Translations under genes and position numbers: made by a program | Shown: positions 1 to 64,000 of the stretch, in pieces | Numbering within the stretch: position 1 is the first letter of the stretch | Layout: the number at the start of each line of letters is the position of its first letter | Origin: Escherichia phage vB_EcoP_ShWW44 | DNA length: 64,000 nucleotides | Strand: one strand, 5' to 3' | Sequence record: PQ900156.1 | The notes under the pieces: model-generated | The model's input: only the letters and a program-made list of their open reading frames with translations | Told to the model about the DNA's origin: nothing | Database searches by the model: none

Positions 1-5
1 GCTGG

Positions 6-56
6 GGCTACACCCTTACACTCAACTCCCCCCCCCGGTATGTTGACGGTGTAGCC
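6..56. repeat. 9-bp inverted repeat (GGCTACACC / GGTGTAGCC) enclosing a C9 homopolymer tract (28-36) at the window/genome left edge
   Basis: Perfect reverse-complement 9-mers at 6-14 and 48-56 read directly; nine consecutive C at 28-36. Confidence 0.5.
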
Positions 57-83
57 ACTACCCTACCCCACCTTACACGTTAC

Positions 84-98
84 ACATGCTCCGCATGT
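84..98 (+). promoter_or_regulatory. N4 vRNAP-type hairpin promoter (stem ACATGC / loop TCC / stem GCATGT)
   Basis: Inverted repeat with 3-nt loop; core GCTCCGC is the reverse complement of the N4 early promoter core GCGGAGC as recalled; followed by TATGGA; sits upstream of first ORF. Confidence 0.6.
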
Positions 99-140
99 TA
101 TGGACATGTCGTCCTATCATCAACTATTGGAGCTATCATC

Positions 141-464
141 ATGACTACTCAAGCTACTGTACGTATGACCGCAGGAACTTTACTTGGTACTGTTAACTCA
201 GCTGCTACTACTGTTGCAGATACCTTTGGTACAGCAACTAAAGCAGTAGGTATGCTTAATTCATATGTTAGTACTATGGCAGAGAAACAAGCCATTCGTA
301 CTAAATTAGAAATGCATACATTCGTAAACAAATTAGCTGAAGAAACAGCTATGAATGAGACTCTGCGTAAGAAAAGTATTGAGGAATTCTGCAAGGATTC
401 AGAGAACGCTCGTATCTATAACGCAGAATATTCCAAAGTAATTGACATCCTGACTAAAGACTAA
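141..464 (+). CDS. hypothetical early protein (107 aa)
   Basis: ORF with GGAG Shine-Dalgarno upstream of ATG; downstream of hairpin promoter; followed by terminator. Confidence 0.55.
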   Translation: MTTQATVRMTAGTLLGTVNSAATTVADTFGTATKAVGMLNSYVSTMAEKQAIRTKLEMHTFVNKLAEETAMNETLRKKSIEEFCKDSENARIYNAEYSKVIDILTKD

Positions 465-472
465 GTCACCTA

Positions 473-499
473 GGAGACTCTTCGGAGTCTCCTGTTTTG
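473..499 (+). terminator. rho-independent terminator (GGAGACTC-TTCG-GAGTCTCC + TGTTTTG)
   Basis: Perfect 8-bp stem, tetraloop, T-rich tail immediately after stop of 141..464. Confidence 0.7.
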
Positions 500-554
500 A
501 ACATTAGATAGATAATCAAAAGTAGATAACTATCTACTTTAGGAATAGAAAATC

Positions 555-884
555 ATGACTAAATTCCGTTGTATCAAAGGCAATTGTGACATTCCTGTTG
601 GAACAATTATTGAAGGAGAACTTAAGGGTGAATATATAATTCTCACTAAGGATTCTACTATTCTAATGGGAGAAAAGCCTATCTTTGAGAAAGGAGAACC
701 AGTTAAGTTAACTGGTTACGTATGGCAATGGGAAGCCTGTGAAGATAAGGAAGAACTACTGGAACGTTATGAGAAAGCTGTTCGTGCCCATGAAATGCTT
801 GGTGCTCAAGACCCGGAAGATTGGTCTGGAATTGAGGAAGAGTATGAATCTGCTAAGGCAGAATTGCTTAAACGTTTGTCTTAA
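555..884 (+). CDS. hypothetical early protein (109 aa, acidic C-terminus)
   Basis: ORF with AGGAA RBS; early-region context. Confidence 0.55.
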   Translation: MTKFRCIKGNCDIPVGTIIEGELKGEYIILTKDSTILMGEKPIFEKGEPVKLTGYVWQWEACEDKEELLERYEKAVRAHEMLGAQDPEDWSGIEEEYESAKAELLKRLS

Positions 885-890
885 AAACCG

Positions 891-903
891 GAAGCTCCGC
901 TTC
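891..903 (+). promoter_or_regulatory. N4 vRNAP-type hairpin promoter (GAAGC-TCC-GCTTC)
   Basis: 5-bp stem / 3-nt loop; reverse complement GAAGCGGAGCTTC matches the N4 early promoter hairpin as recalled; followed by TATTGGATAC. Confidence 0.7.
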
Positions 904-937
904 TATTGGATACATTTCAACCAATTAAGGAGCATCC

Positions 938-1153
938 ATGAACGTAAAATCTATCCGTATAATTGAGAATTGCTTTAGTGATAAACCAGTAGACCTCAGC
1001 AACTCAAGAAGGTCTACAGATAAAGAATATAAAGAGTTTCTATCCTTACTCGATGAATATCGTATGCAAGGGCATGTTGAATTACATGCCTTTCTGCATA
1101 ACTCAGGCTACTTCATGGACAAACTGGAAGCTAAAACAGGTTGTCCATTCTGA
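938..1153 (+). CDS. hypothetical early protein (71 aa)
   Basis: ORF with AAGGAG RBS just downstream of hairpin promoter. Confidence 0.5.
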   Translation: MNVKSIRIIENCFSDKPVDLSNSRRSTDKEYKEFLSLLDEYRMQGHVELHAFLHNSGYFMDKLEAKTGCPF

Positions 1154-1160
1154 AAACAAA

Positions 1161-1173
1161 GACGCTCCGCGTC
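1161..1173 (+). promoter_or_regulatory. N4 vRNAP-type hairpin promoter (GACGC-TCC-GCGTC)
   Basis: 5-bp stem / TCC loop, followed by TTATGGATGA similar to the other copies. Confidence 0.65.
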
Positions 1174-1281
1174 TTATGGATGATGTAAATGCATCCACTA
1201 ATCATTGAACTTTTATCTTTTTGTTTGGGTGTTCTCACCGACGAGTTCACCCGTAAATCACATAAATCTGGAGAGTACAAA

Positions 1282-1662
1282 ATGTCTATTCAAAAATTCA
1301 CTTTCGGTCAATCTAACAATGCTGCTACCACTGCTAAAGCTGACAAACCAAAAGCTCAGTTCTGGTTGAACATTGGTTATGTAGCTAATGAAGGCTCTGA
1401 TGATGAGAAATTCATCTCATTGCCTACTGGTATTCCACTGGATACTCAGGAACCGCTGCCTACTAATAGCAGCAATGCTGACTTCCGTGCTATGCGTTGT
1501 GCACAGAATGACTTGCTGGAACAGTTAATCGAATATGCTCAGAACCTGGAACCAGGTGAAGAAGGTATCATTAACCTGCAAGTTCAACTTCGTCGTGTGA
1601 AAGCAGAGGCTGCTGACATCCCAGCAGACGAGAATAAATATGCTCGTAAACTGACTTTCTAA
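1282..1662 (+). CDS. hypothetical early protein (126 aa); start moved to internal ATG with GGAGAG RBS
   Basis: Track ORF 1189..1662 starts inside promoter-proximal sequence without RBS; ATG at 1282 has strong SD. Confidence 0.5.
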
Positions 1663-1672
1663 TCAACTACTA

Positions 1673-1700
1673 GACTCCCTTCGGGGAGTCTTTTATTTTT
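1673..1700 (+). terminator. rho-independent terminator (GACTCCC-TTCG-GGGAGTC + T-run)
   Basis: Stem-loop plus TTTTATTTTT directly after stop. Confidence 0.7.
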
Positions 1701-1805
1701 AACTAGACGATAAGCTATTTCTACTTTTTGAGTCTCTTTAGACGAAGGGTACTGAAACAGTAACCAGATAGATATAGATTTATATTAGATGAAGGAGTAA
1801 CCATT

Positions 1806-2102
1806 ATGCGTACAATATGTAACCGTTATAACTCACAGAAGTTGATTGTTACGTTACAACCGTGGGGCAGCAAGATGTCACTAAATGCTCGTTGGCAAGT
1901 ATCTGTAAAAGATGAAAATGGTCAGTGTTATGACCACTTCTTTGCAGCTAAACCTACTCGTAAACAAATTAGTAAACTTCACAAAGTACGTAAGCATTAC
2001 TTACTTAGTAAATGCTACGAATGTGGCAAAAGGATAGAACTGGGTAAAGAATTTACCTTAGATGACTTAAACTATGCACACGCTGACTGCCTAAAAGGAT
2101 AA
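1806..2102 (+). CDS. small Cys/His-containing (zinc-binding-like) protein (98 aa)
   Basis: ORF with GAAGGAG RBS; CYECGK ... HADC motif. Confidence 0.5.
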   Translation: MRTICNRYNSQKLIVTLQPWGSKMSLNARWQVSVKDENGQCYDHFFAAKPTRKQISKLHKVRKHYLLSKCYECGKRIELGKEFTLDDLNYAHADCLKG

Positions 2103-2106
2103 GACT

Positions 2107-2325
2107 ATGTTGGACTTCATTGCGTTTGTAATACTCTGCTATGTGCTATATCGCCTACGTGGTTACATCCTCAATGGAGCCAAGTGGATAATTACTAAGC
2201 TGGTACTTATCTGTAAGTTACCAGTTGTATTAGTTAAGTGTTTGTTTGCTTCCATCATAGCTAAAGAGGTGCGTAAACAACTATGGGCTAAGGAAGCAGA
2301 AGACTATGTTAAGAGGAACCAGTGA
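2107..2325 (+). CDS. small hydrophobic membrane protein (72 aa)
   Basis: ORF; hydrophobic N-terminal half. Confidence 0.45.
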   Translation: MLDFIAFVILCYVLYRLRGYILNGAKWIITKLVLICKLPVVLVKCLFASIIAKEVRKQLWAKEAEDYVKRNQ

Positions 2326-2471
2326 TGAATTATTCAGAATTGTGGCTTAAGTTTTATGAAGATTGGCTTAGTGCTGTATCTGGTAGACGCACCGAAGGTG
2401 ATATGAACCGGGCAAAGGAATTTGCAGATAATTGTATAAAGTCACTGAAGGAACCAGATGATATTCACTAA
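2325..2471 (+). CDS. small ORF (48 aa), ATGA stop/start overlap with upstream gene
   Basis: Below the track length cutoff; read manually; coupling-type overlap. Confidence 0.3.
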   Translation: MNYSELWLKFYEDWLSAVSGRRTEGDMNRAKEFADNCIKSLKEPDDIH

Positions 2472-2634
2472 CATAGAAGATGCCATTGAAGAGTGTATCT
2501 TTCGTAGGACCACTGGTGTACAGAAAAGACACTACGGTGTTGTACAACAAGGCCATCAAATGGTTGTAAGAATTGTACGTAACAGTAAACCTTCACGTAT
2601 TATGTGGAGTACTAAATCATGCGTAAGTCATTAA
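2458..2634 (+). CDS. small ORF (58 aa)
   Basis: Manual read; AAGGA RBS upstream of ATG; fills otherwise ORF-free gap. Confidence 0.3.
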   Translation: MIFTNIEDAIEECIFRRTTGVQKRHYGVVQQGHQMVVRIVRNSKPSRIMWSTKSCVSH

Positions 2635-2750
2635 TCATGGGAACCAGAGAAGACGTACAAAAGATGAAAGAACGTCTGGCTGCAAAGAAACAGTCATCTG
2701 AACCAGTACGTAAGATTGTTACCTTCAATCATCCAATATTAGGAAACTAA
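2619..2750 (+). CDS. small ORF (43 aa)
   Basis: Manual read; fills gap before 2753 gene. Confidence 0.25.
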   Translation: MRKSLIMGTREDVQKMKERLAAKKQSSEPVRKIVTFNHPILGN

Positions 2751-2752
2751 TC

Positions 2753-2965
2753 ATGTATTTCGTAATCTTTGTAGCACTAATGTATCTGAACGTTTGGCTC
2801 ACTAATGTAGCAGGTAATATTACTAAAACTTTGTCTACTAATAATGATGCCAGAGGTTTTGCAATATTTGGTTATGTTACTGCATTAACCAAGGGATTGA
2901 GCATAGGCTATGGCTTATGGTTCATATACTATTGTGTAGTCAATTTCCCATATTCATTTATATGA
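2753..2965 (+). CDS. small membrane protein (70 aa)
   Basis: ORF with AGGAA RBS; two hydrophobic segments. Confidence 0.5.
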   Translation: MYFVIFVALMYLNVWLTNVAGNITKTLSTNNDARGFAIFGYVTALTKGLSIGYGLWFIYYCVVNFPYSFI

Positions 2966-3025
2966 ACTGGCCTATTTCAATAGCCATGTTTGTACTGTTA
3001 ACCTACAGTGCATTAGTAGAACTGG

Positions 3026-3057
3026 GAGTCCTCCATTAGGAGGGCTTCTATTTTTTA
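3026..3057 (+). terminator. rho-independent terminator
   Basis: CCTCC-ATTA-GGAGG stem-loop followed by TATTTTTTATT. Confidence 0.55.
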
Positions 3058-3099
3058 TTCTTGAATAGTTAGATATGTATTTAAACAGGAGAAATTATC

Positions 3100-3414
3100 T
3101 TGAATGAAATTGTTTGTATACTTCCTCATTCAGCTAAGATAGCTGACCGGAATATACGTATCCACTTACCATTTCCACTAAGCAATCCATTCACTCGTAA
3201 TGAAAGAACCACAGTAGAGGATGTAGAGGTAGCTTATGAAGCTTACCTTCGTAATCGTCTTATTAGTGGTGACAAACTAATTACAGCAGAGATGGAAAGG
3301 ATTGCATCCTTTGTAACAGATAGTACAGGTAAGCCTGTTGGCCTAATTGGTACTGAATCTGATGTTAACGTTATTCGTAAAATACTAATGGAGGCACTCG
3401 GTGAACAATCTTAG
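3100..3414 (+). CDS. hypothetical protein (104 aa), TTG start
   Basis: ORF; AGGAG 8 nt upstream of TTG. Confidence 0.45.
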   Translation: MNEIVCILPHSAKIADRNIRIHLPFPLSNPFTRNERTTVEDVEVAYEAYLRNRLISGDKLITAEMERIASFVTDSTGKPVGLIGTESDVNVIRKILMEALGEQS

Positions 3415-3646
3415 TGATGTCATCATAGATAAAACAATATTAGTGAATCCCAAAGGGTATGCCTGGTTCATGCTAAAGCATACCCGTAAGGTATATGTTA
3501 GAAAAGTATATATACGTAACTTTGGTAAGTTATCTTACAGAGAAGTACGTATTAATAATGAGATGTACTTTCTAGATGAGTCAGTGATTATCAAATCAAC
3601 CGAAGACAGAAAAGCCCCTTACTTTAACTATTACGGATTCAAGTAA
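3401..3646 (+). CDS. hypothetical protein (81 aa)
   Basis: ORF overlapping upstream gene by 14 nt. Confidence 0.4.
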   Translation: MNNLSDVIIDKTILVNPKGYAWFMLKHTRKVYVRKVYIRNFGKLSYREVRINNEMYFLDESVIIKSTEDRKAPYFNYYGFK

Positions 3647-3647
3647 A

Positions 3648-3869
3648 ATGCTGTTCAGCACTAATTATGGTATTTGCCCGATTTGCAATAAAGGAAGAGG
3701 AGTTGCTAATCATAAGAAGTGTAGTCGTATTCTACAGAAACAACGGAACCAGAAAGAATGGGCTAAGGTATTGGAAAACCAACACAAAGATGAGTTCAAG
3801 AAGACAGCTGTTAAGGCATCTACTCAGCTCATTCGTCGTACTAACTTCATAGAAGGCTACCAGAAATGA
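3648..3869 (+). CDS. small Cys-containing basic protein (73 aa)
   Basis: ORF; CPICNKG ... KKCSR motif. Confidence 0.45.
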   Translation: MLFSTNYGICPICNKGRGVANHKKCSRILQKQRNQKEWAKVLENQHKDEFKKTAVKASTQLIRRTNFIEGYQK

Positions 3870-4222
3870 AACTAATCATAGCCGGTGGAAGAGACTTCGT
3901 AGATACCAATCGTATGATTGAGGAACTACAGAAGTTAGTAAATTCAGGGAATATACCTGAATGCCCAGAATTAGTATGTGGTATGGCTCGCGGAGCAGAT
4001 ATATTAGCATTCCGTCTATGGAAATCTGCAAATATGCAGATACATGTATTCCCTGCTGAATGGGATACCTATGGCAAGTCTGCTGGATTCCGTAGGAATA
4101 AAGAAATGGGTGAATTTGCAGATGCTGCTGTATGTTTCTGGGATGGTAATTCCAAAGGAACCAAGCACATGATTGATATCATGAATAAGCTAAATAAACC
4201 TGTATACGTCGTGAGGTATTAG
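3866..4222 (+). CDS. SLOG/DUF2493-like Rossmann-fold nucleotide-binding protein (118 aa)
   Basis: Motifs IIAGGRDF, GMARGADILA, EWDTYGKSAGFRRN, WDGNSKGT resemble the SLOG (YspA/DprA/LOG-like) family as recalled; ATGA overlap with upstream ORF. Confidence 0.55.
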   Translation: MKLIIAGGRDFVDTNRMIEELQKLVNSGNIPECPELVCGMARGADILAFRLWKSANMQIHVFPAEWDTYGKSAGFRRNKEMGEFADAAVCFWDGNSKGTKHMIDIMNKLNKPVYVVRY

Positions 4223-4480
4223 ATGATTATTACATACCCTACAGGCAGACTGTGGAATTATATGAAGCATACTATTGCAATGCCTCATTGGGTTAAGTAT
4301 ATAGCGTTATTACTACGGACATATAAGAGTGCCAACACCTCACTGATAGGATTCTCAAGAAAGCCTAAGCTAACAGAAAACAATATTTGGGTATCCTCTG
4401 GGAGACAAGAAGAGATTGGTTTCTGTGATTATGAGTATGTCGATGACATAACTTATGGGACATTGGAGAAGGTGAAGTGA
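4223..4480 (+). CDS. hypothetical protein (85 aa)
   Basis: ORF in operon-like array. Confidence 0.45.
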   Translation: MIITYPTGRLWNYMKHTIAMPHWVKYIALLLRTYKSANTSLIGFSRKPKLTENNIWVSSGRQEEIGFCDYEYVDDITYGTLEKVK

Positions 4481-4791
4481 AAACTATTTTAGTAGTTCAT
4501 GATTCTACATTTACTGATGTAGATAAAATGATGCGTAATATTGATTATGTATCTCAAACAAGCCAAGCATTCAATGAAGAGTTTACTCTGTACTGCAATG
4601 CTGAATCTCCTCTGGTTCCTATTCTTAAGGAGTCAGGTCTACCATTCTCTACAGAGAACTTCCCGGAAGAACCAGACTATGTAATCTCATTTATCTATGA
4701 CTTACATGATGGTTCTGAAACCAGTGAATTAGCTATGAACCAGTGGCGTAGTAAACGTCCTGTGTTCGCATTTCAGGTACTTAAACCATGA
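4477..4791 (+). CDS. hypothetical protein (104 aa), GTG start overlapping upstream stop
   Basis: ORF. Confidence 0.45.
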   Translation: MKTILVVHDSTFTDVDKMMRNIDYVSQTSQAFNEEFTLYCNAESPLVPILKESGLPFSTENFPEEPDYVISFIYDLHDGSETSELAMNQWRSKRPVFAFQVLKP

Positions 4792-5168
4792 AGATTATGT
4801 CATTAGGTGACGACACCAATGCTTTACTTGGTGTATCTGCACGTCCAATCATCATTGTTAATAAACATCACGGTAAATCTGGTGAATATATTGGGCGTGG
4901 CTCACCATTAGGCAATCCATTCGTTATTGGTAAAGACGGTTCAAGAGAACAGGTTATAGCCAAGTATCGAGTATGGCTTAATGAACAAATCATGAGAAAG
5001 AATCCAGTTGTACTGGATGAACTTAATCGTCTTGGTAATAAAGCTATTGACGAAAAAGGATTAGCCTTACAGTGCTTCTGTTACCCAAAACCATGTCATG
5101 GTGAGGTTATTAAAGAGAAGCTAGTAAAAGCTATGTATAACTACTTTGTGGAGAATCCTAATGGATAA
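4788..5168 (+). CDS. DUF4326-like protein (126 aa)
   Basis: Motifs IVNKHH, YIGRGSPLGNPF, YRVWL, CFCYPKPCHG match the DUF4326 pattern as recalled; ATGA overlap. Confidence 0.55.
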   Translation: MKIMSLGDDTNALLGVSARPIIIVNKHHGKSGEYIGRGSPLGNPFVIGKDGSREQVIAKYRVWLNEQIMRKNPVVLDELNRLGNKAIDEKGLALQCFCYPKPCHGEVIKEKLVKAMYNYFVENPNG

Positions 5169-5346
5169 ACAATGCAAATGTGGTAAAGGCCATGTATCCC
5201 AATGGGATGGTAAATGTGGTCATTGCCGAACCAAGAAGGAACAGAAAGACCACGAACAAGCTCTTGATTATATAGAAGTAATCCGTGAATACTACAGTAT
5301 GACCAGACGCGATGCTTATATTTATAACAGAGAAGGGGGTAAGTGA
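5161..5346 (+). CDS. small zinc-ribbon-like protein (61 aa)
   Basis: CKCGKG ... CGHC motif; start moved to ATG with GGAG SD. Confidence 0.45.
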   Translation: MDKQCKCGKGHVSQWDGKCGHCRTKKEQKDHEQALDYIEVIREYYSMTRRDAYIYNREGGK

Positions 5347-5693
5347 AAGAAATCTTAGTATTCACTACCAATACACTTGGGCAGCATACTAATGCTGCTG
5401 CCAAATTAGCTTATAAGAAGCACGGTGCTCGTTGGGGTATGGCCTATGGTCATTATGGTAATAGCTTTGCTATTCCAGTAAAGGATGGCAATGGTAACCG
5501 AATTAAAGAAGGTGCTATCTATGGCTTCATTGAAGGCTTTATTGCATATGCATCTTCTAATCCACAGTGGGATTTCAAAGTCATGAGTAATGATTATCTG
5601 GATCCATACCAATTCATTAATGTCACAGGCAACGTGCTGTTACCGGAAGCATGGCGTAAACACTTAGGTGATGCTTACAACTACTGGAGTTAA
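5343..5693 (+). CDS. hypothetical protein (116 aa)
   Basis: ORF, GTG start overlapping upstream stop; Gly-rich motifs of unknown family. Confidence 0.45.
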   Translation: MKEILVFTTNTLGQHTNAAAKLAYKKHGARWGMAYGHYGNSFAIPVKDGNGNRIKEGAIYGFIEGFIAYASSNPQWDFKVMSNDYLDPYQFINVTGNVLLPEAWRKHLGDAYNYWS

Positions 5694-5695
5694 TA

Positions 5696-5956
5696 ATGAC
5701 TTATGAAGAATTATGGTCTGCTCAAGTCAGAGCCAGAGCACTTACACGACATGACATCTATTGTGCATTACAGAACGAATCAAAGAGTCGTACTAAGCTG
5801 GGTCACGTATCTGGTTTCATCAAAATACCTATGACTAGTCTAGTATGGCCTTATAAGAAGAAATGTAATGAGTTTAATGGTAATGGTTTGCATGTACGTA
5901 TTTATTACCTTGGCGATGAAAATAGTATTCGTATTAACTTTTGGACTAAGCGTTAG
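5696..5956 (+). CDS. hypothetical protein (86 aa)
   Basis: ORF. Confidence 0.45.
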   Translation: MTYEELWSAQVRARALTRHDIYCALQNESKSRTKLGHVSGFIKIPMTSLVWPYKKKCNEFNGNGLHVRIYYLGDENSIRINFWTKR

Positions 5957-5961
5957 GTAAT

Positions 5962-5976
5962 AGCTGCTCCGCAGCT
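5962..5976 (+). promoter_or_regulatory. N4 vRNAP-type hairpin promoter (AGCTGC-TCC-GCAGCT) upstream of the RNAP II genes
   Basis: 6-bp stem / TCC loop with the same GCTCCGC core; immediately upstream of the RNAP1 leader. Confidence 0.6.
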
Positions 5977-5978
5977 TT

Positions 5979-6004
5979 TGGTTATTAATCACATTTAGGA
6001 GAAT
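5979..6004 (+). promoter_or_regulatory. conserved leader motif TGGTTATTAATCAC..TTAGGAGAAT (copy 1, upstream of RNAP1)
   Basis: Near-identical to 31718-31744 upstream of the SSB-like gene. Confidence 0.4.
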
Positions 6005-6009
6005 ATGCG

Positions 6010-6828
6010 ATGTACTCATCTATTGAACATCAGAAGCGACTTGAAATCCTTTTCAACAAAAATCAATTACTACCTCGCATGAGGAAGGAATTCGAGGACT
6101 CCGAAGAAATTGACTTTAAGGCATTCGCTGCCTATTCGGAAATTGATTATAAGCTGCTCATTGATGCAATGGTGCAGATTGCCCTACATAAACGTGCTGA
6201 CATTCAGACTATGATTGGCTCTCTCATGAGTCACTCAGATGATGCTCAGTACATCGCTGACTGTCTGTATAAGATGGCAGAGAATGACTGCTTCAACTAT
6301 GACCCTACCATCGACAAGTTCGGTGTTATTTATGAGATTAGTGAAGATGTACAGATGGAACTGGAAGCATTCCAGTATCCATTGCCTATCGTAAGTGCTC
6401 CTAAGCCTGTTCTGTGTAACCGTGATACTGGTTACTACGAAAGCAGAGGTAGCATCATCCTCAAGAAGAACCATCATGAGATGGATGTCTGTCTTGATCA
6501 CATCAACCGTATGAACAATCAACGTCTCTGTATTAACTGGGACGTTGCTAACTATGTAAAAGACTCTCGTCCTAACATGGATAAACCCAAAGAAGGTGAA
6601 ACCCGTCAGGACTATGAGAAACGTGTTAAAGCCTTTGAGAAGTACAGTCGTACAGCTAAGGAAGTAATGGAGCTAGTGACCAAAGAAGGTAATAACTTCT
6701 CACTGGCTCACAAGTATGACAAACGTGGGCGTACCTATGCCTGTGGCTACCACATCAACTATCAGGGAACCAGTTACAACAAAGCTGTGCTGGAGTTCGC
6801 TGATAAGGAGCTAGTAAATGAAGACTAA
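6010..6828 (+). CDS. RNA polymerase II small subunit-like (N4 RNAP1-like), 272 aa
   Basis: Position directly upstream of the T7-like RNAP catalytic subunit, as in N4; no independent motif confirmed. Confidence 0.55.
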   Translation: MYSSIEHQKRLEILFNKNQLLPRMRKEFEDSEEIDFKAFAAYSEIDYKLLIDAMVQIALHKRADIQTMIGSLMSHSDDAQYIADCLYKMAENDCFNYDPTIDKFGVIYEISEDVQMELEAFQYPLPIVSAPKPVLCNRDTGYYESRGSIILKKNHHEMDVCLDHINRMNNQRLCINWDVANYVKDSRPNMDKPKEGETRQDYEKRVKAFEKYSRTAKEVMELVTKEGNNFSLAHKYDKRGRTYACGYHINYQGTSYNKAVLEFADKELVNED

Positions 6829-7036
6829 CATTGGCTCCTATGAACTATGGGTTAATGAAGAGTGTGTCTACTCAGGTACATATGTGAAGTGCTTATACTT
6901 TGAGAAGCTTTACAAGCTTCAAAACCCTAAGAGTAAAACCATTATTTATAAACTATCTGCCGACGTAGTAACTGGCTAATCCATCCAATAAGCAGGCTCT
7001 CCATAGTGGAGAGCCAAGAAGCAAAAGGAACATAAA

Positions 7037-8254
7037 ATGCAACTGTTAACCGCTCGTGAATACCTGAAAGTAGATATCGCTAATAACTATGGCTTAGATA
7101 AGAAGACATGGGATGAACGTATTGCCTGGTTCGATGAGAACGAAGCTAACCTGCTTAATCTGGTAGATGAAGCAGAGGATTCTGCTCTATTCTTTGCAGG
7201 CATAAATGCATGGAAAGATATGAAAGCTGGTAAGCCTATTGGTTATGCCGTAGCTCTGGATGCTACATCGTCAGGCTTGCAATTGCTGGCTTGTCTGACT
7301 GGTGACCGTTCTGCTGCTGAACTGTGTAACGTAGTTAACTACATGGGCGAGAATGGTAAGCCATTACGTCGTGATGCTTATACAGTCATCTACCATAAGA
7401 TGCTGGATATCCTTGGTGAAGCATCACGTATTAAACGTAGTGACACTAAGCAGGCAGTTATGACTGCATTCTACGGCTCAGAAGCCAAGCCTAAAGAAGT
7501 ATTCGGTGAAGGTATTCGTCTCAAGACTTTTGAGAATGTAATGGAAACTGTTGCTAGTGGTCCTTGGGCACTTAACAAGTTCTTACTGCAATGTGGTAAC
7601 CCGGACGCCAACCGTTACATATGGATACTGCCTGACAACTTCCACGCTGTCATTAAGGTCATGGTTCCAGAGGTACAGACTGTTAACTTCTTAGGTAAAC
7701 CGTTCGACATCACTCGTATGGTTCAGGGTACTGAAGAGAAGACTCGTATGCTCTCTGCTAATATCACTCACTCTATTGATGGGATGGTGGTACGTGAGAT
7801 GCTACGTCGTTGTAACTTCGACCGTGACTTAGTAGAAGCTGTGCGAGAACTCTGTGATGAAGGTCCATCAGAATATGGGGAGATTGCAGGTAATCTGGAG
7901 AAGGTACAAGAGCTATGGAGCCATTATGAGAAATCTGGCTTCTTATCCGTATCAATCCTGGATTATCTTGACCCATGCACTATTGCTTATGTAGACCGTC
8001 AGGTAGTAGCAGATATGATTGACACTATGCCTAAGAAGCCATTCCCTGTAATGACTGTACATGACTGCTTCCGTTGCCATCCTAACTACGGTAATGACTT
8101 GCGTCGTCAGTATAATCAGATTCTGTCTGATATTGCTAAGAGTGACTTGCTTGGATTCATTCTGTCTCAGGTACTGGGACAAGAGTTCTCTGCTGGTAAG
8201 CTGGATGACAGCCTCTGGCAGGACATTCTGGAGACTGATTATGCATTAAGTTAG
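7037..8254 (+). CDS. T7-like single-subunit RNA polymerase catalytic subunit (N4 RNAP2-like), 405 aa
   Basis: Motif A-like LDATSSGLQ, motif B-like RSDTKQAVMTAFYGS, motif C-like VHDCF. Confidence 0.85.
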   Translation: MQLLTAREYLKVDIANNYGLDKKTWDERIAWFDENEANLLNLVDEAEDSALFFAGINAWKDMKAGKPIGYAVALDATSSGLQLLACLTGDRSAAELCNVVNYMGENGKPLRRDAYTVIYHKMLDILGEASRIKRSDTKQAVMTAFYGSEAKPKEVFGEGIRLKTFENVMETVASGPWALNKFLLQCGNPDANRYIWILPDNFHAVIKVMVPEVQTVNFLGKPFDITRMVQGTEEKTRMLSANITHSIDGMVVREMLRRCNFDRDLVEAVRELCDEGPSEYGEIAGNLEKVQELWSHYEKSGFLSVSILDYLDPCTIAYVDRQVVADMIDTMPKKPFPVMTVHDCFRCHPNYGNDLRRQYNQILSDIAKSDLLGFILSQVLGQEFSAGKLDDSLWQDILETDYALS

Positions 8255-8261
8255 TAAACTA

Positions 8262-8294
8262 GCCTCATTCCTTCGGGAGTGGGGCTTATTTTTT
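8262..8294 (+). terminator. rho-independent terminator
   Basis: CCTCATTCC-TTCG-GGAGTGGGG hairpin (G-U pairs) + CTTATTTTTTC. Confidence 0.6.
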
Positions 8295-8494
8295 CTTTGG
8301 AGGTAGCAACTATGCTAATCACTTTTGAAGTAATCTTTCAGTTAATACTGATAGTTTTATCTGTACTGGTTCTGGCTACGATAGTCCGTGCCCACAAGTC
8401 TAAGTTTGCTTACTGCTACTATGGGGCATACTCACTAGGCTGCTTTGTAATGGCAGGATGGATAGCTTTTGCTATCTACTGTGTAAACAACTAA
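8279..8494 (+). CDS. small membrane protein (71 aa)
   Basis: Two hydrophobic helices; overlaps terminator tail, so uncertain. Confidence 0.35.
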   Translation: MGLIFSLEVATMLITFEVIFQLILIVLSVLVLATIVRAHKSKFAYCYYGAYSLGCFVMAGWIAFAIYCVNN

Positions 8495-8520
8495 CCCTCT
8501 TAACGGAGGGTTTATTTTTT
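8493..8520 (+). terminator. rho-independent terminator (AACCCTC-loop-GAGGGTT + T-run)
   Basis: Read directly. Confidence 0.6.
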
Positions 8521-8567
8521 ACATGTCATGTATACTAATCCTGCTATTTACTTATGAGGAAATTGAT

Positions 8568-9401
8568 ATGCCAACTTTGAAAGTAGGTTTTAACAAAACC
8601 ACTAATGTTGCAACTGTACTGGATGCAGGTGGTTCTATTCCAGGTGGTTCCGTAGAAGTAGGTACTTTTGTACACCCGGATGCCACTTACCCTGATAGCT
8701 TAGTTATCTATCATGGAGTTCGTGATCTGTTGTATAAACGCTCTGCTAAAAACCCTGCTGAAGAAGGCTTCTGGCCTAATAACATCGTGGATATGCAGTC
8801 TATCTCTATTGATATGAAAGCTACTCCACGACTGACTGTCGCTACCAAACTGTCTCGTGTAGTCTCCGCTATCGAAGGTGAAGACATTAACTGGCATGTT
8901 GATGTAGCAGGTGGTAAAGCACCATTTACTTATAAATGGCAATTCAAAGTTGATACCGTTGGTGCAGCATTCGCTGATATTAGTTCCAGTACTAACCCAT
9001 CTGCTGCTACTGCAACGCTGACTCTTAAAGACATAACAGCTGCTTCTGCTGGTACTTATAAAGTGATTGTTACTGATGCTAATGGAACCACTGTAGAAGA
9101 TGAGTCACTGCTGGCTGTAGGCTATTACGAAGCAAGCTCCCTGGTAGCTACTCCTGCTTCACTGGCTCTGTCTGTTGCTGACGATCTTGCTGCTGGTAAA
9201 ACCGTAACCATTGCTGCTATGCCTGTTGGTTCTTCTGCTGGTACTTTGTCTATCAAGACTGCTCCAGATTCTGCTCGTGCTACGGCTACCATTGCTGGTA
9301 ACGTACTGACAGTTAAACCAGTGGCTGCTGGTGAAGCTACTTCTGTAGTAGTTACCAATGGTACGGTCGATGTAACTATCCCTGTTACTGTTGCAGAATA
9401 A
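8568..9401 (+). CDS. Ig-like domain protein (possible N4 gp17-like capsid decoration protein), 277 aa
   Basis: Ig-like segments (FTYKWQFK ... AGTYKVIVTDANGTT; BIG2-like C-terminal part); position after RNAP2 as recalled for N4 gp17; start at ATG with GAGGA SD. Confidence 0.5.
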   Translation: MPTLKVGFNKTTNVATVLDAGGSIPGGSVEVGTFVHPDATYPDSLVIYHGVRDLLYKRSAKNPAEEGFWPNNIVDMQSISIDMKATPRLTVATKLSRVVSAIEGEDINWHVDVAGGKAPFTYKWQFKVDTVGAAFADISSSTNPSAATATLTLKDITAASAGTYKVIVTDANGTTVEDESLLAVGYYEASSLVATPASLALSVADDLAAGKTVTIAAMPVGSSAGTLSIKTAPDSARATATIAGNVLTVKPVAAGEATSVVVTNGTVDVTIPVTVAE

Positions 9402-9412
9402 GGGTATCCTTT

Positions 9413-9430
9413 TTTGGGGTTATAGCCCTC
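9413..9430 (+). repeat. TTTGGGGTTATA..CCCT motif, copy 1
   Basis: Same 12-mer TTTGGGGTTATA recurs at 9792-9809. Confidence 0.4.
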
Positions 9431-9450
9431 CTTAGCGAGGGCTTTCTTGT
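9424..9450 (+). terminator. rho-independent terminator (AGCCCTC-CTTAGC-GAGGGCT + TTCTTG)
   Basis: Read directly. Confidence 0.55.
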
Positions 9451-9468
9451 ATCTATAGGAGAGTAAAA

Positions 9469-9783
9469 ATGGCGCAAAAATTGCGTGTATGGCACATTCC
9501 CCAAGTGCCAATGAAGGCATTTCAAGTAGAGACTAATAGTCTTCAGGAAGCTGTTAAGATTAAGAATGCGTTAGCAGATTATGATCTATTCCAATATGAG
9601 AACAATGTCAAAGGCGATTATGCTAATGCTAACGGTATTGAGATGTGGGATGAGACTATCTCCGATCAAGAACTAGTGGAGATGGGTTTAGAAGACCGTT
9701 GGGTAGATTGGTATATTGAAACTGAAGATGGTTTCTTTGATGACCCAGAAGAGTATCTGAATTATCTAATCAAGCAAGTATGA
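9469..9783 (+). CDS. hypothetical acidic protein (104 aa)
   Basis: ORF with AGGAGAG RBS. Confidence 0.5.
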   Translation: MAQKLRVWHIPQVPMKAFQVETNSLQEAVKIKNALADYDLFQYENNVKGDYANANGIEMWDETISDQELVEMGLEDRWVDWYIETEDGFFDDPEEYLNYLIKQV

Positions 9784-9791
9784 TTGCTTTA

Positions 9792-9809
9792 TTTGGGGTT
9801 ATAAACCCT
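9792..9809 (+). repeat. TTTGGGGTTATA..CCCT motif, copy 2
   Basis: See copy 1. Confidence 0.4.
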
Positions 9810-9829
9810 GAAATGAAACCCTCAAGTTT

Positions 9830-9860
9830 GACCTCCCTATTAAAGGGAGGTCTTTTTTTG
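9830..9860 (+). terminator. rho-independent terminator (GACCTCCCT-ATTAA-AGGGAGGTC + T7)
   Basis: 9-bp perfect stem and TTTTTTT. Confidence 0.75.
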
Positions 9861-9884
9861 ACTTAAACATTCTGGAGCCGGGAA

Positions 9885-10097
9885 ATGTATAAAGAGATTG
9901 CATTCTTCTCATTCTTACTTGGTGGTTTAATAGGTGCAGGATTTGTAGCTATTTCTAATACCTACTTTGGTTCTACTCCAAACTCTGTAACTCAAACCCT
10001 CAAGCATGAATGTGAATTGAATATCCCTCGTAATCAAAAATGTGTAATGCAGTTCGTACCGGAGAAAAATGAATATCCACAATCTACGTTTGGTTGA
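9885..10097 (+). CDS. small membrane protein (70 aa)
   Basis: ORF; hydrophobic N-terminus. Confidence 0.4.
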   Translation: MYKEIAFFSFLLGGLIGAGFVAISNTYFGSTPNSVTQTLKHECELNIPRNQKCVMQFVPEKNEYPQSTFG

Positions 10098-10329
10098 GAA
10101 ACTGTATGAAGAATACAATGACAACCGACAGCAATTAGCTAGTTTGAAGAAGTCACCACATATGGTGAAAGTATCATTCAATGGTACGGATTTAGGACCG
10201 CAAGCCCGTACAAGAATACTTCCTGAACTACTGTCCTTTTATCAAAGGAGGGTTGCTGTTTTAGAGAAACGCTTTGAACATTTAGGTGTAGATTTATCAC
10301 ATCTTCCAGATGAAGGAGAAGATGAATGA
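10069..10329 (+). CDS. hypothetical protein (86 aa)
   Basis: ORF with GGAG SD. Confidence 0.45.
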   Translation: MNIHNLRLVEKLYEEYNDNRQQLASLKKSPHMVKVSFNGTDLGPQARTRILPELLSFYQRRVAVLEKRFEHLGVDLSHLPDEGEDE

Positions 10330-10511
10330 AAGTAACCCAGTCCCAAGCAATCTTCCTTCGTATGGTTCAAGGTGGCTCTGCCACCAGCAACCGTAATAAC
10401 AAAACCGCACAGTCCCTTAAGAAGCTGGGCTTAGTTCAGTTCAATGCTGGTCTTGGGTGGTCATTAACCCTTATCGGTGTACTTAAACTCAATGAAATGA
10501 AAGGTAAATAA
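10326..10511 (+). CDS. hypothetical protein (61 aa)
   Basis: ORF; ATGA overlap. Confidence 0.4.
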   Translation: MKVTQSQAIFLRMVQGGSATSNRNNKTAQSLKKLGLVQFNAGLGWSLTLIGVLKLNEMKGK

Positions 10512-10841
10512 ATGAAAACTTTACTTAAAGGTATTGCAGTAGCTGCGCTGATAGCTTTGGTTCCAAATGCACAAGCAGTTAAACCAGAACCAATTCTGGA
10601 AGGTGCTCAGGCTTACCTGGATGACACCCGTGATGCATTCGGACAAGGGTTCTTCATGGGCAGTATGATCTCTTACATCGAGAACACAGATAACTGTGTA
10701 CCGGATGGTATGAAGTATTCAGACATTCTGCCTAAGATTGCCAAAGTAGTTATTTATGACTCTGCAATCCTCAAATTGAAGAATACATCCCAAATTGTTG
10801 TGTACTCAGTACACAAGGCATATCCCTGCACCAAATCTTAA
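10512..10841 (+). CDS. secreted/periplasmic protein with N-terminal signal peptide (109 aa)
   Basis: MKTLLKGIAVAALIALVPNAQA signal-like N-terminus. Confidence 0.5.
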   Translation: MKTLLKGIAVAALIALVPNAQAVKPEPILEGAQAYLDDTRDAFGQGFFMGSMISYIENTDNCVPDGMKYSDILPKIAKVVIYDSAILKLKNTSQIVVYSVHKAYPCTKS

Positions 10842-10875
10842 TCAGTAATTCCATTAGCTTTAGGAGAGTAAGTAA

Positions 10876-11928
10876 ATGGCAAGCATCGACTCCTTGACCG
10901 TATGTAATACACGTCAAGCTCGTAACTTTATTATCCGTGCCCTTAGAGCAGGTAACGTACCGTTCCTGACTTCATCACCAGGAATGGGCAAATCTGCAAT
11001 TATTCGTTCTGTTGCAGAAGAATTTGGTATGAAGCTGATAGACCATCGTCTGTCTACTTCTGCCCCAGAAGATTTGTCTGGATTACCATTCCGTAATGGT
11101 GACCGTGCAGAGTTTATCCCATTCGCTGACCTATTCCCCATTGAAGGGGATGAAGTACCAGAAGGTTATAATGGTTGGCTCCTGTTCCTTGATGAGTTCC
11201 CGTCCGCTCGCAAAGAAGTAATAGCTGCTGCATACAAACTGATTCTAGACCGTATGACTGGTCAGAAAAAACTTCATCCTAACGTGATGATTGTCTGTGC
11301 TGGTAACAAAGCTACTGACCGTGCCATTGTTAACCCATTAGGTACTGCAATGCAGTCTCGTGTGGTTCACTTTGAGATGGAACTTAACTTCGACATTTTT
11401 GTTGAAGACGTAATGATTCCTCAGCAATGGGATGAACGTCTGGTTGCATTCTTACATGCTAACCCTGGTTATCTGCATGACTTCGACCCAGCTCATAAGA
11501 ACAAAACGTTCTGTTGTCCTCGTACTTGGGACTTTGTTAATAAAGACCTCAAGAACTTGCCAGAAGGTGCTCTGCCTGATGAGGATTCTATCTACTATGC
11601 AGGACACGTCACTGCTGGTAAGGCTACAGAGTTTGTTCAATTCACTCAAGTATACAATCGTATGATTACGATTGAGAAGGTAGTTAAAGACCCACTGGGC
11701 TGTGCACTACCGGAGGATAACAACCTGTGCTGGGCTACTGTTAACCATCTGGCTAACAAAACTACTGAAGAGAACTTTGCTGATGTTCTTCAGTACATTG
11801 AACGCTTTAAAACGTTCACCCATAAGATTCTGTACTTCCGTACAGTAGGCAATGCATTACCAGATCTTCTGGCTACCCCTGAATGGCGTAAGGCTGCTGC
11901 TAATATCTCTCGTTACATTCACGGATAA
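10876..11928 (+). CDS. MoxR-type AAA+ ATPase (N4 gp24-like), 350 aa
   Basis: Walker A SPGMGKSAI, Walker B LLFLDEF; AGGAGAG RBS. Confidence 0.8.
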   Translation: MASIDSLTVCNTRQARNFIIRALRAGNVPFLTSSPGMGKSAIIRSVAEEFGMKLIDHRLSTSAPEDLSGLPFRNGDRAEFIPFADLFPIEGDEVPEGYNGWLLFLDEFPSARKEVIAAAYKLILDRMTGQKKLHPNVMIVCAGNKATDRAIVNPLGTAMQSRVVHFEMELNFDIFVEDVMIPQQWDERLVAFLHANPGYLHDFDPAHKNKTFCCPRTWDFVNKDLKNLPEGALPDEDSIYYAGHVTAGKATEFVQFTQVYNRMITIEKVVKDPLGCALPEDNNLCWATVNHLANKTTEENFADVLQYIERFKTFTHKILYFRTVGNALPDLLATPEWRKAAANISRYIHG

Positions 11929-11935
11929 TCACAAC

Positions 11936-13111
11936 ATGAACCAATTTCCTCAGCACACACTTAGTGATGAACAACTCATGCGTGAGTATGACCGTATTCA
12001 GGCTCAGGCGTTTCTCGGAGGCAGTGCTGCGTTCTTTGGTTCATTACTGTGTAGTCTTAAATTCTCATGGAAACGCGAGGGTTGCCCCACTGCACGTACT
12101 GATGGGATAGAACTCCATTTCAATCCAGACTTCTTTATCTGGATGTGTCCAGATGCAAGAGAAACAGTGCTTATGCATGAATTATGGCATGTGGCATATC
12201 TACATGACATTCGTCGTGGAAGACGTGACCCAGAAGTCTGGAACCAGGCATGTGACCACTTCATTAACCTTCAGTTAGAAGAAGATGGCTACAAGTTCAC
12301 TGGCATTGATAAAGGTATTTGCAAAGACCCTCAATATAAAGGATGGGTCGAAGAAGACATCTACGATGACCTGATGAAGAACCCTCAGAAAAGGCAAAAG
12401 CCGTCGGGGGGTGCTGGAGCAGGTCTTGCTGGCGACATGAAATCCCCCACTTCGGGGCAGTCCCAGGGTGCTGTCGTCAACAACGTAGTACGTGCAATGC
12501 AGAGCCAGAAGATGGCTGGTGGACAGATGCCCGGTAAGGGTGCTGGTCGTATGGAAGAGGTTATTACCCAATTCCTTAAACCAGTAGTTCCCTGGCAGGA
12601 AGTTCTGATGAACTTCTTTACCGACATTGATGACACCCATTATACGTGGGCCAGACCTAATCGTCGTTACACTGACATCTATCTACCTTCCCTGGAAGAT
12701 GATGAAGGACGTTTACGTCACTTAGCATACTTTGAGGATGTATCTGGTTCTATTAGTGGTGCTGACTCTCTGCGTTTTAACTCAGAGGTTGCCTACGTTA
12801 AGAGCCAGTTCAATCCTAAGAAGATGTCCTTAATTACCTTCGACGATATTATCCAAGAAGAGATGGACATCACTGAAGAAGATACTTTCGAAGAAATTAA
12901 GATTACAGGTCGTGGTGGTACAAACCTTGAACCAGTACGTGAATGGATTATTAAGAATAAGCCAACCGCTGCAATCATATTCTCCGATATGTATGTTCGC
13001 CCAATGGAAGAATTGCCATTTGATATCCCTATCATCTGGTGTGTTCTAAATAATCCTAATGCTACCGTACCTTTTGGGGAGGTAGTTCATATCCCTAAAG
13101 GAATGAAATAA
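11936..13111 (+). CDS. VWA-domain protein with HExxH metallopeptidase-like motif (MoxR partner), 391 aa
   Basis: HELWH motif; pairing with the AAA+ ATPase; start moved from 11852 to ATG just after the upstream stop. Confidence 0.6.
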   Translation: MNQFPQHTLSDEQLMREYDRIQAQAFLGGSAAFFGSLLCSLKFSWKREGCPTARTDGIELHFNPDFFIWMCPDARETVLMHELWHVAYLHDIRRGRRDPEVWNQACDHFINLQLEEDGYKFTGIDKGICKDPQYKGWVEEDIYDDLMKNPQKRQKPSGGAGAGLAGDMKSPTSGQSQGAVVNNVVRAMQSQKMAGGQMPGKGAGRMEEVITQFLKPVVPWQEVLMNFFTDIDDTHYTWARPNRRYTDIYLPSLEDDEGRLRHLAYFEDVSGSISGADSLRFNSEVAYVKSQFNPKKMSLITFDDIIQEEMDITEEDTFEEIKITGRGGTNLEPVREWIIKNKPTAAIIFSDMYVRPMEELPFDIPIIWCVLNNPNATVPFGEVVHIPKGMK

Positions 13112-13617
13112 TGGTTGTTAATGGTAATTCCCTGTATCGTTCATCTCAACTGCTGGATGTCCCAGACCGTAAGGTATCTAAACACGGTGTAAGCTATGGA
13201 TTGGGGGAAGCTGGTTATGATATTCGCATCAAACAAGATATTACCTTCTATCGCTTATTTGGGTTGATTCCAATGGTGAAAGTCGTTGATGGAAATCAAG
13301 TATCACGCCATCTCGGTAAGTTCACATTGGCTTCAGCAATTGAGAAGTTCAACATGTCCCCATCCTGTGTAGCCATCGTTCACGATAAGTCTACTTGGGC
13401 AAGACGTGCATTATCTGTATTCAATACCGTAATAGAACCAGGATGGAAAGGGTATTTGACTCTTGAACTGGTCTATCATGGTCGTAAGAAATTGCATATC
13501 CCGGCTGGTTCTGGGATAGCTCAAGTATTATTTCATCTGGTTCAGGAACCTGCTAATTACAATGGCAAGTACATGAACCAGGAAAACCAACCAGTAGCTG
13601 CAAGAAGCAGTAAATAA
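13111..13617 (+). CDS. dCTP deaminase-like (dUTPase superfamily) protein, 168 aa
   Basis: IEPGWKGYLTLELVYHG and STWARRAL resemble E. coli Dcd motifs as recalled. Confidence 0.6.
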   Translation: MVVNGNSLYRSSQLLDVPDRKVSKHGVSYGLGEAGYDIRIKQDITFYRLFGLIPMVKVVDGNQVSRHLGKFTLASAIEKFNMSPSCVAIVHDKSTWARRALSVFNTVIEPGWKGYLTLELVYHGRKKLHIPAGSGIAQVLFHLVQEPANYNGKYMNQENQPVAARSSK

Positions 13618-13626
13618 GGAAAACTC

Positions 13627-13836
13627 ATGTCAGTATTTCAAGTAACTAATGCAACCTCAAATGTACGTGTAACCATTAATGCTGCAAACGTGATTGCAGT
13701 GGAACTGATTCCACTGTCTGATTGTGCACGTATCACATTCGTAAATGATGGTGCTATGGAAACCAAAGAAACCTATCGTTCTGTGCGTAATTATCTGAAG
13801 AAAGCTCTTGCTCCAGCAAGTAAAGATGCTGAGTAA
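13627..13836 (+). CDS. hypothetical protein (69 aa)
   Basis: ORF with AGGAAAA RBS. Confidence 0.45.
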   Translation: MSVFQVTNATSNVRVTINAANVIAVELIPLSDCARITFVNDGAMETKETYRSVRNYLKKALAPASKDAE

Positions 13837-13849
13837 GTAGCTGCCTAGA

Positions 13850-13876
13850 TAGCCCAACTATGTTGGGCTATTTGCG
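13850..13876 (+). terminator. rho-independent terminator (TAGCCCAAC-TATG-TTGGGCTA + TTTGCG)
   Basis: Read directly. Confidence 0.55.
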
Positions 13877-13909
13877 AAGAAACTAACTCAACCCCACATA
13901 GGAACCATC

Positions 13910-14161
13910 ATGGAATCTTTAGCAGCAATCCTTGTACTGTTGTTTGTATTAGCCGTATACCTTATCCCTACTATCATTGCTTTTGCACGAGGTCATGCCT
14001 CTAAGTGGGGTATTGGTGTGCTTAATATCGTATTAGGCTGGTCACTGGTATTTTGGGTAGTAGCACTTATTTGGGCACTGTCTAATAAAGGAACTACAAT
14101 CGTTAACGTTGGCAGTGGTAACCAGTACAACGTGTCTCAAACGAGCAGCAAAGCAGAGTAA
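13910..14161 (+). CDS. superinfection-immunity-like (Imm family) inner-membrane protein, 83 aa
   Basis: Two TM helices and motif IIAFARGH ... LNIVLGWSLVFWVVALIWA resembling the T4 Imm family pattern as recalled. Confidence 0.55.
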   Translation: MESLAAILVLLFVLAVYLIPTIIAFARGHASKWGIGVLNIVLGWSLVFWVVALIWALSNKGTTIVNVGSGNQYNVSQTSSKAE

Positions 14162-14233
14162 CTAATCTAAGCATCATTAATAGGGTGCTTGTGGAAGTTA
14201 CTTCCAGCTCATTGCTTATCCATCTCCTAACCC

Positions 14234-14260
14234 AAGCCCACCTAACCCGTGGGCTTTTTT
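14234..14260 (+). terminator. rho-independent terminator (AAGCCCAC-loop-GTGGGCTT + T6)
   Basis: Read directly. Confidence 0.65.
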
Positions 14261-14655
14261 AATTACAGGTACTTCTTATGACAAACAGACGAATGGTAAG
14301 TCTATCTTGTATGGGCTGGACTTAAGTAAGCTAGAACAAACAGCAATGCTTACTTTAGGTAAAACTATCCATGACCAAGTGGAGAATGAAAATGTATTAG
14401 ATCTTTACACAACAATGCAGGTTCTTGTTCAAAAAGATGGACTACTAGCAGACCTTTTCCTTCATACATTCCCCCAGAACCGCATCTGAAATCTAAGGTA
14501 GACCGTATCATAGATAAGTTCTGGCTTAGCCCGTGTTATGACGAAATGCATCTTTACTTGGCTCAAATACAAAAGAATCCTTATACCAAAGATGTATTTA
14601 AGGGTAAGAGTACTACTCACCACTACCCCTGGTATAGAAGAGGTAGCAAATACTA

Positions 14656-15099
14656 ATGCGTATCCCATTCCTGAGAAAAAGGGAACGAAATCCTGTTCTT
14701 TACAATAAAGGCATAGAGGATGAGTATGAACTCAATCGTAAAGCTCGTTCCTACACAACAGAATTATTCATAGGGACTAGAAATCCTGATAGATTATTGG
14801 ACTTTGTTTTTGAACAAGTCTTTATCATATACAGATTAGCTATGACTGCTGGTTCACAAGAAGTGGGTGATAAGGCAAGACATGCTCTCTGTATGCTCCG
14901 TAAAGAGTATGAAGCCCTCATGTATGAAGACTTGTACTCCTTTAAAGAAGAAACCGCTGTAGCGTGTTCTGTGGCTCTTACTGAAGGTGTAGCAGTATTA
15001 CAAGAACTACCTCGTAGTGAGTTTAAGCTGGTATACGCTCAGGTTAAGAGAATCACAGAGACGAGAAGTGGTATCACTAACTATCTAAGGTCATTCTAA
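14656..15099 (+). CDS. hypothetical protein (147 aa)
   Basis: ORF. Confidence 0.5.
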   Translation: MRIPFLRKRERNPVLYNKGIEDEYELNRKARSYTTELFIGTRNPDRLLDFVFEQVFIIYRLAMTAGSQEVGDKARHALCMLRKEYEALMYEDLYSFKEETAVACSVALTEGVAVLQELPRSEFKLVYAQVKRITETRSGITNYLRSF

Positions 15100-16043
15100 T
15101 GATTAAGGCATCAGTTATTGCAGATTCCGTTCATCCAGAAACAGGAACTCGTATCACAACCTTTGAATTGGTTTATCCCCGATTCATTCACAGTGAATTT
15201 ATGACTCACCGTGTATTCAACCGTAATGCTTCAAGTAGCCGTGCTATTCCTACTTCTAAATTAATTGAACAGGTTCGTAATGAACCAGTGATGCCAAGTC
15301 ACTGGGGCAAGAACCAGAAAGGTATGCAAGCAGAAGAAGAACTCACTCCTATGGAGATTGAGGATGCTAAGTTTATCTGGGATAACGCTGCATCTGCTGC
15401 TGCTGTGTACGCTGAACAGCTACGTCGTGGACAAGTACATAAGCAAATTGTTAACCGTATTCTGGAACCCTTCACACATATCCGTGTAGTAGTAACTTCA
15501 ACTAGCTGGGCTAATTTCTATGGACTGCGTGACCACAAAGATGCACAACCAGAGATTCGTGAACTGGCTCAAGCAATGCGTAAGGCACATGAAGAAAGCA
15601 CACCAAGAGCATTACCGTATGGGCATTGGCATTTGCCATATATTGCTCATATTGACCGTGTTGGGGCTTACAATTTCTGCAAACGTAATCGAGTTACACG
15701 CGATGAACCAAGTGATGCAGAAGTATATGGCTTACTTCTCAAAGTAAGTGCTGCACGCTGTGCTCGTGCTTCTTATAACAACTTTGAAGGACGACCTTCT
15801 ACTATCGAAGAAGACCTTGGCTTATTCGCTAAGTTAGTAGAAAACCAACCTATTCATGCTTCACCAACGGAACATCAGGCTACGCCTATGAACCTTGGTG
15901 AAAAATATGTGAATAACATGAACCCAGTTACATGGGAACAAGGTGTTACATCCATGGATAAAGAAGGGAATCTGTACTCAGGTAACCTGCTCCACTTTAT
16001 CCAATTCCGTAAATTAATTCCTGGTGAGACTATTACTGAATGA
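15099..16043 (+). CDS. thyX: flavin-dependent thymidylate synthase-like (ThyX-like), 314 aa
   Basis: HR-x7-SSR motif (THRVFNRNASSSR) resembling the ThyX RHR-x7-S signature. Confidence 0.55.
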   Translation: MIKASVIADSVHPETGTRITTFELVYPRFIHSEFMTHRVFNRNASSSRAIPTSKLIEQVRNEPVMPSHWGKNQKGMQAEEELTPMEIEDAKFIWDNAASAAAVYAEQLRRGQVHKQIVNRILEPFTHIRVVVTSTSWANFYGLRDHKDAQPEIRELAQAMRKAHEESTPRALPYGHWHLPYIAHIDRVGAYNFCKRNRVTRDEPSDAEVYGLLLKVSAARCARASYNNFEGRPSTIEEDLGLFAKLVENQPIHASPTEHQATPMNLGEKYVNNMNPVTWEQGVTSMDKEGNLYSGNLLHFIQFRKLIPGETITE

Positions 16044-16278
16044 AAAACTAGCTCTATACGCAATGCTAATTAGTACCCTACTAACACTGACCTACGCATA
16101 CAAAGTTGCCTTTGTCGTAGAAACAGATATGCAGTTCATTCGAGCTAGTATTCTGTTCTTTGTAAGTGAAATTGGTTTGTGGTGTATCTACTACTTTGCT
16201 CGTGACTACGAAGCAATTCGTGAGCAGGAAGAAGTAAAAAGACAAATGATACGATTTGTAGAACAAAATCGTAAGTAA
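16024..16278 (+). CDS. small membrane protein (84 aa), start uncertain (GTG 16024 or ATG 16063)
   Basis: Two hydrophobic helices. Confidence 0.4.
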   Translation: MRLLLNEKLALYAMLISTLLTLTYAYKVAFVVETDMQFIRASILFFVSEIGLWCIYYFARDYEAIREQEEVKRQMIRFVEQNRK

Positions 16279-16283
16279 ACCTA

Positions 16284-16310
16284 AGACCTCCTCCGGGAGG
16301 TCTTTTTTTG
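16284..16310 (+). terminator. rho-independent terminator (AGACCTCC-TCCG-GGAGGTCT + T7)
   Basis: Read directly. Confidence 0.75.
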
Positions 16311-16338
16311 GTTTCAATTAACTCTTTCAGGAGGGCAT

Positions 16339-16551
16339 ATGCCTGCTAAATACCGTATCAAAGACACACCAGTAATGTGTGAAGGTGAGAAGGGTGACAT
16401 TGTATATGCCTGTATTCAGGATGATTTCAATGCTGCTCTTATGTTAACCCAAATGACAAATACACTGCATGTATCAGTAACACTGGATCCTACTGGTGAC
16501 TATCCATGCTTTCCTATTCCTGCCCATAACCTGGAGCAAATCCATGATTAA
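16339..16551 (+). CDS. hypothetical protein (70 aa)
   Basis: ORF with AGGAGGG RBS. Confidence 0.45.
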   Translation: MPAKYRIKDTPVMCEGEKGDIVYACIQDDFNAALMLTQMTNTLHVSVTLDPTGDYPCFPIPAHNLEQIHD

Positions 16552-16858
16552 CCCTGAAGTAATTCATAGTAAAACCGGTAAGGCTGTCCCACTTAGTGAG
16601 ATTGCAGTTACAGGTGATATTGCTGCTTGTCCTGCAAATATCGCTTCCCTCTGTATGTGCATTGCCGCACTGGCAGAAGAACGTAAGTTATGGTTGGAAC
16701 CAAGCAAGGAAATGATTCAGGCTGGTTTGGCTGAAGTAAAAACACGTCTGAGAGAACTGGATGAAGAGAACGGCCCACTCCTTGGACCAACTGATAAACA
16801 AATATCAGATATGGCTGTGTTTGTATTGCAAGCAATGGCAGGTAAACGCAATGGCTAA
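16544..16858 (+). CDS. hypothetical protein (104 aa)
   Basis: ORF; start moved to ATG with GGAG SD. Confidence 0.45.
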   Translation: MINPEVIHSKTGKAVPLSEIAVTGDIAACPANIASLCMCIAALAEERKLWLEPSKEMIQAGLAEVKTRLRELDEENGPLLGPTDKQISDMAVFVLQAMAGKRNG

Positions 16859-17042
16859 TGTAAATATCGCCTCAGAGAAAACGTATAGCATTCAGATTAA
16901 CGGTTTAACCGAATATCAGGTCTTATTCCTAATGAATGCTTTTCAAAATAGTCCTGTAGGTCACCATCCTAATGATGAACCACGGGAAGAAGCTGAACTT
17001 CGTAAAGCTATTTTTGATAAGTGTAAACAAGTTCTAATGTAA
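16851..17042 (+). CDS. hypothetical protein (63 aa)
   Basis: ORF; start moved to ATG overlapping upstream stop. Confidence 0.35.
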   Translation: MANVNIASEKTYSIQINGLTEYQVLFLMNAFQNSPVGHHPNDEPREEAELRKAIFDKCKQVLM

Positions 17043-17069
17043 GCAACATTTAATCTGGAGAGTAAATAA

Positions 17070-19637
17070 ATGTTAGTTGCAGATACCAATGAAGTAGCTA
17101 CCTCAGCGACACTGGGTGGCAAAGAAACAATTGCCTTTGGCATCTCTGATGACCCGGCATTCTTTCGCGTATTAAGTACTTCCCTGTATAACAATCCTAC
17201 TCTGGCAGTAGTCCGTGAGACTATCTGTAACAGTTGGGATGCTCATATTGAAGCAGGTAAAACTGATACTCCTATTCGTATCACCATTGATACAGACAAC
17301 TTTATTACCTTCCGTGACTACGGTAATGGGATCCCGGATGAACTCATTGGTTCCATTTATGGTGTCTATGGTGCATCTACCAAGAAGTCCAACAGTAGTG
17401 TTACTGGTGGCTTTGGTCTGGGATGTAAATCCCCATTCGCTTATACAGATAGCTTCCAGGTTACTTCATGGAACCAAGGAAAGATGTCGGTATATAACGT
17501 AGCTAAGGCTGCGATTGAGAATGATGGTAAGCCGGGCATTGTTCCTATTGTTACCAATATTCCTACTGAGGAATCTGGTCTGGAAGTTAAATTCCAGTTA
17601 GGTAAACATGATGTAAATACCTTTGTGCATTACATCACATCAATCGTATTTAACGGTGAGATTAAAGCTGAACTTAGCATTCCTAAACTAGTTAAAACAG
17701 AAGCAGGCAATAGTATTCAGCAAGGTAACTACACTTTACTGAATACATTGGGTATGTCATTTGAACCTGGTTCATATGATATGTCTGATAGCTGGTATCA
17801 GGGTTATATGGGTAACAGTAACATATTCGTTCGTTACGGTAACGTAATGTACCCCATAGTATCCAGCCCGGCTAGTGAAGAAGCTGTGGGCCTTATCCTC
17901 AACTTCATGAATATTATCGGTGCTGATAATTTAGTAGTTCAGGCTGCACCAGACACCTTAGCTATTGCTCCTAGTCGAGAAACGCTGTCTAACCAGAAGT
18001 TAACCGACGATGGTATTACTACTCTATGTGTAGATTTAGCAGACCGTATGGAGAAAGAGATTAAGGCTAAGATTCCTGAAGCTATTAAACAGGTTGAAGA
18101 ATACGCCTCCAAATCCTCTACTCGCTTCTGGGAATATCCATCATTCCTGGGTGCTGTTACAGACAGAACTGTTCAACGCTATATGTCCTCTAGTTTGTGG
18201 GCTAAGCAACGTAAGCATTACATCAAGCACTGGCGTAACTTATCCAATAAGGCATTATTAGCTCGTCCTGAATATGCAGGTCTTAAAAAACTGTATGGTA
18301 AGGCTATGCGTGCTCTTAAGGATACTCGTGAAGAAAGTACATACTCCCCATTCTCGGAATTAGTATATCGCCATCTGCACTTACCTCAGCTTGCTGCTTT
18401 AAAACCTACTGGTATTAAGTGGTCTGGTTACATAATGAATCAAGGTAACCGTGTTGACTTGGTAAAAGGTAAACTTACTGACTACTTTAGGATATACAAT
18501 AACTCCCACCAAAGTATTGGCATATTCACTACCAAGAATGTTGTAGTTACCCGACGTTTATCTGATTGTGCAGACTCTTTCTCATACTTCCCTGAATACA
18601 ACCGAGGTGACCTGGAGCGTACAGCTTTTGTTCACGTCGTTGGTCCTAAGAAAGGTGCAGCAGAAGAAGCTGTAGCTAAGTTCACTGCTATGGGTTATCA
18701 GGTAATTGACCTTACTCAATACAATGAGTGGGACAAACCAACTAACTTCCGCAGAGAACAGGCTAAGTTAGTTGCTGAGAAACGTGCTAAGACAATAGCT
18801 GCTAATAAAACCAAAGCAGGAGGTAAAACTAATGCTCTGATTTCATTGAATGCAGTTCTTGGTGCTACCCAGGTGCGGAATAAAAATGGAGATTGGGAAC
18901 CCAAGCCGTATATTCAGAAAGAATTTGCTGACCCAAGCCGTCATGAGAAATATGGTTTCGTTGAGGTAGAGAAGCCTAAGTACTACGTACTAGCCAATCA
19001 GGTTGGTTCTGGTAGTCCTGTAACTGCCAGAATTGGAACTATGTGGAAATGGTATGAGTTATCTGATGAGATGAGAGCAGAGACTGTTGTCTGCCGTAAT
19101 CAAATCGAAGCTAACAAGGCCAAACGGAGAGGTGCTATCCACATTGATGATGTTCGCTTTATGGAGCTGATGCCAGTTATTACCAGTAAAGGCTTCAAGA
19201 AATATGTTACTGAACACCGTATTGGTATTCTGGAATACGTAGGACTGGATGACAGGGAATACTGGGAAATCCTCGACATACTGGGTCTAACATTCAAACC
19301 ATTACAGAATCTGATTTTTAAACCAGAGTATGAATGGGCATATGAATTTCTACGGAATCGTCTACTCAACAACAAAGAAAAACTTGTTGAAATGGGTTGT
19401 ATTAAGTCAGTGGATGACTTAGAGCCATATGCAATAATGACTAATCCGCGTAATCATAAGTACTTTAAAATACTTAATGATTACAAAGAATTATTCAGTT
19501 ATAGCTGGAATAAAAATGACATCCTACAGACGCTGGACTTAGGTAGTTTGGTCAAACACCTTAAGAAGAATCCAGAGGATATTCCTGGGTTTAAGTCCCT
19601 CTACCGTAATCGTCTAAATAAACTGAAAGGTAACTAA
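17070..19637 (+). CDS. rIIA: rIIA-like protein with N-terminal GHKL (HATPase_c) domain, 855 aa
   Basis: Bergerat-fold motifs (NSWDAH, RDYGNGIP, GGFGLG); size and adjacency to rIIB-like gene. Confidence 0.7.
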   Translation: MLVADTNEVATSATLGGKETIAFGISDDPAFFRVLSTSLYNNPTLAVVRETICNSWDAHIEAGKTDTPIRITIDTDNFITFRDYGNGIPDELIGSIYGVYGASTKKSNSSVTGGFGLGCKSPFAYTDSFQVTSWNQGKMSVYNVAKAAIENDGKPGIVPIVTNIPTEESGLEVKFQLGKHDVNTFVHYITSIVFNGEIKAELSIPKLVKTEAGNSIQQGNYTLLNTLGMSFEPGSYDMSDSWYQGYMGNSNIFVRYGNVMYPIVSSPASEEAVGLILNFMNIIGADNLVVQAAPDTLAIAPSRETLSNQKLTDDGITTLCVDLADRMEKEIKAKIPEAIKQVEEYASKSSTRFWEYPSFLGAVTDRTVQRYMSSSLWAKQRKHYIKHWRNLSNKALLARPEYAGLKKLYGKAMRALKDTREESTYSPFSELVYRHLHLPQLAALKPTGIKWSGYIMNQGNRVDLVKGKLTDYFRIYNNSHQSIGIFTTKNVVVTRRLSDCADSFSYFPEYNRGDLERTAFVHVVGPKKGAAEEAVAKFTAMGYQVIDLTQYNEWDKPTNFRREQAKLVAEKRAKTIAANKTKAGGKTNALISLNAVLGATQVRNKNGDWEPKPYIQKEFADPSRHEKYGFVEVEKPKYYVLANQVGSGSPVTARIGTMWKWYELSDEMRAETVVCRNQIEANKAKRRGAIHIDDVRFMELMPVITSKGFKKYVTEHRIGILEYVGLDDREYWEILDILGLTFKPLQNLIFKPEYEWAYEFLRNRLLNNKEKLVEMGCIKSVDDLEPYAIMTNPRNHKYFKILNDYKELFSYSWNKNDILQTLDLGSLVKHLKKNPEDIPGFKSLYRNRLNKLKGN

Positions 19638-19641
19638 TCTG

Positions 19642-21690
19642 ATGAAAATCGAACTGATTTCTATCATCGCACTGGCAGTTGACAGTCGTAACCTTACATT
19701 GTGGAAGCCCGATGGCTCCACGATTGTATATCCTCAGAGCGACCCACGGGTTGCTCGCATTGTATCTGAGGCTCAAACTAAAGGTCTGGGAACTACCAAA
19801 GACCAAATAGAAGTAAACATCGCACCAGAAGGAAACCTGCATACTGAATATCTGGAAGCAGAGAAGAACACTAACGGATTCGTCCGTTTCTTCAAGGTAG
19901 CTAAAGCTAAACTCAAAGAGTTCTTCCAGGATGGTACAGGTGTTCAACCTGCACACGTATTATCTGATATTAAGCTGGGTAATCCTACTAAGACACTGGT
20001 GTCTAAAGCTATGGATACCTTCCTGGCTGTACAGGCTAATGAACCAGAAGTAACTGTAACGAATGGTTGTTATGACAAACGTGACAACCTAATGTGGGTT
20101 ACTGGCTGGGACAAAGACCATAACCATCTTGCACTGGTTCGTTTTATTAACGACGTACTGGGTTGGGGTTATGACCATACTAATCGCATCCTTGCACGGG
20201 AATGGCCTATTGGAATCCGTGCAGTATCCGATGATGAAATGAGTGAGTTTGCTAAGCAAGCCAAGCACATCAAAGGAGTGCATATTGTATTTACCAGTCG
20301 TGATGTAACGCCATTTCCATATGTAGAAGTAGCTAAAACTACGAACCAGGATAAGCTGGCTGCTGCTTCTGAGAAGTTAGCTGCATTGGGGGCTATTAGC
20401 ACCGATGATGCTAACTTCCACACCGAAGTGAAAGAAGACGAAGTGGTTGTTGCTGTTACCAACAATGGGGTTATACCTGGAGTTGAAAACCTGCATCGTC
20501 ACTTGCGTCAGTCTGCCAAGCTGAAAGACTACAAGGGCTTTACTAAGTTCCTTGAGCGTCTGGCTCCGGTTATTAAAGACCGTCTGCACTCAGTAGAAGA
20601 CCTGATGAAGTTCATGGAAACTGCTGAATTACCTATTGCCGATGATGGTTCAATCCTGTTCCTTAAACGCCTTAAGTCTAGTGGTATAGAAAATGGTAAA
20701 CGTGTATTCGTTGACTGTCACTCAGGTAATATTCGTCAGTGGGTAGGCTGTAAAGTGCAGGTACGTGAAGACCTGGTAGACCCTGACCGCCGTCAGGATT
20801 GTTCTAACGGTCTGCACGTAGCATCCATGAGCTATATACGTGGCTTCGGTGGTAACGTAACTATCCTTGGTAAAGTAGCACCGGAAGATGTATTTGCTGT
20901 TCCTGAGTACAGCACTAATAAGATGCGTGTATCTGCGTATCACATTATTGCTGAACTACCGGAAGAGGAACGTAATAACGTTAACAATGGTATCTACCTG
21001 TCTAAGACAGAAGTAGGTAAGAAGCTACTTAATGATGCCATCGTTGGGAACCATAGCTCACCTACCACACTTATTATGGTTGGTGGTCATTATGGTACTA
21101 ACCTCAAATACACTAATCTAACGTCCGGCTCTGTAGAACAATTCCGTACAGTTGCTAGTAAGGAAGCACTAAACATGGAAGAGTCACTGAATGAAGCTGT
21201 AGCTGCTGAACCAGTGAAAGCTACCGACCTTAAACCTGTTATTAAGAAGGCTCCTACTGTGAAAGAACAAATCCAGGAACTGGTCAAAGAGTTCCTTAAT
21301 GCAACAACACCAGAAGATAAGTTAGCTGCTGCTGACCTTCTGGTAGAACTGCGTTCCAAAGCCAGAAAGCCTTGGGGTGCATTCGATGTAGGTAGTGATG
21401 TAGTAGCTAAGATTGCTGATGTACGTACTACCTATACAGCTAAGCCTATTGGTAAACCTAAAGCTGTTAAGCAGGATAAGACAGTTAAACCCACTAAATC
21501 TAAGCCTGCTATTAATGGTACTAATGCCAATATCATCAGAGGTTATCTAGCAGATAGTGGTATGTCCGATTATCAGAAAGCCCACTCCATTCATGACCTG
21601 AAACGTGCAGCTAAGAAGTCATACGCTGCTATGGGTCTTACTGAAGAAGAGTGCAAAGCCATTGATAAACTGAAGCACCATCTTAAGTAA
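19642..21690 (+). CDS. rIIB: rIIB-like protein, 682 aa
   Basis: Adjacent to rIIA-like gene as in N4; no specific motif verified. Confidence 0.45.
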   Translation: MKIELISIIALAVDSRNLTLWKPDGSTIVYPQSDPRVARIVSEAQTKGLGTTKDQIEVNIAPEGNLHTEYLEAEKNTNGFVRFFKVAKAKLKEFFQDGTGVQPAHVLSDIKLGNPTKTLVSKAMDTFLAVQANEPEVTVTNGCYDKRDNLMWVTGWDKDHNHLALVRFINDVLGWGYDHTNRILAREWPIGIRAVSDDEMSEFAKQAKHIKGVHIVFTSRDVTPFPYVEVAKTTNQDKLAAASEKLAALGAISTDDANFHTEVKEDEVVVAVTNNGVIPGVENLHRHLRQSAKLKDYKGFTKFLERLAPVIKDRLHSVEDLMKFMETAELPIADDGSILFLKRLKSSGIENGKRVFVDCHSGNIRQWVGCKVQVREDLVDPDRRQDCSNGLHVASMSYIRGFGGNVTILGKVAPEDVFAVPEYSTNKMRVSAYHIIAELPEEERNNVNNGIYLSKTEVGKKLLNDAIVGNHSSPTTLIMVGGHYGTNLKYTNLTSGSVEQFRTVASKEALNMEESLNEAVAAEPVKATDLKPVIKKAPTVKEQIQELVKEFLNATTPEDKLAAADLLVELRSKARKPWGAFDVGSDVVAKIADVRTTYTAKPIGKPKAVKQDKTVKPTKSKPAINGTNANIIRGYLADSGMSDYQKAHSIHDLKRAAKKSYAAMGLTEEECKAIDKLKHHLK

Positions 21691-21702
21691 TAGCCTGTTC
21701 AA

Positions 21703-21737
21703 ATAGCCTCACTTATAATAAAGTGAGGCTATCTTTG
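21703..21737 (+). terminator. rho-independent terminator (12-bp stem ATAGCCTCACTT / AAGTGAGGCTAT)
   Basis: Read directly. Confidence 0.6.
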
Positions 21738-21752
21738 AAGAGGAAATAAGCT

Positions 21753-22148
21753 ATGTCTAAAGTATTCAGAAGTAATCGCAAAGCAACTGATGAAGACATC
21801 ATTCGTATGAATGCTGTTGGTCTGTCCCTCGCAACTATCGCTAAGACGTTGGGGGTTCACCCCACTACGGTTACTTTGCGATTGCGTTCTCTAAACATTG
21901 AACCAGCCGATACACGTCGGACGTTCATGGAAAACGTATTACGACCTTTACCAACCCATGTGGCTGATTGGCTATCAGAACAAGTTGGTCCTGCTTATGA
22001 GATTCGTTCATATGTAAGAGACTTGATTCTGGAGGCATATAACAATCGTCACCTTAACCAAGAGAGTGAGCATGACAAGTTCATCCGTTTGTACGCTGGC
22101 AAATACGGAAGCCTGGTTCCGGAAAGCAGTACCAAATCCGACGAGTAA
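21753..22148 (+). CDS. helix-turn-helix DNA-binding protein, 131 aa
   Basis: HTH-like segment LSLATIAKTLGVHPTTVTLRL. Confidence 0.5.
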   Translation: MSKVFRSNRKATDEDIIRMNAVGLSLATIAKTLGVHPTTVTLRLRSLNIEPADTRRTFMENVLRPLPTHVADWLSEQVGPAYEIRSYVRDLILEAYNNRHLNQESEHDKFIRLYAGKYGSLVPESSTKSDE

Positions 22149-22164
22149 GAACATTAGTACCCAG

Positions 22165-22527
22165 ATGGGTTGCCATCTGGAAGAAGTAGAAGAAATGCTT
22201 CAGACCATTTATCCAAATGGTAGTTACGATGCAGAATTACTGCAACGTGCACAAGATGCCATTACAAATCTGGCAAACCATATGAAACGTAATGACGATG
22301 CTTATCGCATTGACGCTAGTACCAGTCTGCTGGATTCACTGGCAGATCAGATTGTTACAGCAACTGGCGTCGGTACTTTCCTTGGGATGAATGTCCCTGG
22401 AGCATTGGCTGAAGTCAATCGCTCAAACTATTCTAAGTTTGAAGATGGGGAACCTGTCTTCAATGAGAATAAGAAAGTTATGAAAGGGAAAGACTACACT
22501 CCCCCGGATTTAACCCCTTACATCTAA
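22165..22527 (+). CDS. hypothetical protein (120 aa; weak MazG-like NTP-pyrophosphohydrolase resemblance)
   Basis: Track ORF 22066..22527 overlaps upstream gene by 83 nt; internal ATG chosen. Confidence 0.35.
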   Translation: MGCHLEEVEEMLQTIYPNGSYDAELLQRAQDAITNLANHMKRNDDAYRIDASTSLLDSLADQIVTATGVGTFLGMNVPGALAEVNRSNYSKFEDGEPVFNENKKVMKGKDYTPPDLTPYI

Positions 22528-22547
22528 CCCTCTACGGAGGGTTTTTA
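22526..22547 (+). terminator. rho-independent terminator (AACCCTC-TACG-GAGGGTT + T5)
   Basis: Read directly. Confidence 0.65.
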
Positions 22548-22559
22548 CTGGAGATTTTA

Positions 22560-23870
22560 ATGTTTTCCAAACCTACCAAAGCCCCACTGAACAAGGGGCA
22601 AAAAGCGGTTGCGAAGGAGTTCTTCGACTTCCTGCTCAACCCTAATGCTACCGAATTCAATATTAGTGGCCCTGGGGGAACTGGCAAGACATTCCTGATG
22701 TCGCACCTCATTGATGACACTATGCCTGCATATATGGAAACTTGCTCCCTTATGGGAACCAAGCCCCTGTATAACGAAGTTGTTATGACTGCGACCACGA
22801 ACAAGGCTGCTGAAGTTCTGGCTCAGGCTACTGGACGTCCAACATCTACCTATCATTCCTTTCAGGGACTGATTGTTAAGAATGACTTTAAGACTGGTGA
22901 GGCTAACGTCGTACCATCTAAATCATTCAATATTAAGAAGAACAAAATCATCTTCGTAGATGAAGCATCCATGATTGACCGTCAGTTACTTAAGTATGCT
23001 CGTGAAGGTACTCACCAGTGTAAGCTGGTATTCGTAGGAGATGCTTCTCAGCTTCTGCCTGTTAAAGAGAATAAGTCTCCGGTATATGCAGGTAATATCC
23101 CAACACACTATCTGACTGAACAGATGCGTACCGATGCACCGGAACTCAAAGCATTGCACCAACAATTGCGTGATACGGTGGAAGGTAAGACGGGCTTCCT
23201 GCCTATTAAGTGTATTCCAGGCATTATTGACTGGGTACAAGAGGAAGAGATGGAGAAATTGGTTCTCAGTCACTTCACTCAACCTACTAATAGCCGTATT
23301 GTTGCTTATACGAATGACCAGGTTATTAATTACAATAACTACATTCGTGAGGCCAACGGATACGTAGGTGAGTACTCCATTGGTGAACAGCTAGTCTCTA
23401 ACTCTGCTGTTCGTTTAGGTGTGGATAATCGTCTGTCTATCGAACAGGATGTAAAACTCATCGACCAGGATAGTAGTACTCGCATGATTAAGGTTACAGG
23501 TGACCTGGAACTGGAAGTTCGTGATAGTACTCTGGACCTTGGTTATGGTGGTATTGTAAGTGAAGTTCCTGTTCCTACTGACCCAGACTACTTCAACCGT
23601 TTGGTTAAGTGGCTTGGTAAAGAGAAGAACTGGGAACCTTACTTCCGTCTTAAAGAAACCATTCCAGACCTGCGTGCTACTCATGCATGTACTGTCCATA
23701 AATCACAAGGCTCTACTTACGACACAATCTTTATTGATGCGAATGACCTCTCAAGCTGTCGCCAACCTGATATGGTTGCTCGCCTGCTTTACGTCGGTGT
23801 GTCACGTGCCCGTAAGCGAGTAGTGTTCTATGGCAATCTTGCCAGTAAGTATGGTGGTCTAACTTTCTAA
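22560..23870 (+). CDS. Dda/RecD-like SF1 DNA helicase, 436 aa
   Basis: Walker A GPGGTGKTF, Walker B VDEASMI, VHKSQGSTYDTIFID motif. Confidence 0.8.
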   Translation: MFSKPTKAPLNKGQKAVAKEFFDFLLNPNATEFNISGPGGTGKTFLMSHLIDDTMPAYMETCSLMGTKPLYNEVVMTATTNKAAEVLAQATGRPTSTYHSFQGLIVKNDFKTGEANVVPSKSFNIKKNKIIFVDEASMIDRQLLKYAREGTHQCKLVFVGDASQLLPVKENKSPVYAGNIPTHYLTEQMRTDAPELKALHQQLRDTVEGKTGFLPIKCIPGIIDWVQEEEMEKLVLSHFTQPTNSRIVAYTNDQVINYNNYIREANGYVGEYSIGEQLVSNSAVRLGVDNRLSIEQDVKLIDQDSSTRMIKVTGDLELEVRDSTLDLGYGGIVSEVPVPTDPDYFNRLVKWLGKEKNWEPYFRLKETIPDLRATHACTVHKSQGSTYDTIFIDANDLSSCRQPDMVARLLYVGVSRARKRVVFYGNLASKYGGLTF

Positions 23871-23880
23871 GGGAGGATAT

Positions 23881-24411
23881 ATGCCTCAGATTGGTTCAGC
23901 GACTATTGGTCAGGTTGCCAATAGCAGTGAGATAGTCAAACACCTGTTCTTAGCAGAACTGGTTCGTCTTGATAGTGTGTTAAACGGTATCATTGATAAG
24001 AACGACCGTATCAATGGTATAGATGTATCGGCTGGATTCCTTTATCAAGGGGAGTTCTATCAGCGTTCTAATGCTGCCAGACCTCCAACCTACGGTGAAC
24101 GACTAACCCTTAATCCAGAACTATGGCCTGCAATGGACAAGTATCTGAAAGCCTCCAGTCGTCTGATTATGGAAGTACACCTTGTGAACCAGACTGTATA
24201 TCGCCTGGTTCGAGGTTGTATGTCTTATCAGGATGTACGTGATGCTTTACCTGAATGCCTGGTAGCTCAAGACCAGACTGGTAAGTACAAGGAACTACCA
24301 CGTACTCGTGAAGCAGCCTGGACACTTGCTGGTGATCCCATGGCAATAAAACAATATGAGAAGATTCTTCCCTCTATTGAGTATTATGCAGCTTCCCATC
24401 TGATTTTCTAA
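23881..24411 (+). CDS. hypothetical protein (176 aa)
   Basis: ORF with GGGAGGA RBS. Confidence 0.5.
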   Translation: MPQIGSATIGQVANSSEIVKHLFLAELVRLDSVLNGIIDKNDRINGIDVSAGFLYQGEFYQRSNAARPPTYGERLTLNPELWPAMDKYLKASSRLIMEVHLVNQTVYRLVRGCMSYQDVRDALPECLVAQDQTGKYKELPRTREAAWTLAGDPMAIKQYEKILPSIEYYAASHLIF

Positions 24412-24420
24412 GGTAAAGCT

Positions 24421-27000
24421 ATGCGTTACATCACCTCTCAAGATACGGGTAAGTATCCTATTGCTATCCTCGGTCATCAAATCCGAAGGGAGGAGATAAT
24501 TAAAACCTACCTGCTGCCTAATGACCTAAGCATGGAAGATTTTATCTTCATTGAACTTCATTCTGCCCCAGGTAAAAAGAAGACCCCTGCAAGGGAAATT
24601 AAAGAGTTCATACAGCAGGAACTGCAACAAGTACTGGATGATGCAGAGACTCAATACATAATCTGTACCGATTCTGATTACTTTAAAATACTGACTAAAG
24701 AAGCTAAAGCAGAGGCTAACCTCGGCTATGTTTGTGACTCAGTATGGGGTAAGCAGAAGGTTATCTATGCACCTAGCTACAGGCAGGTCTTTTATAACCC
24801 ACCTGTAGTGAAATCCAAGATTGCTCAGGGTATGGATGCATTACTTAACCACATACGTGGTCAATATGCTGAACCAGGTCAAGGAATCATTGAGTTTGAA
24901 GCCTACCCGGATACCCCAGAAAAGATTAAAGCCTGGTTAGACCAGTTGCTTGAGATGAATAAGCCTCTGGCTATAGACATTGAAGCATTCGGTTTAAAGC
25001 ACTATAACGCAGGCATAGGAACAATTACATTCTGTTGGAGTAAGACACAAGGCATAGCCTTTAATGTGGACTACGAGCCGATTCCTGGGGCTACTGAAGC
25101 ACCTTACGGGCGTATCAACAGAAATGATATTGTTCGAAATCTTCTACGTGAGTTCTTCATTAAGTACACCCAACGGCAGATGTATCACAATATTAGCTAT
25201 GACGTGTACGTACTCATCTATCAGTTATTCATGGATAACCTGATTGATACAGAAGGCTTATTACATGGCATGGAAATCATGCTACGTAACTGGGATTGCA
25301 CTAAGTTAATCACCTACCTGGCTACTAATAGTTGTGCTGGTAATCACCTTAGTCTGAAAGACCAGGCCCAGGAGTATGCTGGTAACTATGCTCAGGATGA
25401 TATTAAAGACATTCGTCTTATTCCTAATGAGCAACTGTTACGTTACAACCTCATTGATGGTTTATGTACGTGGTACACATATGAGAAGCACTGGGATACT
25501 CTCGTTGCTGATGACCAATTGGATGTTTACAACAACATCTTTAAGCCAGCTTGTGAAGATATTATCCAGATGCAGTTAACCGGTATGCCCATGAATATGG
25601 ATACCGTTAACCAAGTAGCTAAGGAGATGGAAACTGACAGGAACCAGGCTCTGAAAACTATTCGCGAGTCCAAGCTCATGAAGAACTTCACCCTGATGCT
25701 TCGTCAGGAATGGGTAGATGATAAGAATGCTAAGCTGAAGAAAAAACAAGTAACGCTTGCTGACTGTGACATCGAGTTTAATCCAAACTCTGGTCCACAA
25801 CTACAGAAGCTGTTATTTGATTATATTGGCTTACCAGTTCTTGGTCTTACTAAGAGCAAGCAACCTGCTACTGATGGTGACACCATTAAAACACTGCGTA
25901 CACATACGCAGAGTGAAGATGTTAAGGAACTGCTCAATGCACTTATCGACTATAAGCTCGTGGATAAAATTATCACTTCATTCATCCCGGCTTTCCGTAA
26001 TGCACAACCTGGGCCAGATGGATGGTACTACCTATTCGGCAACCTCAATCTGGGGGGAACGGTTTCTGGTAGATTATCTGCCTCCGAGCCAAATCTGCAA
26101 ACCATTCCGTCTGGCTCCAAATACGCCAAGAAGATTAAAAAATGCTTCGAAGCACCACCAGGTTGGATCTTTTGTGGGCTGGACTTTGCAAGCCTTGAAG
26201 ACCGTATCTCAGCTTTAACTACTAAAGACCCACAGAAGCTTAAGGTATATACCGATGGCTATGATGGTCACAGTCTCCGTGCATATGCTTACTTCGGTGA
26301 GCAGATGCCAGACATAGAAGACACGGTAGAATCCATTAACTCCATTCAACACAAGTACAAATCATTACGTAGTGACTCGAAGGCTCCAACCTTCTTGCTT
26401 ACCTATGGTGGTACGTATATGGGCTTAATGAAAAACTGTGGCTTCTCTGAAGAAAAGGCCAAGACTACAGAGAAACGTTATCACGACCTCTATGTAGTTA
26501 GCGACATGTGGGTTCAGGCTAAGCTAGACGAAGCTGCCAAAACTGGTTATGTTACTGCCGCATTCGGTTTGAGAGTGCGTACTCCTTTACTGGCTCAAGT
26601 ATTACGTGGGACATGTAAGACTCCGTATGAAGCAGAAGCAGAAGGCAGAACTGCTGGTAATGCTTTAGGGCAAAGCTGGTGTCTACTGAATAACCGTGCT
26701 GGTTCAGAATTTATGCGTAAAGTCAGAGCCAGTGAGTTCAGGTTAGATATTCGTCCTAGTATTCATATTCACGATGCTCAGTACTTCATGATTCGTGACA
26801 ACATGGATACCTTGCAATTCACGAACAAGCACTTGGTTGAAGCCGTTAACTGGCAAGACCATCCTGATATTGCTCATCCAGAAGTTGGTTTGGGTGGGGA
26901 ACTATCCTTGTTTTACCCAACGTGGGCTAACGAGATTGAAATTCCAAATCACGCTACCCCAGAAGAAGTTCATCAAATAATTCAAAAGGCATTCGCATGA
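24421..27000 (+). CDS. family A DNA polymerase with 3'-5' exonuclease domain, 859 aa
   Basis: Exo motif DIEAFGL; GRLSASEPNLQTIP; LDFASLEDR motif A; IHIHDAQY motif C. Confidence 0.9.
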   Translation: MRYITSQDTGKYPIAILGHQIRREEIIKTYLLPNDLSMEDFIFIELHSAPGKKKTPAREIKEFIQQELQQVLDDAETQYIICTDSDYFKILTKEAKAEANLGYVCDSVWGKQKVIYAPSYRQVFYNPPVVKSKIAQGMDALLNHIRGQYAEPGQGIIEFEAYPDTPEKIKAWLDQLLEMNKPLAIDIEAFGLKHYNAGIGTITFCWSKTQGIAFNVDYEPIPGATEAPYGRINRNDIVRNLLREFFIKYTQRQMYHNISYDVYVLIYQLFMDNLIDTEGLLHGMEIMLRNWDCTKLITYLATNSCAGNHLSLKDQAQEYAGNYAQDDIKDIRLIPNEQLLRYNLIDGLCTWYTYEKHWDTLVADDQLDVYNNIFKPACEDIIQMQLTGMPMNMDTVNQVAKEMETDRNQALKTIRESKLMKNFTLMLRQEWVDDKNAKLKKKQVTLADCDIEFNPNSGPQLQKLLFDYIGLPVLGLTKSKQPATDGDTIKTLRTHTQSEDVKELLNALIDYKLVDKIITSFIPAFRNAQPGPDGWYYLFGNLNLGGTVSGRLSASEPNLQTIPSGSKYAKKIKKCFEAPPGWIFCGLDFASLEDRISALTTKDPQKLKVYTDGYDGHSLRAYAYFGEQMPDIEDTVESINSIQHKYKSLRSDSKAPTFLLTYGGTYMGLMKNCGFSEEKAKTTEKRYHDLYVVSDMWVQAKLDEAAKTGYVTAAFGLRVRTPLLAQVLRGTCKTPYEAEAEGRTAGNALGQSWCLLNNRAGSEFMRKVRASEFRLDIRPSIHIHDAQYFMIRDNMDTLQFTNKHLVEAVNWQDHPDIAHPEVGLGGELSLFYPTWANEIEIPNHATPEEVHQIIQKAFA

Positions 27001-27302
27001 CCAAAAGTACTAAAGAAACTGTTGTCAGAAAATATCATTGGATGGTAGCAGCACAGGTAGTATTCCAACTTCCTAAAGTGGATGATGGTTCCCTGCTTAC
27101 CATGAACACAATGTTGCTCACTGATGAACCTTATGTGACCTATAAAGATTTGGCCCGTGCCAATCACTCTCTGAAGATTAGTCTGGACCAGCGTTTCGAT
27201 ACCTCGGTTGACCTGAAAGACATCGTTTATCTGTCACTCAGCAATCTGGGTCTGATGTCTGAACCAGAGTTCCAGGCAAACATGATTCCCAAGGGGGAAT
27301 AA
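26997..27302 (+). CDS. hypothetical protein (101 aa)
   Basis: ORF; ATGA overlap with polymerase stop. Confidence 0.45.
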   Translation: MTKSTKETVVRKYHWMVAAQVVFQLPKVDDGSLLTMNTMLLTDEPYVTYKDLARANHSLKISLDQRFDTSVDLKDIVYLSLSNLGLMSEPEFQANMIPKGE

Positions 27303-27769
27303 TGACTAAGCTCTCCGGTGGTCTTAATAACTACTATGTAGTTTCAGTTAAGAATCCCCAACGGAAAGAGCAAGAGCCATATCAAGCAGAGTGTGAGGAT
27401 ATTATCCAAGCACTGGGCATGACCTTCGATGAAGGTTGTGCCTTTAAAGCTCTGTGGCGAAATGCTGCTGCCCGTATGGGTAATGGTAAACCCGGTAATA
27501 GTGCTGTATATGATGCTGAGAAAATGGTTCATTATACGAACCGAATTCTAGCTAAGGAGAAGTTAGTAGATGAATTGCCTGCCACAGATACCACTGCTAT
27601 TGGGAGATGCTGGCATTACCCAGGAAATGGGAAGCCTTATATAACAACAAACTTTCAGTTCATTGAGGTAGCCTACAAAGGTGAGCTAGATAATATAGTC
27701 AGCTATAACTTCGATGAGGTAGAGGGTATTCGCTGGAACCAGGTGCATAAATATAGGATTACCTACTAA
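27302..27769 (+). CDS. hypothetical protein (155 aa)
   Basis: ORF; 1-nt stop/start overlap. Confidence 0.5.
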   Translation: MTKLSGGLNNYYVVSVKNPQRKEQEPYQAECEDIIQALGMTFDEGCAFKALWRNAAARMGNGKPGNSAVYDAEKMVHYTNRILAKEKLVDELPATDTTAIGRCWHYPGNGKPYITTNFQFIEVAYKGELDNIVSYNFDEVEGIRWNQVHKYRITY

Positions 27770-28749
27770 TGAAAATAACCAACAATCATGATGTCTCACT
27801 GGCTCTGGCTGTATGGCTATTACATGACGAGTATGATTACGTAGACAATCCTAAGTATCTGTCTGTTACTACATTGCTTAAGCCCATTAAGCAAATCGTC
27901 ATGAAACATCGTGTAGATTTAAGTGACCAGTCAATTGATGTTATGGATTTTGTCTCCACATCAATGGGTACTGGTTTGCATGACTCTATCGAGAAAGCCT
28001 GGAAGCTGGGTCATAAGACTGCATTGAAGAAGTTGGGGTATCCTCAGCGAGTAATTGATGCAGTAGTCATTAACCCAACCAAAGCAGACTTTGATGCTAA
28101 CCCTGACCTTATCCCAATCTACATTGAACAGCGTGGAACCAGGGTAGTTAAGGGTTGGACTATCGGTGGTAAGTTCGACATCGTAACAGAGGGTCTGTTG
28201 CAAGACTTTAAGTCCACCTCAACCTATTCCTGGGTTGCTGGTTCCCGTGATGATGAACACAAGATGCAAGGCAGCTTGTACCGTTGGATTCATAACGACA
28301 TCATTACCGAGGATGTAATTCGTATTAACTACATCTTCACTGACTTCATGAAGCATATGGCTAATAGCAATCCAAACTATCCTGCTAATCGTATTATGCA
28401 TAAGGATATTCCGTTGCTATCTGTCGATAAGACTGAACGTTGGGTAGAAGAGAAGATTCACCTCATTGAGAAGTACTGGAATGCCCCTGAAGAGGAAATT
28501 CCTGAATGTACTGACGAGGAGTTGTGGCGAACAGAACCACAGTTCAAATACTTCTCTGATGCTTCTAAGGTAGATGTACCTGGAGCCAGAAGTACCAAAA
28601 ACTTTGACGATATGGCATCTGCTCGTATCTTCATGGCTGAAAAAGGTGGCAAGGGTGCTATCAAGGTCGTGGAGGGGCAGGTTAAGCGTTGTCTGTACTG
28701 CCCTGTCGCATCCATTTGCAAACAAAGAGAGAGATATTTTCCATCATGA
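27769..28749 (+). CDS. putative PD-(D/E)XK (RecB/Cas4-like) nuclease with C-terminal Cys cluster, 326 aa
   Basis: GKFDIV ... QDFK (D ... D-x-K), QGSLY (QxxxY) and C-terminal CLYCPVASIC (C-x2-C-x5-C). Confidence 0.45.
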   Translation: MKITNNHDVSLALAVWLLHDEYDYVDNPKYLSVTTLLKPIKQIVMKHRVDLSDQSIDVMDFVSTSMGTGLHDSIEKAWKLGHKTALKKLGYPQRVIDAVVINPTKADFDANPDLIPIYIEQRGTRVVKGWTIGGKFDIVTEGLLQDFKSTSTYSWVAGSRDDEHKMQGSLYRWIHNDIITEDVIRINYIFTDFMKHMANSNPNYPANRIMHKDIPLLSVDKTERWVEEKIHLIEKYWNAPEEEIPECTDEELWRTEPQFKYFSDASKVDVPGARSTKNFDDMASARIFMAEKGGKGAIKVVEGQVKRCLYCPVASICKQRERYFPS

Positions 28750-30899
28750 GTATTGACCTTACCGGAGTAGTGCATCATCCGGCGATTGAAGAAATCGTAG
28801 ATGTGCTCTGCAATAAAACCCAGAATAATGACCGGGGATTTTTCCGTGTCGAAGTAGCCTACTTCTTGGCTAAAATGGCATCCTGCATGGGTGCAACCAT
28901 CGTAACTAAAGATCGTGGTGACCTGCCGGTAAACATCTACGCTATAGCGTTGGCTACATCTGGTTTCGGTAAAGGTCACTCAGTAAATATCATTGAAGAC
29001 GGGTTCATGACTGGCTTCCGTAAACGCTTTATGGAAGACACCATGCCCGTCATTGCAAATGATCGTCTATGGAAGATTGCTAACGAACGCTCTGCACGGC
29101 AGGGTACTGACCAGCAGGAAGAGTTTGATAAAGTTGAGGCAGAGTATAAACGTGCAGGGGCATATCCGTTTACGTTTGACTCAGGTACTCCACCAGCAGT
29201 TAAACAACTACGCCATAAACTATTAATGGCTGGATGTGGTTCAATCAATCTTCAGATTGATGAAATTGGTTCGAACCTGTTGGCTAACATGGATGTACTA
29301 ACCTTGTTCCTGGAGTTATATGACCAGGGAAAAGTAAAACAGAAGCTAACCAAGAATACTGCTGAAAGCGTTCGTGGTGAAGAATTGGATGGCAAAACTC
29401 CAACTAACCTGCTGCTGTTTGGTACACCAAGTAAGCTACTGGATGGTGGTCAGACTGAAGACCAGTTCTATGGCTTTCTTGATATAGGGTATGCACGTCG
29501 CTGTCTGTTTGCCACTGGTCACTTAGACAAAAGAGCACATGCAACACTAACCCCGGAAGAAATCTACCGTAACTTGATTAAACAAGATAACGTACAGACC
29601 CTTGGTAAGTGGGCTAACCATTTCCATAGTCTGGCTGATCCAAACCTGTTTGGTTTTAAGATGGTTGTGGAAGATGCAGTGGGTATTGCTCTGATTGCTT
29701 ACAAAATTGATTGTGAGAAACAAGCAGAAGCTATGGCTGACCACGAAGAAATTCGTAAAGCTGAAATTTCCCACCGTTATTTCAAAGCACTTAAACTGGC
29801 AGGAGCACTGGCGTTTGTTGACCAGAGTTCATTCATTGAGATGACTCACCTTAAACAAGCAATTCTGCTTGTAGAAGAATCTGGAGCAGCATTCCAGACA
29901 ATCCTCAATCGTGAGAAGGCTTATGTGAAGCTGGCTAAATACATTGCTTCTGTAGGTAAAGAAGTAACTCATGCTGACTTGGTGGAGTCATTGCCTTTCT
30001 ATAAGAGCGGCAATGCAGCTCGTAATGAGATGATGACTCTTGCTACAGCATGGGGATATAAACAGCACATCATCATTAAGAAAACCTTCAATGAAGGTAT
30101 TGAATTCTTTCGTGGGGAAACTCTGAAAGAGACTGACATCAATGAGATGATAGTGGCATATAGTGATAGCTTTGCTTATGACTACATTGGTGAACGTGTA
30201 CCGTTCGACCAGTTGCATGTATTAACCCAAGCTCCCGGTATGCATTGGGTAAACCATCACATGAAGAATGGGCATCGTTCTGAAGAGAACGTTATTCCAG
30301 GATTTAACATGATTGTTATTGACTGTGATGGAGGAGTACCACTGCATACGTGCCATGAACTGATGAAGGAATATAAGTTCATGACCTATACCACTAAGCG
30401 TCATTCTGATGAAGAGAACCGATTCCGACTGATTATTCCAATGAACTATGAGTTACATCTCGATACTGAGGAATACAAAGAGTTCATGAATAACGTTATG
30501 TCTTGGCTACCGTTTGAAACGGATGAATCTGCTAACCAACGGGCCAAGAAGTGGATGTCCTGTGAGACTGGTTCCTATCATTACAATCTTGAAGCAAATC
30601 TGCTGGATGTGCGTGACTTTATTCCTCGTACTAGTAAGAACGAGCAGTTCCAGAACCAGATGAAGGAAGTACAGTCGTTGGATAATCTGGAGCGTTGGTT
30701 CGCTAGTCGTATTGCTACCGGTAATCGTAATAATCAAATGATTAAGTACGCACTGGCATTGGTTGACAGTGGTTGGGACTTTGCTCAAGTACAGCAAGCC
30801 GTCCACTCATTCAATAAGAAACTGGCTAATCCATTACCAGATGATGAATTGAATGCAACCGTAATGGTCACCGTGGCTAAACGCTTCGCTGGCAAGTAA
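28746..30899 (+). CDS. replication protein, primase/helicase-like (N4 primase-region homolog), 717 aa
   Basis: Large replication-module ORF; degenerate P-loop-like SGFGKGHS; IVIDCDGG segment; start moved to ATGA-coupled ATG at 28746. Confidence 0.45.
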   Translation: MSIDLTGVVHHPAIEEIVDVLCNKTQNNDRGFFRVEVAYFLAKMASCMGATIVTKDRGDLPVNIYAIALATSGFGKGHSVNIIEDGFMTGFRKRFMEDTMPVIANDRLWKIANERSARQGTDQQEEFDKVEAEYKRAGAYPFTFDSGTPPAVKQLRHKLLMAGCGSINLQIDEIGSNLLANMDVLTLFLELYDQGKVKQKLTKNTAESVRGEELDGKTPTNLLLFGTPSKLLDGGQTEDQFYGFLDIGYARRCLFATGHLDKRAHATLTPEEIYRNLIKQDNVQTLGKWANHFHSLADPNLFGFKMVVEDAVGIALIAYKIDCEKQAEAMADHEEIRKAEISHRYFKALKLAGALAFVDQSSFIEMTHLKQAILLVEESGAAFQTILNREKAYVKLAKYIASVGKEVTHADLVESLPFYKSGNAARNEMMTLATAWGYKQHIIIKKTFNEGIEFFRGETLKETDINEMIVAYSDSFAYDYIGERVPFDQLHVLTQAPGMHWVNHHMKNGHRSEENVIPGFNMIVIDCDGGVPLHTCHELMKEYKFMTYTTKRHSDEENRFRLIIPMNYELHLDTEEYKEFMNNVMSWLPFETDESANQRAKKWMSCETGSYHYNLEANLLDVRDFIPRTSKNEQFQNQMKEVQSLDNLERWFASRIATGNRNNQMIKYALALVDSGWDFAQVQQAVHSFNKKLANPLPDDELNATVMVTVAKRFAGK

Positions 30900-30955
30900 G
30901 CAAACAGGAGTCTTTCTTTGGTTTGAAGGACTCCTAAATTAAATGAGGAAAAATA

Positions 30956-31708
30956 ATGTCCGAAGTAATTCCCAATGATATGAACACTCAGCTAATCCTG
31001 ATTGCAGGATTCTCAGCGAGTGGTAAATCAGCATCACTGCGTAACATCCGGAACCAGGAACGCTGGCTCTATCTGAATACTGAAGCAGGTAAACGTCTGC
31101 CTTTCCGTAATAAGTTCAATACCTACAACATTGAAGACCCATACCAAATCTGGGAAGCATTTGATGTTGCATCTCCTGGTGGAGAAATGGCAGATGATGT
31201 TGATGGTATCATCATTGACTCAGCAACCTTTATGATGGATATGCTGGAATCTCAGTATGTACTGCCTTCTGCAAACACACAAAAGGCATGGGGTGACTTT
31301 GCACAGTTCTTTAAGATACTGCTGCAACAGAAAGTCGTTAAGTTTGGTAAGCCAGTGATTATTACTGCTCATGCTAAAGACGAACTGGATGAAGCTGCTG
31401 GTGTGATGAAAACGTTCATCCCAGTGAAAGGCTCTCTGAAGAATAACGGGCTTGAAGCCTACTTCTCTACTGTGGTTTACGCAGAACGTGTAGACATCAA
31501 AGAACTGGAGAAGTATGGGAACAAGATGTTAGAAATTACGGAAGAGGAACGTGACTTAGGATATAAGCACGTATTCCAGACCCGTCCAACTAAGAAGTCG
31601 GTTGGTAAACGACTTCGTTCCCCAATGGGTATGTTCGATAAGTCCGAGACTTACATTGATAACGATGCCCAGAAACTCTTAGACCATCTGGCTGAATACT
31701 ACGCTTAA
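30956..31708 (+). CDS. P-loop ATPase (AAA_24/Sak4-like), 250 aa
   Basis: Walker A GFSASGKS, Walker B IIIDS. Confidence 0.55.
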   Translation: MSEVIPNDMNTQLILIAGFSASGKSASLRNIRNQERWLYLNTEAGKRLPFRNKFNTYNIEDPYQIWEAFDVASPGGEMADDVDGIIIDSATFMMDMLESQYVLPSANTQKAWGDFAQFFKILLQQKVVKFGKPVIITAHAKDELDEAAGVMKTFIPVKGSLKNNGLEAYFSTVVYAERVDIKELEKYGNKMLEITEEERDLGYKHVFQTRPTKKSVGKRLRSPMGMFDKSETYIDNDAQKLLDHLAEYYA

Positions 31709-31717
31709 GCGTTTGCC

Positions 31718-31744
31718 TGGTTGTTAATCACTTATTAGGAAAAT
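31718..31744 (+). promoter_or_regulatory. conserved leader motif TGGTTGTTAATCAC..TTAGGAAAAT (copy 2, upstream of SSB-like gene)
   Basis: Matches 5979-6004 with one mismatch and one indel. Confidence 0.4.
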
Positions 31745-31747
31745 CAT

Positions 31748-32551
31748 ATGTCATTGTTCAGTAATCTGAAAGAAAAAACCAAAAACGTTGAAGCTGTTAA
31801 AGACTCCCTGGGTGGTGGTGGCTTCGGTGCAAAAGAGTCCGATATCTACACTGGTACTGTAAAAGTAGCTTACGTAGGCAAAGCTGACTCTGGTGCAGAC
31901 TGGATGCAGTTAATCATCGAAGACCTGAAGAACTCAGATAGCGTACCTGCCGGTGAGTTCCGTGCTCAGGTGTACTTCACTTCTGGTAATGCTAAAGGTA
32001 ACAAGCCGACTTACGAGAAGAACGGTAAAGAATACTTCCTGCCTGGCTACACTGTCATTAATGACATGATGCTGATGGCTACTGGTACTGAACTGCCTGA
32101 AGCAGACTTCGAAGAGAAGATTGTTAAAGTCTACGATTTCGATGCTAAAGCAGAAGTTAATAAGTCTGTCATGGTTCCAGTTGAACTGGTTGGGCAGACT
32201 GTTACCTTCGCTCTGGAAAAGGTTCTGGAATCCAAGCAGGTTAAGGGTGACAACGGTTACGTTGATTCCGGTGAAACTCGTGAAGTAAACGAGATTCAGA
32301 AAGTGTTTCACCCGGAACTGCTGGTCACAGTCGTCGAGGCTCAGGAAGCAGAGAAGGCTGAGAAAGAACTGACCCCAGAACTGGCTGTATTCTATGCAGC
32401 ATGGTTAGAGAAGAACAAAGGCAAGACTCGTGATAAGACCAAGGGTTCTGCTGGTGGTAATGGTAAAGGTGGCTTACCTCCTAAACCAGGTGCAGGTGCT
32501 GGCACGGGTACTGCTCCTGCTGGTGGTAAATCACTGTTCGGTAAACGTTAA
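31748..32551 (+). CDS. single-stranded DNA-binding protein-like (N4 SSB-like), 267 aa
   Basis: Size and position as recalled for N4 gp45; Gly-rich flexible C-terminal tail; no OB-fold motif verified. Confidence 0.45.
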   Translation: MSLFSNLKEKTKNVEAVKDSLGGGGFGAKESDIYTGTVKVAYVGKADSGADWMQLIIEDLKNSDSVPAGEFRAQVYFTSGNAKGNKPTYEKNGKEYFLPGYTVINDMMLMATGTELPEADFEEKIVKVYDFDAKAEVNKSVMVPVELVGQTVTFALEKVLESKQVKGDNGYVDSGETREVNEIQKVFHPELLVTVVEAQEAEKAEKELTPELAVFYAAWLEKNKGKTRDKTKGSAGGNGKGGLPPKPGAGAGTGTAPAGGKSLFGKR

Positions 32552-33105
32552 TGAAAATCCCAATTGTCGGTGCAGACATTAGTCTCCGCAATTGGGGTTT
32601 AGCTCGTGGGATGCTGGACATTGAGTCCGGCGTCTTTGAGCAGGTCGAACTTAAGCTGGTTCAAACTGGAGTTGACCACAACAAACAAGTTCGAACCAAC
32701 TCCAAAGATATACAAGCCGCTCACGATTTGTTTCTTGGTTGTGAGGAATGGATACGATCTGCTAAAGCAGTATTCGTAGAAGTACCGGTAGGCTCTCAGT
32801 CTGCTAACGGTATGAAATCCTACGGTGTATGCGTAGGATTAATAGGTGCATTTCGTGCATTGGGTTGTCCAATCTTTGAAGTATCCCCAATTGAAAACAA
32901 ACTTGCACTGGTAGGTGATAAAACTGCAGCCAAGGACACGATGATTCGTGCTGCTCATGCCATCTATCCTGAAGCCAACTGGCTCACTGATAAGAAAGGC
33001 AAACTTCTGAATAAGAATGAGCACTTAGCTGATGCAATCGGTGCAATCCATGCTGGTGTAAATCTCCCAGCTTTCCAGAACCTTATTAAGTTATTAAAGG
33101 CGTAA
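32551..33105 (+). CDS. RuvC-like Holliday junction resolvase, 184 aa
   Basis: N-terminal IVGADISLRNWG, central FVEVP, C-terminal HLADAIGAIHAG pattern. Confidence 0.65.
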   Translation: MKIPIVGADISLRNWGLARGMLDIESGVFEQVELKLVQTGVDHNKQVRTNSKDIQAAHDLFLGCEEWIRSAKAVFVEVPVGSQSANGMKSYGVCVGLIGAFRALGCPIFEVSPIENKLALVGDKTAAKDTMIRAAHAIYPEANWLTDKKGKLLNKNEHLADAIGAIHAGVNLPAFQNLIKLLKA

Positions 33106-33106
33106 T

Positions 33107-33550
33107 ATGCAAATCATTTTGAACCAGTCCGAAGTAGAAGCTGCTGTACAGGCTTATGTAGATGATCAAATCAATCTTGCTGGTGACATTAATATTGTCA
33201 TCAATGCAGATGGTACTGCCTCTGTTGGTATCAACGAAGAGGTAAGTCACGAAGATGACTCCCCACCCGTGGTAGAGAAGAAAACTCGTCGTTCTCGTAA
33301 GAACCCACAAGAAGCTAAACACCGTCCGGTAGAACCAGAGCCGGAAGAAGTAGTTGGAGAGCTAAAGGTGGAAGAAACCCAGACCTCTACTGGTGGTCCG
33401 AACGAGAGTTCTACGCCGGAACCTGAAGAAGAAGCAGTAGCTGAACCAGAAGCACAAGAAGAAGTTGTGCAGGAAGAGGTTAAGGCTGAAGAACCGGCAG
33501 AGAAACCTGCTACTAAGCCTTCACTGTTCGCTGGCCTAAAACGTAGTTAA
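33107..33550 (+). CDS. acidic, Glu/Pro-rich low-complexity protein, 147 aa
   Basis: ORF; compositional bias. Confidence 0.45.
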   Translation: MQIILNQSEVEAAVQAYVDDQINLAGDINIVINADGTASVGINEEVSHEDDSPPVVEKKTRRSRKNPQEAKHRPVEPEPEEVVGELKVEETQTSTGGPNESSTPEPEEEAVAEPEAQEEVVQEEVKAEEPAEKPATKPSLFAGLKRS

Positions 33551-33558
33551 TCTGGTAG

Positions 33559-33720
33559 GTGGCTCAGAAGCTGCTGCTAGGTGTGGTAGTGTTTATAGTC
33601 CTGATGCTACTACTGGTCAGGATTATAGACGTGTCGGCTCCATACATAGCTTTTATCATCACTGTCATTATCCTGTGGAAATGCAGTGGTAAACACGGTG
33701 GTGACAAGCCGCCAGAGTAA
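33559..33720 (+). CDS. small hydrophobic peptide (38-53 aa depending on GTG 33559 or ATG 33604 start)
   Basis: Manual read; single predicted TM helix. Confidence 0.25.
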   Translation: MAQKLLLGVVVFIVLMLLLVRIIDVSAPYIAFIITVIILWKCSGKHGGDKPPE

Positions 33721-34352
33721 CAACAACCGAACCAGTGTGCAGGAATACTCTCCCCTGTGCATTGGTTCAACTGAAGCTAATATGAACAAATTTACTATTC
33801 ACTGGCTCAATGGAAAGGTTAGTTCTTTCATGGGTGAAGAACCCGTTGAAGGAAAGAAAGTATTTCACATTGAATCGGAAGGATGCAAAATCTTAGTACC
33901 GTATGCTTGGTATAAAGAAGGTGAAGTAGAAGCATTAAAAAAGAGTAGTTAATATCGTGAAGGGTTCTGTTAGAATCCTTTGAGATAGGAACTCCTATCA
34001 TAACCTTTCTTAACTTAATCCTTGCCGTATGGCACTGACGCTAGGGTTTATGCCCATCCGTCAGGTAGACTATTTTAAGAATGGGTTATCACAGAAAATG
34101 TAAAGCAACATTCGGGTTAATCAATGGCCTCTCTCTATAGGGGCCATTTCTGAATCTTAGGCTATATCCCAAAGGTTAGTATCTTTGGGATAAGGCTTCA
34201 GATCCCTTATAAACTAACGCTCATGTTGAGCATAACACTAACCCCTACTGGCGGGTAATTCGATACGCTAGTCCTACAGCATCGAATTGTTAGGTCTTAC
34301 ATGCAACATAGGGTATAAAGGGAGGATTCGTCCCCTCCCTCCTATTATAATG

Positions 34353-34422
34353 GTCGGGGTAGCACGTAGGCATGTGCAGAAGGTCGCTACTTCTCTCGCT
34401 GGTTCGAATCCAGCCCCTGACC
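34353..34422 (+). tRNA. tRNA-like element 1 (non-canonical; isotype not assignable by hand)
   Basis: T-arm GCTGG-TTCGAAT-CCAGC; 7-bp acceptor pairing GTCGGGG/CCCTGAC with one G-U; D-stem GCAC/GTGC; short variable region; anticodon loop ambiguous. Confidence 0.35.
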
Positions 34423-34878
34423 TACTGACATCCTATCAATGAGTACATTAGGCTAACGTGCGGAGGTTTACACTGTAGCCGGTGTAGGTGGAGAAGACGG
34501 CAGGGTAGCTACCTGTGCTTAGTGTACTCTTTGATAGTTTTCGTAAGCGATTATGCGGTTTTTTAGAAATGAACCAATAACATAAATGCAAACGATGATG
34601 TTGTTCTGATGGCGGCGTAATAGCCTGTAAGTCAGCAAGGTCTTCCTATTCCTTGTAAATAAATTCGGCGCAGTGGCCCGCTGTAATTAATAATGGGCAC
34701 ACAACAGGTAAGAGCATTGGGTAATGTCAGCCTTGGTTCGAAGTCGAAAGACATGCGGTAATACCCAGCCAAAGTTCCAGTGCTCTTTCCGTTGTGGAAA
34801 TGCAAGCACAACAAGTCCAGACGATATCTGAGTGACTTTAAAAACAGATGGAGCCAGGTGGAATCCCTGGCAATCTAT

Positions 34879-34944
34879 TCCGGTGTAGGTACTAGTGTCG
34901 TGCACGGCATGAGTGTTCTGGTTCGAGTCCAGACGCCGGAACCA
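34879..34944 (+). tRNA. tRNA-like element 2 (T-arm + acceptor stem + encoded CCA; body too short)
   Basis: T-arm TCTGG-TTCGAGT-CCAGA; acceptor TCCGGTG/CGCCGGA; discriminator A then CCA; only about 63 nt before CCA. Confidence 0.3.
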
Positions 34945-34946
34945 AT

Positions 34947-35070
34947 TACCAGTTGCACGAGATGGCTTGGCATGTTCAAGTTTGGACTAAGTGTGACACC
35001 GCTAGATTGGAGGGCTGCTGCGGTAAGCTATAGACTCCAACCGGGGGTTCGAATCCCTCACTGGTAACCA
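34947..35070 (+). tRNA. tRNA-like element 3 (T-arm + acceptor + CCA, about 124 nt, possibly with insertion)
   Basis: T-arm GGGGG-TTCGAAT-CCCTC; acceptor TACCAGT/ACTGGTA perfect 7 bp; CCA encoded; starts 2 nt after element 2. Confidence 0.25.
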
Positions 35071-35172
35071 ATTCAAAGTAGCATTGCACTAATCCATCCC
35101 GGAGTTCAAAGACCAAACATGGAGCAGTGCTACTTTGAATTAGAAGAATTAAGGTGGGTCTGGTGAAGTAGA

Positions 35173-35265
35173 TAGGGTTCGATTCCCTCCGGTAGAGTAA
35201 TCTACTAGCGTGCTTGGTGCATGAATAAGACTTAATACTGGTGGTTCGATTCCATCCCCCACTAC
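35173..35265 (+). ncRNA. two further tRNA T-arm-like motifs (GGGTTCGATTCCC and GGTTCGATTCC, the latter followed by CCCCACT-A-CCA) without an identifiable 5' acceptor partner
   Basis: Read directly; spacing 67 nt, too close for two full tRNAs. Confidence 0.2.
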
Positions 35266-35794
35266 CAATTTGAGGTGTAACAGTTAAATCCAGTTGCCGG
35301 AAGTGCTATTCTAGATACGCTGCCAATGTGTGAACGGTAAGGCTGTACAGGACTCGGACTCCCACCTCAAACCAAAGTCGCCAGGTACTTATGGCAAACG
35401 GGTAGTAACGAACTAGTCATTCGTCAAACGCCCAACCTATTACGAGTCAGCAAGAACGCCTTCACTTAAACTTAAACAATATGAAAGCTTAACGCAGATA
35501 ATATGTAGGGGTATGTAAGGATTGCGAAGAAGGAGCCAGTTAAAGCCTGGCATGACTCACCTATTAATAGAGAACATAGTCCTGATTGCATTGCACTCTA
35601 AAGACAATGCCGGTGAGACAGTCCGGCACTCTAATTATTGTAAACATACCCACTGACGAGTGGGTATGAGTATGAGCAGACTATAATGCTCAAGTACAGT
35701 TATCTATTATCGGACTATCAATCCTGTTTGCTGGTACAAGCACCGGTGGTAATAGTTAACTGGCCTAGTCTCGTTAGCTGCGTTAAAGCTACTG

Positions 35795-35820
35795 AGTCCC
35801 TCTTCGGAGGAACTTTTTTA
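35795..35820 (+). terminator. rho-independent terminator (AGTCCCTC-TTCG-GAGGAACT + T-run)
   Basis: Read directly; ends the ORF-free region before the next gene. Confidence 0.55.
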
Positions 35821-35841
35821 TTTGAAAGTAGGAGAAATACT

Positions 35842-36117
35842 ATGGCTAAATATCGTAAAAAACCTGTTGAGATTGAAGCTTTTCAATGGGACGGTAGTCT
35901 TAATCTGAACAAAGAACCAACTTGGATAGTAGATGCTCTTCATAATGGGGTAGTCTGGTTCTCTGGGAAGGATAATAAATTATGTATCAGAACTCTGGAG
36001 GGTATCTTAACTGCTTCCCCCAATGACTATATTATCCAAGGTATACATGGGGAGCTATATCCGTGTAAACCAGATATATTCCTGGAAACCTATATCAAAT
36101 CAACAACCGTAAGCTGA
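35842..36117 (+). CDS. hypothetical protein (91 aa)
   Basis: ATG with strong AGGAG SD directly after terminator; track ORF start 35686 rejected. Confidence 0.5.
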   Translation: MAKYRKKPVEIEAFQWDGSLNLNKEPTWIVDALHNGVVWFSGKDNKLCIRTLEGILTASPNDYIIQGIHGELYPCKPDIFLETYIKSTTVS

Positions 36118-36263
36118 AACTATGATTGACCTAATTTCTACTCCGTATGCCTATGAGGTAACGGATAACCGAGGACATAAGTACTTGGTATTTGCAGGTA
36201 GCGTAGCCTATAACAACGCAGTCATGTTTAAGCACACACTAAAACCACTCTATGAGGTTAATA

Positions 36264-36644
36264 ATGGCAACAGTAAGTAAAGAAACAATCGAAGCTAAGA
36301 TTAAGAGCGTTTACTATTTTAACGGTGCTGATGCAGTGAAGTCTGCATTCGTTGACCCTTCTGCACTACCGGCAGATGATTTGGCTAACCTGGGTCTAAC
36401 AACCCATTGCATTATAATCCTGGAAAACGGATTCAAAATTGAAGGCGTATCTGCCTGTGTAGACCCAACTATCTATGATGAACAGAAGGGTCGTCAGTAT
36501 GCATATGAAAATGCATTCAATAAGATTTGGGAATTAGAAGGTTACCTACTACGTCAGGCACTGCATGAGAAAGAGGAGACTGCTAAAGATCTAGCTTCCT
36601 TTGCAGAAAACAACACCTGTGATGGTGGTGGTTGTACAATCTGA
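36264..36644 (+). CDS. hypothetical protein (126 aa)
   Basis: ORF; ATG at 36264 has GAGG SD; track start 36252 is an alternative. Confidence 0.5.
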   Translation: MATVSKETIEAKIKSVYYFNGADAVKSAFVDPSALPADDLANLGLTTHCIIILENGFKIEGVSACVDPTIYDEQKGRQYAYENAFNKIWELEGYLLRQALHEKEETAKDLASFAENNTCDGGGCTI

Positions 36645-36725
36645 TCCAAAGGTGTAAGGTAGTTTTTACCGAAAGGTACTGAACTACCCGACAAAGTAGC
36701 AAGGCTCAAAAAGCCAAAACAAAAC

Positions 36726-36753
36726 AAGCCCTCCTAGTGAGGGCTTTCTCATT
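36726..36753 (+). terminator. rho-independent terminator (AAGCCCTC-CTAGT-GAGGGCTT + TCTCATTT)
   Basis: Read directly. Confidence 0.55.
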
Positions 36754-36777
36754 TAATGGAAAGACTCTAGGAGCACT

Positions 36778-37071
36778 ATGGAACTCTTTAAGAAGGGTCA
36801 GCTTATACCAAAGCGTATTGGTGGATTACATGTCCATCGTAAAGCCCGACACCGTTTAACCTTTGGTTGTGATGTACAAATTGATGGTAATAGCTGGATT
36901 GCTGTACCGGATACAGGAATTGCAATGGTTCTCTGTAAGAAGTTAGGTATTCGCAGAAACAACGGTACTTACCAAAACGTAGATGCAGATTTTGTAGATA
37001 TTTACTTTGAAGCTAACAAGATTGATTATGTAATCAAGACTGGCAAAAAGATTCTTGTAGTTAAGAAATAA
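36778..37071 (+). CDS. hypothetical protein (97 aa)
   Basis: ORF with AGGAG SD; last rightward gene. Confidence 0.5.
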   Translation: MELFKKGQLIPKRIGGLHVHRKARHRLTFGCDVQIDGNSWIAVPDTGIAMVLCKKLGIRRNNGTYQNVDADFVDIYFEANKIDYVIKTGKKILVVKK

Positions 37072-37075
37072 AACA

Positions 37076-37102
37076 GAAGCCCCTCATTAGAGGGGCTTTT
37101 TC
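37076..37102. terminator. bidirectional terminator at the convergent junction of rightward and leftward gene blocks
   Basis: AGCCCCTC-ATTA-GAGGGGCT with T/A runs on both sides, between stops at 37071 (+) and 37105 (-). Confidence 0.65.
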
Positions 37103-37104
37103 AT

Positions 37105-40100
37105 TTAGTTAGTAAGATTGAGCCAAGGGTTCAGGTTATGGGCACGCAAGCCTTGACCAAAACCGAAGGAGTAACCGAGGTTGCCCTGTGCAGCAATACT
37201 AAAGATGTTGTCCTGAATAGGCAAACCAACATTACCAAACATGGTAGGGGTTGGTGCTAACATAGCCATAGCAGCATGTACTGGGTTATTACGAATCATG
37301 GACACTGCAACTTTTGCAGAACGAATCTTAAAGTTGTAGAACCACATCAGACCAACACTTTCCATATATCCACGGAAGCGACCAGGTAAACGGTCATAGT
37401 TAATGAACTCTTCTGTTACACGTCCCAGTGCCTCTTCACGAGTCTTACCTTTACGCTGAGTCAGTTCATCATAGATGATTGCTTTAGCAATAAAGTCAGA
37501 GTACTCAACTGTCTTCTGGATACCCTGGAAGAGAGCAGTATCCTTAGGGATAAGTGCATAACGACCTGCGTTACGTACAGACTTAGGCAGCTTATCAGCC
37601 AGCTTATCCATGTACTCGTGAAGTTTACCTTCAGTAATCAGGATGTCATCACGTCCAATACCTGCGTCTGCAATTGAGGAGAACTCGCCAGCTTCCAGCA
37701 GAGGCCAGATACTTAAACGCTTATGGCTATCCGTGATGGACTGAATCTCGGCCTTCAGCTTACGAATCTGGTTCGGGTTAGTAGCTGCACGTAATTCTGC
37801 TTCTGCATCTACCTGACGCAGACGAGATTTCAGGTACTGGTTAATCTCAGCAGTCTTCTGTGGAATGCTCTTAGCAATGTTCTTAACAGGCACACCACGA
37901 GCAACCATCTGGTAAAGGTTAGCCAGGAAGTTAACAGCAGGTACAACTACTGACTTAACCACAATCAGAGTCTTAGCTTCTTTAACTAAGTTCTGAACCA
38001 GGTTCTCACCACCCATTACATACTTATAGGCACGGTTACCAAATACACCCATCATAGCTTTCTTGAAGGTATCCAGTGTTTCTGGGGACCAGCGAGAATT
38101 ACCAGACCAGGCATCACCAACAGAAGCTGCACGATAACCCAGAGCATCATTGAGCATGTCACGACGTACCCACAACTCACCTGGGCCAAACAGACTTTCT
38201 GCTTTCTGACGAGTTTCACTGTTCATCAGTTTAAGAGCATCAGCAGTCACTGGGTCCAGTTTAGAACCAAGAAGGTTAACGTACTGGGACTTATTAGATG
38301 CAGACATCTTAATGTCGTTCTCATACATGCTATGCAGGTTCTCAATCAGCATATCGTTGAAACGCTGAGCCTTAGCTTCTTCCACCTGGCGACCACGCCA
38401 TACACCGATTGCACGAGCAAGATGGTTCTCACCCTCAATATGCTTCAGCATGTTAGGGTCAATAGATTGCTCATAAGCAACTACATTACCATTGGCATCA
38501 TATACAGGCAGCAGTGGTTCATTGCCACGTTCACCACGAGCCTGTGCTTTAGTGATACGGTCTACGGAAGGCTTGTCAGTAATACGACCAGCTACCATGG
38601 TTCCCATCGTAAAGCCTGTACCAAGGTCTACACCACCAGCAGTATTTCGAACGTTCTGCAGGATACCTTGTGAGAACGGAGCCTGTGCCTGTACTGGTGC
38701 AAAGTAGTAGCTACGTGCTGGTCCACGGTTAGCAGAGCTACCTTGATATGTACCCAGACGTACATAGGATTTCTCAATCAAATCAGCAAACTGACTATCT
38801 TCAGCAACAATCAGGTTAACACCTTGCTTGCTATCACTAGGTATATATCCTTTGTACTGGTTCAAGGTTGCACGACTATCAGACTTAGCTTTAGCCATTT
38901 CATCTTTACGCTGACCAACCAGGTAAGAAGTAGCAAAGTCCATGCCTTCAATTTCTGTCTGAGCCAGTGAAGATAACACCTCACGGTCAGTCTTATTCAT
39001 TGCTTCCAGTGCATACAGCGTAATGAGTTTATCCAGTTGAGCTACATCTACAACGGAACGTGTAGTCTTACGTTCACCCAGTAAACGAGAAATTGCAGTA
39101 GCATTACGCAGCAGGTTATTACCAACCGTACCATTAATCATGTACTGAGCCAGTTGCTTAGATTTACGATTAATCAGAGGCCAGTTACGTCCAGCTTGTT
39201 TCTGCAAATCTGCTTCCAGTTTATTAACCTCACGGTCAACAATCTTTTGGTCAGTCAGCAGGTCACGGATTTCATCCAGAGACATAGTATCTCGCAGAAC
39301 AGCTAAGTCAGTTTTACCCATACCAGTATGCATTGCTTTCCACTCATCATTGGTCAGCTTACGGCTGAACTTAGATGCGATAGTGGTAGGCAAATGTTCA
39401 CGGAACTGTTGACGGTCAGCCTGTACCTGTGCACGTACTGCTTTAATCAAATCATATACAGAAGCATTGCTCTTAGTACGTCCGATTATGTCATTAACCA
39501 GGTCATGGAAAGGCTGCCATACTTTACCCTGGTTCATTGCAGCCATAACACCTTCAGCTACGATTGAACCATTCTTCTCTGTAGCAATAGCAGCTACCAA
39601 TTGTGCAGCATGAGCAGCACCTTTAACCAATGGGTTCTTGGTATTAGCTGCAACTTCACGAGCACCTTCCAAAGCACGGGTAGACAGTACATCAATAGAG
39701 TCCACCAGATACTGGTTAGCACGGTCGATAGCATTACCAGTAGGTGTAGCAACGGAATCATAGAAGGACTCTGCATTAAGACTGGTCTGCATGATTGTCT
39801 GAGCCAGTGCATCCATACCTTCCTGTACGTTAGTAGCTTTAGTATCACCTGCTACACGAGCATTCAGACTAGCCATTGCAGCAGTACCGATGTTAGTCAG
39901 CATTGCGTCAACAGTATTGCCAGATTTCTTATCTGCTTTCATAACAGGAATGTCAGCCAGTACCTTACGTACTTCTTCACTTACCATTGCCAGACCAACA
40001 AAGGTAGGCAATAAAGAAGAGCGACCCTGTGCATCAAACTCAATGTTGTTAGCACCCATGATGGTATCGAACTTCTGCTGTGCATAGTAACGGTCAGCAG

Positions 40101-43100
40101 GGTTAGTACTATCTGGGTCAGCCATGAACGATTCAACAGTTAGGTTCTTAGTAACATGTGTGTAGTATTCCTGTGCACGAGCCATAGCAGCAGGGTTAAT
40201 AGCAGCCTCAGTAGCCAGTGCAGCAACGATGTTAGTGAAGAGACGCTGTTCCTGCATATTCATGGTGAAGCCATGGGCCTGAACATCACGGGTTACTTTG
40301 GTTGCATTTACTACTGCATCAGAGAACTTACCTTTACGAATTACTTGCTGTACTGGTTCTGAACCAATGTAGTCAGTAATCAGCTTATCAAAGGTCTTAC
40401 CTAACTCTTCCAGACGAGTATTGTCACCATATGCTTTGTTATGGAACAGGGTAGTGTCTTTGGCTACAGCAGCAGTAGGAGCTTGTCCACGCATTACTAC
40501 AGCAGAGTTAAACAGTAGGCCAGAGAACATATCATCTGCATTAGCCGGAGCTTTCTTACGTCCAAATACCAGACGCTTGATTGCTTCATATACAGCCTGA
40601 ACCATAGCTTTAAGTGCAGTGGTTTTCTTCTGCTTACCAATCAGTTCACGGTTGGTTAAACCCCAGGCCATGTACTCATTTAGTGCAGCAGCTTTAGCCA
40701 TTGCTGGTTCAATAAAGCCATTGGACAGGTGACCGTTAATGGTATTGAGTGCATCAGCATATGCTTCACGTACTGCCGGAGATTCATCCTTAACATCCAG
40801 AGCACGAAACTGGTTCATCAGGTCTTCAATATTCTGAACTGCTTCATTAGGAGTACCTTCATAATGAGCCAGTACAGATTCAAAAGTAGAGGCATGTACC
40901 AACTCATGAACCAGAGTCTCTAAGGAAGGGGTAACTAAATAGATGGTCTTATCTTCAAAGTTAGTCCAGCCGTATGCATTACCAGCTTCAGCAGCTTCAA
41001 TATCTTCCGGTGCTGGGCGAGTAATATTCTTCTCAATAGCATAGGCATCCAATTGAGCAGGTGTACCATAAACAACCTTATAGTCTTTAGCAGCGAGAGA
41101 TTTCTGTATTTCTTTCAGTACTGCTTGCTGTTCAGGAGACATCTCTTTAGCCAGCTTAGAGATAGCAGTATTAGACAGCAGACGTACACCAGACTTCAGT
41201 ACACGACCAACCTGTTCCATTGCTGGTACTTCTTTCACTGGTTCTGCTTTAGTAGCACGTACTGCATCACGACGCTTGTTTAATTCAGCATCAAACAGTT
41301 CGTTTAGCTTAGCTACTTGCTGGTCTACAGTAAGACCTTCCAGAGAGATTTTACCGTTGTTCACATAAGGAGCACCAACAGCAGCCATCTGGTCAACGGT
41401 GACTTGTACCTGGTCCATTACCTTGTGACGAATATCTACACCCAAAGCAATGTTACGCAGATTGCGTTCAATTAATGCAATACCAGAATCTTTAATCATA
41501 GAAATTTTATAATCTCTATCACCATCTACTCTGGTAATCTGAGCACGCTGGTCATACTCCAGAGCAGATTTAGCGATAGCCTGTTTGGTTTCATCAGACA
41601 GTTTGCTGAAATCTACGTTCTTATGAAACTTAGCAAAGGAGTCATAAACATTCTTGATAGGATTACCCTGCCAGGAAGTATATACAGCCTCATTAGCTTT
41701 ACGACTTGCGTCAGTGATGTCATTGATACCAATGTTCATACCATCAAAGATTTTCAGGGTATTCTTCGGAGCACCTTTCATAGTAGAAAGGGTCTGCATC
41801 ATCATGCCATCACCAGTACCGATGGTCATAAACGGAATACCTGCAACACCTGCCTGTGAAGGAGCATAGATGCTCATTGGCACACGCATACGGTCATCTA
41901 AGTTGGTAGCCAATACTTGGTTAGCAACATCAGTATTCTCGCTACCAGCAATGTAGAAAGTCTGGGAACCAGTCTCAATCATTGGAGCCAGTGGAGATAA
42001 GTGATTCTGAATTTCATTCAGTTCTTTCTGAGTTAAGAAATCACCTTTCTTCCATGTTGGGTCTTTTTCTTTTTCTGCCAGTTTAGCCTGTACTGCCTGT
42101 TGGAACATATCCTGCAATACCAGTGATTGAATCTGAGTAGCCTTCTGCAAATTTTCAGTAGAGTACATCAGACCTTCACCAACAGTATTTCGGATACCAT
42201 GTCGCATTGGCTCAACGAACAAGTGAAGCATGTTCTCTTGTAAGTTCTTCAGAGCATTACCGGATACAGTAAACTTCTGAGGGTCTAATTTACCGGTCAG
42301 AGCACCTTCTACCTGCTGAATAGACAACTCACCTTTACGCATAACTGGAACATTGCCAGTTAGTGCTTCCATAGAAGTAAGGAAAGTATCCAGCATAGCC
42401 TGAGCATCGGCCTCAGACGCAGCCTCCTTACCAAACATAGCCATAGCCGGGGAAATGCTAGGGTCAGCAGCACGGGCTTGCAGAACGTCACTGAAGCGTT
42501 CATAGATGGTATCAGTAATTGCACTAACCATTTTGCCAGCAATACCACGAGCACCTGAACCATAAATGGTAATGGTCAGTGGGTTTTTAGCGATACCGCG
42601 TTTCAGGTCCAGAGTACCATCTTCCTTAAGATTGAAGTCTTTAATGAATAGGTCCATTAACTTCTGGAGATGCTTCATCTGGTTCGTAACAGGAACGTTG
42701 TTACGATAAGTATTACGCAATTCATTCAGATGCCTTTGTAGACTATTAGTGGATGCTTCATACAGGTCAACGCTGTCCTCATGCGAATGATGCTCGTTCA
42801 TAGTCTTGCCAGCTTTACCGAAGAACAAGCCACCTTTAGCAGTATTCTTAATCCAGTCTGGAGTGAACTTACCACCCGTCATTAATACCATTGCGTTGAT
42901 TGGTCCGTTGGTTACACCATCAGCTTCAACGTACAGTGGGGTATTAAAGTTGGCACGGTCATCACTGTTAAGATAACAGGCATACTCCATCAGAGCCATG
43001 AGAGCTACAAATGATTTATCATTACCCAAAGGGGTCTTCAGAATATCCACAGCATCAGTAGGTAAGTGCCCAGACTTATCAAACTCAACCATCATATCAA

Positions 43101-46100
43101 CGGCAGGTTTCAATTTACCTTCCAGAGCTTTAGTCAGCTCATCCGACATAACTTCACGGGACATTTTATGAACTTTGATACCCAATGCCTGAGCCAGTCC
43201 AAGCTGGAAGTCAGAGAAGTCTTGACTGTTTTCATTACTTAAGTCGATGGTAGAGAAAGTTGGTAGGATTGCTTCACGTACCAGCTTAGCTGATTGTGGG
43301 TTGTTCTTACCAAGCATCTGCATACGACCTACACGGGTCATGTTGTAGCCGTAGTGAATAGGTGTAGTGCCAATGTCTTCTCTCTGTTCCTTAATCTGAT
43401 TGATAACACCAAACAATGGAATCTTTGCATGGACTACGGACAGGTTCTTACCTTCCAGAGATTTAGCAGTATTCACATTCAGCAATTCTGGGGTAAGAGC
43501 ACCAGCACCCATCAGTTCCAGAATGTTGTCACGACCCATTGCTTCATAGAAGTTAACCATAGGCATATGTACACGGAACTCTGTAGCCTGTTCTGCCTTA
43601 AGGGCAGCTTTCTGTTCCGGGGTATTCTTAACAGCCGGGTTACGTAACTGAGTTTGAGCCACAGAAGGGATATCATCACCCAGGTACAGTTTCTCTTCTG
43701 GTTCTAAAAGGACAGCTTCCTCAATAGCAGTAGGGAATTTGTTAATGGCATCGTTATCATCTAACTTCTCAATGGTATACAGACCAACAGTCTTATTAGA
43801 TTCTGGGTCAATCTCAGACACATCCAGCATAGACTCTTTAACTTCACCCATCTCAATGAGAGAAGACAGAATCTCTGTAGCCATTGCCATTGGGATACCC
43901 TTGGTATAACCCAGAGGTGCATTAGGATTACGATTAAGTCCCCAGTAAGATTCAATCTTTTGAGCCAATGAGTTAGTAGCTTCAACCAGAGTCTGAGCAT
44001 TCTCGAAGTCAGCCAGAATACCTTCAGGTAACAGGGATGCTTCTACACCAGTAATAGCAGCTACGTCTTTCATGTCTTTAATGGCAGCATTCTGTGTAGC
44101 AGTTAATCGCCATTGCAGACCAGCAAGTACAGCAGTCTCTAACAACTGGTCATTGAACTTAAAGGTGTCACCATCTTTCTCTACGATGTTAAGTAACTTA
44201 CCACCTACCCAACGGTTGGCCTCAGTACCTTCTGCAAAACGTTTACCAACGTTCTTGTTAGAAAGGAACTTAGCAAGACGGTCAGACAGAGTAGTCTTCA
44301 GAGTTTCACCAAAATCAAACAAGTCCTGATAACGCTTAATCACATCACTTGTGAGAGCGTTATTTTCTTTTTGAGTAAATGCTTCAAAGCGAGCAGCAGA
44401 AGACAGTGCTTTCTTAACATCAGTCAAAGGAGACACAGAACCAATGGTACGAGACTTAGGTTCTTCTGGCAGAGAAAATGCTTTAAGGAACTGGTTCGGT
44501 GTCTTGTCATTGTTATAGACAGGGAACACTGTTTCCATTTCCGATAGAGGTTTACCACCAACAGTATAGTCTGCTTTCAGTTGAGCCAGTGATACTTCTT
44601 CTTTCTCAACGTTATTGGTATTAAGCCCAGATGTATCTACACCAATCTGAATCAGTGCATTGTTTGCTTCTACGAATGATTGAACAGTATTGAATTGTTC
44701 AGCAGTTAGCTTCTGATTATCAAACAATTGCAGAGATACGAACGGTTGCTCACTACCTTTATAGAAAGTAGAACGTACAGCACCAGTATCCAGAGACATG
44801 TCACGATAACCATCATGACCAAATACGTCAGACAGACTGATATGGTCGCCATTGGAACCAACAACAGTACCATCAGCGAATAGCCATGGACTATCTCTAC
44901 GGTCACCATACTTATTAAGAGTATCTTGTGAAATAGTATTCTCTTTCACATAAGAATCTCTTTCAGATTCAGTAGGCTGTTCAACGATATCCTGTTTTTC
45001 AGACTGGTTCTCAGGTTCTTTTACAGTCTGTGGTTTAGACTCTTTAATAGTAGGTTCTGTTTTAACAGCTTCACTAACAGAGGGTTTAGTCTGTACAGTA
45101 GGGGTAACTGGTTCCTGTTTCGTAACAGGAGTTTCATCAACCTGATTCACTGGTTCATTAGTCTGTTGGGATTGAGCAGCATCAAGATTGCCCTGACGGA
45201 ACTCTTTAACTACCTGGGCAGCAGGTTTGTCCAGACGTGAATCCAATGGGGTAACTTTCACATGAGAAACATTAAGCTCCGGGTAAGCCGTAGCAAGTGC
45301 GTTAGCAATATCAGCTACGGTTTTGGCCTCCAGTCCTACTTGCTGGGCAAACTTAACAGACTTGGTATCATACGGATTGACACCGAGGCCAGTACGACTA
45401 CGTACCCATTCACGCGAGGGAGTAAGAGCCTGATAATGGACAGACTTATTCTTATCCGCATTCCCAGAAATCAGATGCTCATTCAACGCTCCGACCTTAT
45501 TCTGCATGTGCTGGGCGAACTTCATAAAGTCGTCGAGATAAGCGGAGGCCAAATCGAAGTTACCAGAGTTGTACGCAGAACGAATGCGTTTAGCATGTTG
45601 CAACGCAGAGTACTGGCCTTCATTAGAACGAGATTCGTCGGTTTTAATCTGTTTACTAACAATGTCTTGAGGACGTAAGCCTAGTTCTTCTGCTTTAGCG
45701 TCAAATTCTCGTGCTCCTTGCAATAGAGCAGCAGCAGATTGCAGGGCAGCACGCTGACGATTCCCCAGTGTAATCTTACCTTCACTTGCATGTTTCAGAA
45801 CCATGTTCACTGAATCTGCATCCAGTACTTCTGGAGACATATCAGCAGCCATAGCAATGTTGTTTGCCTGGGCTTGGTTAGCTTCTTCGGTAGCTTTCAG
45901 TTTACCTGCTTCAGCCTGTTCCTGAATCATGGAATGGATGGCACGGAATGCACGGAGTACCTTCGGTGTATTCTGTACATTAGCCATCAGACCAGAGAAC
46001 TGGTCAACGATATTAGCAGCAGGAGAACCCTGTTCCAGATTAGCCAGAGCACCCGGGTCACGGTTAATGAAGCTATCCATAGACATAATGTTGTCATACA

Positions 46101-47892
46101 TCTGGATTGCAGCTTCCATTTGAACGTTAGGGTCTTCGGCAGTATTAACCAGGTCAGCCATCTTCTGAATAGCTTCAACACGGTTAGTGGAACCAGAAAC
46201 AGCTTCACGGATTGCTGGACTAGCTTGCTCCAGTTCTACTGGGTCAAACTTCATTACCTGAGTTAAGTCAGCAGCATACTGTGTAGCAGCAGCTTTCTCT
46301 TCAGGAGAAATATCCATTGCATCCACTGCTTCCTGAACAGTTGCTTGTGCTTGTTCTGCCTGAGCAGTAGCTTCTTGTGCAGCAGCGTTAACCGTAGCGT
46401 CTGATACAGGGGATGCTTGTTCGTTACGCTTAGCAACTTCTTCACCACGCTGAACCAGGATGTTAGTAATAGGAGAAGCTACTTTTGCTAGTGCCTTACC
46501 AGCCAAAGAAGCACCAGCCAGGGTAGTACGTACAGCAGGACCAACGGCAGCACCAGCAGCCTTAACAGTTGCACCAGGAGCTTGAGCAACTCCAGCAGAA
46601 CCAAAGCCATACAATGCACCAAGACCAGTTTGTTCACCCACACCTTTAAGCAAATCACGCTTAGCATCTACATTACCCTGAATTGCCTTGTTCTGTGCGA
46701 ACTGACTTGTACCAGACTGGATACCTTCTTCTACAGTCTCACGCAACATGTTAGAACCAGCACCAACCAGTGAACCTACCTTAAGTGGGTTAAGTTCAAA
46801 CTTGGATACCAGTGGACCAGTAAGAGCAGCAACCGGAGCAGTTAAGCCAGCAGCAGTGATACCTGTTTCAGACGCAGTTTGACGACGTGCTTCTTCAGGA
46901 GATAAACCATCTTTAATATGCTGTTGGTATACAGGGGATTTAGCAGCCAGTTCACTGAACGGCATTTCCATAATTTCATTAGCAGTCTGTTGGTATGCTC
47001 CACCAGCTTCCATTCCACCAATTGCTATAGCAGGCGCAGCAACACGACCAGTAGCCATTGCAACCTGTGCAGGACGTGAACCTAACTCAGCAGCTAGGGT
47101 AATACCCTTAACAGCTTTATCACCACCTACCATTACTTTACCGAGAGCAGATACACCACGGATAAGTGGACCACCGGTAAACAGAGAACCAACACCCTCA
47201 GCCAGACCATCTGTAGCAGCCATGCCATTGGACAAAGTGTTAGCAACTGAATCGTAAGCATCACGACCAATGCGAGACAGAGAAGCAACGAGTTCACTTT
47301 CTCCTTTATCAATATCCTGCTTATAGAGTTTCTCGTTTTCCTGAGCAGATATTACGTTCTGGTTCTGTACTACATTACGACGAGCATTCAGTGCATCAGA
47401 CTGTAGGTTGTGTACACCTTTATTCAACCAGTCAAGACCGGAAGCAATGGATGCCCCGGCATTATCATTGACCAAACCTGTACCAAGAGCAGCAATGCCC
47501 CCAAGGGTATTAGCAACACCAAGACCAACACCAGAAAGGGTATCACCAAGTGCTTCACCATATGTACGACTCTTAGTTAAATCACGACGAACAGCATTAG
47601 CTGCATTGACACGAGCATTGAGAATATCCATTCCTTGCTCATTGCCATACTTGTTTATGATTTCAAGAGGGGAGGCATTAGTAAAATCTGCCTGAATAGA
47701 ACCTGGTTCAAATGCACCAGCACCTAAATCACCGGCACGGCCTGCCTGTAACTGGTAGGCGTTCTGTGGGGTTAATTGGAAAGGGCTTTGCCCTTGTTCA
47801 GCTTGTTTCCGAGAGGTTGCAGTAGAGACATCGACTTGCTTAGCAGTAGTGATGCTGTCTGCGAAACCTGCCAGACGGTCAAATGTTGACAT
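37105..47892 (-). CDS. virion-encapsidated RNA polymerase (N4 vRNAP-like), about 3,595 aa
   Basis: Single ORF of about 10.8 kb, diagnostic for N4-like phages; motif-A-like DGVTNG; track start is TTG at 47910, ATG at 47892 has AGGAA SD. Confidence 0.9.
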   Translation of the reverse strand: MSTFDRLAGFADSITTAKQVDVSTATSRKQAEQGQSPFQLTPQNAYQLQAGRAGDLGAGAFEPGSIQADFTNASPLEIINKYGNEQGMDILNARVNAANAVRRDLTKSRTYGEALGDTLSGVGLGVANTLGGIAALGTGLVNDNAGASIASGLDWLNKGVHNLQSDALNARRNVVQNQNVISAQENEKLYKQDIDKGESELVASLSRIGRDAYDSVANTLSNGMAATDGLAEGVGSLFTGGPLIRGVSALGKVMVGGDKAVKGITLAAELGSRPAQVAMATGRVAAPAIAIGGMEAGGAYQQTANEIMEMPFSELAAKSPVYQQHIKDGLSPEEARRQTASETGITAAGLTAPVAALTGPLVSKFELNPLKVGSLVGAGSNMLRETVEEGIQSGTSQFAQNKAIQGNVDAKRDLLKGVGEQTGLGALYGFGSAGVAQAPGATVKAAGAAVGPAVRTTLAGASLAGKALAKVASPITNILVQRGEEVAKRNEQASPVSDATVNAAAQEATAQAEQAQATVQEAVDAMDISPEEKAAATQYAADLTQVMKFDPVELEQASPAIREAVSGSTNRVEAIQKMADLVNTAEDPNVQMEAAIQMYDNIMSMDSFINRDPGALANLEQGSPAANIVDQFSGLMANVQNTPKVLRAFRAIHSMIQEQAEAGKLKATEEANQAQANNIAMAADMSPEVLDADSVNMVLKHASEGKITLGNRQRAALQSAAALLQGAREFDAKAEELGLRPQDIVSKQIKTDESRSNEGQYSALQHAKRIRSAYNSGNFDLASAYLDDFMKFAQHMQNKVGALNEHLISGNADKNKSVHYQALTPSREWVRSRTGLGVNPYDTKSVKFAQQVGLEAKTVADIANALATAYPELNVSHVKVTPLDSRLDKPAAQVVKEFRQGNLDAAQSQQTNEPVNQVDETPVTKQEPVTPTVQTKPSVSEAVKTEPTIKESKPQTVKEPENQSEKQDIVEQPTESERDSYVKENTISQDTLNKYGDRRDSPWLFADGTVVGSNGDHISLSDVFGHDGYRDMSLDTGAVRSTFYKGSEQPFVSLQLFDNQKLTAEQFNTVQSFVEANNALIQIGVDTSGLNTNNVEKEEVSLAQLKADYTVGGKPLSEMETVFPVYNNDKTPNQFLKAFSLPEEPKSRTIGSVSPLTDVKKALSSAARFEAFTQKENNALTSDVIKRYQDLFDFGETLKTTLSDRLAKFLSNKNVGKRFAEGTEANRWVGGKLLNIVEKDGDTFKFNDQLLETAVLAGLQWRLTATQNAAIKDMKDVAAITGVEASLLPEGILADFENAQTLVEATNSLAQKIESYWGLNRNPNAPLGYTKGIPMAMATEILSSLIEMGEVKESMLDVSEIDPESNKTVGLYTIEKLDDNDAINKFPTAIEEAVLLEPEEKLYLGDDIPSVAQTQLRNPAVKNTPEQKAALKAEQATEFRVHMPMVNFYEAMGRDNILELMGAGALTPELLNVNTAKSLEGKNLSVVHAKIPLFGVINQIKEQREDIGTTPIHYGYNMTRVGRMQMLGKNNPQSAKLVREAILPTFSTIDLSNENSQDFSDFQLGLAQALGIKVHKMSREVMSDELTKALEGKLKPAVDMMVEFDKSGHLPTDAVDILKTPLGNDKSFVALMALMEYACYLNSDDRANFNTPLYVEADGVTNGPINAMVLMTGGKFTPDWIKNTAKGGLFFGKAGKTMNEHHSHEDSVDLYEASTNSLQRHLNELRNTYRNNVPVTNQMKHLQKLMDLFIKDFNLKEDGTLDLKRGIAKNPLTITIYGSGARGIAGKMVSAITDTIYERFSDVLQARAADPSISPAMAMFGKEAASEADAQAMLDTFLTSMEALTGNVPVMRKGELSIQQVEGALTGKLDPQKFTVSGNALKNLQENMLHLFVEPMRHGIRNTVGEGLMYSTENLQKATQIQSLVLQDMFQQAVQAKLAEKEKDPTWKKGDFLTQKELNEIQNHLSPLAPMIETGSQTFYIAGSENTDVANQVLATNLDDRMRVPMSIYAPSQAGVAGIPFMTIGTGDGMMMQTLSTMKGAPKNTLKIFDGMNIGINDITDASRKANEAVYTSWQGNPIKNVYDSFAKFHKNVDFSKLSDETKQAIAKSALEYDQRAQITRVDGDRDYKISMIKDSGIALIERNLRNIALGVDIRHKVMDQVQVTVDQMAAVGAPYVNNGKISLEGLTVDQQVAKLNELFDAELNKRRDAVRATKAEPVKEVPAMEQVGRVLKSGVRLLSNTAISKLAKEMSPEQQAVLKEIQKSLAAKDYKVVYGTPAQLDAYAIEKNITRPAPEDIEAAEAGNAYGWTNFEDKTIYLVTPSLETLVHELVHASTFESVLAHYEGTPNEAVQNIEDLMNQFRALDVKDESPAVREAYADALNTINGHLSNGFIEPAMAKAAALNEYMAWGLTNRELIGKQKKTTALKAMVQAVYEAIKRLVFGRKKAPANADDMFSGLLFNSAVVMRGQAPTAAVAKDTTLFHNKAYGDNTRLEELGKTFDKLITDYIGSEPVQQVIRKGKFSDAVVNATKVTRDVQAHGFTMNMQEQRLFTNIVAALATEAAINPAAMARAQEYYTHVTKNLTVESFMADPDSTNPADRYYAQQKFDTIMGANNIEFDAQGRSSLLPTFVGLAMVSEEVRKVLADIPVMKADKKSGNTVDAMLTNIGTAAMASLNARVAGDTKATNVQEGMDALAQTIMQTSLNAESFYDSVATPTGNAIDRANQYLVDSIDVLSTRALEGAREVAANTKNPLVKGAAHAAQLVAAIATEKNGSIVAEGVMAAMNQGKVWQPFHDLVNDIIGRTKSNASVYDLIKAVRAQVQADRQQFREHLPTTIASKFSRKLTNDEWKAMHTGMGKTDLAVLRDTMSLDEIRDLLTDQKIVDREVNKLEADLQKQAGRNWPLINRKSKQLAQYMINGTVGNNLLRNATAISRLLGERKTTRSVVDVAQLDKLITLYALEAMNKTDREVLSSLAQTEIEGMDFATSYLVGQRKDEMAKAKSDSRATLNQYKGYIPSDSKQGVNLIVAEDSQFADLIEKSYVRLGTYQGSSANRGPARSYYFAPVQAQAPFSQGILQNVRNTAGGVDLGTGFTMGTMVAGRITDKPSVDRITKAQARGERGNEPLLPVYDANGNVVAYEQSIDPNMLKHIEGENHLARAIGVWRGRQVEEAKAQRFNDMLIENLHSMYENDIKMSASNKSQYVNLLGSKLDPVTADALKLMNSETRQKAESLFGPGELWVRRDMLNDALGYRAASVGDAWSGNSRWSPETLDTFKKAMMGVFGNRAYKYVMGGENLVQNLVKEAKTLIVVKSVVVPAVNFLANLYQMVARGVPVKNIAKSIPQKTAEINQYLKSRLRQVDAEAELRAATNPNQIRKLKAEIQSITDSHKRLSIWPLLEAGEFSSIADAGIGRDDILITEGKLHEYMDKLADKLPKSVRNAGRYALIPKDTALFQGIQKTVEYSDFIAKAIIYDELTQRKGKTREEALGRVTEEFINYDRLPGRFRGYMESVGLMWFYNFKIRSAKVAVSMIRNNPVHAAMAMLAPTPTMFGNVGLPIQDNIFSIAAQGNLGYSFGFGQGLRAHNLNPWLNLTN

Positions 47893-47958
47893 AGCAAGAT
47901 TCCTGTTCAAACTTATATCGTATAAGAAGATTCACTGTACAGTAAGTGAATGTAAGAG

Positions 47959-47980
47959 AAAAGCCCCGGATGGGGCTTTA
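47959..47980 (-). terminator. hairpin (AAGCCCC-GGAT-GGGGCTT) between virion-protein gene and vRNAP start; possible terminator/attenuator
   Basis: Read directly; U-run on minus strand is weak. Confidence 0.4.
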
Positions 47981-47995
47981 TTAGTATGTAAGATT

Positions 47996-49942
47996 TTATC
48001 GAGGTTGCATATAGGGAGGTAAACCCTCTGCTAATTTTCGATAACGTTTAGCTCGTTCTTCATCTTCACGACTACGCTCACGTTCTACTGAAACATTAGA
48101 ACGGAAGTTCTGTGGAACCAGGTTTCCTTGGTTAGCTACCACAGTATTAACAGCAGCATCGAGTGCAGCTCGTGCCCTTGCTAACTCAGCCTCACGAGCA
48201 GGGATAGTAGCAGCAAGCCCACTTTGACCAGCAGCTACACGACGACGGGTATCAGCGAGTAAGGCTTCTGCTTGTGTTACCTGGTTCTGAGCGTTTTCAA
48301 TATTACCCTGTACCTGAGTAAGAACATTATCACGAGCAGTAGCTTCAATACCTTCCCCACGTCGTACTGAACGTGCTAGTTCTCTGGCAACGGTATCGTC
48401 AATACGAATACCTCCTCCACCTTCATTGGAGATGAATGGGTTAAGTGCATCAAGTGCTCGACTAATCATACCTTCCGGTACGTTGGTAGTAGATTGTTTA
48501 AGAATCTCGGCAGCTACAGCAGGAGACTGCCCGGATTCCTGCATAACATCATTCAGTCGAGCTATCATCCATCCTTTCTCAGAACCTTTGAAAGCATCCT
48601 TAAGAAGACGGTCTGCTACTTCACCAATGGTAGAGTTGTCACGCAATGCACGGGCATAGTTAGCAGTAATGGTTCCAGTATTATCTTCAGACTGACGTGC
48701 GGCAACTGTATTGCCTGCCATGTTTGAGACTACTTGTTGGGTCTGTAACTGATCAATAGGAGCACCTACTTCTGCCTGTGCAATTAACTGACGTGCTTCA
48801 CTCCATGGCATATCCTTATAACCACCTACACCCAAGTCAGGCAATGCAGCCCAAGTCTTGGAAAGGTTACCATTCTTACGGTCATTGAAGATTGCTTCAG
48901 CTATTTTGTCCTGTACTTCAGGAGTCATTTGCTGATTACGCCAATCCGAACCAAGTACCTTGGGAGCATAGTCTTCCAGAGTAGCTTTATTAATCTGGAA
49001 TGCTCCTACAGGAGAATGACCTTGCGACGGGTTATTAATCATAGTTTGCTGATGATTGGTAACCTCACCAAGGGTCATCTCGGTAATAGGCTTATCAGTA
49101 GCAGCAAAGGTATAGGTTGCATCGTAAGGTGATCCAGAACGAGTACCAGCAGTGCCTGGAGCAGAACCAGAAGCAGACGTTGCATAAGTACCTGGGAATC
49201 TCTGGTTCACACCTCGCATGATTGCAGCACGTACACCAGGGGAAGCATTCTGCATAGCAGACTCTGCCAATGTAAGAGCATCCATAGGAGTGGAAGCACT
49301 ACGGAAAATATCCGTCAGTATACCGGATGCAGCTTGTGAATCAGCATCATTACGTTGAGTCACACCCAAATCAAAGCGGTTCTGTGCTTGGTTAATAGCC
49401 TGACCACCTTGACCTTGCAGACGACTTAACATATCCAGTTGTTGGTCAGCAGGAAGTGCAGACAGTGCATCACGAGTCTGACTCAATGCAGCATTAATAC
49501 GATTCTGGTCACCAGACTGATAAGCCTCAGACAATAAACGAATAGCTGGAGATGCATTATCTAATGCAGAGTCAGTATTCTGTAAACGACCAAACGTATA
49601 AGCATTGAAGTCATTAATTCCCTGTTGCCCTTGCTGAGTCAGAAGTGTACTTGCTCGCTCATCCAGATTCTGAAGGGTATGTTGGTTTACCAATGAAGGG
49701 TCAACCCCCTGAAATAGTGCACCGGATGCCAAAGCATTACGGTATTCAGTAGGGTCTTGATACTGCATAGCATTCATCATGACGGCATTGCCAGCCTCCT
49801 GCTTGGCAGCGTTCTGGAAATTACCCAGTGCATCACTTAAGCCGGAGGTGGCGTTACCAATCATGTTGCCAAATGTGCGAATGCTGTCACCAACTCCAGA
49901 GAAGTTAGGTGCATCAACATTACGCCATGTAATTTGAGCCAT
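47996..49942 (-). CDS. virion protein (N4 gp51-position), 648 aa
   Basis: Position upstream of vRNAP in the late operon; AGGAAA SD. Confidence 0.55.
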   Translation of the reverse strand: MAQITWRNVDAPNFSGVGDSIRTFGNMIGNATSGLSDALGNFQNAAKQEAGNAVMMNAMQYQDPTEYRNALASGALFQGVDPSLVNQHTLQNLDERASTLLTQQGQQGINDFNAYTFGRLQNTDSALDNASPAIRLLSEAYQSGDQNRINAALSQTRDALSALPADQQLDMLSRLQGQGGQAINQAQNRFDLGVTQRNDADSQAASGILTDIFRSASTPMDALTLAESAMQNASPGVRAAIMRGVNQRFPGTYATSASGSAPGTAGTRSGSPYDATYTFAATDKPITEMTLGEVTNHQQTMINNPSQGHSPVGAFQINKATLEDYAPKVLGSDWRNQQMTPEVQDKIAEAIFNDRKNGNLSKTWAALPDLGVGGYKDMPWSEARQLIAQAEVGAPIDQLQTQQVVSNMAGNTVAARQSEDNTGTITANYARALRDNSTIGEVADRLLKDAFKGSEKGWMIARLNDVMQESGQSPAVAAEILKQSTTNVPEGMISRALDALNPFISNEGGGGIRIDDTVARELARSVRRGEGIEATARDNVLTQVQGNIENAQNQVTQAEALLADTRRRVAAGQSGLAATIPAREAELARARAALDAAVNTVVANQGNLVPQNFRSNVSVERERSREDEERAKRYRKLAEGLPPYMQPR

Positions 49943-49954
49943 GATGGTTTCCTA

Positions 49955-50398
49955 TTAACGAGTTAGCTTGTTAGCTGCAATGTAAGCATCAGCAGTAGAT
50001 TGGTCACGGTTCTCTGCTGTAGCACGGCTACGAGCACGGTCTTCCAGCGCAGTGTTATAAGACTTAATCTGGTTGTTCAGGTTAGTGTTAGTAACACTCT
50101 TAGTAAAGTTCAACTGGTCTTTGGCTAACTTATTGGCCTGAAAACCACCATAGATATTAGCTAATGAACCAATAGCACCTAGTCCTAACTGGAAGGTTGG
50201 TACGTTCAGACCCAACTGATTAGCTGAACCAGACAGGAAAGAAGTAGGGGTAGATGCACCCAAATTAGTACCCATACCAATAGCTGCACCTGGGTTATAG
50301 TTCATAGCTGGGGTATTAAAGTTCTGATTGTTATTAGACATCCAAGACATAGCAGCTGGCTGTGGGGTTTGGTTGCCTGTTAAGAATGACAAATCCAT
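49955..50398 (-). CDS. virion protein (N4 gp52-position), about 147 aa
   Basis: ORF; start moved from TTG 50419 to ATG 50398 with AGGAG SD. Confidence 0.5.
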   Translation of the reverse strand: MDLSFLTGNQTPQPAAMSWMSNNNQNFNTPAMNYNPGAAIGMGTNLGASTPTSFLSGSANQLGLNVPTFQLGLGAIGSLANIYGGFQANKLAKDQLNFTKSVTNTNLNNQIKSYNTALEDRARSRATAENRDQSTADAYIAANKLTR

Positions 50399-50411
50399 GG
50401 GGATTCTCCTG

Positions 50412-53066
50412 TTAAACAAGGTCAGTATTAAGGGTCATGTCAGAGAAGCTGCCAACCATGTTTAAAGACATGTCAGCTATATCTGAACCAGTCATGAGAG
50501 TACGTGACAGGAATGAATCCATTGACTCCATTGACACGAATTGCATTGGGTCAATTACACCCTGTCCAGCAGTACCAAACATTTCTTCATACTGCTTATT
50601 GATTGCCATCATATCAGTATTGTACTGCTGCATTACACTCTCTGCTTTCTGAATAGTAGCAGCCGTAGATGCATTAATATACTGACTAATACCATTACCT
50701 ACTGAACTGGTAAGCTGCATGATGTTTTGGGCATTCATCATTTCACCGGCTAAGGTAGATAATGATGTACCAGTAGACATAGCAGTACCAACATTCATAG
50801 CTACCATTGAAGCAATTGCAGCAATAATAAAGCCTAGTTTGTCGCCAAACAGTGAAGTGGATACTTTAGTAATAATGGATATCAGAATCATTGCAGCAAT
50901 GGCATTTGCTACAGCACCAACTATCACGGCAGCTAATCCAGCAAACCCAAGAGATGCACCAACTGCACCATATGCTCCAAGTATACCTGCACCACCAGTA
51001 CCCATAGTGAATACGGATACAACGACTGCAACTACAACCACCACAATCTTAAAGGCAGATGTTTGATACCACTTCTGCTTAACCTTCTTATATGAGTTCA
51101 TCACTAAGTAGGAACAGGCAGTAGATAATTGAGTACTTCGAACCAGTGACATTGAACGGTAGATGTTAGTGTGCAGTGGAATAATAAATCCACTCTCTTC
51201 TGCATCACCCATTGCCTCAGCAACATCAATGTGCACTGACTTATTCTTATATACCCAGTTATTGTGGTTTAAACCTAGTACTCTGAGTTTACGGTAAGTG
51301 TTATTACCATCCTGCCAGAGTAACTCATACTCCTGCATAGAGTAGAATGTATATGTAACCTCCAGCTTCTTAACTGAACCTGAGTTACTAGCAGTATGTA
51401 TGTTCTTGCGAGTAAGGGTTATATCTCCTGCATATCTGGCTCGAAGTTGTCCCTGCTTAGCACCAGACCATGCTTGCCCTGAGTGAGTAGTTTCAGATAC
51501 ATAGTTCCAGCCAATAGTCATGTCATACTTGTACTGCTTATTACTATGTACCCTAAACTCTCGCTTAGGTATGACTGGGTATTCTGGTAGTGGAGGAGGT
51601 GTTCCAACAATCTGACCTTCCTGCCTGTTCCACCATTCTACATAAGCATCGACTGCATCATTAGCTGCCTGATAGCCTGCAATTACTGCTTCCAGTGTCG
51701 GGTAGGTTGGGTCAGGTGGAAATGCTTCAGTAGCCATCTGAAAGAAACGGTAGATGTATTCTTTAGCAGTATCCTCTGGGGTATTAAGAGATACACCGAA
51801 TGTGCCATAAATGTACTGAATATCACCTATGTGATCATTCTTCTTAAGCTCTGTCACTACCTTATCGATTTTTCCACCAGTAGCTTTATAAAGAGCCTTT
51901 TTACAGTGAGGGTAGATTGAGTCATTCTCTACCCACTGTTTATCGTTCCTGATTGGAATGAATGGGTAGAATCGGTTATCAGTAGCCTCAGTATTAAACA
52001 GTGAGTCTAGAGCAACGTTACCAGAGTTCTGCTTATAGATAAGCATCTTAGGTGTACCTACAGCAGTCATCTCAGTATCAGTACGAGTAGTCTGGGATGA
52101 GTACTTACGAACCAGTGTCTCTGTAGTTGTAGTAATTGTATCGGTACGGGTAACACCACCACCTATATCAACTACATTAGTTGTTACAGTAGTACTGGAC
52201 TGAACCTCACCAAACTTTTTATGGGTCATTACCCTGTCAGATACAACTACAGTTACATCATCAGGTTTCTCAGTGAATCCCTTACGGTAAACCTTAACGT
52301 AAGAGTTCCAGTTATCCACACTTGGTTCGGTGACAGTACTATCTTCATCCGGTCTACCATCAGAGTAAACAGAATGAGTATGTATAGTCTTAGTAAGATT
52401 GGTTGTATTAGCTGTTGTATCACTTGATACGGTAGTCCATAGCAAAGTGGAGGGTAAGTCATCCTCACTATCATAGACAGTAGTCGGTCCTACTACAGGT
52501 GGATTAGTAGATGGGGACTTATAGAATGAGTAATCAGCATAGAGATACAAAGCACCTGGTTCAAAGTTAGTAGGTGTGAATTTAATAGTGGAACCTCCAT
52601 CCAGAGAGGTCATAGTAATTTCATTGGTATCTTCATCAATGTCTATGTCGAATCGTTCCATGATTCGACTTGGAGCATTCTCATAAAGATACTGGTCACA
52701 CCATTGCTCAAAGTCAGCAAAGCCTATCTCTGCTGCCTGAACATAAACGGATTCCCCAGCAGGTGGTGTAATTTGACCCTCTATTACAGTAGGGTCAATC
52801 TTAGCCAGTACACCTAATGAAGAACCAGCCATACCAACTTCTGAATCATAGTGGTTCTTACTCCAGCTGGAGAACAGTCGCATACGAATACCCGGCCCAT
52901 TCAGATAACTATCAGAGATAGTGTCTGCCATAGTGAATCCTGTATTGGAAACAATGTTACCAATGACTACAGTCTTCATATAGTTTGGGCGTTTGTGTAT
53001 ATCCCCTGCCATGTTATAGACAGAGGATGCTACGTATACTTTAGTCTTCCCACTGAATAAGCCCAT
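50412..53066 (-). CDS. large virion protein with multi-TM hydrophobic C-terminal region (ejection/membrane-interacting candidate), 884 aa
   Basis: ORF; several Gly/Ala-rich hydrophobic helices near the C-terminus. Confidence 0.55.
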   Translation of the reverse strand: MGLFSGKTKVYVASSVYNMAGDIHKRPNYMKTVVIGNIVSNTGFTMADTISDSYLNGPGIRMRLFSSWSKNHYDSEVGMAGSSLGVLAKIDPTVIEGQITPPAGESVYVQAAEIGFADFEQWCDQYLYENAPSRIMERFDIDIDEDTNEITMTSLDGGSTIKFTPTNFEPGALYLYADYSFYKSPSTNPPVVGPTTVYDSEDDLPSTLLWTTVSSDTTANTTNLTKTIHTHSVYSDGRPDEDSTVTEPSVDNWNSYVKVYRKGFTEKPDDVTVVVSDRVMTHKKFGEVQSSTTVTTNVVDIGGGVTRTDTITTTTETLVRKYSSQTTRTDTEMTAVGTPKMLIYKQNSGNVALDSLFNTEATDNRFYPFIPIRNDKQWVENDSIYPHCKKALYKATGGKIDKVVTELKKNDHIGDIQYIYGTFGVSLNTPEDTAKEYIYRFFQMATEAFPPDPTYPTLEAVIAGYQAANDAVDAYVEWWNRQEGQIVGTPPPLPEYPVIPKREFRVHSNKQYKYDMTIGWNYVSETTHSGQAWSGAKQGQLRARYAGDITLTRKNIHTASNSGSVKKLEVTYTFYSMQEYELLWQDGNNTYRKLRVLGLNHNNWVYKNKSVHIDVAEAMGDAEESGFIIPLHTNIYRSMSLVRSTQLSTACSYLVMNSYKKVKQKWYQTSAFKIVVVVVAVVVSVFTMGTGGAGILGAYGAVGASLGFAGLAAVIVGAVANAIAAMILISIITKVSTSLFGDKLGFIIAAIASMVAMNVGTAMSTGTSLSTLAGEMMNAQNIMQLTSSVGNGISQYINASTAATIQKAESVMQQYNTDMMAINKQYEEMFGTAGQGVIDPMQFVSMESMDSFLSRTLMTGSDIADMSLNMVGSFSDMTLNTDLV

Positions 53067-53067
53067 A

Positions 53068-53910
53068 TTAGTTCAGCCCGTTGTTAGACTTCAGCTTGGT
53101 CAAAATGGTATCAATACTTGCGTTAGTGAAACCATTAGGTGGATTCAAGCCTTCATCAATAGTTTTCTGAGTAATCCATGCATCAGTAAACAGCTTAGAT
53201 GCTTTAACTTCTGCATCCCGTTGATAAGAAGTAATCTGTTGAGAGTACAACTCTTTCTGTTTACCTACAGAACCAGTAACTAGTGTTCCATCACTACGGG
53301 TATCCAGTGTCTGTGCACGTTGTGCTTCGGTCTGCTCAGTAACCAGCTTAAGCTGTTGAGGTAACATCTGACTGGCGTTAAACAATGCAGCACAGTATGT
53401 CTCAGACTCAGTAGCAATTTTCATCTTAGTAAGAGCATATTCACTCTTAGCAGACAGTGCCTGAATCTTAGCCAATACAAACTGTGCTTTAGAAGTTGCC
53501 AGTGTGACACGAGCAGTAACTGCTTGAATCTGTGCCATAGCAGCAGCCCAGTATGCTTGGTCACGACCAAGTAAGAACTGAACAGCATTACTCATGCAGG
53601 ATTCCATCATAGCAATATATGCTTTGGTATATTCACCACCTGTAATACGGTTAGCCTTAAACTCAGCTTTAAGGTGATTATGTGCAGATTCCATTAATGC
53701 ATCAAACGTACCACTACCACCTACTTCACGGGTAGTAAGTGATTCATTGGATATTTTATCAATAGCACCAAAGATTGGAGAATCATCCCCACCAGGGATA
53801 TCCCATTCAGGGCCAGACATATCAATATCAGGAAGGGTAAAGTCATCACCCTTAGTTAACTCTTCTAGGAGTCGGTTAGCTTCTACCTCAGCAGAACAAG
53901 ACATAATCAT
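53068..53910 (-). CDS. structural protein (N4 gp54-position), 280 aa
   Basis: ORF in structural module. Confidence 0.5.
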
Positions 53911-53980
53911 TCCTCTTGGTTCAAAAAGAAACGGCCCACGGAGTTACCCCAGTGAGCCGTGTTGAACTGTAGCTTATACG

Positions 53981-54622
53981 TTAATCGTTAAGGCTACCAG
54001 CAGCAATCTGTGCTTGAGCCAGTTGAGCTAATTCTGCTTCAGTCAACGGAGGCAGTACTTCAATGGAGAACTCACGTGCTTCTGTTGCACGGATATCTGG
54101 TAAGCCATTCTTACCTTTACGAGTGGTAATGTTAATGAACTTACGCTCTTTAAGGAACTCGTAGATACAGTACGGAATATGATAACCATTGTCGGTTACT
54201 TCACCGAATGGAACAAACTTACGCACAGTACCCATATATTCGTTAGCTACGGTGATAATCTCACCCGGCAGGTCTTTCTTCTTGGGGTCAAGGTTCTGGA
54301 TACGTACACGAATCAGTCGAGTCTGTTCTGCACGAATCTTCTGACCCAGGGTCATCTTCTTAACGCCAGCTTCTTGATTAGCACCTAGTGGGTTAACAGC
54401 AGCTTCTTCTACTACTGGTTCATCTTTTACTTGTGCAGCTTCAATCTTCTCACGAAGCTTCTCAACGGAAATGTTGTTAGAGAACTTGATATTCATCAAC
54501 GTTGCACGTTGCTTAAGAACTTCAAGTTCACTAGGCATTGCAATATCGTTAACGGTATCTTCGTTGCCCTGTACGTTCACTTCTACGTCAGTGGTCGGTT
54601 TATCGTTAATGCTCATGTTCAT
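53981..54622 (-). CDS. structural protein, 213 aa
   Basis: ORF in structural module downstream of the MCP. Confidence 0.5.
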   Translation of the reverse strand: MNMSINDKPTTDVEVNVQGNEDTVNDIAMPSELEVLKQRATLMNIKFSNNISVEKLREKIEAAQVKDEPVVEEAAVNPLGANQEAGVKKMTLGQKIRAEQTRLIRVRIQNLDPKKKDLPGEIITVANEYMGTVRKFVPFGEVTDNGYHIPYCIYEFLKERKFINITTRKGKNGLPDIRATEAREFSIEVLPPLTEAELAQLAQAQIAAGSLND

Positions 54623-54652
54623 ATTTCCTGTGGTTCATTTAGTTTTATTAAG

Positions 54653-54683
54653 AGGGGGACATAAGTCCCCCTTGTTTTATTTC
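54653..54683 (-). terminator. strong hairpin (AGGGGGAC-ATAA-GTCCCCCT) immediately downstream of the capsid gene
   Basis: 8-bp GC-rich stem read directly; T-run is on the plus side. Confidence 0.45.
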
Positions 54684-54689
54684 GGACTA

Positions 54690-55892
54690 TTACAGAGGAG
54701 CAACAGTCTTAATCAGAGCCAGACGTTCTGGGCGTTTAACCAGGATACCATAGTACCACTTGATAGAACTGAAGCCAGTTTCACCATACGGGTCATTACG
54801 GTCAGCAGTTTCTTTACCAGGCATCTTAGTCATGATGGTGAACTTAACAGACTTACCATCAGTCTGGAAGCCAATGGTAGAGAAGGAATCATCACCAACT
54901 ACCAGCATCGGGAACACATCGTAGTGCTCCTGACCAGATACCATAGAAGTACGGTAACCTGGGTTAGTAGTAACCTGTGCACCAGCACCTGCCCAGTGCA
55001 GCATTTCAGGAACCTGGATAATACGGAACTTATCAATACAACCGATTTCACCATTCATCAGAGTACCAGCATCAGCATAGTGCTGAACTTCGATGAATGC
55101 TTTGTTACCGAACAGGTCTTTCATCGCTTTCAGTTCTGGAACCAGCTCAGAACCAACGTACATTACACGAGTACCACCAAGTACTTTGGTATCTGTCAGT
55201 TTAGAACCAGTGATGATAGTAGTCTGGGTCGGAGTACGGTTCTCAGTAAGAATCTGGTCAAGACGCATCAGGTTCTTATAAGAAACTACAGACGGGGTAG
55301 AACCTTCACCGGTGATGGTTGCATCAGAGACAGCAGCACCTGCATACAGTACAGTACCAGCAGCAGCCAGCAGGTCTTTTTGGAGAACAGCTTCAGTCAA
55401 CTGTACAGCACCGTTCATCAGTTCACGAGACAGGTGTTCTTTCAGTTGATCATCGGAATCAAAGTCCAGAGACTCTTGAGTAAATTCGTAGAAGAAGCCG
55501 AACTTATGAATAGAACCTTCACGAGCCAGACGAGTAAAGCCTACACGGTTAACACGACCACCATTCTCTGACAGCAGAGGCAGTTTAGAAGTAATGTTAC
55601 CTACGTCTTTGGAAGAACCGTACAGGTTACCGTTAACGATGGTAGCACCATTAGCATCAATACCCTGGTCGTTAATGTTCTTATCGTCGAGCAGAGGAAC
55701 GTACTCATATACCTTAACAGTCTTACCGTAGTTCTTCGGCATGTTAACGGTGTTAGCCAGAGGCATAAAATACTGATCTTTACGGGACTGAATAATAGCT
55801 TTCTTCAGCCAGTAATAGGTATTCATCTGGTCGGAACCAGCACCATCAATGCTAGATTTCTGACCGTCAATTGGAGCGTTATAGTTTAACAT
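54690..55892 (-). CDS. major capsid protein (N4 gp56-like), 400 aa
   Basis: Size and position as recalled for N4 (portal, scaffold-like, capsid order); followed by strong hairpin. Confidence 0.7.
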
Positions 55893-55908
55893 ATCATCTC
55901 ATTCCTGT

Positions 55909-57129
55909 TTAAAGACTACCCGGTACTGGGAGTTTAGCGAAATCTTCATCACTCATAGCGAGTGGGTTTACAATAGGTGTTGCTTTACGTGTAGCAGCCC
56001 GATTAAGGGAAGCTGCTTTAGCTTGCTCGTTGTTAGCCAGAGTCTGCTTAGGTTGTGCCACACGCACTACCGGCTGAACTGCTGGTTTAACTGCTTGTAC
56101 TGGTTCAGGCTTAGCCACTTGGTTAAATGCTCCCTGTTGTGCAAGGAGGTTACCAACGTAGTTATAAGCCTGAATGAACGGAGTACCTACCGGAATCTGA
56201 CCTAACACCTGAAGACGATTCACTTCATTAGCAATGGTGTCATAAATACCATTCTCACGTTGTTCGTGAATGGTGTGGAGTAAGCCACGATTCTGATAAA
56301 GAGCATCTTTACTGGCAGCATCCCATGTCGAGCTAATAACACCTAATGTAGCTTGTCCTTCTTGAGTAGACTTTAAGTCGTCAATTTCGGTTGCAAAATC
56401 TGCTTCGGTGTCTGTAACACGGTGTTTGCCACCCTGGTAGTTAATCTCCTCTTCTGGATTAAAGTCCAGAGGATCTGTACCAGAGTCTTTCAACAACTTT
56501 TTAATGGCTTCAGGATTCTTCTTATCCAGGTCAATCAGGAAAGAAAGTTTATCCTCATCCATTAAACCGTTGTTCTGTAGCATCAGCATTACCTTACGGT
56601 ACGGCTGAAGTTCTTGCATCTTACGAGTATAGTTAGCACCCATCTGCATCAGGCTAATGGCCTCCTCCGGTGAACGGGGAGTAATCATTTTGCCGTTAGC
56701 TTTAAAAGGAGCCATCAACTTCTCATAACCTTCCTTATAGTTGAAGTCAGCAGGCAGACCTTCAGACTGTTTGCCTTCTTCTTTCTGTTCCTGGCCTGGT
56801 TCAGCAGTAGAAGGTTCAGCTTCAGTAATCGGCTTACCGTTACTATCAACTTCTGTGTCAACAACTTTATCATCAACTTTATCAGAAGTTAAAGAATTTG
56901 CTGAATCATCTTCATCTGGGTCAGGTTCAGTGGGGGTTTCTTCAGTTGGTAGGTCTTCAACAGCAGAGGGGTCAACTTCTTCATCAGGAGTCTGTACGCC
57001 GTTGGTTTCTGGGTTGTTCTGAGTGGAAGTATCTTCCTCAGCAATAATAGCTGGGGCTTCCATATTCAGAATCTCATCATCCGACATTGCGAGAATGTCG
57101 GAAGCTGTGGTTGCAGCTTCCGTAGTCAT
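55909..57129 (-). CDS. putative scaffolding protein (acidic, Glu/Asp/Pro-rich N-terminus), 406 aa
   Basis: Composition and position between portal and capsid genes. Confidence 0.45.
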   Translation of the reverse strand: MTTEAATTASDILAMSDDEILNMEAPAIIAEEDTSTQNNPETNGVQTPDEEVDPSAVEDLPTEETPTEPDPDEDDSANSLTSDKVDDKVVDTEVDSNGKPITEAEPSTAEPGQEQKEEGKQSEGLPADFNYKEGYEKLMAPFKANGKMITPRSPEEAISLMQMGANYTRKMQELQPYRKVMLMLQNNGLMDEDKLSFLIDLDKKNPEAIKKLLKDSGTDPLDFNPEEEINYQGGKHRVTDTEADFATEIDDLKSTQEGQATLGVISSTWDAASKDALYQNRGLLHTIHEQRENGIYDTIANEVNRLQVLGQIPVGTPFIQAYNYVGNLLAQQGAFNQVAKPEPVQAVKPAVQPVVRVAQPKQTLANNEQAKAASLNRAATRKATPIVNPLAMSDEDFAKLPVPGSL

Positions 57130-57148
57130 AGGAAATATCTCCGGTTAA

Positions 57149-57493
57149 TTATTCGTCTTCAGGTTCAGCACGAACTGCATCGAGTTCTTCTTCTACCTGA
57201 AGAATAACGTCAGCTTCATTCTCACCCATACGAATGGCGAGGTCGAGCCAACGACGTAAGTGACCAGCAGCTTGGGCCATATTCAGTGCATCTGCACGGT
57301 TATTAGGTTCAAGCAGTGGGTCACCAGACTCCTGCACGTAACGTGCACAATCTTCCACACAGAACTGGCGAAGGATTACTTTACGGAACAGTGGGTTCTC
57401 CAGAAGTTTACGTACATCTTCTGCATGTGCAACTGCACCTTTAGCAGCTTCCAGTCGATGTTCCAGTCCTGCGATTGTTGATTCTTTACTCAT
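57149..57493 (-). CDS. hypothetical structural-module protein, 114 aa
   Basis: ORF. Confidence 0.45.
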   Translation of the reverse strand: MSKESTIAGLEHRLEAAKGAVAHAEDVRKLLENPLFRKVILRQFCVEDCARYVQESGDPLLEPNNRADALNMAQAAGHLRRWLDLAIRMGENEADVILQVEEELDAVRAEPEDE

Positions 57494-57506
57494 GTGAAGG
57501 TCTGCC

Positions 57507-59777
57507 TTATAAGTTCATACCAAGAGCCGATGCTGGGTCTTGGCTAGGGTCATAAAACTGGGAACTAAGTGAATAAGTCGGGTCTTGCTGTGCAGCTAAG
57601 TCACGTTCCTGTAAAGAGTTCCCGTTAGTCAAAGCATTATATCCGACAGCAGCAGATATGTTGGGGGTAGTTTCACCTTCTTTAGTAGGTGTTGTCAACG
57701 CCTTAGTTATTTGAAGGTTCTGGTTTCCTTGAGATTGTGCTTTTTGTTTCTCCATATCACGAGCATGTTTAGTACCAGATTCCTGTTCCAGATAATCCAG
57801 GTCTTTGAGGTCACCGCTAGAAATAGCTTCTTTAGCCTTAGCATTATTGAGTGCAATCTTACTTTTCAACTCTTCATTCTCAAGCTGTGCTTTCTGAATT
57901 GCTAATTGCTTAAGCTGTTCTTCCATAGGGTCTGGTTGTGGTTTCCAGGTACGTAATTCATGAGCAAGGTCTGGCATACGTTTAAGTTCTGCAATCTTAG
58001 CTACAAGAGATAACGTAATAGTCTGGTCAACTGTATTACCTAACGTTTGAACCATGAAGCTCAAATCCTGAGATTTCTGGTTATCAATTTCAGCAGTATT
58101 AATATCAACCTCAATATCGAAGTTACCTTTAAGGTCTTCACGGTTAATTTCTACATACTGCTCATTAGTAATACGTACTACTTCCTTCTCAGATAAGAAC
58201 ACAGCATTCATTGCACAAATCTTAGTACCAATGTCTGCCATACCCTTAGCTAATCGGCGAAGGATTGCCATCTCACGTTTGGATGCTGCATCAAGTGCAC
58301 CGCGGATACCAGCAGCTACATCTCCATAAGCTGCACCAGTTACACCACCAGAAAATGCTTTAACACCAGTTAGTGCCTCTGCTTCCTGGTTCTGCATCTG
58401 AGTCATTACTATTGCCGACTGAGGTAACTCAGGGAACTTGTGTTCCATAATGGCCTGACTAGGATTCCCCTGCATTGGGTTGTATTCATAGTCTTGCCCA
58501 TCATCATATCGACGACGGTTTAGAGTATCTAACATCCCTTTAGGATAACCACGTTGCCCGTTTGCACTTCGACCCAACAGGTCAATCATCCCACGCATTG
58601 TTGCACCAAGAATTGCTTGGTTATCCCCTAGTAGTTCAGCGTCAGCTTCACCAAAGAGTTCACGTTTACGTGGCATGTAAGGGACAACTACCAGAGGTAA
58701 CTTACCATCTGGGAATGGGTTCTTCTCCATACGAATAAGAGTAGAACCAATCCAGGTAGCAACAATTGGTTCCAGTGAACCGTCATCATTAATGTCGTAA
58801 AATCCCCAGTACTCATAAGCAACTACTTTCTTACGTAATGCATCTTTAAACTGGAAATCACCAGGAGTTTTACTTTCATGGTCTGGGTCAGTCATAGGGC
58901 TAGAACTTTCCCAGTCAATTTTATCCAGATTGTGATAGCGGTCTTTGTTCTTCATGAGGTCTGCTTTGCAAGTCTCAAATGAGATAACTGCATAAAGAGC
59001 CTTATCCAAATCACCATTACAGCTTGGGTCAATAACTACGTTGTTGGGGTTAAGCATTTCAACAGTAGGTCTGTTAACCAGTGCTTTTTCTACTTCTACT
59101 TCAGTAACACCCGTCTGGATTGCATAGGTAGCTTCCCCAGTTTCATTGAAGTAGTTAACAGCTTCCTTAATATCTTCTGGCATCGTTTCGTCATATTCAC
59201 GAGGATTCTCTGCCTGAAGCTGTAAAGCCTGCTGAAGAATATCTGCTTGTTCCTGGTTCTCAATTGGATACAACTGGAAGACTGGGGTTTCTGTTTTAAT
59301 CTTAACAGTCTTACGTTCCCAACCAATACGAGCAATGCCAGTACCATCGTCTACGACACTGTGTACGTAATCATCCACCAGTTTTACTTTATTAAGCTGG
59401 GTACGGAATTGGTAGTTAAGCACTAGTTCATTCTGACGTGCAGCTAACTCATCCTCAAAAGTAACAGGGGTTACTTTAAAAAGTTTGTTAGACGAGAGGA
59501 ATGGTTCTGACAATGGTGCATAACGCCATTCTGCCTGACGGCGAACCAGTCTAGGCTGGACTTGGGAACGGCCCTTAACCTTTGGGGGTTTAGCCTTACC
59601 CTTAACTTCCATCAAGTCATTCCACTCACGAATCTGAGCCATGATTGCATCGTGAGCAGGTTTAGCTGATTCCAAATCACCTTTCAGTAATTGGATACTT
59701 GGTTCCTTCTTCCAGTCCGTTAACTTCTCTGATTGAGCCGGGTCTGGTAAAGGCTTAAAAGTGTCTTGGTGTTCCAT
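57507..59777 (-). CDS. portal protein (N4 gp59-like), 756 aa
   Basis: Size and position. Confidence 0.7.
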
Positions 59778-59779
59778 AG

Positions 59780-60286
59780 TTATTCCTGTTCAAAAAGTTT
59801 ACGGTCAGCCTGAATCTGTTTACCCAACTCAATTAGTTGGCTGTCACGGAGTCTAACAGTTGCCCGGAGTTCTTCAACCAAACGTCTGCCTTCTTCAAGA
59901 CTGTTGTCGAGTCTGGCTGCATGGCTTGCAAGACTTCTGCACTCAAGGGTTCCGGCTTCGGCTTGACGTTTATATACCGATGCTCGCCTTTCAGACTGTT
60001 GCATCCGGCTGTCGTAATCACTGCTAACGCGAGCAAGCTCGCTTGCGTAATTACTCTCAGCCGTCTGCAACCGGGAAGTGAGTAACCCGACTTCATAACT
60101 ATGGTTTCTTTGGAGAGCATTGTATTTGTCCTGTAATTTTTGTATTGCCTTTTGGTCTTCAACCTTTTGGTCATCCCATTTCTTTTGAACAGTAGACTGT
60201 CCATTGGAATTACCCCAAAAGTAAATGGTGGCCCCTAGGACCACCACCAGAAGATAAGGCCAACCTTTAGAGATTAGCATCTTCAT
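59780..60286 (-). CDS. i-spanin (Rz-like): N-terminal TM plus coiled-coil periplasmic domain, about 168 aa
   Basis: [20 protein letters not shown] then charged helical region; adjacent to endolysin; start at ATG with GGAGG SD. Confidence 0.5.
59833..60120 (-). CDS. o-spanin (Rz1-like lipoprotein) fully embedded in the i-spanin gene in another frame
   Basis: Signal-like [22 protein letters not shown] with Cys at a lipobox-like position; Pro-rich mature part KPKPEP; start ambiguous (60120 or 60096). Confidence 0.4.
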   Translation of the reverse strand: MLSKETIVMKSGYSLPGCRRLRVITQASLLALAVITTAGCNSLKGEHRYINVKPKPEPLSAEVLQAMQPDSTTVLKKADVWLKNSGQLLDSVTAN

Positions 60287-60902
60287 TACATGCCTCCAGT
60301 GGCACATTGCCTATTCGGTTAGCTACCCAACCATATGTAAAGTCTGGCATGTTTAATGAGGTGTAGTGGTTCAGTTGTTTGGCATCAAGTAACTTAATCA
60401 TTACCTTACATGCTGCAACTTTGCCTCGTTTTTTCTGTAATGCTTTATATGCATTAACAGTACTTGCACCGACTTTACCATCAACCTGTATTTTAGGGTA
60501 GTCTTTGCCATCACGGGACATTTCATTAAGAGATTGCTGTAACCACTTAGCCGGACGAGTTACACCAGTGTTAACACCAGCATCTACCAGCTTGTGTGTT
60601 ACAGCAGGAGATATATCAGCGAAGGCTACGAAGTTAGGCTTAAGTACATAGTCATCAATGTATATCTCAGCAGCCATCTCTTTAGATAAACCTTTCATAG
60701 AACCATCCCAACCATACTCAGTAGCCAGAACTTCTTTGTGAGATTTAGCTACAGATTGAGTAATGCCATGATTAGTTTCCCCACCTGGGTCACGAGGATT
60801 GTTTACATATCCCCCTTCCATATAGAACACTGCCCCCAGGATAGCAGCGACAACTCCTCCCACTGTACCACCTTTCGCAGCAAGTTTCTGTTTAGCTTTC
60901 AT
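60267..60902 (-). CDS. endolysin, GH108 N-acetylmuramidase with N-terminal SAR-like segment, 211 aa
   Basis: GH108 signature EGGYVNNPRDPGGETNHGIT; Gly/Ala-rich weakly hydrophobic N-terminus; AGGAAG SD. Confidence 0.75.
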   Translation of the reverse strand: MKAKQKLAAKGGTVGGVVAAILGAVFYMEGGYVNNPRDPGGETNHGITQSVAKSHKEVLATEYGWDGSMKGLSKEMAAEIYIDDYVLKPNFVAFADISPAVTHKLVDAGVNTGVTRPAKWLQQSLNEMSRDGKDYPKIQVDGKVGASTVNAYKALQKKRGKVAACKVMIKLLDAKQLNHYTSLNMPDFTYGWVANRIGNVPLEACNEDANL

Positions 60903-61152
60903 GTGAATCTTCCTTTGGTCGGAATCGTATCAATCTGCCTATGATGTTTAAGGCAAACAGTGCGATTGCAATATTGGAACCATGGGGAATATCTTCCAGG
61001 ATGTGACGAGGTAGTCCTGTCAGCATTGGTTGAATAATATCTATGGCAGAAAACATAATTAACCCAAATGTACTAATCTGAATGGATGCCCACTTCCAGC
61101 ATCTTTTCCAGTTAGGTACTAACTCAATCTTTCTTTTTAACCTGCGAACCAT
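60892..61152 (-). CDS. holin/pinholin candidate (two TM helices), about 86 aa
   Basis: Two hydrophobic helices; immediately upstream of endolysin; start moved to ATG with GGGAG SD. Confidence 0.4.
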   Translation of the reverse strand: MVRRLKRKIELVPNWKRCWKWASIQISTFGLIMFSAIDIIQPMLTGLPRHILEDIPHGSNIAIALFALNIIGRLIRFRPKEDSHES

Positions 61153-61466
61153 GCGAATATCTCCCGTCTTGCAGCAGCCAATACACCAATAATTGCACCT
61201 GCTCCAGCCCACACCCACTTACCAAAAATTCCAGCACCAACAACTTTATGCTTAATGGTGATGAACTCTTCAATAGTAGGTTCATTTTTAGCTAAGCTAT
61301 CCTCCACATTTTTCAGCCTATTGCCTATGTCATTGATTGAATCCCGTAGTTCCACCAGAGTTTCCTCCAGTTTCTCACGGTCCTGCCTGTCCCTTGTCTG
61401 GTTCTCAAACAGAGTCTTCAATCGTTCCTCCAGTCTGACTAGAAGCAGTTCACCCGATTCATTCAT
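61137..61466 (-). CDS. coiled-coil protein with C-terminal TM helix (holin/antiholin candidate), 109 aa
   Basis: Charged helical N-terminal part and C-terminal VVGAGIFGKWVWAGAGAIIGVLAA. Confidence 0.4.
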   Translation of the reverse strand: MNESGELLLVRLEERLKTLFENQTRDRQDREKLEETLVELRDSINDIGNRLKNVEDSLAKNEPTIEEFITIKHKVVGAGIFGKWVWAGAGAIIGVLAAARREIFAWFAG

Positions 61467-61643
61467 AATATTACCGTAGTTGTGTAGTTAGATTCCCCAA
61501 TAGGGCCATATCATAAGATGACTCTTAGATAATACTTAGTATGATGGGGTACATCCAGACATAGTGTCTGCCTTAGACATTATTGTAAGAAGTGCAGGTA
61601 CAGTGAGAGAATGGGGAATGCAAACAGTAAACTCTATATAGGA

Positions 61644-61669
61644 AAAGCCCCCTTAATTGGGGGCTTTTA
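61644..61669 (-). terminator. terminator hairpin (AAAGCCCCC-TTAATT-GGGGGCTTT) downstream of tailspike gene
   Basis: 9-bp stem with T-runs on both strands. Confidence 0.55.
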
Positions 61670-61682
61670 GTAATGTCACATG

Positions 61683-63590
61683 TTATACAAAGTAAACCAA
61701 TGTACCTATGATACGTGAATTATTCCCCAGTGCTGCAACAGAACCAGAAATACCCACTGCTGAGGCTGTAGATGCAGAGATCATGATATTGGAGTTCAGT
61801 GCTTCTGCTCGGATATACAAGCCATAAACAGGTAAGGCAAGTTCAGCATAGTAGCCTACACTACCTGTACCTGTGGTATCACCACACGCAAAAGGCAGAC
61901 CTAAAATTGCTGACTGATTCCCTGTACCAATAGTATTGATATGAATATCAAACTCTACTGTTACCTTACGACCTTCTTTACGGTACTTACCCTTCTGAAT
62001 GTTATAAGTAGCATTACCACCTACAGAAGGGGTCCATGTACCTTCTATAACATCAGAGGATGTCCATGCATTTGGTGATAATGGTGGGTTATTGACAACA
62101 GTGAATTTAGCACCAGCACCTGAGTTGTAGGGGATGAATACAGGATTAATACGAGCAAAGGTGTTATTAACCTGTTCATCAAGGTTGTTCATATCAATCA
62201 GAACCTGTCCATTAGCAAATGTACTAACAGCAATATCCTCTACTACCCAATCACGTAGCTTAACGTTACCATCCATCATTCCGATGATGCGACCATTATT
62301 CCCTATCTTCTCACTATGCATGTTGATGTAACAGTTACGGATTCGTACACTCTGTGGGAAAAGGTAGTTTGCAGGATTAGTCTTGTCACTAAGTACTGAA
62401 ACCATCCAAGGTCGTACAGCTGTACTCACCTCTGTGTAGTATCCATCAATAATAGCACCGTGAGCATTTGGCCCAAGAAGAATACCTCCAGTACAGTGGT
62501 GTGCGTTACCTCCAATTACACGGCACATTGTAGAGTTGATATATGCAAAGTAACCTAAGTCTTGGTTATCGTATGCACCCATTGAGCAATCACGTATGGT
62601 AAATCGTGAGTTACCGCCATCATAGGCACTACCATCAGTCTTCTTGCCAAGGAGAGCTATGAAACTACCAGTTGCTACTGTACTGAAGTAGGTATGTTTC
62701 TCACAACACTCAATGATCCCATCCCAGTTCTCATACTGAGAATAGATGTCATAGGTTGCAGAGTTACCATAGTCCATAAAGATGCAGTATCTGATTCTAG
62801 GTGTGAATACGAAGGACTTAATGAAAATACCGAAACCTGCTTGCACACCACCAGTGAATCGCAGACCCTCTATAGTGTATTCAGACTGATAGAAGTTATC
62901 AGCAGTAGGTGCATCTTCTGGAGTTGGGTCACCTAAGTACATTGCTGCACCAGTACCTGAGTAGTCCAGAGTAGCTGACTGAAAACCATATACTGCTACA
63001 GGGCGTGTAAAGTTTATACCAGTAGTATACTTATAATGACCAGCAGGAAAGATAACAGAAATGGGTGCAGAGTATTTGGCTCGGGAGTTTACCCAAGCAA
63101 CCATAGCCTGAATAGCAGCAGTGTCATCGGTAATCCCATCACCTACTGCACCAAAGTCCTTCAGACTTACCCAATCACCTAATGCAGCCTGTACAGTGCG
63201 AGCAACTTCACCAACACGTCCGGTAATGTGACCAACCTTACTAGAGCCAGTGTTAGAAGCCAGTTCGTCATATACTGCTGTAATGGCTTCATTGACTCGT
63301 ACAGCAATGTCATTTGGTGCAGGAAGTAGACTAACGGTAATACCCCCTGGGTTATAGGTTAATTGGTCACCATTTACATTAGCAATGGTTGCCCCGGAGG
63401 GGAGAGTAGGTAAAGTCCATATCTTCTTAGCATTACGATCGAAGAGTATAGTCTTATCATCTAGCAATGTATTAGTATTCGTACTGAGAATAACTTTACC
63501 TTCTGCTACGTTACATGCACGAGCAATGGCTTGTATATTGGTAAGAATACCCGTAGAGCCTTTACCACCTTGAGAGAACATCTCGTTCAT
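61683..63590 (-). CDS. tailspike/tail fibre with pectate-lyase-like right-handed beta-helix (putative polysaccharide depolymerase), 635 aa
   Basis: LKDFGAVGDGITDDTAAIQAMV signature typical of the pectate lyase superfamily; AGAGG SD. Confidence 0.7.
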   Translation of the reverse strand: MNEMFSQGGKGSTGILTNIQAIARACNVAEGKVILSTNTNTLLDDKTILFDRNAKKIWTLPTLPSGATIANVNGDQLTYNPGGITVSLLPAPNDIAVRVNEAITAVYDELASNTGSSKVGHITGRVGEVARTVQAALGDWVSLKDFGAVGDGITDDTAAIQAMVAWVNSRAKYSAPISVIFPAGHYKYTTGINFTRPVAVYGFQSATLDYSGTGAAMYLGDPTPEDAPTADNFYQSEYTIEGLRFTGGVQAGFGIFIKSFVFTPRIRYCIFMDYGNSATYDIYSQYENWDGIIECCEKHTYFSTVATGSFIALLGKKTDGSAYDGGNSRFTIRDCSMGAYDNQDLGYFAYINSTMCRVIGGNAHHCTGGILLGPNAHGAIIDGYYTEVSTAVRPWMVSVLSDKTNPANYLFPQSVRIRNCYINMHSEKIGNNGRIIGMMDGNVKLRDWVVEDIAVSTFANGQVLIDMNNLDEQVNNTFARINPVFIPYNSGAGAKFTVVNNPPLSPNAWTSSDVIEGTWTPSVGGNATYNIQKGKYRKEGRKVTVEFDIHINTIGTGNQSAILGLPFACGDTTGTGSVGYYAELALPVYGLYIRAEALNSNIMISASTASAVGISGSVAALGNNSRIIGTLVYFV

Positions 63591-63885
63591 AGCAACCTCT
63601 TTGTTTTTCTAGAAGACCTCGCTTCAGCGGGGTCTTATAACTAGGTAAGTACACGGTAGCGTAGGCCAGTATGCATTATCTTATCTAGACTTTTCCTCTT
63701 ACTAGATACAATAACCATCCATTCCCTCCTACAATGTTACACCAACCTTTCATATTAATACTTGGAATACACTAAGAGCAAACCTAGATAGTCAGGGAAC
63801 AAGTCATAGACTCCAGAGCGGCACTCATAGGTGTGCTGTGAGCTATCATAGGTCTGCCCTTGTGTACACTAAGATATTAACCTGC

Positions 63886-64000
63886 TTACGCAGAAGATAC
63901 AGAAGGTTTCTTCATTGCACGACGTTGTACATCCTTAGCAATGGCGTAAGCCTGCTTAGGGTCACACTCTTCCTTGATGAGTTCTTCTGTGTTCCGGCGT
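63886..64000 (-). CDS. 3' end of an upstream late gene (partial; continues beyond the window)
   Basis: Open frame from the window edge to a TAA stop at 63886-63888 on the minus strand. Confidence 0.3.
   Translation of the reverse strand, partial: RRNTEELIKEECDPKQAYAIAKDVQRRAMKKPSVSSA

Follow-up and report, generated by a model that had tools for sequence, protein, structure and literature searches.

Phage N4 carries a two-component spanin, gp60 and gp60a, that is reported to fully complement a spanin-defective lambda lysogen, and the mature gp60a lipoprotein is 56 residues long (preprint, 10.1101/2025.11.12.688109). The same work showed N4 gp61 to be a SAR endolysin; it assigns the pinholin function to gp63 and a non-essential role in lysis regulation to gp62. 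In about 70% of the embedded spanin pairs surveyed by Kongari et al. (2018, PMC6139136), the o-spanin starts at ~0.4–0.5 and ends at 0.9–1.0 of the i-spanin length, and 507 of 528 spanin systems have one or more periplasmic Cys residues available for a homotypic disulfide; the N4 family is unnamed in the main text of that survey, its data being in the supplements. SpaninDB lists embedded pairs for G7C, PhAPEC5/7, ECBP1, and EC1-UPM, placing EC1-UPM under family “N4”. GenBank records describe the embedded ORF as Rz1-like in G7C (gp60′, “embedded within ORF60”) and St11Ph5 (gp60.1), and as “o-spanin”, with LipoP support, in phage Paxi.

The window analyzed here, 64,000 nucleotides of Escherichia phage vB_EcoP_ShWW44 (PQ900156.1), derives from a Gamaleyavirus (G7C-like, N4-like; Schitoviridae, Enquatrovirinae). 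At the locus under study, its DNA is ~96–97% identical to that of PD205, ECBP1, Bp4, and St11Ph5, and 95.6% identical to that of EC1-UPM. Over positions 59780..61466, the identity to St11Ph5 (MG208881.1) is 96.4%, and all annotated gene coordinates match those of the window. Because these coordinates are shared, the window probably starts at base 1 of a genome that is collinear with St11Ph5, with no indels over ~60 kb.

The original prediction placed a nested spanin pair at 59780–60286. We found that these coordinates are those of the outer gene, a 168-aa i-spanin ORF, and that an o-spanin gene lies wholly inside it, in the +1 frame. The call of an embedded spanin pair is thus correct, and such a pair is already known from the G7C, St11Ph5, and Paxi annotations, SpaninDB, and the N4 preprint. 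The locus is, with a probability that we put at about 95%, a functional two-component spanin of the embedded architecture (Summer 2007; Kongari 2018), belonging to the N4 spanin family. Its features are as follows:

60293..60297, minus strand: Shine-Dalgarno sequence GGAGG of the i-spanin gene, 6 nt 5′ of the ATG at 60286, read directly from the DNA
59780..60286, minus strand: i-spanin gene (gp60/gp60.2 homologue), 168 aa plus stop, from the ORF list and the match to phrog_6197
60212..60262, minus strand: codons of the predicted i-spanin transmembrane helix near the N-terminus (residues ~9–25), from Kyte-Doolittle hydrophobicity and AlphaFold2
60129..60132, minus strand: candidate Shine-Dalgarno sequence AGGA of the o-spanin gene, 8 nt 5′ of ATG 60120
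59833..60120, minus strand: embedded o-spanin gene in the +1 frame, 95 aa from ATG 60120, with coordinates identical to those of St11Ph5 gp60.1
60096, minus strand: alternative o-spanin start ATG, 87 aa, the form given by SpaninDB for G7C and EC1-UPM
60001..60012, minus strand: lipobox codons ACA GCC GGA TGC, encoding Thr(−3) Ala(−2) Gly(−1) Cys(+1), with the Cys codon at 60003..60001
59836..60003, minus strand: predicted mature o-spanin, 56 aa, with Asn at +2 and no further Cys; the dual-coding core
59833..59835, minus strand: o-spanin stop codon

Both subunits are homologous to their N4 counterparts, as in the “N4” family of SpaninDB. The i-spanin is 57% identical to gp60 (BLASTP E = 2e-60), and the identity between the mature portions of the o-spanin and gp60a is 79% (BLASTP E = 5e-33). 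The larger second figure might be taken to mean that the o-spanin is the better conserved protein, but this reading was rejected, since the frames show equal conservation when compared over their shared 162 nt (see below); what lowers the i-spanin figure is the weak conservation of its N-terminal half. The pair also resembles that of N4 in its +1 embedded layout, in the 56-aa mature lipoprotein, and in that the cassette ends just 5′ of the portal gene. It differs in the signal peptides, which share no sequence relationship: in N4, a nearby ATG gives a 15-aa signal with the lipobox I-V-G-C, whereas the window has T-A-G-C and a signal of 31 or 39 aa. Essentially the same locus, with few substitutions, is found in G7C (gp60/gp60′), St11Ph5 (gp60.2/gp60.1), EC1-UPM, ECBP1, and PhAPEC5/7, and the best phage match of the o-spanin is 98.9% identical. 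The comparison with curated databases that had been proposed as a check also came out in favor of the prediction, since SpaninDB lists this type of locus under family “N4” with the lipobox TTAG followed by C, which is exactly the EC1-UPM entry. In its Gamaleyavirus entries, this lipobox, the mature start CNS, and the number of periplasmic Cys residues (0 in the o-spanin, 1 in the i-spanin) are as in the window.

The likeness to lambda Rz/Rz1, which the original prediction had called classic, holds for layout and functional class and fails for sequence kinship. In both systems, a type II inner-membrane protein with two helical periplasmic segments is paired with a small outer-membrane lipoprotein encoded by a +1 gene within a gene, and the two genes are the last of the lysis cassette. 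There is, however, no detectable sequence relationship between the pairs. Neither window protein belongs to the lambda Rz (Pfam Phage_lysis) or Rz1 families: searches gave no Pfam family at E ≤ 0.01 for the i-spanin or the o-spanin, and none in NCBIfam. The description of the mature o-spanin as Pro-rich proved overstated, since Pro makes up 4 of its 56 residues (7%), concentrated in KPKPEP; in lambda Rz1 the figure is 10 of 40 (25%). Lambda Rz1 has one periplasmic Cys and Rz has two, whereas the window o-spanin has none and the i-spanin one.

The i-spanin matches the PHROGs family phrog_6197, “Rz-like spanin”, at E = 6.5e-78, and also gives weak matches to other Rz-like families. The GGAGG preceding its start is the same Shine-Dalgarno sequence that SpaninDB marks for the i-spanin of ECBP1. 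Its highest-scoring 19-aa Kyte-Doolittle window covers residues 3–21 (1.61), the only one above 1.6. A single-sequence AlphaFold2 model (mean pLDDT 76.8) consists of a helix at residues 9–110, a break at 111–115, and a second helix at 116–167. The first of these would comprise the membrane helix and alpha-1, so that the model has the usual two-helix layout of i-spanins. The predicted protein thus has the one N-terminal transmembrane helix and the largely alpha-helical periplasmic domain of a type II i-spanin; for the G7C homologue, SpaninDB gives this domain as 93.6% helical, and the G7C o-spanin is predicted there to be 37.5% helix. Cys116, the only Cys of the i-spanin, adjoins the break.

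A terminator-like hairpin lies at 60224..60248 on the minus strand, within the membrane-helix codons and 5′ of the o-spanin start. Six of the 11 bp in its stem are G-C pairs, and TACTTTTGGG follows the hairpin. A “terminator” feature is annotated under the i-spanin match in PhAPEC7, Jura, and AL25.

The +1 frame of the i-spanin gene is stop-free for 133 codons, and the ORF as listed spans 59833..60204. The o-spanin ends 53 nt before the i-spanin stop and is thus wholly embedded; in units of i-spanin length, it starts at 0.33–0.37 and ends at 0.895. The +2 frame is closed, being open for only 19 codons. The Gamaleyavirus database entries differ in the annotated o-spanin start, and the equivalents of the four annotated positions in the window are as follows:

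ATG 60204: 123 aa, used for G7C gp60′
ATG 60120: 95 aa, used for St11Ph5 gp60.1 and for ECBP1 in SpaninDB
ATG 60096: 87 aa, used by SpaninDB for G7C, PhAPEC5/7, and EC1-UPM
CTG 60060: 75 aa, beginning LRVITQ, in one SpaninDB table

We moderately favor ATG 60120. It has AGGA at 8 nt, while neither ATG 60096 nor CTG 60060 has a recognizable Shine-Dalgarno sequence. Shine-Dalgarno sequences also precede the equivalent start in Moo19 (GGTGA) and KP8 (AGGTGA), and in KP8 no ATG, GTG, or TTG is closer to the o-spanin Cys than this start. The 95-aa form is, in addition, the one given for St11Ph5 and in the ECBP1 entry. That the o-spanin starts instead at ATG 60096 or CTG 60060 is a serious possibility, though one to which we give somewhat less than even odds. 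Besides the 87- and 75-aa forms in SpaninDB, it is favored by the PROSITE rule for lipoprotein signals, which places the Cys within positions 15–35: this holds only for the shorter starts, since from ATG 60120 the Cys is residue 40. N4, too, retains an ATG at the equivalent of 60096. Initiation may occur at both ATGs, 60120 and 60096.

The predicted signal peptide is long, at 31 residues from ATG 60096 or 39 from ATG 60120. The string AVITTAGC, which the prediction had singled out as lipobox-like, is present exactly, and its non-canonical character was confirmed: Thr at −3 falls outside the strict consensus [LVI][ASTVI][GAS]C. A re-implementation of the PROSITE pattern PS51257 accepts the T-A-G-C site, and from ATG 60096 the full positional rule holds, since the Cys is then residue 32 and one of the first 7 residues is a Lys. 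With the lipobox Cys, the small 56-aa mature part, and Asn rather than Asp at +2, the product has the anatomy of an o-spanin with a predicted signal peptidase II signal. A second lipobox-like string in the n-region of the leader, SLPGC (60066..60080, minus strand), was considered and rejected, as no hydrophobic core precedes it; in Moo19 it reads SLPDC. Lying in a charged n-region, SLPGC is a decoy able to mislead pattern-based lipobox finders.

A rival reading accepts the o-spanin as genuine but holds that, in this genus, Thr(−3) and the long n-region make it a substrate that Lgt and LspA handle poorly. Maturation would then be slow or take another route, such as cleavage by signal peptidase I or persistence as an anchored precursor, and the pair would behave unlike that of N4. 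We regard this as very unlikely. It is true that the −3 residue is L, I, or M in all 16 inspected relatives outside Gamaleyavirus and Moovirus. It is also true that Thr is not imposed by the overlap. The idea that the i-spanin frame forces it was rejected: the Thr(−3) codon ACA overlaps the i-spanin codon GAC (Asp), and a change to ATA would give Ile while turning GAC into GAT, which is still Asp, as in Ebordelon, Fifi287, and PB119. However, the same TAGC lipobox occurs in LptE of E. coli K-12, whose b0641 translation reads VRYLATLLLSLAVLITAGC... and contains LAVLITAGC. LptE is an essential and genuine outer-membrane lipoprotein of E. coli. Moreover, Moo19 has also kept TTAGC, although its i-spanin is only 78.6% identical to that of the window, which argues for a working site. 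Finally, AWAC works as a lipobox in experiments, and several other deviant o-spanin lipoboxes are listed by Kongari et al. (2018, PMC6139136). Given the PROSITE match, the LptE precedent, and these deviant lipoboxes, Thr(−3) is unremarkable as such; judging by the sequences compared, it is unusual within the N4-type o-spanin family but not disqualifying. Since Ile could be reached without any change in the i-spanin, Thr(−3) is either neutral or mildly favored. A bolder proposal is that Thr(−3) and the unusually long, positively charged 31–39-aa leader of Gamaleyavirus and Moovirus have together been selected to slow or gate the maturation of the lipoprotein. We consider this improbable; if true, the signal would tune the last step of lysis and would not be a neutral variant.

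An open +1 frame might also be a by-product of the codon composition of a charged, helical i-spanin, with no functional protein made from it. To set a chance baseline, the i-spanin was re-coded synonymously 20,000 times. The +1 frame was open for at least 133 codons in 0.7% of the re-codings, and a loosely defined lipoprotein-like signal appeared in ~4%, so that taken alone the single sequence is only moderately improbable under this explanation and provides moderate evidence for an o-spanin beyond chance. The embedded product is, furthermore, unrecognized by the profile libraries Pfam, NCBIfam, and PHROGs, and its membership was therefore established through direct homology and comparative anatomy.

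The comparative data speak against a by-product. In tblastn searches, 158 phage records matched the i-spanin and 158 matched the embedded frame, with the same organism breakdown. The matches come from phages of at least nine host genera, among them Escherichia, Shigella, Klebsiella, Erwinia, Achromobacter, Pseudomonas, Stenotrophomonas, Burkholderia, and Xanthomonas. We fetched 19 diverse relatives (20 loci including the window) and inspected the anatomy of the locus in each. In all 19, the o-frame is open, in +1, and wholly inside the i-spanin gene, and encodes a hydrophobic leader with [L/I/M/T]-x-[G/A]-C at its end and, after it, a conserved tail of 54–63 aa. Lack of a predicted lipoprotein signal, together with lack of the embedded frame in relatives, had been named as the ground for abandoning the prediction; the frame is conserved in 158 of 158 records and 19 of 19 inspected loci, and a lipoprotein signal is present under the PROSITE rule. 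The signal-peptide part diverges in sequence across the relatives yet keeps its hydrophobic character and the Cys. Antisense open runs, by comparison, vary widely in length between relatives with no consistent pattern, the longest runs occurring mostly in phages whose hosts are GC-rich.

The codon alignment of the i-spanin gives the same picture. In the non-overlapping parts, variability peaks at the third codon position, with an entropy of 1.63 on the 5′ side and 1.60 in the 3′ tail. Where the mature o-spanin is encoded, the entropy of this position falls to 0.74, below that of position 1 (0.91), which is the wobble position of the o-frame; the third positions of the i-spanin therefore lose their freedom exactly over this part. 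Mean pairwise identity over the same 162 nt is 57.9% and 57.0% for the two frames, while the 54 i-spanin codons directly 5′ of this overlap are 27% identical. As read from the alignment, the codon-position pattern is that of two overlapping genes under joint selection, i.e., dual coding. Together with the reported ability of N4 gp60 and gp60a to complement the lambda lysogen, these observations leave a by-product scarcely credible: the comparative evidence for a protein-coding o-spanin frame is decisive, and the chance explanation is effectively refuted. With both frames equally conserved over the same nucleotides, the locus is a clean textbook example of dual coding.

As to periplasmic cysteines, the i-spanin has Cys116, while the only Cys of the mature o-spanin is the lipidated one. 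Any covalent dimer must therefore rest on Cys116 alone. In RG-2014 and S6, the equivalent of Cys116 is absent and the mature o-spanin has gained a Cys (NVCPKP and VQCPKP, respectively), a swap that fits the rule of at least one periplasmic Cys of Kongari et al. In JWAlpha, Ebordelon, QDWS595, and T4S1, neither protein has a Cys in the mature-o-spanin segment, apart from the lipidated one.

In the functional spanin that we consider the locus to encode, both genes would be carried by the late lysis transcript, the o-spanin gene lying in the +1 frame of the i-spanin gene. The i-spanin would be a type II inner-membrane protein, with a membrane helix and two long periplasmic helices separated by a short hinge by Cys116. 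The o-spanin would be translated independently from an internal start, probably ATG 60120 or ATG 60096. It would then be exported, lipidated at the Cys of T-A-G-C, and cut by signal peptidase II. Since the +2 residue is Asn, not Asp, the Lol system would be expected to sort the resulting 56-aa lipoprotein to the outer membrane. The C-terminal parts of the two spanins, which are the dual-coding and most conserved segment, presumably form the contact that bridges the periplasm. Peptidoglycan would first be removed by the homologues of gp63 (pinholin) and gp61 (SAR endolysin). The spanin complexes thus freed would collapse and fuse the inner and outer membranes as the last step of lysis, in line with the membrane-fusion model (Kongari et al. 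2018, PMC6139136; N4 preprint, 10.1101/2025.11.12.688109).

The position of the pair fits this role. The spanin genes are the last of the lysis cassette, directly 3′ of the endolysin gene, and the portal gene starts 2 nt past the i-spanin stop. The remaining members of the cassette are as follows:

61137..61466, minus strand: gp63 homologue, the first gene of the lysis cassette, 69% identical to N4 gp63
60892..61152, minus strand: gp62 homologue, matching phrog_1356 and DUF7940, 65% identical to N4 gp62
60267..60902, minus strand: endolysin, an N-acetylmuramidase with GH108 and PG_binding_3 domains (PF05838, PF09374), 70% identical to N4 gp61

The order gp63-gp62-gp61-gp60 is that of N4, with 65–70% identity for the gp61–gp63 homologues. 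All four cassette genes overlap their neighbors by 11–20 nt, the 3′ end of the endolysin gene overlapping the i-spanin start by 20 nt. The N-terminus of the endolysin (KGGTVGGVVAAILGAVFY) is Gly/Ala-rich, weakly hydrophobic, and SAR-like; such composition is typical of a SAR domain. The gp62 homologue is labeled “holin” in databases, including in St11Ph5.

The value of the finding lies chiefly in annotation. In most GenBank records of near-identical phages, the outer gene appears alone, as “Rz-like spanin”, and automatic gene callers routinely miss embedded o-spanins. A correct o-spanin call completes the four-function lysis cassette of the phage. The opposite omission was seen in the distant relatives HN03, Axy10, and PB119, where the embedded o-frame ORF is annotated alone and the enclosing i-spanin is missing. 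In HN03, the i-spanin frame extends over 254 codons and reaches into the portal region, pointing to a frameshift or a sequencing error. In many GenBank records of near-identical phages, one cassette gene is labeled “tail length tape-measure protein” or “tail needle protein” and another “holin”. No gene of the lysis cassette encodes a tail protein.

Follow-up and report, generated by a model that had tools for sequence, protein, structure and literature searches.

In the window, by which we mean the whole stretch of 64,000 nucleotides analyzed here from Escherichia phage vB_EcoP_ShWW44 (PQ900156.1), the minus strand of 60267–61466 codes for gp61 (211 aa), gp62 (86 aa), and gp63 (109 aa). An ORF check thus confirms the three lysis genes of the original prediction, on that strand and at the coordinates it gave. 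As the extent of the cassette, however, the predicted span was too short: the cassette reaches down to 59780 and takes in the genes of a putative i-spanin and an embedded o-spanin, which had been overlooked. The features of the locus are as follows.

59780–60286, minus strand: gp60, 168 aa, a putative Rz-like i-spanin whose TM segment is N-terminal and whose helical domain is periplasmic (PHROG 6197, identity to N4)
59833–60120, minus strand: gp60a (gp60.1), a putative o-spanin in the +1 frame inside gp60, giving a 56-aa mature lipoprotein (lipobox TTAG/C, Cys codon 60001–60003)
60267–60902, minus strand: gp61, a 211-aa putative GH108 N-acetylmuramidase with PG_binding_3 and an N-terminal SAR-type signal anchor (Pfam, identity to N4, PDB relatives, AF2 and Foldseek)
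60819–60872, minus strand: SAR-type segment of gp61, G11–M28 (GGTVGGVVAAILGAVFYM), uncharged and Gly/Ala-rich, ending at the Glu29 codon (60816–60818)
60892–61152, minus strand: gp62, an 86-aa two-TM protein (predicted N-in/C-in), ortholog of the N4 lysis regulator gp62 (DUF7940, PHROG 1356, identity to N4)
61137–61466, minus strand: gp63, 109 aa, tail-anchored in the membrane and orthologous to gp63 of N4, a class III pinholin (identity to N4, PHROG 5211); its predicted parts are a cytoplasmic coiled coil (about residues 5–60), a juxtamembrane "Receiver" block (P63–K83), and a TM segment (W84–A99)
61170–61217, minus strand: the gp63 TM segment W84–A99 (WVWAGAGAIIGVLAAA), Gly/Ala-rich (hydropathy)
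61245–61286, minus strand: gp63 residues 61–74, equivalent to the part of the N4 "Receiver" where rapid-lysis mutations map (alignments and the N4 mutant table)
61419–61431, minus strand: candidate internal start of gp63, TTG at codon 16 (61421–61419), with GGAGG at 61431–61427 and a 5-nt spacer, matching the alternative start Met17 of N4 gp63
61643–61668, minus strand: terminator-like hairpin with a 10-bp stem followed by TTTT; placed 15 nt past the stop of the tailspike gene and 176 nt upstream of gp63, it bounds the cassette on the upstream side

The window belongs to Gamaleyavirus, that is, to the G7C-like, N4-like Schitoviridae. We consider it highly probable that the minus strand of 59780–61466 comprises the whole multigene lysis cassette of an N4-like podophage of the G7C-like group (Gamaleyavirus), and that each of its genes is the ortholog of its counterpart in gp63-gp62-gp61-gp60/gp60a of N4, with roles that derive from 57–70% identity to the N4 proteins and from one preprint. 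Such a cassette is already known: near-identical phages carry it in annotated form, and experiments in N4 have dissected its mechanism. Judged by their strong homologues (E values of 1e-44 to 1e-105 against N4), gp63, gp62, and gp61 are real genes. The arrangement of the holin genes had been called unusual, which holds only relative to lambda or phage 21; in N4-like phages it is standard and conserved, with homologues of gp63 in 146 phage records and of gp62 in 108. Like its counterpart in N4, the cassette lies between the portal and tail genes, and gene order, strand, and overlapping junctions are also alike in the two phages. N4 itself belongs to a different genus, Enquatrovirus.

Neighboring genes overlap at their stop/start junctions by 16 nt (gp63/gp62), 11 nt (gp62/gp61), and 20 nt (gp61/gp60), which suggests translational coupling. 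The hairpin that bounds the cassette upstream has a predicted RNA folding energy of −17.5 kcal/mol (z = −3.7); in G7C, too, gp63 is preceded by analogous hairpins, and in N4 by a T-run. A promoter scan of the coding strand upstream of gp63 found no convincing sigma-70 promoter.

Among the near-identical annotated phages is St11Ph5 (NC_070873 / MG208881), with 96.7% nucleotide identity over the cassette, the same gene order and coordinates, and the genes annotated as gp60.1 to gp63. Each protein differs by 1–4 amino acids, including A13T in the SAR segment of gp61, and from 61549 onward, in the tailspike region, the two sequences are 100% identical. Identical coordinates without indels raised the suspicion that the window is an artificially mutated St11Ph5. 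This was rejected, as the differences are mainly third-position transitions, their pattern is mosaic, and one block of 2.45 kb is identical; the divergence is natural. Other Gamaleyavirus records to which the cassette was likened are ECBP1, Bp4, PD205, and G7C.

gp61 matches Pfam Glyco_hydro_108 (PF05838) with 72.0 bits (cutoff 21.2, E = 6e-20), and its residues 117–196 match PG_binding_3 (PF09374) with 33.5 bits (cutoff 24.6). The predicted GH108 assignment and DPGG motif are thereby borne out; the motif is D38-P39-G40-G41, and the EGGY motif, whose catalytic significance is known from the literature, is E29-G30-G31-Y32. Among 121 homologues spanning 50–96% identity, E29, G31, D38, and G40 are invariant. 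The protein is 70% identical to N4 gp61 (E = 3e-105), and its relatives in the PDB include Sen1395 (6v3z) and TtsA (6v40). Its AF2 model (pLDDT 94.5) has a helix at residues 12–29, and the top Foldseek matches in the PDB (TtsA, Sen1395, SagA, and NMB1012; probability 1.00, TM-score 0.6–0.8) point to a GH108 fold. Against NCBIfam NF040573 (holin-associated N-acetylmuramidase, TtsA-type equivalog) it scores 59.5 bits, far below the cutoff of 240; it is related to this family and not a member of it. Muramidase activity itself is, in the account given by PMC12642591, demonstrated only for N4 gp61 (Stojkovic & Rothman-Denes 2007, as cited there), and gp61 of the window is a putative muramidase by homology.

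The original prediction also held that the Gly/Ala-rich N-terminus of gp61 is of the SAR type, and this is supported by its composition, by the 121 homologues, and by N4 gp61. Residues G11–M28 carry no charge, 8 of the 18 are Gly or Ala (9 with Thr13), four lysines (K2, K4, K6, and K10) precede the segment, the net charge downstream is −1, and the segment directly abuts the catalytic-motif Glu29. Throughout the homologues, the stretch without charge that leads up to the invariant Glu measures 18 aa in the median and consists of 53% G/A/S/T, with a median of 2 K/R upstream. The conserved Gly pair is shared with N4: G12 and G13 of N4 gp61, both of which are rapid-lysis sites, correspond to G15 and G16 of the window. 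Relative to that of N4, the N-terminus has 3 additional residues, and it is the more basic and the less hydrophobic of the two (KD of the best 19-aa stretch, 1.65 vs 2.17). With a mean KD of 1.86 over 17 aa, it is as hydrophobic as the TM segments of gp62 and the spanin. On neither the Kyte-Doolittle nor a Hessa scale does a SAR segment that can be released stand apart here from TM anchors that are stable, all hydrophobic segments of the cassette scoring alike; because of this, the description "weakly hydrophobic, releasable" derives from composition and homology. In soluble GH108 structures, helix 1 aligns with gp61 residues 18–28; for example, the TtsA helix EIFAAILSREGGY aligns with VAAILGAVFYMEGGY of gp61. 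Since the C-terminal half of the segment is the first GH108 helix in soluble relatives, the tethered enzyme should be inactive. By homology to N4 gp61, we infer that gp61 is a SAR endolysin.

gp62 is the two-TM protein that had been predicted upstream of the endolysin, with hydrophobic segments at about residues 21–45 and 59–76. It matches Pfam DUF7940 (50.9 bits, cutoff 27) and PHROG 1356 "holin" (E = 2.5e-31), and is 65% identical to N4 gp62 (E = 2e-44). The first 20 aa contain eight K/R, the loop is acidic, and the C-tail is basic, which predicts that both termini are cytoplasmic. The longest ORF extends 22 codons further upstream, to a GTG at 61218, and would give 108 aa, which may be compared with the "109-aa" N4 gp62 of PMC12642591. 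The frame of this extension is open in 5 of 6 lineages, and this is uninformative, because the stretch overlaps the gp63 TM codons, where stops would need K/N/R/D/E codons. The 108-aa form is disfavored: the GTG arises incidentally from the conserved K-W-V-W codons and has a poor SD. We adopted the 86-aa form because its ATG has a good and conserved SD (GGGAG at 61165–61161, 8 nt upstream, found in four lineages). In databases, it is this two-TM protein, dispensable in N4, that bears the label "holin".

gp63 is 69% identical to N4 gp63 over its full length (E = 1e-54) and matches PHROG 5211 (E = 3e-50). A coiled-coil protein with a C-terminal TM helix had been expected at this position, and the sequence predicts both parts. 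Of the 17 L/I/V/M/F residues between positions 5 and 62, 12 lie on one unbroken a/d heptad register (P ~2e-4 after correction), and W84–A99 is uncharged, as is the equivalent segment in 91 of 102 family members. An N-in/C-out topology is predicted, because K+R before the TM segment exceed those after it in 96 of the 102. The family, with 120 cluster representatives, is one of small proteins of constant size with a conserved juxtamembrane block, and at least 80% of the 102 members retain P63, E67, K72, G77-A78-G79, G82, and W86. From P63 to F107 the protein is nearly invariant relative to N4. Residues S62, T65, I70, T71, and I72 of N4 gp63 correspond to N61, T64, I69, T70, and I71 of the window, four of them identical and N61 standing for the rapid-lysis site S62. 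The confidence of the AF2 model is low (pLDDT 51), which makes it usable for secondary structure at most. Identical proteins (100%) occur in ECBP1, PE007, and PD205. Mislabeling of gp63 is widespread, with database entries named "tail length tape-measure protein", "tail needle protein", or "hypothetical".

Family membership and 65–70% identity to N4 proteins of experimentally shown function thus uphold the earlier view of gp62 and gp63 as pinholin/antiholin candidates, in the sense of holin/antiholin-type lysis proteins. Which of the two is the pinholin had been left open; in N4 it is the single-TM coiled-coil gp63. Judged by hydropathy, charge distribution, and conservation, the gp61 N-terminus is probably neither soluble nor cleaved, and both ORFs upstream of it have predicted TM helices, the points on which the original prediction had been said to depend. 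Pinhole formation by gp63 of the window is inferred from its homology to N4 gp63, which complements S21 only, is holin-like with CCCP, and makes small lethal holes that release SAR but not soluble endolysins (PMC12642591).

The roles of the two small proteins could also be reversed, gp62 being a class II pinholin like S68 of phage 21 and gp63 an antiholin or regulator. A two-TM protein with N-in/C-in topology is typical of class II holins, PHROG 1356 and many GenBank records name gp62 a holin, and N4 gp62 is toxic, irreversibly lethal after CCCP, and slowly frees the lambda endolysin (PMC12642591). The N4 genetics nevertheless speak for gp63: six rapid-lysis alleles lie in N4 gp63, clustered at residues 62–72, whereas none map to gp62, which does not complement S21 within two hours and can be deleted with viable phage and earlier lysis (PMC12642591). 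Among the eight Schitoviridae cassettes examined, gp63 adjoins the endolysin gene in all, whereas gp62 is missing in two (Delftia RG-2014 and Pseudomonas Meara). BLASTP of gp62 and gp63 against an S21 sequence gave no alignment. We regard the reversal of roles as improbable.

Two further readings concern the gp61 N-terminus. That it is a cleavable Sec signal peptide, and gp61 a soluble secreted endolysin controlled otherwise, as is Lys44 of Oenococcus phage fOg44, is very unlikely, even though a basic n-region and a hydrophobic h-region are present. About half of the homologues, including N4, have V-F-A/V-E before the catalytic Glu, which formally fits the −3/−1 rule, but in gp61 of the window F-Y-M stands before Glu29, and none of the last four residues (V-F-Y-M) is small. 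The residue before Glu is V, M, L, or I in 102 of 121 members; therefore, there is no conserved, family-wide peptidase site. L22-G23-A24/V25 is a possible site, but cleavage at A24 would remove the sequence that aligns with the structural helix of soluble GH108 proteins. In addition, a polar c-region is missing, and the catalytic motif follows the segment immediately. N4 gp61 associates with the membrane, acts together with a pinholin, and acquires rapid lysis from charge in the segment (G12E, G13E; PMC12642591). It is more unlikely still that the segment is a permanent signal anchor, with an enzyme that is active while tethered and with gp63/gp62 only permeabilizing the membrane. The hydropathy of the segment, equal to that of the other TM segments, would fit such an anchor, but its 50% content of G/A/T and its conserved Gly pairs do not, and N4 gp61 leaks like R21, lyses cells on overexpression, and is released by pinholins (PMC12642591). 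Since the catalytic Glu abuts the segment, a tethered gp61 would also be without helix 1 of its fold.

The remaining genes of the cassette, gp60 and gp60a, probably form a two-component embedded spanin pair of the Rz/Rz1 type, as their sequences suggest. gp60 matches PHROG 6197 "Rz-like spanin" (E = 7.6e-78), is 57% identical to N4 gp60, has a TM segment at about residues 8–25, and is preceded by the SD GGAGG 6 nt upstream of its start. The embedded +1 frame with a lipobox occurs in 6 of 7 Schitoviridae i-spanin genes scanned (the window, N4, KP8, Paxi, RG-2014, and Meara); in the seventh, Ea9-2, the scan found no match. The mature o-spanin is 54–59 aa long among the six and 56 aa in four of them, including N4, and its C-terminal 17 residues are conserved in 6 of the 7 cassettes. 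In St11Ph5 the o-spanin is already annotated. N4 gp60/gp60a are spanins that complement those of lambda (PMC12642591).

A finer reading of gp63 concerns its start. The 109-aa form begins at the ATG at 61466, whose ribosome-binding site is poor, and many gene callers report a form of 94 aa. It could be that, in this subclade, gp63 is made both as the 109-aa form and as a 94-aa form from the TTG at 61421 with its perfect GGAGG, the two acting as a holin/antiholin pair that sets lysis timing, but we consider this rather doubtful. The internal start, TTG in the window and ATG in N4, is not conserved across the genus or family, the position being CTG or CTT in G7C, KP8, Axy04, Ea9-2, and Paxi; in G7C it is CTG without an SD. 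If true, this would be a dual-start motif on a single-TM tail-anchored pinholin, and the two forms might bear on why lysis inhibition is seen in N4 and not in G7C.

The logic of the proposed system is that of phage 21 (S21-68, R21, and Rz-Rz1), P1 Lyz, and Mu gp22, in which a small-hole holin and a tethered endolysin freed by depolarization are followed by spanins; N4 gp61 and gp63 even cross-complement phage 21 components (PMC12642591). The parts differ, however. Neither gp62 nor gp63 matches S21 by BLASTP, endolysins of the phage 21 type are GH24 T4-lysozyme-like whereas gp61 is GH108, and the phage 21 pinholin has two TM segments whereas gp63 has a single one, at its C-terminus, along with a large coiled coil predicted to be cytoplasmic. 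By topology, its single TM segment likens gp63 to the class III holin T of T4; in T, the lysis-inhibition signal is received by a large domain in the periplasm, whereas gp63 would have about 10 aa in the periplasm and a cytoplasmic domain of 74–83 aa. The TtsA / Sen1395 / ChiP-type muramidases of type 10 secretion systems (6v40, 6v3z) share the GH108 + PG_binding_3 fold and EGGY with gp61, but in the alignment bacterial GH108 enzymes have an amphipathic charged helix where gp61 has its uncharged SAR segment.

Reading gp61 as a SAR endolysin and gp63 as the pinholin, lysis may proceed as follows. gp61 would be exported by Sec and held by residues 11–28 at the periplasmic face of the inner membrane, N-in/C-out, and it would be inactive there, with Glu29 at the end of the segment and the C-terminal half of the segment being the first GH108 helix. 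Meanwhile gp63 would build up in the inner membrane and, at the programmed time, form small holes through which the membrane potential is lost, as has been shown for N4 gp63. Depolarization would then free the gp61 anchor, and the enzyme would refold and degrade the peptidoglycan around the whole cell, as shown for N4, where gp61 has been established experimentally as a SAR endolysin and gp63 as a pinholin (Awuah et al., bioRxiv 2025, PMC12642591). gp62 may tune the timing and be dispensable, as in N4, where it regulates lysis without being essential and combines holin-like with antiholin-like properties (PMC12642591); its absence from two related cassettes supports dispensability here. After the loss of the wall, disruption of the outer membrane would fall to the spanin complex of gp60 and gp60a.

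As a discovery the cassette is of little import; its value lies in annotation, namely that in this lineage the real pinholin is probably the single-TM coiled-coil gp63. Regulatory details may differ from N4, because G7C, the type phage of the genus, is reported not to have the lysis inhibition seen in N4. The cassette is a natural comparison for N4 lysis inhibition, as its components are those of N4 and the Receiver/TM block of gp63 is nearly invariant; that this is so in a genus whose type phage reportedly lacks inhibition suggests that the determinant of inhibition lies elsewhere, or in the few variable positions.

The lysis genes of this phage, named after their counterparts in phage N4, are five tightly packed, partly overlapping minus-strand ORFs that lie between the portal and tailspike genes.

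Lysis cassette and flanking features
57507-59777, portal gene, flanking the cassette
59780-60286, minus strand, gp60, i-spanin, 168 aa
59833-60120, minus strand, gp60a, lipoprotein o-spanin, 95 aa, inside gp60 in the +1 frame
60267-60902, minus strand, gp61, endolysin, 211 aa
60892-61152, minus strand, gp62, two-TM protein, 86 aa from its ATG; the longest ORF reaches a GTG at 61218
61137-61466, minus strand, gp63, coiled-coil protein with a C-terminal TM segment, 109 aa
61643-61668, minus strand, strong terminator-like hairpin followed by TTTT (-17.5 kcal/mol, z = -3.7), separating the tailspike gene from the cassette
61683-63590, tailspike gene (gp63.1), flanking the cassette

Stop and start codons within the cassette overlap by 16, 11 and 20 nt, and a good Shine-Dalgarno sequence for each downstream gene sits within the preceding one (GGGAG, AAGGAAG and GGAGG). 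The hairpin is symmetric (A-tract/T-tract); G7C, the type phage of the genus Gamaleyavirus, carries a pair of hairpins at the corresponding position. A scan for sigma-70 promoters gave nothing convincing over the 176 nt from the hairpin to gp63.

The cassette region is 96.7% identical to that of phage St11Ph5 (Schitoviridae, Enquatrovirinae, Gamaleyavirus), with identical coordinates; there, gp60.2 and gp60.1 are annotated as spanins, gp61 as N-acetylmuramidase, gp62 as holin and gp63 as hypothetical. The differences between the two phages form a mosaic, mainly of third-codon-position transitions, and the divergence is natural. From 61549 to the window end at 64000 (2,452 nt, gp63.1 and its flanks) identity is 100%, and the adjoining lysis and portal genes are 3-5% different; this abrupt change in the mosaic, immediately upstream of gp63, suggests a recent swap of the receptor-binding module.

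The original prediction, whose span of 60267-61466 covers exactly gp61 to gp63, described a GH108 endolysin with a DPGG motif and a Gly/Ala-rich signal-arrest-release (SAR) type N-terminus, and both parts hold. The gp61 protein matches Pfam Glyco_hydro_108 (72 bits, cutoff 21.2) and PG_binding_3 (33.5 bits, cutoff 24.6), and its solved-structure relatives are Sen1395 (6v3z, E=2e-27), TtsA (6v40) and NMB1012, which are also the best PDB fold matches of its AlphaFold2 model (pLDDT 94.5, from 121 homologues). At 59.5 bits it falls below the TtsA-type NCBIfam equivalog cutoff of 240 and is not a member. The EGGY (E29-Y32) and DPGG (38-41) motifs are present with invariant key residues, EGGY being the catalytic motif of the GH108 family according to the literature. 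The N-terminus reads MKAKQKLAAK, then GGTVGGVVAAILGAVFYM, then E29, so that four lysines are followed by 18 uncharged residues (9 Gly/Ala/Thr) adjoining the catalytic Glu without a gap. The 121 homologues (50-96% identity) share this pattern: ahead of the invariant Glu they have an uncharged stretch with medians of 18 residues and 53% G/A/S/T, and before that stretch a median of 2 K/R with hardly any acidic residues. In the alignment with soluble GH108 structures, their first helix falls on the C-terminal half of the segment (TtsA EIFAAILSREGGY vs window VAAILGAVFYMEGGY), and residues 12-29 are modelled as a helix. On this basis, embedding the segment in the membrane would withhold a fold element and leave the catalytic Glu at the surface of the membrane, which could plausibly keep the enzyme inactive until release.

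The coiled-coil protein with a C-terminal TM segment and the two-TM protein were also recognized correctly. The heptad register of gp63 runs unbroken through residues 9-58 and places 12 of 17 hydrophobic residues at a/d (P about 2e-4); beyond it lies the uncharged segment W84-A99, rich in Gly and Ala. Phages ECBP1, PE007 and PD205 encode an identical protein (100%). Its family is small and uniform (120 cluster representatives from 1.84 billion proteins searched, nearly all 100-125 aa); a/d positions remain hydrophobic throughout, and conservation is highest in the juxtamembrane block and TM start (P63, E67, K72, G77-A78-G79, G82, W86). In 96 of 102 members, K+R are more numerous in the 14 residues that precede the TM segment than in the ~11-residue tail after it, which supports the predicted N-in/C-out orientation, also assumed by the authors of the N4 study. 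The AF2 structure model of gp63 is unreliable. The ribosome-binding site of the annotated start (ATG at 61466) is weak; within the gene, a TTG at codon 16 (61419-61431, minus strand) has a perfect GGAGG 5 nt upstream, and many automated gene calls pick a 94-aa gp63. The corresponding alternative start in N4 is Met17, whereas it is TTG here; among the related phages compared, it is absent in G7C and more distant relatives.

Homologues of gp63, the pinholin type defined by experiment, are widely mis-annotated in GenBank/UniRef as 'tail length tape-measure protein (T)', 'tail needle protein' or 'DUF342 family', and two Klebsiella phage records carry 'RIIB lysis inhibitor' or 'virion RNA polymerase' on the feature beneath the match. 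Phage records of T4-like size contain fragments 68-88% identical to gp63 (SKML-39 NC_019910, at positions 1-186, the record's very start, where nothing is annotated; vB_Ec-G1 PQ433349, 151 kb; AV101 OQ973471); these are probably assembly chimeras or N4-like phage contamination. A 2.76-Mb contig recorded as Enterococcus faecium carries proteins 97-98% identical to gp63; that species is not a plausible host for an N4-like phage of E. coli, so the proteins are likely assembly contamination.

From its two hydrophobic segments, acidic loop, basic tail and strongly basic N-terminus, gp62 is predicted to have an N-in/C-in topology. A 22-codon in-frame stretch (61153-61218, minus strand) precedes its ATG, beginning with GTG right after a TAA formed by gp63 Gly-Lys codons. 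The frame is also open in N4, KP8, Axy04 and Ea9-2 because it overlaps the gp63 TM codons; the long form from GTG 61218 has no independent support, and the 86-aa form is preferred.

The N4 cassette was dissected by the Ramsey laboratory in a preprint (PMC12642591). There, gp61 is a SAR endolysin that complements with a large-hole holin or a pinholin, is leaky like R21 (the phage 21 SAR endolysin), and has rapid-lysis alleles, G12E and G13E, within the SAR segment. N4 gp63 is a pinholin, which complemented S21, the phage 21 pinholin, but not lambda S and showed a holin-like CCCP response; six rapid-lysis alleles, from S62 to I72, fall in the authors' 'Receiver' domain, and its deletion needs compensating mutations in the SAR segment. 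N4 gp62 is a non-essential 'lysis regulator' of mixed holin-like/antiholin-like behaviour, and gp60/gp60a are functional spanins (PMC12642591). A single preprint, on a system 57-70% identical to the window's (gp60, gp61, gp62 and gp63), supplies this functional evidence. The mature o-spanin has 56 aa, as in N4, and a nearly identical C-terminus. G15 and G16 are the counterparts of N4 gp61 G12 and G13; N4 gp63 T65, I70, T71 and I72 are identical here (T64, I69, T70, I71), whereas N61 stands in place of S62. Compared with that of N4, the SAR segment is longer and more basic, with lower hydrophobicity, and it carries A13T relative to St11Ph5. G7C reportedly lacks N4-type lysis inhibition.

N4 genetics and conservation patterns disfavour three other assignments. 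That gp62 is the pinholin is improbable: it matches Pfam DUF7940 and PHROG 1356 'holin', and the 'holin' label in public records sits on this two-TM, dispensable protein; yet in all eight Schitoviridae cassettes compared (six host genera), gp63 lies directly upstream of the cassette and a GH108 endolysin is present, whereas gp62 is absent, without room for it, in Delftia phage RG-2014 and Pseudomonas phage Meara, where the gp63 homologue directly abuts the endolysin. This synteny fits a core-holin role for gp63 and an accessory one for gp62. A cleavable signal peptide on gp61 is very improbable, since the residue before the catalytic Glu is V/M/L/I in 102/121 homologues and the second before it is Ala in only about half (Tyr here), leaving no conserved signal-peptidase site at the segment end among them. 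A permanent anchor is rated lower still. Simple hydropathy scales could not tell SAR and stable TM segments apart.

The arrangement had been called unusual; it is instead the lineage norm, because gp63 and gp62 homologues occur in 146 and 108 phage records, respectively, and the cassette is already known. It resembles the phage 21 S21/R21/RzRz1 system (pinholin, SAR endolysin and spanins) in function, with no sequence similarity between them. Its endolysin has a GH108 fold, in contrast to the T4-lysozyme-like GH24 of phage 21, and its pinholin, unlike that of phage 21, has one C-terminal TM segment and a cytoplasmic coiled coil. The genes are orthologous to those of N4, and the cassette is a member of the N4 family by every testable criterion. 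By analogy with N4, gp61 would be exported, tethered, triggered and released, and lysis would very probably be driven by a pinholin/SAR-endolysin/spanin pathway.

What the first reader, a model, noticed from the sequence alone, without database searches (positions are those of the whole stretch)
61683..63590. Tailspike with pectate-lyase-like beta-helix: probable polysaccharide depolymerase
The DFGAVGDGITDDTAAIQA motif is a hallmark of right-handed beta-helix pectate-lyase-superfamily tailspikes that degrade capsule/EPS/LPS; it could indicate host-receptor specificity.
Basis: partly seen in the sequence, partly recalled or inferred. Interest (0 to 1): 0.45.

Follow-up and report, generated by a model that had tools for sequence, protein, structure and literature searches.

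The report
Annotated N4-like phage beta-helix tailspike
This is the already annotated side tailspike of the N4-like coliphage St11Ph5, a three-module beta-helix protein that most likely binds and cuts a host surface sugar chain (probably O-antigen); it is an ordinary member of a well-known class whose enzyme activity is still untested.

Summary

The window is 100% identical to Escherichia phage St11Ph5 (Gamaleyavirus). This gene is annotated there as "tail spike protein" (gp63.1 analogue), and a published paper already calls it a predicted lyase.

It has three exchangeable modules:
- a docking head (1-~125) like G7C gp63.1 and CBA120 TSP1, which should attach it to the neighbouring fibre gp66;
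- a beta-helix (~126-485);
- a C-terminal beta-sandwich knob (~486-635) resembling the Det7 gp208 C-terminus and viral fibre heads.

The motif marks the fold, not a chemistry: hydrolases, lyases, epimerases and adhesins all share it.

The nearest relatives with a known host (55% identity) are P22-like prophage tailspikes next to O-antigen acyltransferases. They occur almost only in O7 E. coli, at least 45 of 52 carriers against a 1.8% base rate. That favours an O-antigen glycosidase over a lyase.

Activity is unproven, and published resistant host mutants keep normal LPS. Ordinary and already known; low interest.

The parts
61683..63590 (-). Complete tailspike gene (635 aa plus TAA stop), the St11Ph5 analogue of G7C gp63.1
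   Evidence: ORF list. 100% identity to MG208881/NC_070873 61683-63590, annotated tail fiber / tail spike protein.
63216..63590 (-). Head module, residues 1-125. It comprises the conserved N-terminal peptide MNEMFSQGGKGSTGILTN, an alpha/beta D1 domain (~14-95), an alpha-helical neck (95-110) and the start of a flexible linker. Predicted docking module for gp66.
   Evidence: Sequence matches to the N-termini of CBA120 TSP1 (4oj5 1-88), G7C gp63.1 (4qnl 1-91), TSP2 D1 (6w4q 170-248) and 9d80_D 307-405. 40% identity to G7C gp63.1 over residues 1-86, with the first ~25 codons near-identical in DNA. Secondary structure and pLDDT. Homology with body-sharing relatives starts at residues 108-141, varying by relative.
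63105..63158 (-). The quoted motif DFGAVGDGITDDTAAIQA (residues 145-162), the N-terminal cap of the beta-helix
   Evidence: Translation. G147, G150, D151, D155 and A159 are at least 90% conserved in 31 homologues. This is the only stretch that aligns by sequence to solved beta-helix enzymes of several mechanistic classes.
62136..63215 (-). Body module, residues ~126-485: linker plus a right-handed parallel beta-helix, the presumed glycan-binding and catalytic groove
61686..62135 (-). C-terminal module, residues ~486-635: a beta-sandwich 'knob' (core 509-635). It is independently mobile and has no Pfam family.
63596..63600 (-). Ribosome-binding site AGAGG, 6 nt before the ATG
   Evidence: Read directly from the sequence. 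Conserved with G7C.
63614..63635 (-). Stem-loop immediately upstream of the gene: 9 stem positions with one mismatch, loop UGAA. It corresponds to the CCCCGCTTCGGCGGGG repeat that flanks gene 63.1 in G7C.
   Evidence: RNA fold -14.7 kcal/mol, z=-4.2. Alignment with G7C. G7C repeat_region annotation. Discussed as a cassette boundary in bioRxiv 10.1101/542787.
61643..61668 (-). Terminator-like hairpin starting 15 nt after the stop codon: perfect 10-bp stem AAAAGCCCCC/GGGGGCUUUU, loop AAUUAA
   Evidence: RNA fold -17.5 kcal/mol, z=-3.7. The scan reported the same hairpin on the opposite strand. Sequence.

Best explanation
The gene encodes the distal, side-branch tailspike of the two-protein host-recognition device of the N4-like podovirus St11Ph5.

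Proposed mechanism (steps shown versus inferred are marked in the full report):
1. The protein forms a homotrimer.
2. Its N-terminal head (conserved peptide plus D1 domain and helical neck) docks onto the T4-gp10-like XD3 domain of the neighbouring fibre gp66, which anchors the complex to the virion neck.
3. The central right-handed beta-helix binds a host surface polysaccharide. This is most likely the O-antigen of the isolation host, reported as O5ab. It cleaves the chain as an endo-glycosidase (hydrolase), using conserved acidic residues. That lets the virion work down through the O-antigen layer.
4. The C-terminal beta-sandwich knob caps and stabilises the trimer and may add a second glycan or receptor contact.

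The three modules are separately exchangeable cassettes. The same body is fused to different virion-attachment heads in other phage types.
For: Identity and position:
- The window is 100% identical to St11Ph5. The gene is annotated as tail spike, gp63.1 analogue, lying between gp63 (holin/lysis side) and gp66.

Docking:
- The head matches G7C gp63.1 and CBA120 TSP1 N-termini.
- Adjacent gp66 matches PDB 9d80_D ('Tail fiber protein') over residues 1-383 at E=6e-150, and the XD2-XD3-D1 region of CBA120 TSP2 and TSP4-N.
- In G7C, gp63.1 binding needs the gp66 XD3 domain. In CBA120 the TSP1 head binds TSP4 XD3 (PMC8825819).

Fold:
- PF12708 hit, confident AF2 beta-helix.
- Foldseek matches to the O-antigen tailspikes CBA120 TSP2, Det7 gp208, HK620 and Sf6.

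O-antigen and hydrolase:
- The nearest relatives with a known host (55% identity over residues 108-635) are tailspikes of P22-like prophages with a P22 head-binding domain. They sit next to an Acyl_transf_3+SGNH acyltransferase and an integrase.
- A truncated relic lies at att-lambda of E. coli B/BL21/REL606 between two acyltransferases.
- At least 45 of the 52 complete E. coli genomes that carry this body also carry the O7 wzy gene, against 97 of 5426 overall. All three intact copies are in O7 strains.
- The O7 gene cluster encodes only neutral or amino sugars: rfbBDAC, vioAB, manCB, wbbD. A beta-elimination lyase would have no substrate there.
- D273, D324, D334 and E387 are conserved in at least 87% of 31 family members, together with several aromatics.
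- The allelic gp63.1 of the sister phage Alt63 was shown to collapse the host LPS ladder (bioRxiv 10.1101/542787).

C-terminal knob:
- C-terminal modules of the depolymerase KP32gp38 drive trimerisation and substrate binding (PMC13082707).
Against: - No enzymatic assay exists for this protein.
- St11Ph5-resistant mutants of host UP11 all kept a wild-type LPS ladder. The phage also inhibits rough E. coli 4s mutants. The authors conclude that infection can bypass O-antigen recognition (PMC6393563).
- The O7 link concerns relatives at only 55% identity, and specificity can change at that distance. Many of the 52 carrier genomes are clonal laboratory B derivatives.
- The O5ab type of UP11 is 'unpublished data' in PMC5764931. 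I could not retrieve the O5 repeat-unit structure from a held paper. Only the presence of D-Ribf in O5 was confirmed.
- gp66 is itself a second beta-helix spike and could be the one that matters on UP11.
- Trimer state and gp66 binding are inferred from homologues only.
Confidence: 0.55

Rival explanations
1. It is a polysaccharide lyase, as the published annotation 'predicted lyase' says. It would cut an acidic polymer of the uropathogenic host, such as a K-antigen capsule, colanic acid or another uronic-acid-containing exopolysaccharide, by beta-elimination rather than cutting O-antigen.
For: - Kulikov et al. call it a predicted lyase (PMC6393563).
- Resistant mutants keep normal LPS, which would fit a non-LPS substrate.
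- Several conserved basic residues (R244, R329, R265, R267, K298) could serve a lyase.
- Weak PHROG hits are labelled colanic acid degradation or EPS depolymerase.
Against: - The 'lyase' label derives from the name of the fold family. No polysaccharide-lyase Pfam or NCBIfam family is matched.
- The PHROG colanic-acid and EPS hits cover only the head and cap (residues 16-204).
- The closest relatives with known hosts track the neutral O7 antigen and sit in O-antigen seroconversion modules.
- The most similar solved whole architecture is Det7 gp208. One review table lists that phage's two solved spikes as LPS-specific, O3,10 and O4 (PMC11721090).
Confidence: 0.15
2. It is mainly a binding module or a dispensable accessory spike. 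Either it is catalytically weak or inactive and acts as an adhesin, or it is active only on hosts other than UP11. In that case infection of UP11 would rely on gp66 or on direct recognition of a secondary receptor.
For: - LPS is unchanged in all resistant UP11 mutants, and the phage has activity on rough 4s mutants.
- gp66 carries its own beta-helix, 87-88% identical to the tailspike of a Vectrevirus.
- In KP32 the second receptor-binding protein is not essential for assembly and infection (section heading in PMC13082707).
Against: - Acidic and aromatic groove-type residues are strongly conserved across relatives down to 27% identity, which suggests selection on catalysis.
- The gene is kept 98% and 76% identical in two other ~70-kb N4-like contigs.
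- Every characterised gp63.1 allele (G7C esterase, Alt63 depolymerase) is enzymatic, and the G7C one is required for infection.
Confidence: 0.15
3. It modifies rather than cleaves the glycan, for example by removing O-acetyl groups as G7C gp63.1 does.
For: - G7C gp63.1, the positional homologue, is an O-antigen deacetylase.
- The relatives sit beside O-antigen acyltransferases.
Against: - The G7C esterase body is unrelated. Only residues 1-86 align.
- No SGNH or esterase family is matched.
- The body is a beta-helix, not a hydrolase/esterase fold.
Confidence: 0.03

Closest known systems
G7C gp63.1 and its allelic variant in phage Alt63 (Gamaleyavirus branched adhesin gp66 + gp63.1)
   Same: - Same genome position, between gene 63 and gene 66, in a collinear N4-like genome.
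- Same N-terminal peptide and head domain.
- Same flanking stem-loop.
- Same expected partner, gp66, with XD2/XD3 domains.
   Different: - The receptor-binding body is unrelated to the G7C SGNH-type esterase.
- Only about the first 25 residues are highly conserved. The rest of the head is closer to the D1 domains of gp66-like and TSP2-like proteins.
- Unlike G7C and Alt63, St11Ph5 did not select LPS-altered resistant mutants.
Salmonella phage Det7 tailspike gp208 (PDB 6F7D/6F7K)
   Different: - No detectable sequence similarity. It is absent from the profile-versus-PDB hits, with 14-16% identity in the structural alignments.
- Different phage family (Ackermannviridae) and host.
- Its substrate is a Salmonella O-antigen, as listed in a review table (PMC11721090).
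CBA120 TSP1/TSP2 (Kuttervirus branched tailspike complex)
   Same: - D1 head, helical neck, D3 beta-helix and D4 C-terminal domain layout (PMC8825819).
- N-terminal 18 residues are nearly identical to TSP1.
- Best Foldseek hit is TSP2.
   Different: - Like TSP2, it has only D1 and no D2 domain.
- The body sequence is unrelated.
- It docks on a podovirus fibre rather than a myovirus baseplate complex.
P22-like prophage tailspike WP_060618122 (P0022) of O7 E. coli, and its truncated relic in E. coli B/BL21/REL606
   Same: - Homologous beta-helix plus C-terminal knob, 55-56% identity over residues 108-635 and 192-633.
- Same conserved acidic and aromatic positions.
   Different: - A P22 head-binding domain (PF09008) replaces the gp63.1-type head.
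- Temperate context with an O-antigen acyltransferase and an integrase.
- Linked to serogroup O7, whereas the St11Ph5 host is reported as O5ab.

Membership tests
Pectate-lyase-like right-handed beta-helix superfamily (Pfam PF12708 Pect-lyase_RHGA_epim) | Sequence match to the family profile above the curated threshold | tested here: met
   45 bits against a cut-off of 27, E=1.5e-11, residues 140-212.
Pectate-lyase-like right-handed beta-helix superfamily (Pfam PF12708 Pect-lyase_RHGA_epim) | Right-handed parallel beta-helix fold | tested here: met
gp63.1/TSP1-type secondary tailspike of a branched receptor-binding complex | N-terminal docking head homologous to G7C gp63.1 and CBA120 TSP1 | tested here: met
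   4oj5 residues 1-88 (stretch E=1.9e-9), 4qnl residues 1-91 (E=1.2e-10). 40% identity to G7C gp63.1 over residues 1-86.
gp63.1/TSP1-type secondary tailspike of a branched receptor-binding complex | Adjacent primary fibre carrying T4-gp10-like XD2/XD3 branching domains | tested here: met
   St11Ph5 gp66 (record 64035-66872, just outside the window) matches 9d80_D residues 1-384 at E=6e-150, CBA120 TSP2 residues 18-246, and TSP4-N residues 227-335.
gp63.1/TSP1-type secondary tailspike of a branched receptor-binding complex | Physical binding to gp66, homotrimer state, presence in the virion | not testable with these tools
   Only a monomer was modelled. Binding is known for the homologues only (PMC8825819).
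O-antigen endoglycosidase tailspikes (P22 / Sf6 / HK620 / Det7 / CBA120 type) | Beta-helix body followed by a C-terminal trimer-capping beta domain | tested here: met
O-antigen endoglycosidase tailspikes (P22 / Sf6 / HK620 / Det7 / CBA120 type) | Pair or triad of acidic catalytic residues in the substrate groove | tested here: inconclusive
   D231, E237, D273, E294, D324, D334 and E387 are conserved in at least 81% of 31 homologues. Their spatial arrangement could not be examined, and alignment to solved enzymes is limited to the cap.
O-antigen endoglycosidase tailspikes (P22 / Sf6 / HK620 / Det7 / CBA120 type) | Cleavage of the host O-antigen | not testable with these tools
   Indirect support only: relatives are tied to O7 strains and to seroconversion genes. 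Counter-evidence: LPS is unchanged in resistant mutants.
Polysaccharide lyases (pectate lyase PL1/PL3/PL9, phage K5 or K1 lyases) | Sequence membership in a lyase family | tested here: not met
   No lyase family in Pfam at E<=1 or in NCBIfam at E<=0.01. The profile-versus-PDB hits to '7chu putative pectin lyase' and '5olp pectate lyase' cover only the cap, positions ~131-205.
Polysaccharide lyases (pectate lyase PL1/PL3/PL9, phage K5 or K1 lyases) | Uronic-acid substrate and unsaturated products | not testable with these tools
   The O7 cluster of the relatives' hosts encodes no uronic-acid sugar pathway. The substrate of this protein is unknown.
Glycoside hydrolase family 28 (polygalacturonase / rhamnogalacturonase) | Match to the GH28 profile (PF00295) | tested here: not met
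   Not among the Pfam hits at E<=1. The NCBIfam rhamnogalacturonidase model scores 17 bits against a cut-off of 500.

The most novel reading that the evidence does not exclude
The C-terminal ~150-residue knob may be an independent receptor-binding head, not just a trimer cap. The same module occurs at 40-50% identity as the tip of many short phage fibre proteins, has no Pfam family, and has the fold of viral fibre heads. It would give the spike a second, O-antigen-independent ligand on the outer membrane or core. That could explain why St11Ph5, unlike its sister phages G7C and Alt63, acts on rough cells and selects resistant mutants with unchanged LPS.
Probability: 0.15. Interest if true: 0.5.

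Novelty: already known. Interest (0 to 1): 0.18.

Why it matters
Tailspikes set phage host range. St11Ph5 was isolated on a uropathogenic E. coli strain for which phages are hard to find. Knowing which glycan this spike recognises would help phage-therapy matching, and it could give an O-serogroup-specific enzyme or probe.

- 'Lyase' is only a fold label here.
- The nearest host-attributable relatives are O-antigen-module tailspikes tied to serogroup O7, including a relic in E. coli B/BL21.
- The protein is a three-cassette mosaic whose C-terminal knob is a widespread, uncatalogued fibre-head-like domain.

None of this changes the basic picture of an ordinary tailspike.

Tried and rejected
- Profile of 31 homologues against all PDB sequences. 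It only recovered the N-terminal cap and the head, so catalytic residues could not be transferred from solved enzymes.
- NCBIfam scan: nothing near threshold.
- Literature search for PDB codes 9D80-9D84: only unrelated hits, so the origin of those gp66-like and Gp48/Gp49 structures is unknown to me.
- Attempt to read the 2026 epsilon15 tailspike preprint that cites 6F7K/6F7D: not held.
- Attempt to retrieve the O5 and O7 repeat-unit structures from the E. coli O-antigen review. The main text confirms D-Ribf in O5, but the structure tables are not held. Gal-beta-1,3-GlcNAc in O7 was confirmed from PMC4202792.
- Search for a closer cultured-phage relative of the body: none above 60% identity except St11Ph5 itself.
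- The Mimir124 paper only cites the St11Ph5 genome paper and says nothing about a capsule on that host.
- The ShWW44 announcement gives no host serotype.
- Considered and rejected: that the motif indicates an endosialidase (PF12218 at 14 bits, below its 26.3 cut-off); that the short plus-strand ORFs inside the gene are real (58-80 aa, no support).
Full report
**1. What is in the sequence**

Window 61683-63590 holds one uninterrupted ORF on the minus strand. It runs from ATG at 63590 to TAA at 61683-61685 and encodes 635 aa. An AGAGG ribosome-binding site lies 6 nt upstream.

The gene sits between two strong hairpins:
- 63614-63635, just before the ribosome-binding site: -14.7 kcal/mol, z=-4.2.
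- 61643-61668, starting 15 nt after the stop: a perfect 10-bp stem followed by UUUU, -17.5 kcal/mol, z=-3.7.

**2. Where the window comes from**

The gene is 100% identical to Escherichia phage St11Ph5 (MG208881 / NC_070873; Schitoviridae, Gamaleyavirus), at the same coordinates. It is annotated there as 'tail fiber protein' / 'tail spike protein', note gp63.1.

The rest of the window fits an N4-like genome. It holds a 3601-aa virion RNA polymerase ORF, portal, major head protein, holin, muramidase, spanins, and one tRNA-Ala.

The genome announcement states that St11Ph5 was isolated on uropathogenic E. coli up11 (O5ab, unpublished data). [quoted passage not shown] A later paper calls this protein a predicted lyase (PMC6393563). 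So the object is already annotated and discussed.

**3. Fold**

- Pfam PF12708 is matched above threshold: 45 against 27 bits, residues 140-212.
- An AlphaFold2 model built on 31 homologues has mean pLDDT 82.9. Its layout is:
  - an alpha/beta head, residues ~14-95;
  - a helix, 95-110;
  - a low-confidence linker, 118-137;
  - an all-beta region, 140-~485, with pLDDT mostly above 90;
  - a beta-sandwich, 509-635.
- Foldseek against PDB gives tailspikes first: CBA120 TSP2 E=1.5e-14, Det7 gp208 E=2.7e-12, then HK620, TSP3 and Sf6.
  - adhesin PfbA;
  - lyases RbmB, K5 and K1;
  - epimerase AlgE4;
  - hydrolases GH110, GH28, GH87 and GH82;
  - many tailspikes.

**4. What the motif does and does not say**

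A profile of the family searched against all PDB sequences aligns to solved beta-helix proteins only over positions ~131-205, the cap and first coils. The partners include GH55 beta-1,3-glucanases, PfbA, AlgE epimerases, polygalacturonases, iota-carrageenase and a pectate lyase.

The motif is therefore a signature of the fold's N-terminal cap, not of a reaction type. No lyase, GH28 or esterase family is matched in Pfam or NCBIfam. The 'lyase' in the literature label and in the family name is not evidence for beta-elimination.

**5. Modular anatomy**

BLASTP against the homologues gives sharp borders:
- Two N4-like-sized contigs carry the whole protein: 98% identity on a 71 kb contig and 76% on a 70 kb contig.
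- Many proteins share only residues ~126-635 (75% identity, on ~44-45 kb contigs).
- Some share only 1-190 (other ~72 kb contigs).
- P0036 shares 146-513 but not the C-terminus.

The same body is found behind at least four different virion-attachment heads:
- the gp63.1/TSP1 head (this phage);
- PF18668 Tail_spike_N;
- the P22 head-binding domain PF09008;
- a T7 tail-fibre N-terminus, PF03906.

One ~45 kb contig carrying it has a lambda-type tail gene (DUF1833) and a PolA/SNF2 replication module, so it looks siphovirus-like. This is the classic cassette behaviour of tailspikes.

**6. The head and its partner**

- Residues 1-18 are almost identical to the N-termini of G7C gp63.1 and CBA120 TSP1. 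The head as a whole is 40% identical to G7C gp63.1 over residues 1-86. At the DNA level only about the first 25 codons and the upstream hairpin plus ribosome-binding site are closely conserved.
- Residues 19-202 are 37% identical to residues 307-479 of St11Ph5 gp66, the equivalent D1, neck and cap region.
- gp66 (record 64035-66872, just beyond the window end) matches PDB 9d80_D ('Tail fiber protein') over its first 383 residues at E=6e-150. It also matches the XD2-XD3-D1 region of CBA120 TSP2 and TSP4-N.
- Published work shows that gp63.1 binding to gp66 needs the gp66 XD3 domain, and that the TSP1 head binds TSP4 XD3 (PMC8825819).

Docking of this spike on gp66 is thus inferred by homology. 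It was not shown here.

**7. The C-terminal knob**

Modelled alone (pLDDT 87.8), it matches:

In an exhaustive search of 1.84 billion representatives with the body (residues 126-635):
- only 25 proteins reach E<=1e-30;
- 1250 reach E<=1e-10;
- about two thirds of the best 150 match only residues ~486-635, at 40-50% identity, in proteins of 130-970 aa.

Those proteins have no Pfam family for this module, and PHROGs calls it 'unknown'. Two examples sit in phage fibre clusters beside Peptidase_S74 fibre genes, and one cluster also holds a C1q-domain fibre.

By analogy with KP32gp38, such C-terminal modules serve trimerisation and/or substrate binding (PMC13082707). Which applies here is unknown.

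**8. What substrate, what chemistry**

No cultured phage in the 50,697-record collection other than St11Ph5 has this body above 60% identity. The nearest relatives with an identifiable host are two kinds:

(a) A 648-aa tailspike of P22-like prophages at argW, 55% identical over residues 108-635. It is followed by an Acyl_transf_3+SGNH acyltransferase and an integrase. From my own knowledge, that is the domain architecture of OafA-type O-antigen acetyltransferases, and the layout is typical of a seroconversion module.

(b) A 445-aa N-terminally truncated relic in the defective prophage at att-lambda of E. coli B, BL21, REL606 and other strains, lying between two acyltransferase genes.

The host of an intact copy, strain 81, has an O7 gene cluster: 'O7 family' wzx and wzy, vioAB, rfbBDAC, manCB, wbbD.
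- O7 wzy occurs in 97 of 5426 complete E. coli genomes.
- The body occurs in 52 genomes.
- At least 45 of those 52 are among the 83 O7 genomes I could list.
- All three intact copies (strains 81, Br_167_kylling, 2018-05-5CC) are in O7 strains.
- The two prophage versions differ by ~18% in DNA and sit at different loci.

Many carriers are clonal B derivatives, so the count overstates independence. Even so, the link to O7 is clear.

The O7 cluster encodes only neutral and N-acetylamino sugars. Gal-beta-1,3-GlcNAc in O7 is confirmed in PMC4202792. A lyase would have nothing to eliminate, so these relatives, if active, must be hydrolases.

Acidic residues D231, E237, D273, E294, D324, D334 and E387, and aromatics Y238, W289, Y350, Y385 and W448, are conserved across the 31-member family. 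That is consistent with a shared glycosidase groove.

From my own recollection, unverified here except for the Ribf component, the O5 unit (Qui3NAc, Ribf, Gal, GalNAc) is also free of uronic acid. My best reading is therefore an O-antigen endoglycosidase.

**9. Evidence that cuts the other way**

- Kulikov et al. found that St11Ph5 gives growth inhibition on rough E. coli 4s mutants.
- All St11Ph5-resistant UP11 clones kept a wild-type LPS ladder.
- The authors concluded that this phage can bypass O-antigen recognition, unlike G7C and Alt63 (PMC6393563).
- St11Ph5 also has a second beta-helix spike. gp66 carries PF12708, and its body is 87-88% identical to the tailspike of Vectrevirus T205P4/P5.

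So this spike may be dispensable on UP11, may act on another polymer, or may serve other hosts. I could not test any of these.

**10. Shown versus inferred**

Shown here:
- the ORF and its identity to the St11Ph5 gene;
- the fold;
- the module borders;
- the homology of the head and of gp66 to characterised branched complexes;
- the O7 association of the nearest relatives;
- the spread of the C-terminal module.

Taken from papers:
- gp63.1-gp66 and TSP1-TSP4 binding;
- the Alt63 depolymerase activity;
- the phenotype of the resistant mutants.

Inferred:
- trimer state;
- docking on gp66;
- depolymerase activity;
- O-antigen as substrate;
- hydrolase chemistry;
- the role of the knob.

**11. 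Verdict**

The finding is real and its interpretation is essentially right. It is an already annotated, typical tailspike, so novelty is 'already known' and interest is low.

The only mildly unusual points are the conflict between a conserved enzyme-like spike and the reported O-antigen-independent infection, and the uncatalogued, widely shared C-terminal fibre-head-like module.

Noticed in passing
window 63762-64000 (minus strand), continuing to record position 64035: The spacer between the gp66 stop and the tailspike gene includes a 49-aa ORF. It is 90-94% identical to the right-end region of ~44-kb SP6/K1E-like podophages (Vectrevirus ACG-C91, PST_H2, fTuEco01). The first 161 nt also match the K1E endosialidase locus X78310 at ~90%. 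G7C has only ~47 nt at this position. With gp66's body being 87-88% identical to a Vectrevirus tailspike, the gp66 body and its 3' flank look imported as one cassette.
   Followed up: partly
L001 5573-8410 (record 64035-66872; outside the window): The partner fibre gp66 is itself a second pectate-lyase-like beta-helix spike (PF12708 at residues 425-484). St11Ph5 therefore carries two putative depolymerases of different origin. Either could be the one that matters on the isolation host.
   Followed up: partly
L008 9080-10417 (E. coli ATCC 11303, NZ_CP140008.1 3042426-3043763); the same locus occurs in REL606, BL21 and NEBExpress: Laboratory E. coli B strains keep an N-terminally truncated relic (445 aa, annotated hypothetical) of a tailspike 56% identical to this one. 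It lies in the defective prophage at att-lambda, between two acyltransferase genes. Carriage of this body among complete E. coli genomes tracks the O7 wzy gene almost perfectly.
   Followed up: partly
window 61686-62135 (residues 486-635): The C-terminal module is a widespread stand-alone domain. It occurs at 40-50% identity at the C-terminus of many 130-970 aa proteins, including short fibre proteins in phage fibre clusters. It has no Pfam family and PHROG lists it as 'unknown'. Its fold is that of viral fibre heads.
   Followed up: partly
record metadata of MG208881 / NC_070873 (whole window): The database record gives host 'Escherichia coli 4s' and source 'horse feces'. The genome paper says the phage was isolated from sewage on uropathogenic strain up11. 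The host field of the record appears to be wrong or copied from G7C.
   Followed up: no
window 61643-61668 and 63614-63635: Strong hairpins bracket the tailspike gene. The upstream one is conserved with the 16-nt repeat that flanks gene 63.1 in G7C. A preprint proposed that this stem-loop marks or promotes cassette exchange (10.1101/542787).
   Followed up: partly
window 34352-34423 (+) and 37105-47910 (-): A tRNA-Ala (anticodon CGC) and a 3601-aa ORF of the size of the N4-type virion RNA polymerase. Both are expected for this genus.
   Followed up: no
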